Positions 1 to 33,670 of a DNA stretch of 33,670 nucleotides are shown here, in pieces. The position numbers were made by a program, and so were the translations under genes. This stretch comes from Ministeria vibrans ATCC 50519 (taxonomy: Eukaryota; Protista; Filasterea). Positions within the stretch are counted from its first letter, which is position 1. Each line of letters opens with the position of its first letter. Location of the stretch: positions 1 through 33,670 of the forward strand of contig CALSCP010002467.1 in NCBI GenBank assembly GCA_943704425.1, written 5' to 3'. A model generated the notes under the pieces. That model made no database searches and had not been told where the DNA came from. It worked only from the letters and a program-made list of their open reading frames with translations.

Positions 1-3
1 GCG

Positions 4-1695
4 ATGGGCAACGTGAGCGCGGTGGACACGGACCACGATCACGACCACGACCACGATCGTCGTCGCGACGATGAGCACGACCACGATGACGACGATGATG
101 AGCACGATCACGAGCATGCAACGGCGGTGCGCTGGATGGAGTATACAAACGGTGCGGCGGCAAGTGGACGGTACACTGTGCATGTGGTGGTCGCTGGCAA
201 CGCAACGGGTAGCGTTGAGGTGTACGCGGCGGTGGGGACGGAGCAGGTGGCGGCATGGCCGTACGCAACGATGCCTGCAGACACCAGCGTGACTGCAACC
301 GCCACCAGTGCGACGAGCATGAGCGTGAGCTGGGCCGCGGCGACGGGTGACGATGTCGTGTACTGTGTGTACTGGCACGAGGAGGATGAGCATATGGACA
401 GCAGTGCACACGGCAGCAGCTGCTCAGCCCACTTTGGTGACGAGCACACAAGCAGCATGTGCACCAATGCGACGAGCGTGACGCTGACGGGCCTGCACGC
501 GGATAGCGAGTACCATGTCGATGTCGTTGCCAAGCGTCAAACGTACACACTGGCGTACACGTCGGCCGTTGCGGCGACGCCTTCACTCTGCGGATCAGCA
601 CCGTGCATGAATGGAGGTTCCTGTGTTGTGCAGAACGGTATGTTTGTTTGTGCCTGTCCAAGCGGTGTCAACGGTGTCCAGTGTGAAACATGCGATGCGG
701 TCCAGAACTGCGCCTTTAGTGGCGGCTGTCAGCTTTGCTCCGAGTGCGATTCCGGCTATTTTGTCTCTTCCAATGGCACGCAATGCGAGGCTTGCTCGTA
801 TTCACCCAGCGACTGTGGTGTTGGGCTGTACCTGGCCGGCTGTAGCAGCAGCTTTGACGGTGCTTGCGTTCCGTGTGCTCCCTGTGCGTCTGGTGAGATT
901 GCTATTAGCGGCTGTCAAGGAAACGAAACAACGGACACCCGAGTTTGCGCGTCTGGGGCTACTGAGAGTGCCACCACGGGCACCGCAATGACTATTTATT
1001 TCTCAACCTACTCGGTTGTGCTCTCGGACACAAGTATTCCCGCCGATGATCAAGGCAACTCTCAAGCTGTTAATGTGCAGCTGGCGCAGACCTCGTTGCC
1101 CAGCACAAGCGTGGATGCTTCGCTGGCAAGTGCAGGCTACGCCGTTCGCTCTGATGTTCTATTGCTGGGACCGACCAATTTTGAATTCGGACCGGGGACT
1201 TGTCTCTCGCTCGAGATTCCTGGCTTTGTTGCAAGCCAGCCCGTTGTGACGGTTATGTTCAGTACCTCATCCTCTCCTTACTCCTGGGTCTCGGCGCCCG
1301 GTGTGACCTACATCAATGGATCGACTGTCACGCAGTGCAGCGCTGCCTCGCGACGTCGCGGCGTTGGCACTCTTTCTGGGGGAAGCTACACGGTCGCTGG
1401 TGGTTCTTCCGCATCTACGAGTCAGAGTTCTACCGCCGCTGTTGTTGGCGGTGCTGTTGGCGGGGCTATTATTATTCTCTTGGTGGCTGCTCTGCTGCTA
1501 TATCGCGTGCATCATCGAAGCAACTTGAAAGCTCGCCCTCAATCACAATCAGAATCTCGCTCTGATTTACAGTTGCACGAGATGGATGATCTTTCGCTTG
1601 TGGATGAGGCCGAGTCATACGGACACCACTCGACTATTGACGCCGCAGACGGAGACAACGTGTCTACGGATGCCGTTGAAATGCACTTCCATTGA
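4..1695 (+). CDS. Type I membrane protein with His/Asp-rich tract, NDNF-like fibronectin type III module, EGF domain and Cys-rich (TNFR/furin-like) repeats; probably 5'-truncated by the window
   Basis: 563-aa ORF: HDHDHDHD...EHDHEH tract; FN3-like SMSVSWAAA..YCVYW..VTLTGLHADSEYHVDVVA; EGF CGSAPCMNGGSC..FVCACPSGVNGVQCE; CxxC repeats; TM helix VVGGAVGGAIIILLVAALLLY then acidic tail. No signal peptide is visible, so the true start likely lies upstream. Confidence 0.8.
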   Translation: MGNVSAVDTDHDHDHDHDRRRDDEHDHDDDDDEHDHEHATAVRWMEYTNGAAASGRYTVHVVVAGNATGSVEVYAAVGTEQVAAWPYATMPADTSVTATATSATSMSVSWAAATGDDVVYCVYWHEEDEHMDSSAHGSSCSAHFGDEHTSSMCTNATSVTLTGLHADSEYHVDVVAKRQTYTLAYTSAVAATPSLCGSAPCMNGGSCVVQNGMFVCACPSGVNGVQCETCDAVQNCAFSGGCQLCSECDSGYFVSSNGTQCEACSYSPSDCGVGLYLAGCSSSFDGACVPCAPCASGEIAISGCQGNETTDTRVCASGATESATTGTAMTIYFSTYSVVLSDTSIPADDQGNSQAVNVQLAQTSLPSTSVDASLASAGYAVRSDVLLLGPTNFEFGPGTCLSLEIPGFVASQPVVTVMFSTSSSPYSWVSAPGVTYINGSTVTQCSAASRRRGVGTLSGGSYTVAGGSSASTSQSSTAAVVGGAVGGAIIILLVAALLLYRVHHRSNLKARPQSQSESRSDLQLHEMDDLSLVDEAESYGHHSTIDAADGDNVSTDAVEMHFH

Positions 1696-1985
1696 CGCTC
1701 CCATTTTCTTTCTCGCGCGTTTTTTATATTGATTGTCATAAATGAAGGAGTGAAATAATAATAATTATTATTGTCTTGTTTTGACATTGAGTATTCTCTA
1801 TTAATTATTTTTCTATACTAATAATTAATAATAATAATAATTTAAACACTAACAGCTTAAAAGATTATAAATTTAATTCACATTCAAGATGCTTAGTCTG
1901 GTTTTGGGATTGATTATTTCTACAACAATAAATTCATTAAGGTTAAAAGTTTACTCAAGGGATATAAATGAAGTGAAAAGTTGAG

Positions 1986-2217
<232 letters not shown>

Positions 2218-2302
2218 TTTTTATTTTTATTATTATTTTTATTATTTTTATTTTGTACACAGTATTAATGTTAACTTTTGCTGTAAGGTTTGAAAAGTAT
2301 TC

Positions 2303-3984
2303 TTATTTCTCAATGCCTCTCCGTATCCGCGTCATGTCAATGCGCACACACACACGTGGATGCCACGAGGGAGCTCTGCTGGCAAAACAAAACCTCTTAA
2401 ACTCGGTAAGCTCGTCGTCGTCGTCATCGTTGTCGTCGTTGTTGTCGTCCTTGTTGTTGTTGTTGTCACAGTCATCGACACACTCGCTAGTATTCTGTTC
2501 AGCACTGATTATCTTTTCATCGCCTTGTGAAGCAATACTTTCTGTGCGCCGAACATTTGCAGTCTCCACAACTGCGATATCGACGAGGGCTGCTGGTGAT
2601 TTACTCAAGTCACGTTGTGAAACTGAGTTTTCAGCGCACTTCTTCTTTTCCTCCGCTGAGTTCGCTTGAGCCACAGAATTTGATGTGCACTCGTCGCTCG
2701 CACACTTCTCTTTTTCTTTTCTTGGCTTTACACCGACCTTCTTTGCCTTTTTTGCCTTCTTACGGGCATGAACCGCATTTCCCGCGGATTTTGTCTTGCT
2801 GCCGCCTTGAATAAATGCGACGAGGCTGTCAAGATCACCTGCACAGGCCGGAGCAGGAGTCGTTTCATTGCAGGTGGATGATGTGCCCGAGCACACCTGC
2901 TTCCGCTCCGTCTGTCGACGAGCGTGCGCCAAACGAAGCTGTTCGCGTATTGAGGGAGTGTTTCGCTGTGTTGGGCAAAGTGGGAAGTCTGTCTGACACG
3001 ACGGAAAGCCCGCAAGCACAACGGGGAGCTGTGCCATCGAGCGTGGCAAGAAATTAATAAGGATGTTGGAGAGGTGCAGTTGCTTGAGAGATTGGAGCTT
3101 TCCCATGGAGCTGGGAAGAGAGACAAGTTGGTTGCAGCTTGCATCGAGAGAAACCAGCGTCGTCAGGTTGCCAGTCGACGCGGGGAGCGATGATAGTGAA
3201 TTTTGAGAGAGCTGCAGCTCTGCAATGGCAGGGAGTTGGCCAAGCGAATCGGGGAGAAGAGTGAGCTGGTTTTCCGCAAGATCAAGGACGGTCAGTGACA
3301 GTAATTGACCCACAGAGTTTGGGAGTGACAGGAGACGGTTGTGGCCGAGAAATAGCTTTGTGAGTGATTTGAGTTGGCCAATGGATTCGGGCAGGAACTC
3401 GAGCTGATTGTGGCAGAGAGTGAGCTCTTGCAACGACGTGAGATTGCCGATAGAGGCAGGCAGAACATCGAGGCAGTTGGTGCAGAGCGACAAGTTTGTG
3501 AGTGTGCTCAACAGGCCAATAGAATCAGGCAAGGCCGTTAGATTGTTGTTGGCGATGTTGAGCACAGCAAGTGATGAGAGCATTCCAATGGAAGGCGGCA
3601 AGCGTCTCAGTCGATTGGACGCGAGAATGAGCTTTCTCAAAGCCGCGAGCTGGCCAATAGAGTCGGGCACTGCAATCAGCTGGTTGTGGCAGAGAGTCAG
3701 CTTCTCCATCGTTTCAAGCTCGCCAATCCACGATGGCAGAGTGACAAGTTCGTTGCGACAGAGACTGAGATCCGAGACTTGCGCGAGAGCGTCCAGTTCA
3801 CATGTGGAAATCGTCATTGGCAACTCTCTCACCTGCTTGTTGATGAGGTGAAGTTGATCTCCTTGGCAATGCGCATGGAGTTCTTCTACACAGCAAAAGG
3901 AACAAAAACGACCCGTGATGATTGTGTAAACAAACAACTAACCCTAACCGAGTGAGCCGTACCAATTGAGGGCGAGCTCGTCAT
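2303..3984 (-). CDS. Leucine-rich repeat protein (about 11 23-aa LRRs) with FAM193-like C-terminal motifs
   Basis: Repeats of LxxLxLxxNxLxxLPxSIGxL. Predicted exon 1 3984-3963 (MTSSPSI), phase-1 intron 3962-3886 (GTACGG...TGTAG), exon 2 3885-2303. Tail has DLDSLVAFIQG, a Lys-rich stretch and DDELTEFKRFC. Confidence 0.85.
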
Positions 3985-4705
3985 CCCCTGGGACTGGCGC
4001 TGGCTCGTTGTTCCTGAGGGCTCTTCCAATTTGTTGTTAAGTGCGAGATGGTGCAGCCAAGACACCTCCGACTAATTCAAGGAGGTCGAGACTCACCAAA
4101 GGCTGGCTGGGAACGGAGCGAAAGTATTCAAGTCCTATTCAACTGAAGTTCAACTTCTAAGCTGTTATCTTCGACGCTCGCAAAATACGTTTGACACAGA
4201 GTGCAAGGTCAACGGTGGATAGACAAGGCAGACTTGACGAGTGTGCTGATAGAGGAAAGCAGAGGAAATAATGTCGAATTATTGAAATAATTATAATCAA
4301 ACCACACAATTTAAGATTTGGCGAGCTCGTCAATAATAATTATAATAATAATTATTATTATTGCTATGTTGTATTGGGAGTCCGTACGTGAGTATGTCTG
4401 TCCTGGACATTGGCATCAAAAGCCGACGAATGCGCGCGTTGAGGGTGTCTCACTGTCTGAGCGGCGGAATGGGGAGAGACCGCGAGAGCTTACCGAGAGC
4501 AATGTGGATGTCCGTTTCACATTCTTATAGTAAATAAGTACTCCTCGAAATTGATAGCGCATTTATTAATGAAACTCGTCTTGTACGTTAACATAAAAAT
4601 TATTACATCAGTCGTGTACACAGCCATAGACTCAGTGACACTTGAAGGAAAACAAAACAATGGCAAATACCAGACAAAAATTGTGTGTGTGTGAAATACA
4701 GATGA

Positions 4706-5996
4706 TCATGTCCAAATGGCAACCACAGCCATGAGAGTGAAGCCAAATACAGCTGCCACGCCCCGTGCTACCACCACACCTGGCGTTTGGAGTGCCCCTG
4801 TGTCTGTCAGACCTGCGTCAAGTGACGAAGGATCTTCGTTCGCTTCGGGTTCCTTCGTTGTCACGCTAGAAGGAGATCCTGCAGCGTCGGGTTCCGTGGC
4901 AAGCTCCGGGGCTGACGACACAGCACACTAAAGTTGAAAGAGGGTACAACAGTAACCAAACGTGAGGCTTCTCATCTCATCACGACTCTCAATCTCTCAC
5001 GTACCCCATCTTCCAAACGAGGTGCAGTTACTGGAACTTGCGAGCCATGATCGTGGTTTCCCTGGAGTGTGACAAGCGCACAGTAGAGAAAGGAACCGGC
5101 CGCACAGGCAGTGACAGCACCAATCGCTGGAGAGTCGCTGTTGCCCGAGAACGCTGCAATCCCGATGGCAATGAAGGCAGGTGTCACACAAGAAAATAGA
5201 CAAATGAGAAGACCAATCGTGCAACGAGAGAGGTTTGTGGAGAGCAGCGACACACAAATCGCAGCAGAGGCAATGGACTTGTGAACAAGGAGCGCCACCA
5301 TCAGAGCAACTACATCGTCGAGAGTTTGCTGTGCGCCAAGAGCAAGTCCAGCAATTGCCGAATGAACACTGATGACAACAAGCAGGAGAATGGCAACCAG
5401 GAGAGCGCGGTGGCTCTCGACCATCGCGAACGTCTTTGGTGTGGCCAGCAGCGTGGTTGTGTCTGAACTGGCGTTGCTGGCTTGAGCTGCACCCTGCGGT
5501 GCTTCACAGTCGGCCTTCACACAGACACAGCGCTGTTCCAGGCGATTGTTTAGCGCGAGGCGAATGAGGAACGGGAGCAGGAGGGACTCAAGAATGTAAA
5601 CAAACAGTGCAGACGCGCCACAGGCAAGGAAGGCAAACGGATACGCTGAGACGCTGTCCAGGACGTCCTGCGCATCAGCCAGCATGTGAATAAGTGCAAC
5701 TCCAAGAAATACACCCCCACTGAAGGCGTTGGCAACGGCAAACACGCGGGCGCGCTGCTGTGCGGGCGTTTTGTCCAAGCTGGCGAAGGGAAAGCACAAA
5801 GTCAAACGCAAAGACGTAAATTAACTGCTCTTGGGCGGTTGCGTACCATATGGCACAGAGACCAAGTAGTCCACTTAGTAGTGTTCCTGCAAATGCAATC
5901 TACAAATACAATGAGATTATGAGAAAACTGAAATCGATTATGATTTATCTGACACGCGACAGTTTGTACCCATTTAAGTGAAAGGGGAGACACCAT
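4706..5996 (-). CDS. ZIP family (Zrt/Irt-like) zinc/metal transporter, 4 exons
   Basis: Spliced: MVSPLSLKW (5996-5970) | IAFAGTLLSGLLGLCAIC (about 5898-5847) | LDKTPAQQ..NAFSGGVFLGVALIHML..HSAIAGLALG..HKSIAS..AAGSFLY (about 5780-5005) | CAVSS..GVAAVFGFTLMAVVAIWT* (4927-4706). Eight TM helices; all introns are GT-AG with compatible phases. Confidence 0.92.
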
Positions 5997-6136
5997 TTGT
6001 ACTAAACGTGAAATTCAACTATAAAGAGGGTTGACGGCTCAGCGCGCGGAGGGAGCGAGGGGCACTGTGCAACGTATAAATTGACTGGGGAAGAGTGAAA
6101 TCAATGAATCTTTCATATCTAATATCTTTTGTGTAG

Positions 6137-6175
6137 AATTCCTAATGGCTGGCGAGCTCGCCAGCAAAATTCCTA
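6137..6175. promoter_or_regulatory. 18-bp perfect palindrome GCTGGCGAGCTCGCCAGC (6148-6165) flanked by AATTCCTA direct repeats in the ZIP/oxidoreductase bidirectional promoter
   Basis: Palindrome and flanking repeats (6137-6144, 6168-6175) read directly from the sequence; GC-rich island in an AT-rich spacer. Regulatory function is inferred. Confidence 0.45.
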
Positions 6176-6357
6176 CTCAACTTGTTGTCTTCGCTTGAGC
6201 CTATTCACTTTTTTTTGACTTCTTTGATTCTTAATTGTATTGACTATTGTCTATTTGACACTCTTGGATCACTGACTACTACAGTAAGACGAACCTACGT
6301 TCCGTTTTGAGAGTGTCACAATTCACCCGGTCTTTTCGCGGAATTTTCTCACAGATC

Positions 6358-7916
6358 ATGCCCAGCGACGCCCCTGCTCCCTCCTTCTCAAATGCGTGCA
6401 GTGGATCTTCACATATGAATCCCACTATAGCAGCTAATGGTATGCAGAGGTTATTGGGTGTGATTGCAACACCAAGCCAACAACAACGTTTTATATAGGA
6501 GTATTAAATTTTGACGTTTGCATTGTTGGCGCGGGACCGGCTGGTCTTGCCATGCTCAGCGCTATCCATTCACCGCTCGGTCCACTGTCCAACTTGGACA
6601 ATCCGTCGGCAGAGCACTGTCGCAGAACAACTCAAAAGCCTGTTCGCACCTGTGTGGTGGATCCCTCTGGGAGTTGGCTGTCCGACTGGCACGGGCGCTT
6701 CGATGCACTCAACATCGACTGGCTGCGCTCCACAGTGTCCGCCCATCCAGGTGCCCTCTGCAAAGAAGCACTCTTTGAGTTTGCAATGCGCCACGGCCGC
6801 GATCATGAACTGCGTGATTTTGACGACAGCGATACTGGCGCGCCACATCAATTCCGCGGCGTGCGCGACACTGCAGCGGGTCTTTTCAAGATTCCGAGTA
6901 CCTCGCTGTTTCGAGACTTTTGCTGTGAGCTCAGTGCTACTCTTCCGCATGAGTTTGTCGCGGGAAAAGCCCAACGTGTGGAGAAACGCTCTCGTGGGCG
7001 CAAGGCATCGTCCTACTCGGTGGTGGTGGACACGCAGGATGGAGGGACTCTTCGTCTCGGAGTCAAGCACGTCATCTTTGCCATTGGTTCGGGGCAACCT
7101 CGAGTTCCCGCTCCGTTTGATGCACCCTTATGCGCTGCAAGTGGACGCGTGTTCCATACATGCGACTGGCGAGCGTTGCGACAGTTCACTCTGGCCGACA
7201 CGGACACTGTGCTTGTCATTGGCGGCGGCCTCAGCGCTGCTCAGGCGGCTCTCCTGGCCATTGAGAGAGGTGCCAAGCGAACCATCTTGTGCAGTCGACG
7301 CAAGCTTACGACTCGCCATTTGGACGTGCCTCTCAGCTGGATTGATCCGCGTGCCGTGCGCGGCTCCTCGGGCACGGAGCTGTGCCACTTCTTTGCCTTG
7401 CCTCTTGCCGAGCGCAAAGCCTGGGTGCGTGAAAAGCGTTCGGGTGGCAGCGTTCCATGGTCGTACTTGGAGCAGCTGAACGCTCAGCAATCGGCAGGCC
7501 GTCTGGAGATGGTGGTTGATTCGATCAAGGACGTGCAGCTTGACAATGGCAAACTCCACATTGAATTTGACGGCACATCTCCGACCCTCTGTGCGCAATT
7601 TGTTGTGTTGGGCACGGGCACGTGCACTGATGAGGTGGAGAAAACTCCCCTTTTGCGTCGCGCCATCAAAGATTTTCAGCTTCCAGTCGTTCAGGGTCAG
7701 CCGGCACTGGACGAAAACCTGCAGTGGGGACATGAGCGATTCAGCGTGGTGGGCGCTCATGCACTGTTGGCGCTCGGACCAGATGCGGGAAATCTCATGG
7801 GCATTCGACGCGGCGCGCTTCTGTGTGCCTCGAATCTGGGCGTGTATGACCATTTGGAACGGAAAGGAAATGTCAGGAGCAACCGTTTTGCCGCACTTTT
7901 TCAAGAGGATGATTGA
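6358..7916 (+). CDS. FAD/NAD(P)-dependent oxidoreductase (lysine/ornithine N-monooxygenase-like, class B flavoprotein)
   Basis: Exon 1 from 6358 (or 6415) to 6439, intron 6440-6498 (GTATGC...TATAG), then FDVCIVGAGPAGLA (FAD Rossmann motif upstream of the ORF-track start), VVDPSGSWLSDW..F..L.I..LRS, VIFAIG, VLVIGGGLSAAQ (NAD(P)), VVLGTG, LGPDAGNLMG. Confidence 0.88.
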
Positions 7917-8165
7917 AAATTGTAAAATAAAAGAGAGGAGATGTAATGTCAAAACTAAACAATAAATCAAATTTCCGCCATAGTTTCACCCCAAACAAGA
8001 TGGGGTGCCCATCGACCCACAAATATGCTGAATTGCGCTCTCACAGGAAGAGAACTAAGAATTCGAGGAATTCGAAGTATATTATTGTGTCATTTGCACG
8101 TCATTAATTGTTTGATTGTCTAACTTACGATTTATGTGCTATCAAATATCATTCTTAATTTCATT

Positions 8166-11485
<3,320 letters not shown>

Positions 11486-11543
11486 TGAACCGAATATTAA
11501 ACTTTTTTTTTGCAATATCGGGAATTAATCTACAACAGTCACA

Positions 11544-12632
11544 TTACTTTCTCCCCTTTTTGGCGGAGCCATTCTTCTTCTTTGAGCCACTGCCCGTTCC
11601 ACGACTGAGTGACTTGCGCAGTGCGCGTTTGTCGTCACGAGCCATTTTCATGCGGGGCGGAGCAAAGCGCTGCTTCTTCTGCTTTTGCGGTTGGTGCTGT
11701 TGTTGCTGTTGCTGTTGCTGTGCCTTGGTCCTCTCTGCCTTGCGCTTGCTGGCTTCTGCTAGGCCGCTAGGAGTGCCTGTCGTGCTGCTGCTGTGGTGCT
11801 TGCCTGTGTCGTCACTGCTCTCCTCTCGTGCCCGTTTCTTGCTTCTAATTGGCGGTTCGTCGTCCGACTCGCCCAAGTCTACAGCAGTTTTTTTATATTA
11901 GGGCGATTTTCTCTCTTTCTCTCCCTCTCTTTGTTTCTCTACGTATATGTATACCTTCAAAGTCAATGGCGGAAATGGTTGTGACCGTCACGAGCTTCTC
12001 AGCCTTTTCGTACTGCTTCACTTGCTGTCGTGACCGCTTGGCATCATCGTCGCCGTCACCGCCATCGTCGTCGTCGTCGTCTCCGTCAGACTCGCTTGAT
12101 CCTCCACCGTCTAGGCCTTCTTCGATTTCGCGGAGTTGCTTCTTGGCTGCGTCTCGGAATGACTTGGAGCTTTCGAGTCGCTGTAGGAAAAGGGAAAAAA
12201 GTTCAGACCAACGCACAAAACTCGATCCATCTTCACCTCTGTGCGTTGCTTTCGCTTCTCCTCTCTCAAGAGCTTCTCCTACAAACACACGCGTGTGTGA
12301 GCACCGGCAAGCCAGTCTCAAAGCAGCCAGGGAACGACAGGTACCTCTGCTTCTTTCGCCACGCGCTTTCGCTCGAGTTTTCTCTTGGAGAATCCCGTCA
12401 AGAATTCCCTACACACGCACATAATGAGTTCGCCGCACCCTCACCCACATGCATAGCGCACGCAGGCAGACACGCGTGTGCGGCAAAGGGGCCGTTACCT
12501 TCTGGCAGACTCGTCAAAGGTCAACGAAAGGTTCTTGCGCGGGCGATGCGACGATTTCGCAACTGGCACTTGTTCGCGCAACGACGCATACGCAGTGTGC
12601 GTCGGCTCAGCCGGGATGAGCATCTCAGCCAT
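11544..12632 (-). CDS. NOL12: Nucleolar protein 12 / Rrp17 (Nop25 family), multi-exon
   Basis: Spliced MAEMLIP..NLSLTFDESARR|EFLTGFSKRKLERKRVAKEAE|EKLLREEKRKQRTE|..LVTVTTISAIDFE|..Lys-rich tail. The TFD..R.E.LTGF.KRK motif is the family hallmark. Confidence 0.9.
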
Positions 12633-12748
12633 GACCAACAAGATTGAGAACTGAGGTGTAGAGAAAAAAAGTGACTTCTGACTATTTACCGTTTCTGAGT
12701 TTCAGTTTCACACACACACACAATTATTCATTTTCGAACGTGTCACAG

Positions 12749-15022
12749 ATGCCTTTGACAACCGAGTACCGCAAGGAGTTTGGCTACGACGGTGAGAAGA
12801 CGCACAACAGTCACCAGACAGACTGACCGGCGTTTTTGTGTTTTGTGTTTATTCTGTGCAGCTGTAGCCGCTCAGGCTCTCAATGGGGCCCAGTCCAGTG
12901 TGTCTCCAGCGGGCGTTCCCCCCGCGCCCTCAGACCCGCGCAGCAAGGCCTCAGCGGCGTCCAATCGGCCGTCTGAGTCCAATCCGCCGTCTGACGCCCC
13001 CTCTGAGTGCGGCTCCTCTGCAACGCGCTCACAGGTACACGCCCTTTGCCAACGTGTTGGTGTGCAAAATGGGGTTGTGGTCTTGCGTCAAGTCGTGCTA
13101 ATAATTCCGCTTAAGACTTTGCGAAAAAGAAAAAAATTCAAAAAAAATTCAAAAAAAAAAAAAAAGAACCGGCAAACTAAAATGCAGTTTGTTTTACGGG
13201 TCACGACAGGAGTCAATAGTGCATTGCTGTCCGTGCGCCTGTGCCAATGCATGCGGTGCGTCCGCGCAAGCTCAGCCGACGAAGAAGGCCAAGAAGCAAA
13301 ATGCGTCAAAGTTTGGCGTCACGACTGCTCCTACTCGCCCCAAACCAGCATACACGACGGAGTACCAGCGACAGTTCTGCTGGAAAGAGGTAGGGAACGC
13401 CCCGGGGAAGTGTCTGTGCGTCTCATAGCGCTTCAATTGCAGGGCGTTGTCGCCAAACCATTCAGACCGCGCGCACACACACTCTTGCTTGCCACAGCCA
13501 GCAGCAAGGCTGCGAGGGACGCCGCCGCCGACGGGGACGCCGACAAGGAGCACCAACGGCTTCTTTGCCAGGTACGCAGCAGAGCACAGTCCTTCTGCGT
13601 CACACACCGAATACCTTTTTTGTTAGGTGAATAGGGAACCGGCGGGAATCCCATCCGACTTTCAGAGCAAAGAAGGAGCTCGCAAACTGAAGCAACACCA
13701 GCTGAAAACAAACCTGGGGCCGGGTGGAGCAATGAAGGGGGGGGTACCGCCTCGGGGCAATGGGGCGTACAAAAGCGAGTACGCGAGCCAGTATGTGCCC
13801 TGGGAGGACTGGGACCGCACTCGAACGCACCACCACCACCATCACAAGAGCGAACCGCTGTGGCTCAAGCAACTTCATGAAGTGCGTCGCAAGGCTCATG
13901 AGTACCGCCATCGCGCAATCGTAGAGGACTTTGAAGGACAACTACGCAATGTCACAGACGCAGGACAGGCCACACTCTTCCGTCATCCTCCTTCACATCA
14001 ACAACAACACCACCAACACCAACACCACCAACACCAACACCACCAACACCACCAACACCACCAACACCATCATTCAACACAGCATCACCCACCACCTGAA
14101 GCAACAGCACCCTCTCACTCCCGCAACAGCAACTACACGCGCATTCTTGCCCAAGCAGCGCGCAACAGCGAAGCAAGCGACTCCTGCTCGACCACCAGCA
14201 GCTACAGCAGCAGCCACACCGCTCAGCCATCCTCCGTCTCCTCACATGACATTCTCTACAGCGACGTTGACATTGACGAGGGCTACGACCACCTCGCCGA
14301 CGACGACGACCTGCTCGACCCTTCTTCGGCGACGGCATCAGAATCCCCAGAGCAACATCTCCGTCGCGTTCAGTCCGACCTTCTCCACCACTACGACGCC
14401 CTCGAGACCCGTGGCTTTGACTCTACCGCCGCTCGTCAGCGCATGATTGACGCAATTACAACGACTGCCCCTAAGATGCCCTCTCAAGACGTAAAACACA
14501 CACACAAACCTTTCACACTCGCTTATATACATTCCTTGACTTAGGCGTATGTGAAGTCTCAAATTGCTCTGCACGAGAGTGAAATTCGTCGCGTCAAACG
14601 TGTTCTTCAGAAAATTGATCGAGAGTACATGAAAATCTCGTAAGAAGGATTATTATAATACGAATTGACACTAATTATGTTTTGTTTTTTTGTTGTTGTT
14701 TGTTTTTTGTTGTTGTTTTTCTTTTCATGGCAGACAACAACACATTGACGATGACACTCTGACACGCGCGTACACCGCAAAGCACAGTCCGCAGTGGGCT
14801 CGGTCGCGCGCGACTGGATCCCATTCATCGTCGCGACCGCTCCACTCCTCGTCGCTCCTCTACTCCTCCGACGACTTGTGCAGCAGTGTGAGCGGTTCGT
14901 GTGTGGATGACGATGCCTTTGACGACGATGATGGACAGAAGGTCACTGTGCCTCCGCTGAATTGGTCGTCACACGTCGATTCCAATGCGCGCTGGGCCTT
15001 CACGGATCCGCTTGATTGCTGA
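12749..15022 (+). CDS. MDM1: MDM1-like microtubule-binding (centriole/axoneme) protein, multi-exon
   Basis: Repeated TTEYRKEF, TTEYQRQF and KSEYASQY motifs, plus LWLKQLHEVRRKAHEYRHRA resembling the MDM1 W..EV.E.R.KA..Y..RA motif; His/Gln low-complexity tract; last exon ends at TGA 15022. Confidence 0.7.
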
Positions 15023-15402
15023 TTGCAACAACATTGTTTTGGTATTACGTCTGTTTTTTTCATCTACTTTCCGACCAAGTCAGAGTGCAATGGTGGAGAA
15101 ATAGTGTGCGTAGTCTGCGTACCCTTTTCGATCTTCATGTGCGAACAATCTTGAAGGTCAATCTCCAATCGTTAGTAGAGAGTTTAGAAGATGGGTCTGG
15201 CTGCCTGGGTAAACTGAAACGGATTCGAACTAAATTCAGATTTCAGTTTATTCAGTTGTAATGATTACTTTTTTCAATTGTTCATGACTCAACGATCCCC
15301 TCAAGTGATCGCTGCTGGCGTTGCCGGTACTGTAGCACAGGTGTATGAGTGTGTACTGAACGTGCCCCGCNGTTGTAGTATGATTACTTTTTTCAATTGT
15401 TC

Positions 15403-16822
15403 ATGACTCAACGATCCCCTCAAGTGATCGCTGCTGGCGTTGCCGGTACTGTAGCACAGGTGTATGAGTGTGTACTGAACGTGCCCCGCTCGCGCAGTGG
15501 TTCTTGTGTGCGGTGCGCTGGTGTGGCGTCTCTCGTTGTCGTCGTCGTCATCATTGCTCTCGTCGTCCGTTGCGACCGAACGAGCCTTACGTGAGCGCTT
15601 GGCGGCCGCCGACGCCGCTGTCGTTGCTCTTGAGCGCCATCGGGACGAGTTGGCGGGCATTCTGAACGAGCACATTGCGGCTGGGGCCGACACAGGCGCT
15701 CCGGAAGCGGCAGATCGGCGTCTGCCGCACGACGAAGCGCCCGAGGCGTCTGTCGCGTCTGCCGCCACCGCTGACGGCCGCTTTGTCCTGGTCGACCCCG
15801 CTGAGAGCACCGTGGAGGCAGGCGACAAGACTGTGTTGATTTTGTCCCCAATGAAGGACAGAGGTACGAAAGACAGAGAGAGAGAGAGAGAGAGAGAGAC
15901 AAAGTGATACAGAGAGGAGTGACCTTTTGGTTGTAGGTGCGGGTGGCATCAGTTCGTACCTTCGCCAACTGGCAACGATGGACTACCCCAAGAAACTCAT
16001 ATCGATTGGCATTCTTGAGGGAGATTCGACCGACGACACATTTGCTTCACTCAAGTACCAACGAGAGATTGACTTCATTGACTCACTTACACACACACGC
16101 ACGCACTGTTTCCTCTCTCTGTATTTGCATTTGCAGGGAGCACCTTCCAAAGCTGCAGGAGTACCGGAGTGTGATGTTGATCAAGAAGAACTTCAACTTT
16201 AAGATCACAGGATGGGGGGACCGTCACGCGCTGGGGATCCAGAAGGACCGGCGGGCGGTGATGGCCAAGGCGCGGAACCATCTGCTGATGAGTGCACTGC
16301 GCGACGAAGAGTGGGTGCTGTGGCTGGATAGCGACCTGGCCAGCTATCCGGAGACGCTACTGCGGCAACTGATGGCGAGTGGAAAGCAGATTGTCGTGCC
16401 CAACTGCGTCATGTCCAAGGGAGGGCGCAGCTATGATCTCAACAGCTTCCAGGAGACGGAGCAGAGCGTCAAGCTGCTGGCAGCCATGGACGCCGACCAA
16501 CTCGTCTTTGAAGGGTACGCGGCGACCGACGTGCACCGCAAGCACCTCAGCGACCTGCGCGCTGAACCTGTTGTCCCGCTCGACGGCGTTGGCGGCACCG
16601 CCCTCCTTGTCCACGCCGACATCCACCGCAGCGGCCTTGTCTTTCCCACCTTTGCCTTTGACCATCAGATTGAGACGTACTGTGCCGAGTGTTTCTGTCT
16701 ATTCAGTCTTTGATCGTCTCTTGTTCTCTTTTTGTGTCCGTAGTGAAGGCCTTGCCAAAATGGCTTTGCGAATGGGCTATCAACCGTATGGAATGCCGAA
16801 TCTTGAAGTGCTCCACTACTGA
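15403..16822 (+). CDS. Anp1/Mnn9/Van1-family (GT62) alpha-1,6-mannosyltransferase, type II membrane protein
   Basis: Spliced signal anchor MTQRSPQVIAAGVA|VVLVCGALVWRL; VLILSPMKD; YPKKLISIGILEGDSTDDT; RRAVMAKARNHLLMSAL; WVLWLDSDL (DxD); YDLNSF; LDGVGGTALLVHADIHRSGLVFP; IET|EGLAKMALRMGY..GMPNLEVLHY*. Confidence 0.92.
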
Positions 16823-17028
16823 GTGAATAAAATATTATGTAATATCAATAAATTTATTTGTTTTTGAACTCCTACCCTGCCTGTGTGAACTTTGCGGATT
16901 CCATCGACAGAGTGAAAGATCAGTGATCAACTTTCTACAGAATAGTGCCTTCATAGTGTCTGGTTTGCTCGGCAAAAAAAAAAAAATCGTCGCCTTGACA
17001 ACCGATTGACTACCATCGAAAACACGCA

Positions 17029-19103
17029 ATGGTACGCTTTGCTTTCCGTTGAAACAGACCCGTGATGGTTTACTGCACGCCATCTCATGCCTCAACGGTT
17101 TACTGCTCTCCCCCTGTGGCCCTTTTTCATTCATCTTTCTCACATTCTCGGTGCACTCTCCGGCAGGCCCACCACTCCCCCGCCGACCTGCTCCCGCGTA
17201 TCTCTCCACGACGAACGCCGTCGACGTCGTCCGCCTCAAAGGACGGAGGCATGGTGGTGCTGTCGCAGAGTCAGCTTGACACTATTCGTCGGCGCAGTGT
17301 CAACATGTCTAACTCAACGCCAACGCTTCCTCCCGCCTCCCGCTCGCCTTCGTCTTCGCCTCACGACCGCCAGCGACACCTCCAGCAGATTGCTGATGCC
17401 GAAGCGTCCTTGGTGGCGCGATCGGCCGAGCAACAGAGACGCGACGAGGCGATCAGGGCTCGAGCACAGCGTCTATCCATTGATCAGAGCGAGGAGCTGC
17501 GTCGACTGAGCGAGCTTGTCAACCAAGCAAAGGCGTCGAGTGTTGTTGAGCAACAAAAACAGGAAAAGCGTGAAATGGAGTCACGTCAGCGTGACCGAGA
17601 GCGGTTGGAAAGTGCGGAAATTGAGCGACAGAGATTGGCACAACTTGAACAAGTACGCATTATATTATTATGCATCATAATATCAACGCGTCTTCTTCCT
17701 GTGTCTGTTCTTTCTCTTGTTTGTCATTGCAGGAACAATATGAAATAGAACGCAAACGAAACGAACGCGCTGCCATTCGCGACGCACAGCTACAACAGAG
17801 TCAAGAAAAGAAGGACCAACGGTTGTTTCAGAGAGAACTCAATGACGAAGTACAAAAACACCAAAGAGCGGGGGAAAAGACTCTCTACGAAGTGTATATT
17901 TAATATTGATTTGTTGTTTACTTTAGCAATCACGAGCAATGCTAAGAGAATGCGGTACACTACAACAAAAAGTTTCTAAAATTATGTCGCTCAAGTTTGT
18001 TTTGTTTGTTTTTTGTTTGTTTGTTTTTACTTTTGTTGTAGAAGCGCAATTGAAAGCAAACGAACGAGCAATTGCAGCAAAGAAGGAGGAAACCCGACGG
18101 TTTGTGGAGAGCATGCGCAAAGCAGACCAGAGCCGCAAACATTTGTATGAGTCCCGTCGGAGCCTGGTCAGAGAACGATCGTGTGTTTCTTATGATACTA
18201 ATAATGACTGTGATATTATTATTATTTCTATTTCTAATGTAAATAATGATAATAATTATTATTTTATTATTTTATTCTTTGTAGGCACGTAAAGAGGAGA
18301 TGGAGTGTGAGCGAGAGCAGCAGGCGAAGGAGGAACGGCAGAAGTTGATACAGAAACAGAGAGAGTTGAGTGTGCAACGGAATGCACTGCGAGCGGAACG
18401 AGCGTCAAAAGACGTAAGGAATAGATTGATTGGCGAGTCACTTTCATGCGTCTAATTACAATCGTTACGTCATTTTATTTTTAGTTGGTTGCTGTGAGTG
18501 ATGCGGTACGCTTGCGTGAACTTGTGAGTGAGCGGCGGGGGCAGGAGGCAGTAGAGCGGGGGTGGCGCGAGCGGATGGTGCGGGAAGGGGAAGAGCGGGA
18601 GCGAAAGCGGAGAGAGGTTGAGCGGGCGAGCGAAGCACAAAGGCGAGAGAAGGAGCGAGAGAAGGAGCGGCTGCGGGAGAGGGAGGAGCGGGAAGAGCGG
18701 GAGGGTTGGATGCGGGGGGAGCAGATGGAGAGGGAACGGGAGCGGAGGGAGAGGGAGACACGCGAGAGGAAGGAACGCGACCAGAGGGTGTTGGTGGAGC
18801 AGATGGAGGAGATGCGAGTGCGTAGAGCGCAGGAGGCCGAGATGGAGATGAGCCTGCGACAAGAAGCTGAGGAGCATGAAAAACACCGAATGGCTTTGAT
18901 TGAGCAGCGCAAGAACGAAAAGGTAGAAAGATCTTTGTGTACCCTTTTGTTTGTTTTGATTGTTTGTCTATTAGATTGCCGAATTGAAGCAAATGGGAGT
19001 ACCTCAAGAGTACATTCAGGCAGTGGTGCGTCGTTCACAGGAACCTGGGGAGAAGCGTATGTTTTCACGGGCGATTGACAGTGGTTTGCATCGTTGGAAG
19101 TAA
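17029..19103 (+). CDS. Cilia- and flagella-associated coiled-coil protein, CFAP45-like (trichohyalin-plectin homology domain)
   Basis: ATG 17029 followed directly by an intron, then AHHSPAD..VVLSQSQLDTIR..QSEELRRLSELVNQAK..VEQQKQEK; long E/R-rich coiled coil over several exons; C-terminal IAELKQMGVPQEY; stop TAA 19101-19103. Confidence 0.7.
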
Positions 19104-19679
19104 AGTGTTGTTGTTACTTTTTATACTATATATACATAATTATAATTATTTATCTCCTCTCGAGCTCGAGAAATACTTTCACTTGATTTATTTCATTATT
19201 TCCATAGCAACTTAGCAAGTTAGAACACATTCGACATTCGTCTGTCATTCGACAAAATACAAATCAATGTAAAATTGTGACAAATAATAAATAATTTGTT
19301 ATTTAATTGACAGACAAAACTTTTTTGTAGAAAAAAACACGCACAATCCACTGTGACAGAATTGACACGCGAAAGTGTCCAAGCGATTTAGGTCTTGGGA
19401 GGCGAATCAGGTAATGGAGAAAGGCAGAAAATGAGAGAGGGGAAAAATATTGTTTCGTTGTTGCGAAACCGATGCTGCGTGTGTCAAGCTGGACTGCATT
19501 GTGCTGGTGGGGTGGCGGTGGATGTGACGAAGTGTGATTCTGGGCTGTGGTTTGTGACGCGCGAGAGAGAGAGAAAAACAATTGTTTTACGTTCGTTTCA
19601 GTTTTGTCTCGTCGAATTGAGAGCTTCCTTTGGCTCACAGTGCATGTGTATGGCTCATGCCGCACGGTTTCTCCTTCAG

Positions 19680-20207
19680 GAAATGCCGAATGCGCGCTAC
19701 GCTGTCGATGGGGCGCTGTTGGCCTTCAGCGACACGGACGCTCCACAAGTGACGCTGTTCCAGGCGCACCCGGACGGCTCTGAGCGGGTTGGGCGGGCTC
19801 TTGCGACGTGGCACGCCGACCCCTGGGAGATAGCACTCAGTCCCGATGCCCAGTGGCTCGTGGTTGCCTCAGAGACCCCCCAGGCCGTCGTGTTTTCGCT
19901 GGACGAGTTGACCCCTGTCAGGTCACTCACTGGGCATCTCAGGTGAGAGGGAAACCCCCCCTTTCAATCACATACTTTGACGATGGCCCTTGCTTCTATT
20001 GTGTCTTCGATCCTTAACTGTGCAACGCTTTTTTGTTTGTTTTTTTATTATATTTTGATATTTTATTTTGTGCTGTGACAGTTCTGTTCATTCGGTCCGA
20101 GTGTCCCCCGATGGACTCCGAGTGGTCACTGGGTCGAAAGACACGACCATCAAAGTGTGGGAATTCCACAGTGGAGTGTGCACTCTTACTCTTACTGGTC
20201 ACAGTGG

Positions 20208-20303
<96 letters not shown>

Positions 20304-23300
20304 TATCACTGTGTGTGTGGCTTATTTCCATTTGTGTAGTCGCGTCTGGTCTGTTGATTTCCCACCCAATGGACTCAAACTGGTCAGTGGAAGTGCAGAC
20401 CACTCAATTCGAGTGTGGGACAGTCAATCGGGAGAGTGTCTACTCATTCTGAAGGAACACACAGGGTAAGAGCGACTACGATTTGTGGGTCCAACTGTTC
20501 TCTTTTTTTTGCATTTTAGTACTGTCCGATCAGTGAGATTTTCACCCGATGGAACCAAAATATTAAGTGGCTCTTGGGACAACACAATGAAACTCTGGGA
20601 CAGTCAAACGGGAAAATGCGAAATCACGTTTATCGGACATTCACTGTACGCTTGATTGGATTCAAACGCAACACAAAGAACAGAAACAATTTTTGTAGCT
20701 CGGTCCTTTGTGTGTCATTCTCATTTGATGGACAAACAGTGCTCAGTGGATCATCCGACCACACTATCAAAATATGGTCTGTTGTGACTGGAGAGTGTCT
20801 CAAAACACTTATTGGACACTCAGCGTATGTCACTCTATCACTATTCGAGAACCAATCTCTCATGTGCCTCTTTCTTTTGCAGCCATCTGTGCTCAGCAGT
20901 GTTTTCGCCTGATGGTCATTATGTGATCAGTGGGTCAGAGGACTATACTGTGAAAGTGTGGAATGTGCAAACGGAACAGTGCGAAGAGACATTTGAGGAA
21001 CATTCACAGTGAGAAGAATTAACTGCAGTGTGTAGAAAGAGTGAGTGTGTCTGACCAGTCGGTTTTTAGAATTGTTCGCTCAGTCGCACTGTCTCGAGAC
21101 GGAAGCACTATCTACAGTGGATCTGCTGACAAGACAATCAAAGTGTGGACTCGATCCAAAGGAACCATTCGCAAACGATTCCCACTCCCTTCAAAGTGAG
21201 ACAGTCACTCTTTTTGTGTAACACTCATTCCCGTTGTAGAGTGGAGTCGATTGAGTTCTCTTCGGATGGGAAGACACTAATCGCACATTGCACAGACAAG
21301 ACAGATCACAGATGGCCCATGGGCGAGTTCATCACGTGAGAAGCACACTCCAAATCAGACAAAATGACTCTATTGAACTCCCTTTGGGTGTGTGTCTTTT
21401 TCTTTTTCCTTTTTTTGCAGTGCGCTCACGGACAGCAGTGTGTACCAGAAGGCGTTTCTTGCAGCAGTGCAACGAGGCTCAGTGCAGCCACGCACGATCA
21501 AACTGCTGTGTCTAGGGGCAGTGATGGCTGGGAAGACAACCCTGCTACATGCACTGCGCGGACTGACGCTGCCCACCGACGCAGATCGGTCCATTGCTAC
21601 TCGACTGCAGCGACTGCGTCTGGTCTACCGCGGAGACAAGGGCTTCTTTGAGGCTGTACCGCAGGAGGAGTTTCACCTTGCCAGTCTCATTGGGGGACAG
21701 TCTCATCTTGATGTGTCTTCTGCTGCGGGCGCCTTATCCCCACCAACACATCCATCCACAACCACCACGACACTAGACTCCGGCTCATCGTCAGCTCCAG
21801 CCCCCTCGTCCCGCCCTTCCTCACCACTCCCATCGTCCTTGCCACCTTCCTCCCCACTCCCACCCTCGTCCTCTCCCACTGCCTCAGACACGATGCAGGC
21901 GGTGCACACCCTGCTCGAGACTGAACTGCGCGACGGTCACATTGACCTCGAGACATTCGACTTTGCAGGTCAGTCGTCTTGAGCCAAGTTTTTTTTACTC
22001 TGATCCGTTTCTTTCCTCTCTCTGTATCTCCGTACCTTTTAGGCGAAGAGACGTTTGATTCACTCCCTGCACTCTTCATGGGCTCCGAGTCACTGTACGT
22101 GATTGTCTTTGACCTGTCTGTGATGCGCGACACAGCCCCGGCGGAGCGACAGTACGAGCACATCACCAAGTGGGCGCACATCATTGCCCACCAAGTGCCC
22201 ACTAGCAGCAATGCCTACTTCCGCGTCATTCTCGTCGGCACCCACCTTGACACGTTCCCCGACGAGACGGTGCCGGCCGATCTGCTCACCGTCATCTCCG
22301 ACAAGATCCTGCGTCTGGTGGGCTATCTGCTCGGCAACCATCTGATGCGCCCGACCGATGGCTCAAATATGCCCTTCTTCCAGGTGGGCAGCAGCACCAA
22401 AGTGGGACTGGGCGCACTCACTCAAGCACTGCGCGACTCAGTGCGACCACGCACACTACCACTGGAGTATGTGTGTGTGCAGGATTTGCTGGGTCGCGCG
22501 GCACGCCAGAACGCGATTCCTCTTTTGTCGCCCGTGGCACAGTTGGACACACTCGAGCTCAATCGCGACCCATTGATCACACTGTCGGCCCTGCTGCCTG
22601 ACTTGTCGTCTGTGCGCACGGGTCTTGTACCGTACCTGGAGTCTGCGGCGGACATTGTGGTGTGCCGTGAGGATGTGACGGGGCAGACCCTGTGCGACTC
22701 GGACACGATTGTGTTCAACATTCCACGCCTGATCTCAGCGGTGGAGCTGTTGTGCTCGGTGGTGATGGCACGTTGGGGCCGGGCGACGAGTGCACGCGCA
22801 AAGGAGATGCTGGCCAAAGTCATTGCAGCGGGACACAGCGTCGAGTTCCAACAGACTGAGCGAGTGTTGAAGCGACTAGACTCATCTCTCAATCGTGCGG
22901 AAGAAGGATTTCCTCGCGAGGTGGCGGAGTGGCTCCTGTGGACTGCGGCCAAGACGAGGAGTAACGACCCTGTGCTTGTAGGTGCGGACGTGACGAACAC
23001 TGCGGCATTCATGTCGTGTTTGGCACATCTCAATCTGCTGCATTGTCACGAAGACCGTCTGCTGATGCCGATGTTGTTGCCTGAGACTGCGTCTTTTGCG
23101 ACGAGTTTAACTGCCCCATCGGCGGCGGAGGTGTTCCTGTACCAGATGATTACGACGGCGTCTGGGGACTGGGAGGCGCTTCCCGTGTCACTGGCAACGT
23201 TCCATCTGGTGGTGGTGGCATTGTGGCGAGCGAGTCTGCCCGACAGTCCCATTGAGGCAACACAGCGATGTACCAATGCGATGTCGATGGACGGGTGTGT

Positions 23301-24519
23301 GCCAGTGCGACTGCGACTCAACACGGAGGAGACCTTTATTCGAGTTGAGTTGCTCAAGGACACGACTGCCAAGACAGTCGAGATGACGTGGACACGACTG
23401 ATTGAGCGAGTGTGTGAGTCGACGCGGTCACTGCGGTGGGGCTGGCGTGGATGTGCTGTTGTTGTGCCCGCGCATCCTTTTACGACTGACAAGTCGCGTC
23501 CGCTGTTTGAGCCTGAAAAGATCGCTGCACGCCCGATGCACTACCGTGAAATTGCAACGGTGGAGAGTGAGCTTGCACGGTGGACGGGACAGCCAAGCTG
23601 CAATGCGTCTCTGGAGCAGTGGTGGGTCAAGAAACCTCGTAAGAGAAAAATGCAAGTTCGTTTCTTCCATTGATATTATTGTATTATTTTAGCCACTGGC
23701 ATCTACTCGCATGCGTCCGCCCTGATCATTGGGGTGAGTCAGTTCTGCTCCACGGGCAATCCGGCACTGAGTGCGTACCCTGACCTTCCGGGTGTGGCGC
23801 AGAGTGTGAAGTTGCTGGAGAAGATGTGGAGGGAACGTGAGTTTGACGTGGAGACGGTGGTGGACAAGCAAAAAGGACAGCGAGTGACCAAGACGGAGAT
23901 CGTTGCTGCAGCACGCAAGTTGGCCGAGAAGGCTCAGGAGCGTGCCGGGAAGGATTCGCTCCTGATTGTGCATCTAATTGGTCATGGAGTGGACGACAAC
24001 ACAGGCGGTCTTCTCCTGAGTGACGCCTGGACGTCGTGTGTTGGTCATACCAGTCGCTTTACAGTCCGCTCGCTTGGTGACATCTTGCAAGACGAAGCCG
24101 GCTGGAAAGGCTGCAACATTCTCTTATTCTGCGACTTCTGCAACAGCGGCGCACTAATTCAGCCGGAGGAGGAACTGACGATGGACGAGAGCTTTGCTCC
24201 AGTGCAGCGCTACTCGCGACAGATGATCACAAGCTGCATCAAGCGAGTGAAATCTTACATGACATTCAGTGAGGACAAAACGCAGATGACGAAGCTGCTG
24301 CTACGCGCCCTTGACAATTTGAACCCCTCTGCGTTTCGAGACGGCGATGAAGTGCTGAGTGCGGTTGAGCTGCGTCGTCGTCTGCTGACACTGGACCGCG
24401 AGAAAACGTTTCAGTCTGCGCTGATAGGGCGAATTTGGAACGACTGGAGTAGCGGAACCGCCAACGACGGAGACATCTTTCTGTACAAGTACGGAAGTGG
24501 TGTCCGAAAGGAGCCATGA
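19680..24519 (+). CDS. WD40-repeat / Roc GTPase / COR-like / caspase-like (peptidase C14 fold) multidomain Roco protein, about 1360 aa, at least 11 exons
   Basis: Exons 19680-19942, 20082-20207, 20340-20465, 20520-20645, 20699-20824, 20883-21008, 21070-21195, 21240-21335, 21421-21968, 22043-23638, 23693-24519 join in frame via GT-AG introns. Roc motifs: IKLLCLGAVMAGKTTLL, TFDFAG|E, LYVIVFDLS, ILVGTHLD. Protease motifs: ALIIG, LIVHLIGHG, LLFCDFCNSG. The 5' end may include a further upstream exon. Confidence 0.85.
20212..20298. repeat. Compound (GA)n(TA)n microsatellite in a WD40 intron
   Basis: Directly visible. Confidence 0.95.
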
Positions 24520-24637
24520 GAGTCATTTTCACATGAATAAAATTTAATAATATAATTAACTCATTTCACAAATCACAAATTTCTCCTCTCTCAAAAAAAA
24601 ATACCCCTCCACCTCCCCACTACACCTTACACATACC

Positions 24638-25996
24638 ATGTCAGACACCAACACCAAACTCCGTGATCTCTGGAACTCGATTTCCTGCGGCGAGCTTGTT
24701 CGCGATCAAAACTTCCAACCGATCACTGTGGACTCCAACATGTCGATGCGGGACGTGTGCATTGTAAGATAATCGTTTGTGTGTGTTCCCAGCGCCCCTT
24801 TGAGTCACTCGGCACTTCGATTCAGTCGATGTGGCGGAAGTGCGAGTTTTTGGGGAAGTGCGAGTTTTTGATAAAACGAAGAAAAAAAAAGGTTGAAATC
24901 CCCTTATTAATCATCGCTGTTTCTCCATGGATAGGCACTCAGTACAGCTGGCATTACGTCGGCACCCGTGCTGGACCGTAAAACGAACCAGTTCGTCGGC
25001 CTCATTCAGTACGCAGATATTCTTGAGTTGATTCTCGCGTCGCTTCATATGGCAACCGTGCCCGAATCGCACGTTGCCATTGCCGACATGGTTCAAGTGG
25101 GCGAAGGCCCGCGTGCCACCGCCAAGACAGTTGCCGGTAAGGCTTGTTTCATCTCGATTACAATTTTTTAACTTATCATCATCATAACTCTAATCATTGA
25201 TTATACTTTTGTTGTGTAGAGCTGAGCGGCCGTGATCCCTTCCGCCCTTTCATGGCATCGGCGCCACTGCTTTCAGCGGTGCAGGCTCTGACAGCTCCGG
25301 GTGTGCACCGAGGAGCAGTTCTCGAGGACGAGCCAACGGAGCTCATTGGCATTCTGAGTCAGTCAACCATCCTCAAGAAGACCCTTCCGAAGTTGATCGA
25401 GACAGTGCCCGATCTCCTTGCCAAGACAGTCGCGGAACTCAACTTGGGTACCAAGGATATTATTTCGGTCACGACAGGCATGCAAGTGATCAAGGCAATG
25501 GAGCTTATTCACATGCACAAGATCACCGCAGTCGCCATTGTCGATCCCGTCTCGGGCGCCCTCTTTGGCAACATCAGCGTCTCCGACATTAAGGCCGTCT
25601 TTAAGGCCCGAGGATACGCCCTCCTCAAGGGGTAAAAAAAAAAAAATCCGCAATGTTGTATTCATATTCGTTTTCTTTTAGGTCTTGCGCACAGTTTATC
25701 CGCCATCTCCGTCAGGATGCAGACTCACTTGCCTCCGTTGCCACTGAGAAGGCACGATTCCCCTTCTTCTGTGTCAGCCAAGTAAGACACTGAAACAAAA
25801 AATATTTTACGAATAAATTTTATAATGATTGTCTTATTCTGATCTTTTCGTCTCATAGGATGCGACACTTAAGACAGTCCTTCAAAAACTCGTCACCCTG
25901 CACATCCACCATGTGTTTGTCGCCGACAGCAAGTCCGTTCCCACCGGCTTCATTTCCCTCACTGATGTTCTCCGTGTCCTTAAGCCCACCGACTAA
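24638..25996 (+). CDS. CBS-domain protein (AMPK gamma / Sds23-like, four CBS motifs), multi-exon
   Basis: GITSAPVLDRKTNQFVGLI; PGVHRGAVL..LIGILSQS; HKITAVAIVD..LFGNISVSDIK; LHIHHVFVAD..PTGFISLTDVL; stop TAA 25994-25996. Confidence 0.88.
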
Positions 25997-26187
25997 ATCG
26001 AAAAAAAACATCTTTCCTCTCTTCTGTATACAGCAATTAACAAAAGAGAAATACTATAACCTACTACTTAACTTGGTTTACTTTTTGAATTTTTGATAAA
26101 ATAAATATTATTAGAAAACATATTAATTTTCTTTTGATAATTTCACTGTATCAAATTAGAATTATTATTGTTTTTGATTTACTTTGT

Positions 26188-26753
26188 ATGACATTTGCGC
26201 TTGTTGCGTCGCGATGCGGTCTTGGGCGCCTCCAGACGATCCGTGCCGCGTCGTCTGTCGCCTCGAAGCCATCTGCGTTTGTTCACCGGCACGTGGGGCC
26301 GCGCGAGGAGCAGATTCAGGGCATGGTGGAAATGTGTGGGGCAACCAGTCTGGATGACCTCACAGAACACACAATTCCGCGCTCCATTCGCCTCAATCGT
26401 CAACTGGACCTCGCCTCCGTGCCAAGCGAGACCGCTCTCTACGATCTCGTTCGCTCCATCGCCCAGCAGAACAAGGTACGTCACTCTGCGCAATCTCAAG
26501 TTCAAAAAAAAAAAAAAAACGCAACATGTCATCCCACTTTGTGAAAACAAAGCGGAGAGCCCGTAAGACACTGCGCAGCTCTTCCCATTACCCCCACTGT
26601 TCACTCACCACCCCTTGTTTTGGCCGATGGGTGCCAAGTTGAGAGAGCACGTTGGCAAAAAGGAGTTTTTATCATCAGAATAATAATAATAGTATTATTA
26701 TTATTATTGCTCATCCGTCCTCTTTCCGCTCTATCGCTTTGTTTCTTTCTCCC

Positions 26754-26830
<77 letters not shown>

Positions 26831-28585
26831 GTGTACCGCTCATACATTGGGACGGGCTATGTCGGGACGATTGTGCCGCCCGTGATCCAGCGCAACATCC
26901 TGGAGAACCCCGGCTGGTACACGCAGTACACGCCGTATCAGCCGGAGGTGGCGCAGGGACGACTGGAGTCGCTACTCAACTTCCAGACCATGATCAGCGA
27001 TCTCACTGGCCTGCCCATGTCCAACGCTTCGCTCCTCGATGAGGCCACGGCGGCTGCTGAAGCCATGGGTATGTGCTTTGAAGCGGCGAAAAAAGGCAAG
27101 GGCATCCCTAAGAATGTCTTCTTTGCCGACGCCAACTGCCACCCTCAGACCCTGGCGCTCATCATGACACGCGCCTCCTCCCTGAACATCCATGTCATCA
27201 TTGCGCCGTGGAAGACATGGAATTTTGAACGGGAGGATGTCAATGGACGTGTGTGCGGCGCCATTGTGCAATACCCCGACACGAACGGCACGGTGCACGA
27301 GTACAGCGCGCTCTCGGAGCAGGTGCACGCCCAGGGCGGCCTTATGGTCGTCGCCGCCGATATCCTTGCCCTCACCATGCTGCGACCTCCCGGGGAGTTT
27401 GGTGCGGACGTGGCGCTAGGCACAACCCAGCGCTTTGGTGTTCCCATGGGTTTTGGCGGCCCACACGCCGCCTACTTCTGCACCACCGAGAAGCTCATCC
27501 GCAAGATGCCCGGCCGTATTGTGGGCATCAGCCAGGATGCACGCGGCGAACCGGGCATCCGTCTGGCTCTTCAGACACGCGAGCAGCACATCCGTCGCGC
27601 CAAGGCCACTAGCAACATTTGCACGGCGCAGGCACTGCTCGCCAACATATCCGTCATGTACGCCATCTACCACGGACCCCACGGCCTCACCGCTATCGCC
27701 AAACACGTGTCTCAGTCCACAGCCGCCCTTGCTGACGCTATCACACAACACACACTCAATACAGTGCTTGCCGGTGACGTCTTTGACACCCTCCGCGTCA
27801 CCCCCAACTCTCACGAGGAGCTCCTTGCCATTGCGGCGCGCGCCGAGTCACTTCACATCAACTTGCGCATCCTCAACGACGGTACCGACGACGTATGCGT
27901 CACCCTCGACGAGACTGTCACCCCTCACGACCTCGCCGACTTGTTCTACGTCTTTGGCGTTGGTGACCGCGAGGGCATGTCCGACCTTCTCGCTGCCATC
28001 CCCACTCGCTCCTCCTTTGACTCCTCCTTTGCTCGCACCAGCCCCTTTCTCACTCACTCCATCTTCAACTCGTGCAGCAGCGAAACAGACATGCTGCGCT
28101 ACATCAAACTTCTCGAGAGCCGCGATCTGTCGCTGTGCCACTCGATGATCCCGCTCGGCTCCTGCACCATGAAGCTCAACGCCACCTCGGAGATGCTCCC
28201 GCTCACCTTCCCCGAGTTTAGTAACATCCACCCATTTGCGCCTCTCTCACAGACCGAGGGCTACCACACACTCTTTCATGAGCTTGAGAAGGATCTCTGC
28301 GAAATCACGGGCTACGACGGCTTCTGTCTGCAGCCCAACAGCGGTGCACAAGGCGAGTACACCGGCCTGCGCGTCATCCGCGCGTACCACGAGGCGCGTG
28401 GCGACAACAACCGCCATGTGTGCCTCATTCCCACCAGTGCACACGGTACCAACCCAGCCAGTGCCCACATGGCAGGGCTCACTGTCGTCGACGTCCAGAC
28501 TGACGAGCACGGCGCAATCGACATGAACGAGCTGCAGGCGCAGGTCTGCACACAAAGACTCACCTCAAAACACATACGCACCACC

Positions 28586-28683
<98 letters not shown>

Positions 28684-30396
28684 NNNNNNNNNNNNNNNNN
28701 NNNNNNNNNNNNNNNNNNNNNNNNNNNNNNNNNNNNNNNNNNNNNNNNNNNNNNNNNNNNNNNNNNNNNNNNNNNNNNNNNNNNNNNNNNNNNNNNNNNN
28801 NCACACACACACAGACACACACACACACACACAGACACATACATACATACATACGTACATACATACATACATACATACATACATACATACATACATACAT
28901 ACACTCACTATACGTTGCATGACCCTCTGTTATAGATTGAGAAGTGGAGCGACTCTCTCGCGTGTGTCATGATCACCTACCCTTCAACATACGGTGTCTT
29001 TGATGAAGGAATTCGCGACATCTGCTCGCTGGTGCACGCACACGGTGGACAAGTGTACCTTGACGGTGCAAACCTTAACGCACAGGTGGGCCTGTGCCGT
29101 CCTGGTGACTATGGCTCTGACGTGAGCCATCTCAACCTCCACAAGACCTTCTGGTATGCACACTCATCTACACAGGCATGTTCATGGTCTGACGCTCTGT
29201 TCGCATGTGTGCGTAGCATTCCTCATGGTGGAGGTGGCCCTGGGATGGGCCCTATTGGCGTGAAGGAACATCTCATTCCCTTCCTCCCGACCCACCCTCT
29301 TGTGCCATTTCTCGGTGGCCCCCAGTCCTTTGGAACCATCTCAGGCGCACCCTGGAGCTCCTCGTCCATTCTTCCAATCAGGTACATTGCTGTTCCTTCC
29401 TATGCACACACATTGCACACGACACACACACACTCAACAACACAATATATACACGCACCACAATACACTATATACCCACACAGAGAGACAAATAAATACT
29501 CACATATACACTATTAAGTTGGGCATATCTGCGTCTGATGGGCTCGAGTGGACTCCGGCGTGCCTCTGAGATTGCCATCCTTAATGCTAACTACATGGCG
29601 GCTCGTCTGCGACCCCACTACCCGATTCTTTTCACCAACCTCAAGGGTTACTGTGCCCATGAGTTTATCATCGATGTCCGCCACTTCCAAAAGACAGCCG
29701 GTGTGGAGGCAGCAGACATTGCAAAGCGACTTCAGGTGAGCACGAGAGAGAGACGGAGACTCAGAGAGAGAATAACAGAGAAGGAGACGCAGAGAAAGCC
29801 ATAGACAATGGACACCTCAATTTGCTTTCTATCTCTCTCTCTTTCTTTCTCTCTCAATGTAGGACTACGGGTTCCATGCGCCCACTATGTCCTGGCCAGT
29901 CACCAACACACTGATGATCGAACCCACTGAGAGCGAAAGCAAAGAAGAAATGGACGTAAGGCAAACATATACCGTCTCTCTCTCTCACTCACCCCCAACA
30001 TCGCACACACACACACTCTCTCTCTCTCTCTCTCTCTATCACTTTGTTTCTTTTTCCCTCCTTTCTCCCTCCTGTTTTTCCCCCCTCCTTAGCGCTACGT
30101 TGAAGCACTGATTAGCATTCGTGAAGAAATTCGCGAGATTGAGGAGAACACGTTTGACCAGAAGAATAACCTTCTCAAGAACGCACCGCACCCACTCGCA
30201 TCTGTTACCGCCTCCGAATGGCCCTACCCGTACTCCCGCGAACGCGCTGCTTATCCCAAGGTACGTCAAGCTGACAGATTATATATGACTGACGGACCAT
30301 TTGTAGGACTGGTTGCGTCGTTCTAAGTTCTGGCCCTCCACTGCCCGCATCAACGATGTCTTTGGCGACCGTCACGTTCAAGCCCGACTCGTCTAA
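26188..30396 (+). CDS. GLDC: Mitochondrial glycine dehydrogenase (decarboxylating), glycine cleavage system P protein
   Basis: Arg/Ser-rich presequence, [67 protein letters not shown] (PLP lysine), [33 protein letters not shown]. Confidence 0.98.
28587..28903. repeat. (CA)n and (TACA)n microsatellites with N gap in a GLDC intron
   Basis: Directly visible; N gap at about 28684-28801. Confidence 0.95.
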
Positions 30397-30484
30397 AAAA
30401 AAACTCCCACAAATACTTAATACTTTACTCACAATACACATATTCTCTAAATCTCTATCTCTCTCGGACCATCTCGTACAAAAC

Positions 30485-31975
30485 TTAACACGAACCAGTC
30501 TTCTCGCAGAATACATCCATCTCCCTCAATAATGCCACTGCACGCCCCGCCAGCTCATACTCAAGGGCCTCCATCCCATCGTCGCCGCGAGTGCCCTCGT
30601 CCCTCTCCACCCGAGCGCTCATTGTCACCAGCGTCCGTCGAACGTCGCTTTGCACTCCCCCGAAGCGCGCCAGACACGGCACAAGCGCTTGTGACACAAA
30701 CTCCAATGCCTTGTCTCGCACATCATAGCTCGCCTCCACGCCATTCAACAGCACAGCAACCCGTCCACACCATTCGCCCCGCACCACCTGTCGCATCGTG
30801 CGTCGCCCATCTGCCTCGGGCAATCGCTCCACTGCCTCTCCGAGTACATCCCCAATGAGCCCCAGCATTCGTACGCGCACTCGCTCCCCCGCCCTCCCTG
30901 CACTCCCAACCCTCTCCCATGCCTTACTCAGCGCCTCAAGTACTCCTCCTTCCACAAACTGCCGCTGGCCCTCCGTCGAGTGTCGTACCAGCGCTGACAG
31001 GGCATACAGACTGCGCTTGGTCACAAGCACACTGCTCTTCCCATCCTCTACCCGTCCCACAAGCGCCTCCATTGCCCCGTATCCAATTGCTTGCTGCTGT
31101 ACCTTTGCATTGCTCTGCGCGGCAGAGCCAAGCACAAGTGCAGCTGACGCCACCAGTCGGTCGCTCGTCGTTCGAGCCGCAATCAGACGGACGAGCGGCT
31201 CCAGTCCGCCAAGCGTGTCCAAATCTCCTCCATTGTCCACCTGGTGCACGAGATCCTCCAAGTCCAAAAACGCATCGTTGATGTCGTCTTCAGTTGCACC
31301 GGCGCTGAGTATCACTTGAATGCACTTGCGCATCGACACAATGTCGTCGCGCACAAACACGTCGTTCGACTCGAGCTCCTCCATCACCGCCTTCAGCTCC
31401 TCCAGCGTGCGCTGGCCCTCCATTGGCACCGTTCCATTCACCACATTCACCATTCCCGCTGCTTCCATGTCTCTCGCAAGCGTCGCGTCGTCAATGTGGC
31501 CAAATCGCGACGCAAGCTCTTCCTTGGTCACGACACTGATCGACGGCTCCTTCACGCTCACCGTCGCTCCGCCACGGTCTTCTTCGTCAAGCAACTTGGC
31601 TCGCTTGCGTCCCGTTGTCATGTCAATCTCATAGTGAAGTCCCGGGGGGAGCGCTATAACACGAGAGAAGTGTGAGACATCAAATCGACGCGTCGAGAAC
31701 CAAAGTGCCACATCAACAGACGCTGGCACGCGCTCTCAGCCCGCAATCCACAGCTTACGCGTCTCTGAGTCCACCTCTTGCCATTCATGCGTGGGAATGA
31801 ACGGCTCTCTCGGCCCCTGTCGCCCAGAGGAGTCGCGCGTTGTCGTCGTCGGAGAATCGTCGACCACCGCACCAACAGCAACGACCTGAGAGTCGTGCCC
31901 GCTCGCAGACGCCGACAGTAACACTATAGCTATGGCCACGATAAGAATCGTCTTTGTGCTCGTCGATTGTTTCAT
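30485..31975 (-). CDS. SIL1: ER nucleotide exchange factor SIL1 (BiP co-chaperone), 2 exons
   Basis: Signal peptide MKQSTSTKTILIVAIAIVLLSASA; FIPTHEWQEV; phase-1 intron (about 31759-31655); PLPPGLHYEIDMTTGRKRAKL; armadillo core LEDLVHQVDNG..LGSAAQSNAKVQ..LYALSALVRH. Confidence 0.9.
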
Positions 31976-32121
31976 GTTTTCCTTTGAAAAAAAGTGGTTT
32001 TTTTCTTCTGAAAGATCAATAATAATAATAATAATTACTCCTCGTATTCATGAATAATAATTATAAATAATTATTAATAATTATTATTAATATTTTCCTT
32101 CACACACGGGCCACACCTTTG

Positions 32122-33498
32122 ATGGAGACTCCATTGCGCGTTGGCAATGAGATCGCCTTGGATCGTGCCCAATTCGTTGCCTTCACCGTGCCCGTGGCTT
32201 TCCATGCCAAGGACCTCAGACGCTCTCTCGCCGTTCCCATCAATGCTCTCGCCTTCCGCACTCTCCACTACCGCCATAGACCCTATGCGCGCGTGCCGAT
32301 TGCATTCCAATGCCCCGATACGTTGACGCTGCCAAAAACACCCCACAACGTCGCTTTGGCGCTCATGGACGGTCGAGCGGCGCGCTCCTTCGTCCAGACG
32401 TTTCACCGTCGTCGCTGGCTGAACCGCCGCGGCACGCCCGTCGCCCAGCAGTGCTGCGCCTGGATTGTGCCCGACGCCACACTCTCGCTGGATTCCGTAC
32501 TCCCGGGGCGCTCGAAGCCTGTGCGGCAGATGCAGGAGTTCAGTGCGCCGTCCATCATTCCTCGCGGAAACGTTGGCACTCCCGTCGTCGAACTACTCCA
32601 GCTCATTGAACAATGCCGTATGCCTACGTCGCTCGTGCGCTCACTTGACCTCTCCGCTGACTTTCCTCGACCCGGCTACCACGCTCAAGCGCCCCCACGA
32701 CACAGCGTCCTTCACAACGTCTCGGCTCACATCTATGGCGACGATGAGACGCCTCGACTCTCCGACGACGCCGACGATAGCGGCGAAGATTGGGAGCGCG
32801 TCGACGATCACAATGACGACCCACTGCGTCTCATTCGAAGGAAAGACCACGAGCGTCTGTTTGAGGAGAACGAGCAAAAACCGTGGGAAAAGGGAGGCTC
32901 AGGCCTCGTCTTCTACACGGACGCTGTGTACTGGCGCGCACTCGAGGGCGATTTTGACGAACAGACCACCAATGCCACGGGCGAGAACCTTGATTGCATG
33001 TATGTGCGCGATGCAAAGCAACGCGCCAGTGTTGTCGGATCCTCAAGTGTGCTCCTGCGGGAACAGCAGCTAAAGCAGGAGAGAGACCAGAGTCTCCCAG
33101 ACGCAGACACGAACGAAGAAGAAGGAGAAGATAATGATGATGTTGCTGATGCTGACGGAAATGACGAAGAAGAAGAGATCGTTACACGACGATTGAAGCG
33201 ACGAGAAGGATTATCATTGGATGGTGGAGTGCGCAAGGCAGGCTTTCCAGGAGAAGGGGGTCGGCAACGACGGGCGATGCAGCGAGCGCGTCGCCAGGCG
33301 CAGGTGGAGCGGGAACAAGGGGTCGATGTGAGCTCAGAGGCGGTCAAGCGGCGTCGCTATGGCCGTGGCCTTGCCATCGTGCAGGCGTCGGGGTGGCGGC
33401 CTGGCCAGGGGCTGGGTCCTCGCAACGATGGTATTCGTGTGCCAATTTCAGATGCTCCTAATCAGAAGCGATTTGGTTTGGGATTCGACAAAACTTGA
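32122..33498 (+). CDS. GPATCH3: G-patch domain-containing protein 3, intronless
   Basis: PRGNVGTP..LLQLIEQCRMP..LDLSADFP; EDWER; ERLFEE..KPWEKGGSGLVFYTDAVYW; C-terminal G-patch GRGLAIVQASGWRPGQGLG..GI..RFGLGF. Confidence 0.9.
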   Translation: METPLRVGNEIALDRAQFVAFTVPVAFHAKDLRRSLAVPINALAFRTLHYRHRPYARVPIAFQCPDTLTLPKTPHNVALALMDGRAARSFVQTFHRRRWLNRRGTPVAQQCCAWIVPDATLSLDSVLPGRSKPVRQMQEFSAPSIIPRGNVGTPVVELLQLIEQCRMPTSLVRSLDLSADFPRPGYHAQAPPRHSVLHNVSAHIYGDDETPRLSDDADDSGEDWERVDDHNDDPLRLIRRKDHERLFEENEQKPWEKGGSGLVFYTDAVYWRALEGDFDEQTTNATGENLDCMYVRDAKQRASVVGSSSVLLREQQLKQERDQSLPDADTNEEEGEDNDDVADADGNDEEEEIVTRRLKRREGLSLDGGVRKAGFPGEGGRQRRAMQRARRQAQVEREQGVDVSSEAVKRRRYGRGLAIVQASGWRPGQGLGPRNDGIRVPISDAPNQKRFGLGFDKT

Positions 33499-33552
33499 TG
33501 TGCACAAAAAGTGTGTGTGAGTATACGTATCCACAAAACACAATGGCATGTC

Positions 33553-33670
33553 TTATTCTGAGCGCCTCATTTTGAGACCCCGGTTATGCACGGTCGGTTC
33601 TGTCATGTATGTTGTGACCTTTTTGCGTGCCTCATCCTCCTCGGTCGCTCCACTACCATCGCCCTCGGTG
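33553..33670 (-). CDS. Possible 3' end of a gene extending beyond the window
   Basis: Minus-strand open frame TEGDGSGATEEDEARKKVTTYMTEPTVHNRGLKMRRSE* in GC-rich sequence; no recognisable domain. Confidence 0.3.
   Translation of the reverse strand, partial: TEGDGSGATEEDEARKKVTTYMTEPTVHNRGLKMRRSE

Follow-up and report, generated by a model that had tools for sequence, protein, structure and literature searches.

Can a single eukaryotic gene encode a sensor, a GTPase switch and a caspase-like protease on one chain, and could its product work as an analogue of NLR receptors? This question is raised by a locus on the forward strand of the window, the whole stretch of 33,670 nucleotides that was analysed. 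Our gene model resolves region 19683-24519 (+) as one intact predicted gene that combines WD40 repeats, a divergent Roc-type GTPase, a region of about 395 residues at the position of a COR domain, and a protease (Table 1). The gene has 11 exons, a coding sequence of 4083 nt (1360 codons) and no stop codon inside any exon; its ten introns are all GT-AG, measure 44-139 nt, and have phase 2 in eight cases and phase 1 in the other two. Searches and structure models were run exon by exon.

Table 1. Features of the WD40-Roc-caspase gene in the window (positions of the whole stretch).
Feature	Position	Strand	Basis
Exon 1: start ATG and first WD40-like blade(s)	19683..19942	+	gene model; L001 alignment
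Exons 2-6: one WD40 repeat per 126-nt phase 2-2 exon	20082..21008	+	Pfam WD40; gene model; L001
Exons 2-6, individually	20082-20207, 20340-20465, 20520-20645, 20699-20824, 20883-21008	+	
Exon 7: 126 nt, WD40 repeat	21070-21195	+	Pfam; gene model; L001
Exon 8: 96 nt, last partial blade	21240-21335	+	gene model; L001
Exon 9: Roc G domain, N-terminal half	21421..21968	+	motifs; Pfam Roc/Arf
Exon 10, first part: Roc C-terminal half	22043..22449	+	THLD; Pfam Roc; PDB matches
Exon 10, remainder: COR-sized region, ~395 residues	22450..23638	+	Foldseek on low-confidence model; dN/dS
Intron 10: 54 nt, phase 1, GTAAGA...TTTAG, in-frame TGA 23671-23673	23639..23692	+	gene model
Exon 11: caspase/metacaspase-like protease; stop TGA 24517-24519	23693..24519	+	Pfam; AF2; Foldseek; dyad
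AATAAA, likely polyadenylation signal, 17 nt past the stop	24536..24541	+	sequence reading

The initial annotation had already proposed a single spliced gene, and this proposal stands, since the gene model is consistent and the positions and phases of the introns are kept in related loci. The three junctions that it named, 21335/21421 (phase 2), 21968/22043 (phase 1) and 23638/23693 (phase 1), are real GT-AG pairs, and the short phase-1 intron placed between the last two exons is present as claimed. The extent it gave was correct at its end; its start has been moved from 19680 to the ATG at 19683. The neighbouring genes, one ending upstream at 19078 and the other starting downstream at 24638, are ordinary. 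An E/R-rich ORF at 18485-19078 was considered as a source of additional N-terminal exons and rejected, because that gene terminates independently, its spliced last exon being closed by a stop at 19078, and because L001, a related metagenome locus, has a Met at the position homologous to the start of exon 1.

The N-terminus is predicted, on solid grounds, to be a WD40 beta-propeller of 8-9 blades. Exons 2-7 are each exactly 126 nt long with phase 2-2, and all seven exon pieces tested from them scored 32-46 bits against Pfam WD40 (cut-off 27 bits), with E values of 1e-8 to 7e-12 for exons 2-6; the WD40 assignment made initially is thus borne out. Exons 2-6 have positional orthologs in L001 with 68-90% identity, and no sign of WD40 exon shuffling between the window and L001 was seen. 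In the same comparison, exons 2-8 form the best-conserved part of the protein (76% amino-acid identity, dN/dS 0.31). Exon 1, which aligns from its Met with the Met-initiated stretch 291-539 of L001, is the most diverged exon (~33-35% identity, dN/dS 0.61). Rapid evolution of the sensor repeats was therefore not found in exons 2-8, exon 1 alone being diverged relative to L001, and such conservation makes exons 2-8 a poor fit to a fast-evolving pathogen sensor.

At the other end of the protein, the evidence is solid for a predicted clan-CD cysteine protease that is metacaspase-like and whose His/Cys dyad is intact. Exon 11 matches Pfam Peptidase_C14 (PF00656) with 39.8 bits and an E value of 5.5e-10 (cut-off 21.4), and the relatives P0005, P0008, P0009 and L006 also pass this cut-off. 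Its AF2 model is confident (pLDDT 77.8, pTM 0.85), and Foldseek relates it to caspase-9, the top structural match, and to caspase-3, MALT1, metacaspase-4 and GSU0716 (prob 1.0, TM about 0.55), in agreement with the caspase fold proposed for this domain. The codons that had been named as catalytic, His 23983-23985 and Cys 24139-24141, were correctly placed, and both residues are invariant in all nine family sequences. The dyad aligns with the HG and CxSG positions of AtMC9, whose crystal construct has Ala at the Cys position, and GHG and DxCxSG are metacaspase-type motifs.

Between these two domains lies a G domain that the combined motif and profile evidence supports as a divergent, putative Roc-type GTPase whose G1, G3 and G4 motifs are all intact. 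The P-loop (G1) GAVMAGKT occupies 21515-21538, with its Lys codon at 21533-21535; the G3 motif DFAG begins at 21959, its Gly being split across an intron; and the G4 motif THLD, shared with LRRK2, is found at 22240-22251. These three motifs are kept in L001, L002, L004 and L006. Exon 9, which also contains a variable, disordered Ser/Pro/Thr-rich insert, matches Pfam Roc (E 0.055) and Arf (E 0.025), and the first part of exon 10 matches Roc with E 0.063. Scored exon by exon, the two halves reach 14.1 and 14.0 bits and align colinearly with Pfam Roc positions 1-35 and 65-119. No family member attains the curated Roc (PF08477) cut-off of 27 bits, the window having been scored exon-wise; the best score comes from the uninterrupted ORF of the paralog L006 (25.6 bits, E 1.5e-5). 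In the PDB, LRRK2 Roc accounts for all of the best sequence matches to the first part of exon 10 (E 0.08-0.6), with VGTHLD as the aligned motif. Taken together, the motifs, the colinear halves, the LRRK2 matches and the L006 score uphold the Roc assignment of the initial annotation. No exon has a Pfam match to a NACHT or NB-ARC ATPase module, and the NTPase of the window protein is a Ras-like G domain.

The region that follows has the size and position of a COR domain and is well conserved within the family (dN/dS 0.26). Searches for COR gave no Pfam match in any member of the family, even at E values as high as 10, and no PDB sequence match by phmmer, profile or COR-only profile searches, and an hhalign comparison of the core profile with P0138 gave no COR signal. 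A low-confidence model (pLDDT 48.6), with a helix-strand pattern and then a beta-rich C-terminal part, points to a relationship with LRRK1, LRRK2 and CtRoco COR: among 350,542 chains, the best Foldseek matches were LRRK1 (E 5.4e-4), LRRK2, CtRoco COR 3dpt (prob 0.54) and RocCOR 3dpu. This Foldseek result is the one support for the COR domain that had been proposed here. The middle region might not be a COR domain at all, in which case a WD40-small GTPase-novel domain-caspase protein would merely resemble a Roco and would switch without COR dimerisation. We regard this as rather unlikely: the absence of sequence matches and the low confidence of the model agree with it, as does the outcome of running phmmer exhaustively against 1.84 billion representative proteins, with 4 relatives and no known Roco, but the identity of the best structural matches, the size and position of the region, its succession of secondary structures and the LRRK2 form of G4 argue against it.

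The family is small, and its relatives are purely environmental. As to lineage, the GcvP exon reaches 60% identity at most, with matches in Mucoromycota fungi and in opisthokont and colponemid transcriptomes, and the contig is neither human nor similar to human DNA. L001 matches the window gene exon for exon: all 11 are present, in unchanged order and with identical phases, and its introns differ in length. In L001-L004 and L006, the caspase exon is immediately preceded by a whole Roc-COR-like exon 10, and L006 has in addition an upstream WD40 exon; in L005 and L008, only the last 22-86 residues of exon 10 are seen ahead of the caspase exon. One metagenome holds several diverged copies (L001, L004, L006 and L008), and in the family the protease diverges fast (45-56% identity). 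Scans of metagenome contigs with core and caspase profiles and one scan of genome contigs revealed no further members, and no sequence relative appeared among the bacterial genomes in the genome contig scan. The initial annotation had envisaged paralogs with swapped effectors, and none was found: all core-exon relatives that extend far enough carry the same caspase exon, in a small sample in which most loci were reached via that exon. Compared with L001, dN/dS is 0.26-0.32 across the parts and higher in exon 1, so the sequence comparison indicates that purifying selection is acting on all parts of the predicted protein, at a dN/dS of about 0.3.

The joining of exons 10 and 11 allows two interpretations. 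As the length of intron 10 is a multiple of 3, a point that the initial annotation had missed, both exons share a frame, interrupted by a single TGA, and in one relative, P0005, the homologous stretch is read through without a stop. In L001-L004, the homologous phase-1 intron measures 44-68 nt, is not a multiple of 3, and leaves the flanking exons in different frames. Splicing is therefore the conserved way of joining these exons, and read-through across 23639-23692 was rejected as a general mechanism.

Several known systems share parts of this architecture. Roc-COR proteins that end in a caspase are already on record from bacteria, where they count as a predicted conflict system (PMC8195603). 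They fall within a set of LRR-AP-GTPase(Roc)-COR-effector proteins whose effectors include caspase, TIR and trypsin and which are predicted to counter invaders (Kaur, Iyer, Burroughs, Aravind 2021, PMC8195603). The window gene resembles them in its order of repeat sensor, Roc, COR position and C-terminal effector, in its caspase-fold effector and in having multiple paralogs per organism. It differs in being eukaryotic and intron-rich, in carrying a WD40 propeller in place of LRRs, in giving no COR signal by sequence, in the single effector of all paralogs seen, and in sensor repeats that are mostly not fast-evolving. With LRRK1/LRRK2, DAPK1 and CtRoco it shares the Roc motifs, including the LRRK2-type THLD, and it is the LRRK and CtRoco proteins that its GTPase-middle region matches best in the PDB, by sequence and by structure. 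The similarity to characterised Roco proteins is nevertheless sub-threshold and lacks a COR signature; the WD40 repeats of LRRK proteins are C-terminal, whereas those of the window gene are N-terminal, and the output of these proteins is a kinase or is absent, where the window gene has a protease.

Peptidases of the IPR009003 type, which we take to be the trypsin-like PA clan, bring a further group into the comparison. A C-terminal peptidase has been reported for ROCOs of brown algae and of further SAR eukaryotes (PMC11378527). The brown-algal and SAR candidate immune receptors are, like the window gene, eukaryotic Roco-type genes with one symmetric phase-2 exon per sensor repeat, a 72-nt LRR there and a 126-nt WD40 here, and their group 3 also ends in a peptidase; unlike the window gene, they use LRRs as the sensor, and their peptidase is IPR009003 and not caspase-like (PMC3341825, PMC11378527). 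APAF1-caspase-9 and NACHT-WD40 systems likewise combine sensor repeats with an NTPase switch and an effector of caspase fold. The window protein has no STAND ATPase, carries its effector in the same chain instead of recruiting it, and has metacaspase-type motifs; it is an analogue, not a member, of the apoptosome/NLR/STAND systems. The novelty claimed initially holds insofar as no description of a eukaryotic WD40-Roc-COR-caspase protein was found in the literature, and is reduced by the related architectures known from bacteria (PMC8195603) and SAR (PMC11378527). The window gene is the eukaryotic counterpart of GTPase-switched sensor-switch-protease proteins, which until now have been predicted mainly for bacteria.

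In the mechanism proposed here, the WD40 propeller would bind a ligand or partner, and binding would alter the nucleotide state of Roc. The COR-like region would respond by altering the dimer or oligomer state or by releasing autoinhibition, and the C-terminal protease, thereby switched on, would cleave targets in defence, regulated death or signalling. We infer a function as a GTPase-switched protease in one of these three settings, and a sensor-switch-effector mechanism of the NLR-analogue kind can reasonably be inferred by analogy. It is well established that induced proximity does not generally activate metacaspases, which makes the dimerisation step weaker than it is for caspase-9.

The fusion may also be real and serve ordinary cell regulation instead of immunity or death, with the protease acting as a signalling or processing enzyme or as a scaffold, comparable to the MALT1 paracaspase and housekeeping metacaspases. 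Conserved WD40 repeats would suit the binding of a conserved endogenous partner, MALT1 ranks with the top structural matches, all paralogs found have the same effector, and the neighbouring genes are ordinary. Against this stand the several diverged copies in one metagenome and the fast divergence visible in the protease, both typical of conflict genes, and a layout that agrees with predicted conflict systems (PMC8195603); we judge a purely regulatory role to be somewhat improbable. A further reading is that the apparent splicing is coincidental, the locus being either a pseudogene in decay or a row of two or three distinct genes for WD40, GTPase and protease. It is suggested by the TGA that lies in frame between exon 10 and exon 11 and by the ATG that happens to open the L001 protease exon, and is highly improbable given ten frame-preserving GT-AG junctions with phases kept across loci, pieces just 44-139 nt apart, homology that runs on upstream past any start codon, both in the window and at other loci, dN/dS about 0.3 everywhere, and the single ORF that contains the upstream region and the protease in P0138.

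One intact, selected gene with a GTPase-switched protease mechanism is thus the explanation that we consider probable overall. More tentatively, and with considerable doubt, the gene may represent a multigene family, small and diverging fast, whose single-chain WD40-Roc-COR-caspase proteins serve a eukaryotic lineage as receptors for innate immunity or self-destruction, a G-protein-based analogue of the apoptosome and NLRs with a built-in protease, a Roc-COR core beyond sequence recognition, and modular 126-nt phase-2 WD40 exons that would allow repeats to be gained, lost or skipped.

The family, for which 1.84 billion representative proteins yielded only 4 relatives by sequence, may illustrate how far a Roc-COR core can diverge. 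If the proposed mechanism is true, the Roco GTPases of eukaryotes would include NLR-like switches for a caspase-fold protease built into the same chain, a use previously predicted only for bacteria and hinted at by the ROCO-peptidase genes of algae. Furthermore, the protein would offer a compact one-chain system for the control of a non-kinase output by the Roc-COR nucleotide cycle, which bears on the mechanism of LRRK2.

The plus-strand ORF fragments between 19.6 and 24.5 kb of the window join into a predicted gene of 11 exons, with a CDS of 4083 nt (1360 codons) and no stop within any of the 11. The ten introns range from 44 to 139 nt and all have GT-AG ends; the first eight are in phase 2 and the last two in phase 1. 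The three junctions named in the initial annotation match this model exactly, as do the positions it gave for the His (23983-23985) and Cys (24139-24141) codons of the protease; the spliced chain that it had observed is confirmed, while its interpretation as a sensor, switch and effector in one receptor is only partly supported. Intron 10 (23639-23692) measures 54 nt, a multiple of three, leaving exons 10 and 11 in a common frame with a single in-frame TGA (23671-23673) between them, a detail that the initial annotation had overlooked. Intron 2 (20208-20339) is mostly repeat sequence, a (GA)n run and then a (TA)n microsatellite; its homologue in the related environmental contig L001 has only 60 nt.

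Coordinates of the predicted gene, its Roc motifs and adjoining features
Feature	Position	Strand	Remark
Coiled-coil protein gene	17062-19078	+	Glu/Arg-rich, multi-exon; upstream bound, ends 600 nt upstream
Exon 1	19683-19942	+	gene model
Exon 2	20082-20207	+	gene model
Exon 3	20340-20465	+	gene model
Exon 4	20520-20645	+	gene model
Exon 5	20699-20824	+	gene model
Exon 6	20883-21008	+	gene model
Exon 7	21070-21195	+	gene model
Exon 8	21240-21335	+	gene model
Exon 9	21421-21968	+	gene model
P-loop GAVMAGKT	21515-21538	+	Roc motif
Exon 10	22043-23638	+	gene model
THLD	22240-22251	+	Roc motif; form found in LRRK2
Exon 11	23693-24519	+	gene model
AATAAA	24536-24541	+	3' of the stop

Short GT-AG introns and microsatellites identify the contig, which is not human, as eukaryotic, and the neighbouring genes are ordinary eukaryotic ones, encoding an fn3-EGF membrane protein, an LRR protein, a ZIP transporter, and Fes1-like, G-patch and CBS proteins. 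The CBS-domain gene, starting at 24638, bounds the Roco-like gene downstream; the upstream coiled-coil protein has no Pfam match. A large minus-strand ORF (2303-3937) is not a second Roco gene, as no Roc domain was detected in it; its product is an LRR protein (LRR_8, E 3e-32), which also matches FAM193_C weakly and has an acidic low-complexity tail. The glycine dehydrogenase (GcvP) gene at 26831-29517 (+), whose product is at most 60% identical to named sequences, is broken near 28.6-28.8 kb by a (CA)n-type repeat and an N run (assembly gap).

Whether these exons form one gene was judged from related loci. Of 1.84 billion representative proteins searched exhaustively with phmmer, only four matched exon 10; the protease exon gave 7, then 13 matches, all from environmental assemblies. 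Eight contigs (L001-L008) were compared, seven from the ENA 'SCHR19-1' metagenomes and one from Logan. L001 has the full set of 11 exons in unchanged order, with frame-preserving GT-AG introns at 10/10 junctions, identical in phase and different in length. In L001-L004 the intron between exon 10 and the protease exon is in phase 1 in all four cases and is 44-68 nt long, not a multiple of three; the two exons lie in different frames and so are joined only by splicing. The close relative P0005 (JGI sample 3300045300) reads through an 18-codon equivalent of intron 10 without a stop, its flanks near-identical to the window and the intron part diverged, so that intron retention there would still yield a fused protein. 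L006, a more distant paralog, runs from a WD40 exon through a 768-codon ORF (Roc and middle region) to a protease ORF. The divergent member P0138 (L007, 113-1360) joins a 280-residue upstream region to the protease in one ORF; the colinear resemblance of this region to the end of exon 10 is weak (E 0.058) and hhalign was negative; the region may be a variant middle domain.

Each domain assignment is based either on an individual exon or on an ORF that is naturally uninterrupted in a relative, and the WD40, Roc and caspase-fold assignments of the initial annotation were all supported. With a WD40 cut-off of 27 bits, seven pieces from exons 2-7 reach 32-46. These six exons (within 20082-21195) are exactly 126 nt, phase 2-2, with one repeat each and an identical intron position in every repeat, so that the reading frame would survive the duplication, loss or skipping of any of them. 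Each WD40 exon of L001 best matches its positional counterpart in the window; being positional orthologs, they give no sign of recent shuffling. The Roc domain retains GAVMAGKT, DFAG (its Gly split by intron 9) and THLD. Its exon halves align colinearly with Pfam Roc positions 1-35 and 65-119, each at E about 0.06, and the significant-looking PDB sequence matches are all LRRK2 Roc (E 0.08-0.6); in L006, where the ORF is uninterrupted, the score rises to 25.6 bits (E 1.5e-5), just below the cut-off of 27. Between the P-loop half and DFAG lies a Ser/Pro/Thr-rich low-complexity insert (21700-21900), present in all relatives and variable in length and sequence.

Exon 11 as a whole matches Peptidase_C14 at 39.8 bits (cut-off 21.4, E 5.5e-10). 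Its AF2 model, from a nine-sequence alignment, has pLDDT 77.8 and pTM 0.85, and Foldseek matches it at probability 1.0 to caspase-9, caspase-3, MALT1, metacaspase-4 and bacterial GSU0716; among PDB sequences, Arabidopsis metacaspase-9 and -4 come nearest. The catalytic His and Cys are invariant in 9/9 sequences, within the motifs HLIGHG and DFCNSG, which we take to be of metacaspase type.

The COR domain proposed for the middle region was found by no sequence method. Position and size (about 395 residues) are right for COR, and the AF2 model of exon 10, although poor (pLDDT 48.6), has as its best Foldseek matches, out of 350,542 chains, LRRK1 (E 5.4e-4, prob 0.94), several LRRK2 entries, the CtRoco COR domain (3dpt) and RocCOR (3dpu). 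We treat these matches of a low-confidence model as a lead, and name the region COR-like.

Between the window and L001, dN/dS is 0.31 for WD40 exons 2-8, 0.26 for exon 9, 0.26 for exon 10 and 0.32 for exon 11, with dS of about 0.5-1.2, lower in the WD40 exons (about 0.5) than elsewhere in the gene (about 1). These values point to purifying selection on every part and count against a pseudogene. Conservation is highest in exons 2-8 (76% identity), whereas exon 1 (19683-19942 vs L001 291-539) has only 35% amino-acid identity, against 63-85% for the other WD40 exons, and a dN/dS of 0.61.

The chain is intact and under selection, running from sensor-type repeats through a G domain and a middle domain to a protease with its catalytic residues present. 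In the proposed mechanism, the propeller would bind a ligand or partner and alter the nucleotide state of Roc, and the middle region would pass this on to the protease, activating it either by altering the oligomeric state or by relieving autoinhibition. An immune-receptor role is favoured by two findings: a single metagenome has four or more diverged copies (L001, L004, L006, L008), and the Roc, COR-like and protease parts diverge fast. It is tempered by the conservation of WD40 exons 2-8, only exon 1 having diverged, and by the effector, which is the same in all relatives found.

Bacterial LRR-AP-GTPase-COR proteins have at least 24 alternative C-terminal domains, including caspase, TIR and trypsin, and are predicted counter-invader systems (Kaur et al. 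2021, PMC8195603). Brown-algal ROCOs encode one LRR per 72-nt phase-2 exon, which the 126-nt phase 2-2 WD40 exons parallel, and a C-terminal peptidase occurs in one brown-algal group and in other SAR ROCOs (PMC11378527; PMC3341825). A Roco review (PMC6337361) makes no mention of a protease output, and our literature search found no paper combining a metacaspase with Roc. Given the bacterial and algal/SAR precedents, the logic and the domain pair were already known; the novelty lies in a eukaryotic version, fronted by WD40 repeats and ended by a caspase-like protease, whose core has diverged beyond recognition.

Follow-up and report, generated by a model that had tools for sequence, protein, structure and literature searches.

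Periodic 126-nt exons of a WD40-ROCO-caspase gene as a probable relic of single-blade duplication

Known repeat-sensor switch genes and the present locus

The closest described parallels are the LRR-ROCO candidate immune receptors of the brown algae Ectocarpus and Saccharina (PMC3341825, PMC11378527), whose LRR exons are 72 bp long and of phase 2 (PMC11378527). Like them, the gene analyzed here combines an N-terminal repeat sensor with a Roc-COR core, encodes single repeats in exons that are all symmetric in phase 2, and belongs to a multi-copy family. However, some differences were apparent. First, the units are 126-bp WD40 blades of a closed propeller rather than 72-bp LRR units of an open solenoid. 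Second, exon number and order vary among the brown-alga paralogs, for which splice isoforms are documented, whereas both number and order are fixed here. Third, the present gene carries a caspase domain, of which neither brown-alga paper makes mention (PMC3341825, PMC11378527). To the brown-alga ROCO genes with one repeat per exon, the locus adds an example built on WD40, and a literature search for WD40 genes with this exon arrangement gave no paper. With regard to its surroundings, the flanking GcvP gene had its best matches, at ~60% identity and none above that level, in zygomycete fungi and uncultured protists, with no brown alga among the named matches listed. The highest-ranking named matches were from Mucorales, with EukProt Colp12 and Opistho-2 next, and the contig is not human.

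A second parallel is provided by the HNWD/NWD genes het-e, het-d, and het-r of Podospora anserina (PMC1805685, PMC2873952). As in these genes, the WD40 units are 42 residues long, an NTPase switch is combined with a death effector, and hypervariable positions occur in the d-a loop and in the b-c turn at equal spacing (positions 1, 3, 19, and 21 here versus 7, 9, 25, and 27). In the Podospora genes, however, the NTPase is of the NACHT type and the effector is HET, compared to a Roc GTPase and a caspase-like protease here. Their repeats vary in number and are highly conserved, having been homogenized through concerted evolution, whereas the present ones are only 32 to 54% identical in amino acid sequence within the gene, separated by introns, and fixed in number. 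By analogy with the fungal NLR WD40 domains, the matching spacing and location of the hypervariable positions suggest that such domains have been used convergently to recognize non-self or danger.

The coupling of a WD40 sensor to an NTPase switch leading to caspase activity also recalls Apaf-1 and the apoptosome. In Apaf-1, the switch is an NB-ARC ATPase and not Roc-COR, the WD40 domain is C-terminal, and the caspase is a separate protein recruited via CARD. Finally, the Roc motifs (P-loop, DFAG, and GTHLD) and a COR-like fold are shared with LRRK2, LRRK1, and the Chlorobium tepidum Roco protein, at marginal sequence similarity (E 0.06 to 1e-4). LRRK2 also has a WD40 domain, which is C-terminal and accompanied by a kinase output, compared to the N-terminal WD40 region and the caspase-like protease here. 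The WD40-ROCO-caspase gene family is new, and the WD40-Roc-COR-caspase arrangement unites a sensor, a switch, and a protease on a single polypeptide, in a eukaryote without close sequenced relatives.

Gene model and domain order

The gene lies on the forward strand of the window, i.e., the whole 33,670-nt stretch of DNA that was analyzed. On the basis of splice signals, frame, and conservation, it was modeled as 11 exons with ~1371 codons, and the reading frame is open, with phases matching exon by exon, through all 11. From the N to the C terminus, the order is a WD40 propeller, a Roc GTPase, a COR-like region, and a C14 caspase-like peptidase. A second WD40 gene was looked for across the window, and none was found.

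Exon 1 (19650 to 19942, with the ATG at 19650 or 19644) encodes an N-terminal partial blade and, uninterrupted by an intron, one full WD-like blade. It gave a weak beta-propeller match in Pfam and ends in phase 2 right after GHL; the first exons of the paralogs have a phase-2 end at the equivalent place. Then follow exons E2 (20082 to 20207), E3 (20340 to 20465), E4 (20520 to 20645), E5 (20699 to 20824), E6 (20883 to 21008), and E7 (21070 to 21195). An earlier note on this DNA had described these six as exactly 126-nt, phase 2-2 exons with one WD40 repeat each, and this description was borne out. Each is bounded by an AG acceptor and a GT donor and is open only in frame offset 1, all splice sites are canonical, and clear T-rich tracts precede the acceptors. 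All six scored above the Pfam PF00400 cutoff of 27 bits (35.2, 37.3, 42.0, 39.5, 34.8, and 32.1 bits for E2 to E7, respectively), the matches being obtained from the 41-codon cores and covering profile positions 14 to 39. By the standard WD40 strand order, each exon would correspond to one structural blade with strands a to d; E7 has a divergent d strand without GH. The same note had placed the phase-2 introns at one position of the repeat, and we found them one residue past the GH/EH dipeptide or its equivalent in all repeats, a position common also to the end of exon 1 and the start of exon 8. Its statement that the rest of the gene has few introns likewise agrees with the counts, two in 2969 nt, whereas the WD block has eight in 1145 nt of coding sequence.

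Exon 8 (21240 to 21335; 96 nt, phase 2-2) resembles a partial WD blade, with putative strands a to c. It gave weak tblastn matches to E4 and E5, is kept in the paralogs, and is likely the closing blade of the propeller. The predicted propeller probably has eight blades, of which exon 1 supplies one and the 126-nt exons six, with the closing blade shared by the N terminus and exon 8. The gene structure, with one exon per blade, still mirrors the structural units of the propeller.

The Roc domain is encoded by two exons, which together contain the G1, G3, and G4 motifs. The first (21421 to 21968, phase-1 end) carries the P-loop GAVMAGKT, a variable Ser/Pro/Thr-rich insert, and then DFAG. The second is the large exon (22043 to 23638, with a predicted donor at 23639), which carries the second half of Roc, including GTHLD, followed by the COR-like region. 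Pfam showed no significant Roc, COR-A, or COR-B match on the window's own protein and nothing in a search of the 542-aa exon; the L007 counterpart gave a weak Pfam Roc match (E 0.058), and single-sequence PDB searches gave only marginal matches. The distant profile matches were Roc or Roc-COR proteins, of which P0012 to P0014 carry Pfam Roc, and GTHLD aligned to the LRRK2 Roc domain. When the AF2 model of the large exon, which is of moderate quality (pLDDT 68.6; TM-scores 0.2 to 0.4), was searched with Foldseek, all 14 matches at E ≤ 0.001 were LRRK1, LRRK2, or C. tepidum Roco/COR structures. The run of Roc-COR matches filled ranks 1 to 26 (best E, 4.7e-7) and included the isolated COR domain 3dpt (E 2e-5, TMt 0.42). 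These model-based matches place a putative COR domain directly after Roc. Taken with the LRRK2 Roc alignment and the distant profile matches, they identify the gene as a predicted ROCO gene.

The last exon (23693 to 24519, stop codon 24517 to 24519) encodes the caspase-like peptidase C14 domain (PF00656, 30.7 bits versus a cutoff of 21.4), in which the His of GHG and the Cys of DFCNSG form a His/Cys dyad that is invariant in five paralogs. Ligand binding by the propeller would change the state of the GTPase switch or lead it to oligomerize, which in turn would activate the protease. If so, the WD40-ROCO-caspase protein may be a one-polypeptide analogue of the apoptosome or of an NLR-type death/immune switch.

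That the locus is mismodeled or a pseudogene, with exons spliced otherwise or the gene dead, is extremely improbable. The six 126-nt exons have a GC3 of 43.5%, unlike the rest of the gene (59 to 72%), as such a reading might predict. Against it stand the open frame with matching phases over all the exons, the conserved catalytic residues, and a dN/dS of 0.13 to 0.33 outside the hot positions described below. In addition, between the window and the colinear contig L001, exon indels were multiples of 3 whereas intron indels were 1, 2, 4, and 8 nt, which supports the splicing model.

Relatives, exon order, and origin of the periodicity

Relatives of the gene were confined to a few metagenome contigs, all of them genomic sequence with introns. 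When 1.84 billion representative proteins were searched exhaustively with a profile, only a handful of relatives were returned, and a JGI metagenome scan with the family profile returned none. The family is multi-copy, with at least seven lineages, although in loci from metagenomes orthologs and paralogs are not separable with certainty. Exons in the relatives were located by an HMM scan of all AG..GT open windows. Every relative covering the region showed the same layout, namely, exon 1, six phase-2 exons of 120 to 132 nt whose lengths were always a multiple of 3, and exon 8. The window, L002, and L004 have exactly six middle exons each, and L003 and L010 together give the same set. An apparent loss of E7 in L003 was rejected; the gap consists of assembly Ns, and the L003-like contig L010 has E6, E7, and E8.

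Further analysis of the exons showed that they group by position and never by gene. In the exon tree, the positional clusters had 96 to 100% support, and the position label required 8 changes (minimum, 5; mean after shuffling, 19.8; none of 200 shuffles gave so low a value) compared to 23 for the gene label. Similarly, amino acid identity was 63 to 85% to the positional counterpart in another gene compared to 34 to 53% to neighbors in the same gene. Between repeats, identity at third codon positions is 41%, close to saturation; the introns of the WD block showed no similarity when compared with each other, and no near-identical exons were found. Because the exons group by position, the repeats are old, and the introns are unrelated, no exon shuffling was found, nor was copy-number change or concerted evolution of WD exons among the relatives covering the region.

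The earlier note had proposed a sensor cassette ready for shuffling or skipping that diversifies by exon shuffling or alternative splicing, and had called for a per-exon phylogeny across paralogs to detect shuffling or copy-number variation. The symmetric one-repeat exons and the diversifying sensor stand. The shuffling part does not, since that phylogeny yielded only positional clusters with a fixed exon count, and the relatives showed the identical exon order that the note itself had named as evidence to the contrary. Active shuffling, duplication, or deletion of symmetric exons between or within paralogs, giving new sensor combinations, is therefore quite improbable. It would draw on the phase 2-2 symmetry with one blade per exon, the number of lineages in the family, the ROCO core as in Ectocarpus, and the block-level recombination described below. 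A further point in its favor is the divergent paralog L004, whose exons x1 and x5 are 63% identical, above other within-gene pairs; this likeness could stem from an old exon duplication or conversion. What weighs against shuffling, besides the constant number and order, the strict positional clustering, and the age of the repeats and introns, is the fold itself. Gain or loss of repeats is far less readily tolerated in a closed propeller than in an LRR solenoid.

The intron periodicity itself is not due to chance, since random placement would bring seven introns to one position of a 126-nt repeat with a chance of only ~(1/126)^6. Such a pattern is what results when an exon and its intron are duplicated as one unit and then inherited. 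The propeller would have been built before the gene family radiated, by serial tandem duplication of one single-blade exon along with its intron, and exon number would have stayed fixed since that radiation because the propeller must close, with WD exons neither reordered, duplicated, nor lost. The 126-nt pattern thus looks like an old inherited structure and not active exon shuffling, and it fits the idea that propellers grow by single-blade amplification. The explanation that we consider probable is a WD40-ROCO-caspase gene in which the periodic exons are an inherited relic and diversification proceeds through loop residues and the exchange of whole blocks.

Independent gain of the introns at one site per repeat, for instance at a sequence-specific insertion site, is by comparison very improbable. 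The lack of similarity among the introns and the intron-free first repeat junction inside exon 1 are compatible with it. However, it would take seven separate gains that all hit one codon phase and one position exactly, which is very unlikely. The hexamers at the ends and starts of the exons vary by junction with no shared motif by eye, and all of the introns are older than the family divergence.

Exons constant in evolution might still be used through alternative splicing, with single blades skipped in some transcripts to give altered-propeller isoforms. Skipping any 126-nt exon keeps the frame, each exon holds both predicted top-face loops of one blade, and the ROCO genes of brown algae show isoforms of this kind. 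However, the uniformly canonical splice sites with their T-rich tracts speak against skipping, and the constant blade count among paralogs suggests that all blades are required, which makes such isoforms unlikely. Apaf-1 offers another parallel in that its isoforms differ by an extra WD-40 repeat (Benedict et al. 2000, PMID 10722681). A broader version, in which this is a protist ROCO-caspase death/immune switch family with one-blade exons as units of regulated skipping or blade-wise gene conversion, we regard as decidedly unlikely; if true, the recognition face would be reassorted blade by blade, beyond point diversification and block recombination.

Variable positions and recombination of blocks

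Under the relic explanation that we favor, the sensor would diversify through amino acid replacements at four predicted top-face loop positions per blade. Differences between paralogs are indeed concentrated at exon positions 1, 3, 19, and 21, all of which are among the five most variable of 41 positions (chance, 5e-5). Their spacing and d-a and b-c loop locations match those of the positively selected HET-E positions 7, 9, 25, and 27 (PMC1805685). The four hot positions had a pN of 0.56 to 0.72 in five of the six pairs (0.27 in the L001-L002 pair), compared to 0.07 to 0.10 elsewhere, and in those five pairs it exceeded the pS of other sites (0.26 to 0.39), in a small sample of few and partly saturated codons. 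Diversifying change of the Podospora type is thus found at the four top-face positions, and this supports the earlier note's view of the propeller as a diversifying sensor. Part of the variability could also come from relaxed constraint, since the codons are few and near saturation. It seems that the closed fold froze exon number, so that diversification moved to surface residues and to the exchange of whole blocks.

Such an exchange of whole WD blocks between paralogs, by recombination, may be recorded in the divergence along the gene. The dS of the WD exons was 0.43 to 0.49 in all pairs; that of the large exon was 0.19 between the window and L001 and 0.85 to 1.1 in the other pairs, and identity shows a step near 21870. 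For the large exon, quartet-informative sites were split 111/11/7, as opposed to 5/7/10 for the WD exons. The genealogy of the WD block differs from that of the COR block, which points to an exchange of entire blocks by recombination.

WD40 blades, one to an exon, in a ROCO-like gene

An earlier note had described six consecutive exons of the WD40-ROCO-caspase gene (E2 to E7: 20082-20207, 20340-20465, 20520-20645, 20699-20824, 20883-21008, and 21070-21195, plus strand) as a shuffle- or skip-ready sensor cassette of 126-nt, phase 2-2 exons with one WD40 repeat each. Their geometry is as claimed. Every interval measures exactly 126 nt, with AG before it and GT after it. Frame offset 1 is the sole open frame in each, so all six are phase 2-2, with the third base of a codon first and two bases last. 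Each 41-codon core scores 32 to 42 bits with Pfam PF00400 (cutoff, 27), and since these matches cover profile positions 14 to 39, every intron falls one residue beyond the GH/EH dipeptide or its equivalent, the shared repeat position that had been proposed. A WD40 repeat is known to begin with strand d and GH and to continue through strands a, b, and c up to WD (PMC1805685), and on this strand order each exon is predicted to hold all four strands (a to d) of one structural blade. The intervening introns are 132, 54, 53, 58, and 61 nt long; the first (20208-20339) contains (GA)n and (TA)n microsatellites (20210-20300).

The phase-2 pattern extends past these six exons. Exon 1 (19650-19942, plus strand) contains one repeat junction without an intron and has its phase-2 end at the same repeat position, and exon 8 (21240-21335, plus strand; 96 nt) is a phase 2-2, WD-like partial blade. 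The propeller probably has eight blades. The rest of the gene was correctly said to have few introns, as the WD block has 8 introns in 1,145 nt of coding sequence compared to 2 in the remaining 2,969 nt. GC3 is 43.5% in E2 to E7 (20082-21195), compared to 59 to 72% in the other exons and 76% in the neighboring GcvP gene, and low GC3 of the WD exons relative to the rest of the gene recurs in three paralogs (L002, L003, and L004).

Exon lengths and phases, with the frame checked exon by exon, sum to 1,371 codons. In the Roc-like exon (21421-21968, plus strand), which is followed by a phase-1 intron, a low-complexity Ser/Pro/Thr-rich insert (21700-21880) separates the region of the P-loop GAVMAGKT from the motif DFAG; both the length and the sequence of this insert vary from paralog to paralog. 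The last exon (23693-24519, plus strand) encodes a caspase-like C14 domain (PF00656, 30.7 bits; cutoff, 21.4) whose catalytic His and Cys are unchanged across five paralogs. Between the phase-1 intron and the last exon lies the large exon (22043-23638, plus strand; 542 aa), which has no Pfam match. In a profile made from it and its eight relatives, its first ∼90 residues align with the second half of the LRRK2 Roc domain, GTHLD included. When 1.84 billion representative proteins were searched exhaustively with a profile, only seven reached an E value of ≤0.001, and the three distant members among them are Roc or Roc-COR proteins. With an AlphaFold2 model of the exon (pLDDT 68.6) as the query, Foldseek ranks 1 to 26 were all Roc-COR structures (LRRK1, LRRK2, Chlorobium tepidum Roco, and an isolated COR domain; best E value, 4.7e-7). 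On the alignment, the profile matches, and the Foldseek ranking, the protein is filed as a ROCO protein that starts with a WD40 propeller and ends in a caspase-like effector, a combination not found in literature searches.

Relatives and the inheritance of exons by position

Eleven relatives, all at the level of ORFs, came from word searches in which the large exon and the Roc exon served as queries. Ten contigs entered the DNA-level comparison (nine from ENA metagenomes labeled SCHR19-1 and one from a Logan run), and the eleventh relative is a protein from a JGI sample. WD exons were located by scanning every open AG..GT window with an HMM. L002 has exon 1, six exons of 126 nt, and exon 8. 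In L004, the six middle exons are 126, 126, 123, 129, 126, and 132 nt. L003 has exons of 129, 126, 126, 126, and 129 nt before an assembly gap (N run, 2139-2238); L010, an L003-like contig, provides E6, E7, and E8. The partial contigs L001, L005, and L009 are consistent with the same layout, and the first exon of all paralogs closes at the same place, in phase 2. Since the downstream gene encodes a CBS-domain protein in the window and a CAP-Gly protein in L002, the copies must lie scattered through the genome. In the paralog L007 (298-1185), a Cullin-like segment (PF00888; E value, 6e-6; match below the cutoff) is joined in frame to the upstream side of the Roc exon, in the place taken by WD exon 8 elsewhere in the family; an N-terminal module swap or a chimeric assembly may account for it.

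The exon shuffling that the note had proposed does not agree with these data: exon order is identical in the relatives that span this region, which the note itself had named as refuting. First, same-position exons of different genes are 63 to 85% identical in amino acids, compared to 34 to 53% for neighbors in their own gene. Second, in a maximum-likelihood tree of 30 exons, E2, E3, E5, E6, and E7 of the window gene, L001, L002, L003, and L010 form position clades with 96 to 100% support. The position label takes 8 changes on this tree (at least 5 are needed; shuffled labels averaged 19.8, and none of 200 shuffles went as low), those beyond the minimum all being due to the long-branched L004 exons, and the gene label takes 23. 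Third, repeats inside the window gene are only 42 to 60% identical in nucleotides (41% at third codon positions), and the introns showed no similarity among themselves. Position clustering, old repeats, and unrelated introns argue that duplication of the exon-intron units preceded the radiation of the family and that their order and number have been fixed since. The highest within-gene identity, 63% between L004:1402-1527 and L004:2121-2246, may reflect an ancient duplication or conversion of an exon, or just two repeats that both resemble the consensus. Alternative splicing of the WD exons may occur; Apaf-1 isoforms differing by one WD repeat are a precedent (PMID 10722681).

Hypervariable positions and block mosaicism

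Same-position exons differ mostly at exon positions 1, 3, 19, and 21 (pairwise difference fractions, 0.6 to 0.9); position 38 is variable too. These four have the same spacing and loop locations as positions 7, 9, 25, and 27 of the Podospora protein HET-E, which are under positive selection and lie in the d-a loop and b-c turn of the top face (PMC1805685). With 41 positions, all four would rank among the five most variable by chance with a probability of about 5e-5. At these positions, pN, which rests on few and partly saturated codons, is 0.27 in L001-L002 and 0.56 to 0.72 in the other five of six gene pairs, where it exceeds the pS of the remaining sites (0.26 to 0.39). At the other WD exon positions, pN is 0.07 to 0.10, and dN/dS away from the hot positions is 0.13 to 0.33. 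The match to the selected HET-E sites and the excess of pN over pS support the sensor reading of the note.

The stretch 20466-23774 is colinear with L001:1-3324, introns included. Identity is 65 to 89% on the 5′ side of ∼21870 (WD and first-half Roc; dS, 0.49), steps up sharply there, and is at least 90% on the 3′ side (second-half Roc and COR; dS, 0.19), with 93.4% in the large exon and 95% in the following noncoding stretch. In the WD exons, all pairs of the window gene, L001, L002, and L003 are about equally distant (dS, 0.43 to 0.49), and in the large exon, dS is 0.19 for the window gene and L001 versus 0.85 to 1.1 for the other pairs. In the large exon, quartet-informative sites split 111/11/7 in favor of the window gene with L001; in E4 to E6, the split is 5/7/10. 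By these comparisons, the sensor and switch blocks have different genealogies, which means that family members have undergone recombination or gene conversion, the breakpoint falling inside the Roc insert or close to it.

Comparison with known systems and the neighborhood

A repeat-per-exon ROCO sensor is already known; what is new here is WD40 blades and a caspase output. Brown-alga LRR-ROCO genes have 72-bp phase-2 exons in variable sets with splice isoforms (PMC3341825, PMC11378527), whereas exon order and number are fixed in the present family. In Podospora NWD genes, the units are highly conserved and evolve in concert, and the repeat number varies (PMC1805685, PMC2873952), unlike in the present family, where the repeats are diverged and fixed in number and the exons group by position. 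In the proposed mechanism, a ligand would bind the propeller face, a GTP-dependent conformational or oligomeric switch would follow, and the protease would be activated.

A search of the window found no WD40 gene besides this one. Its LRR protein gene (2303-3937, minus strand) is a single uninterrupted ORF of 544 codons; therefore, the repeat genes at this locus do not as a rule have one repeat per exon. The other neighbors encode an fn3/EGF protein, a ZIP transporter, Anp1, a CBS-domain protein, GcvP, a Fes1-like protein, and a G-patch protein. The GcvP gene is broken by a (CA)n tract and an N run (scaffold gap) at about 28600-28900, and its best matches are at ∼60% identity; among those with a name, zygomycete fungi rank first, ahead of two EukProt protist transcriptomes.
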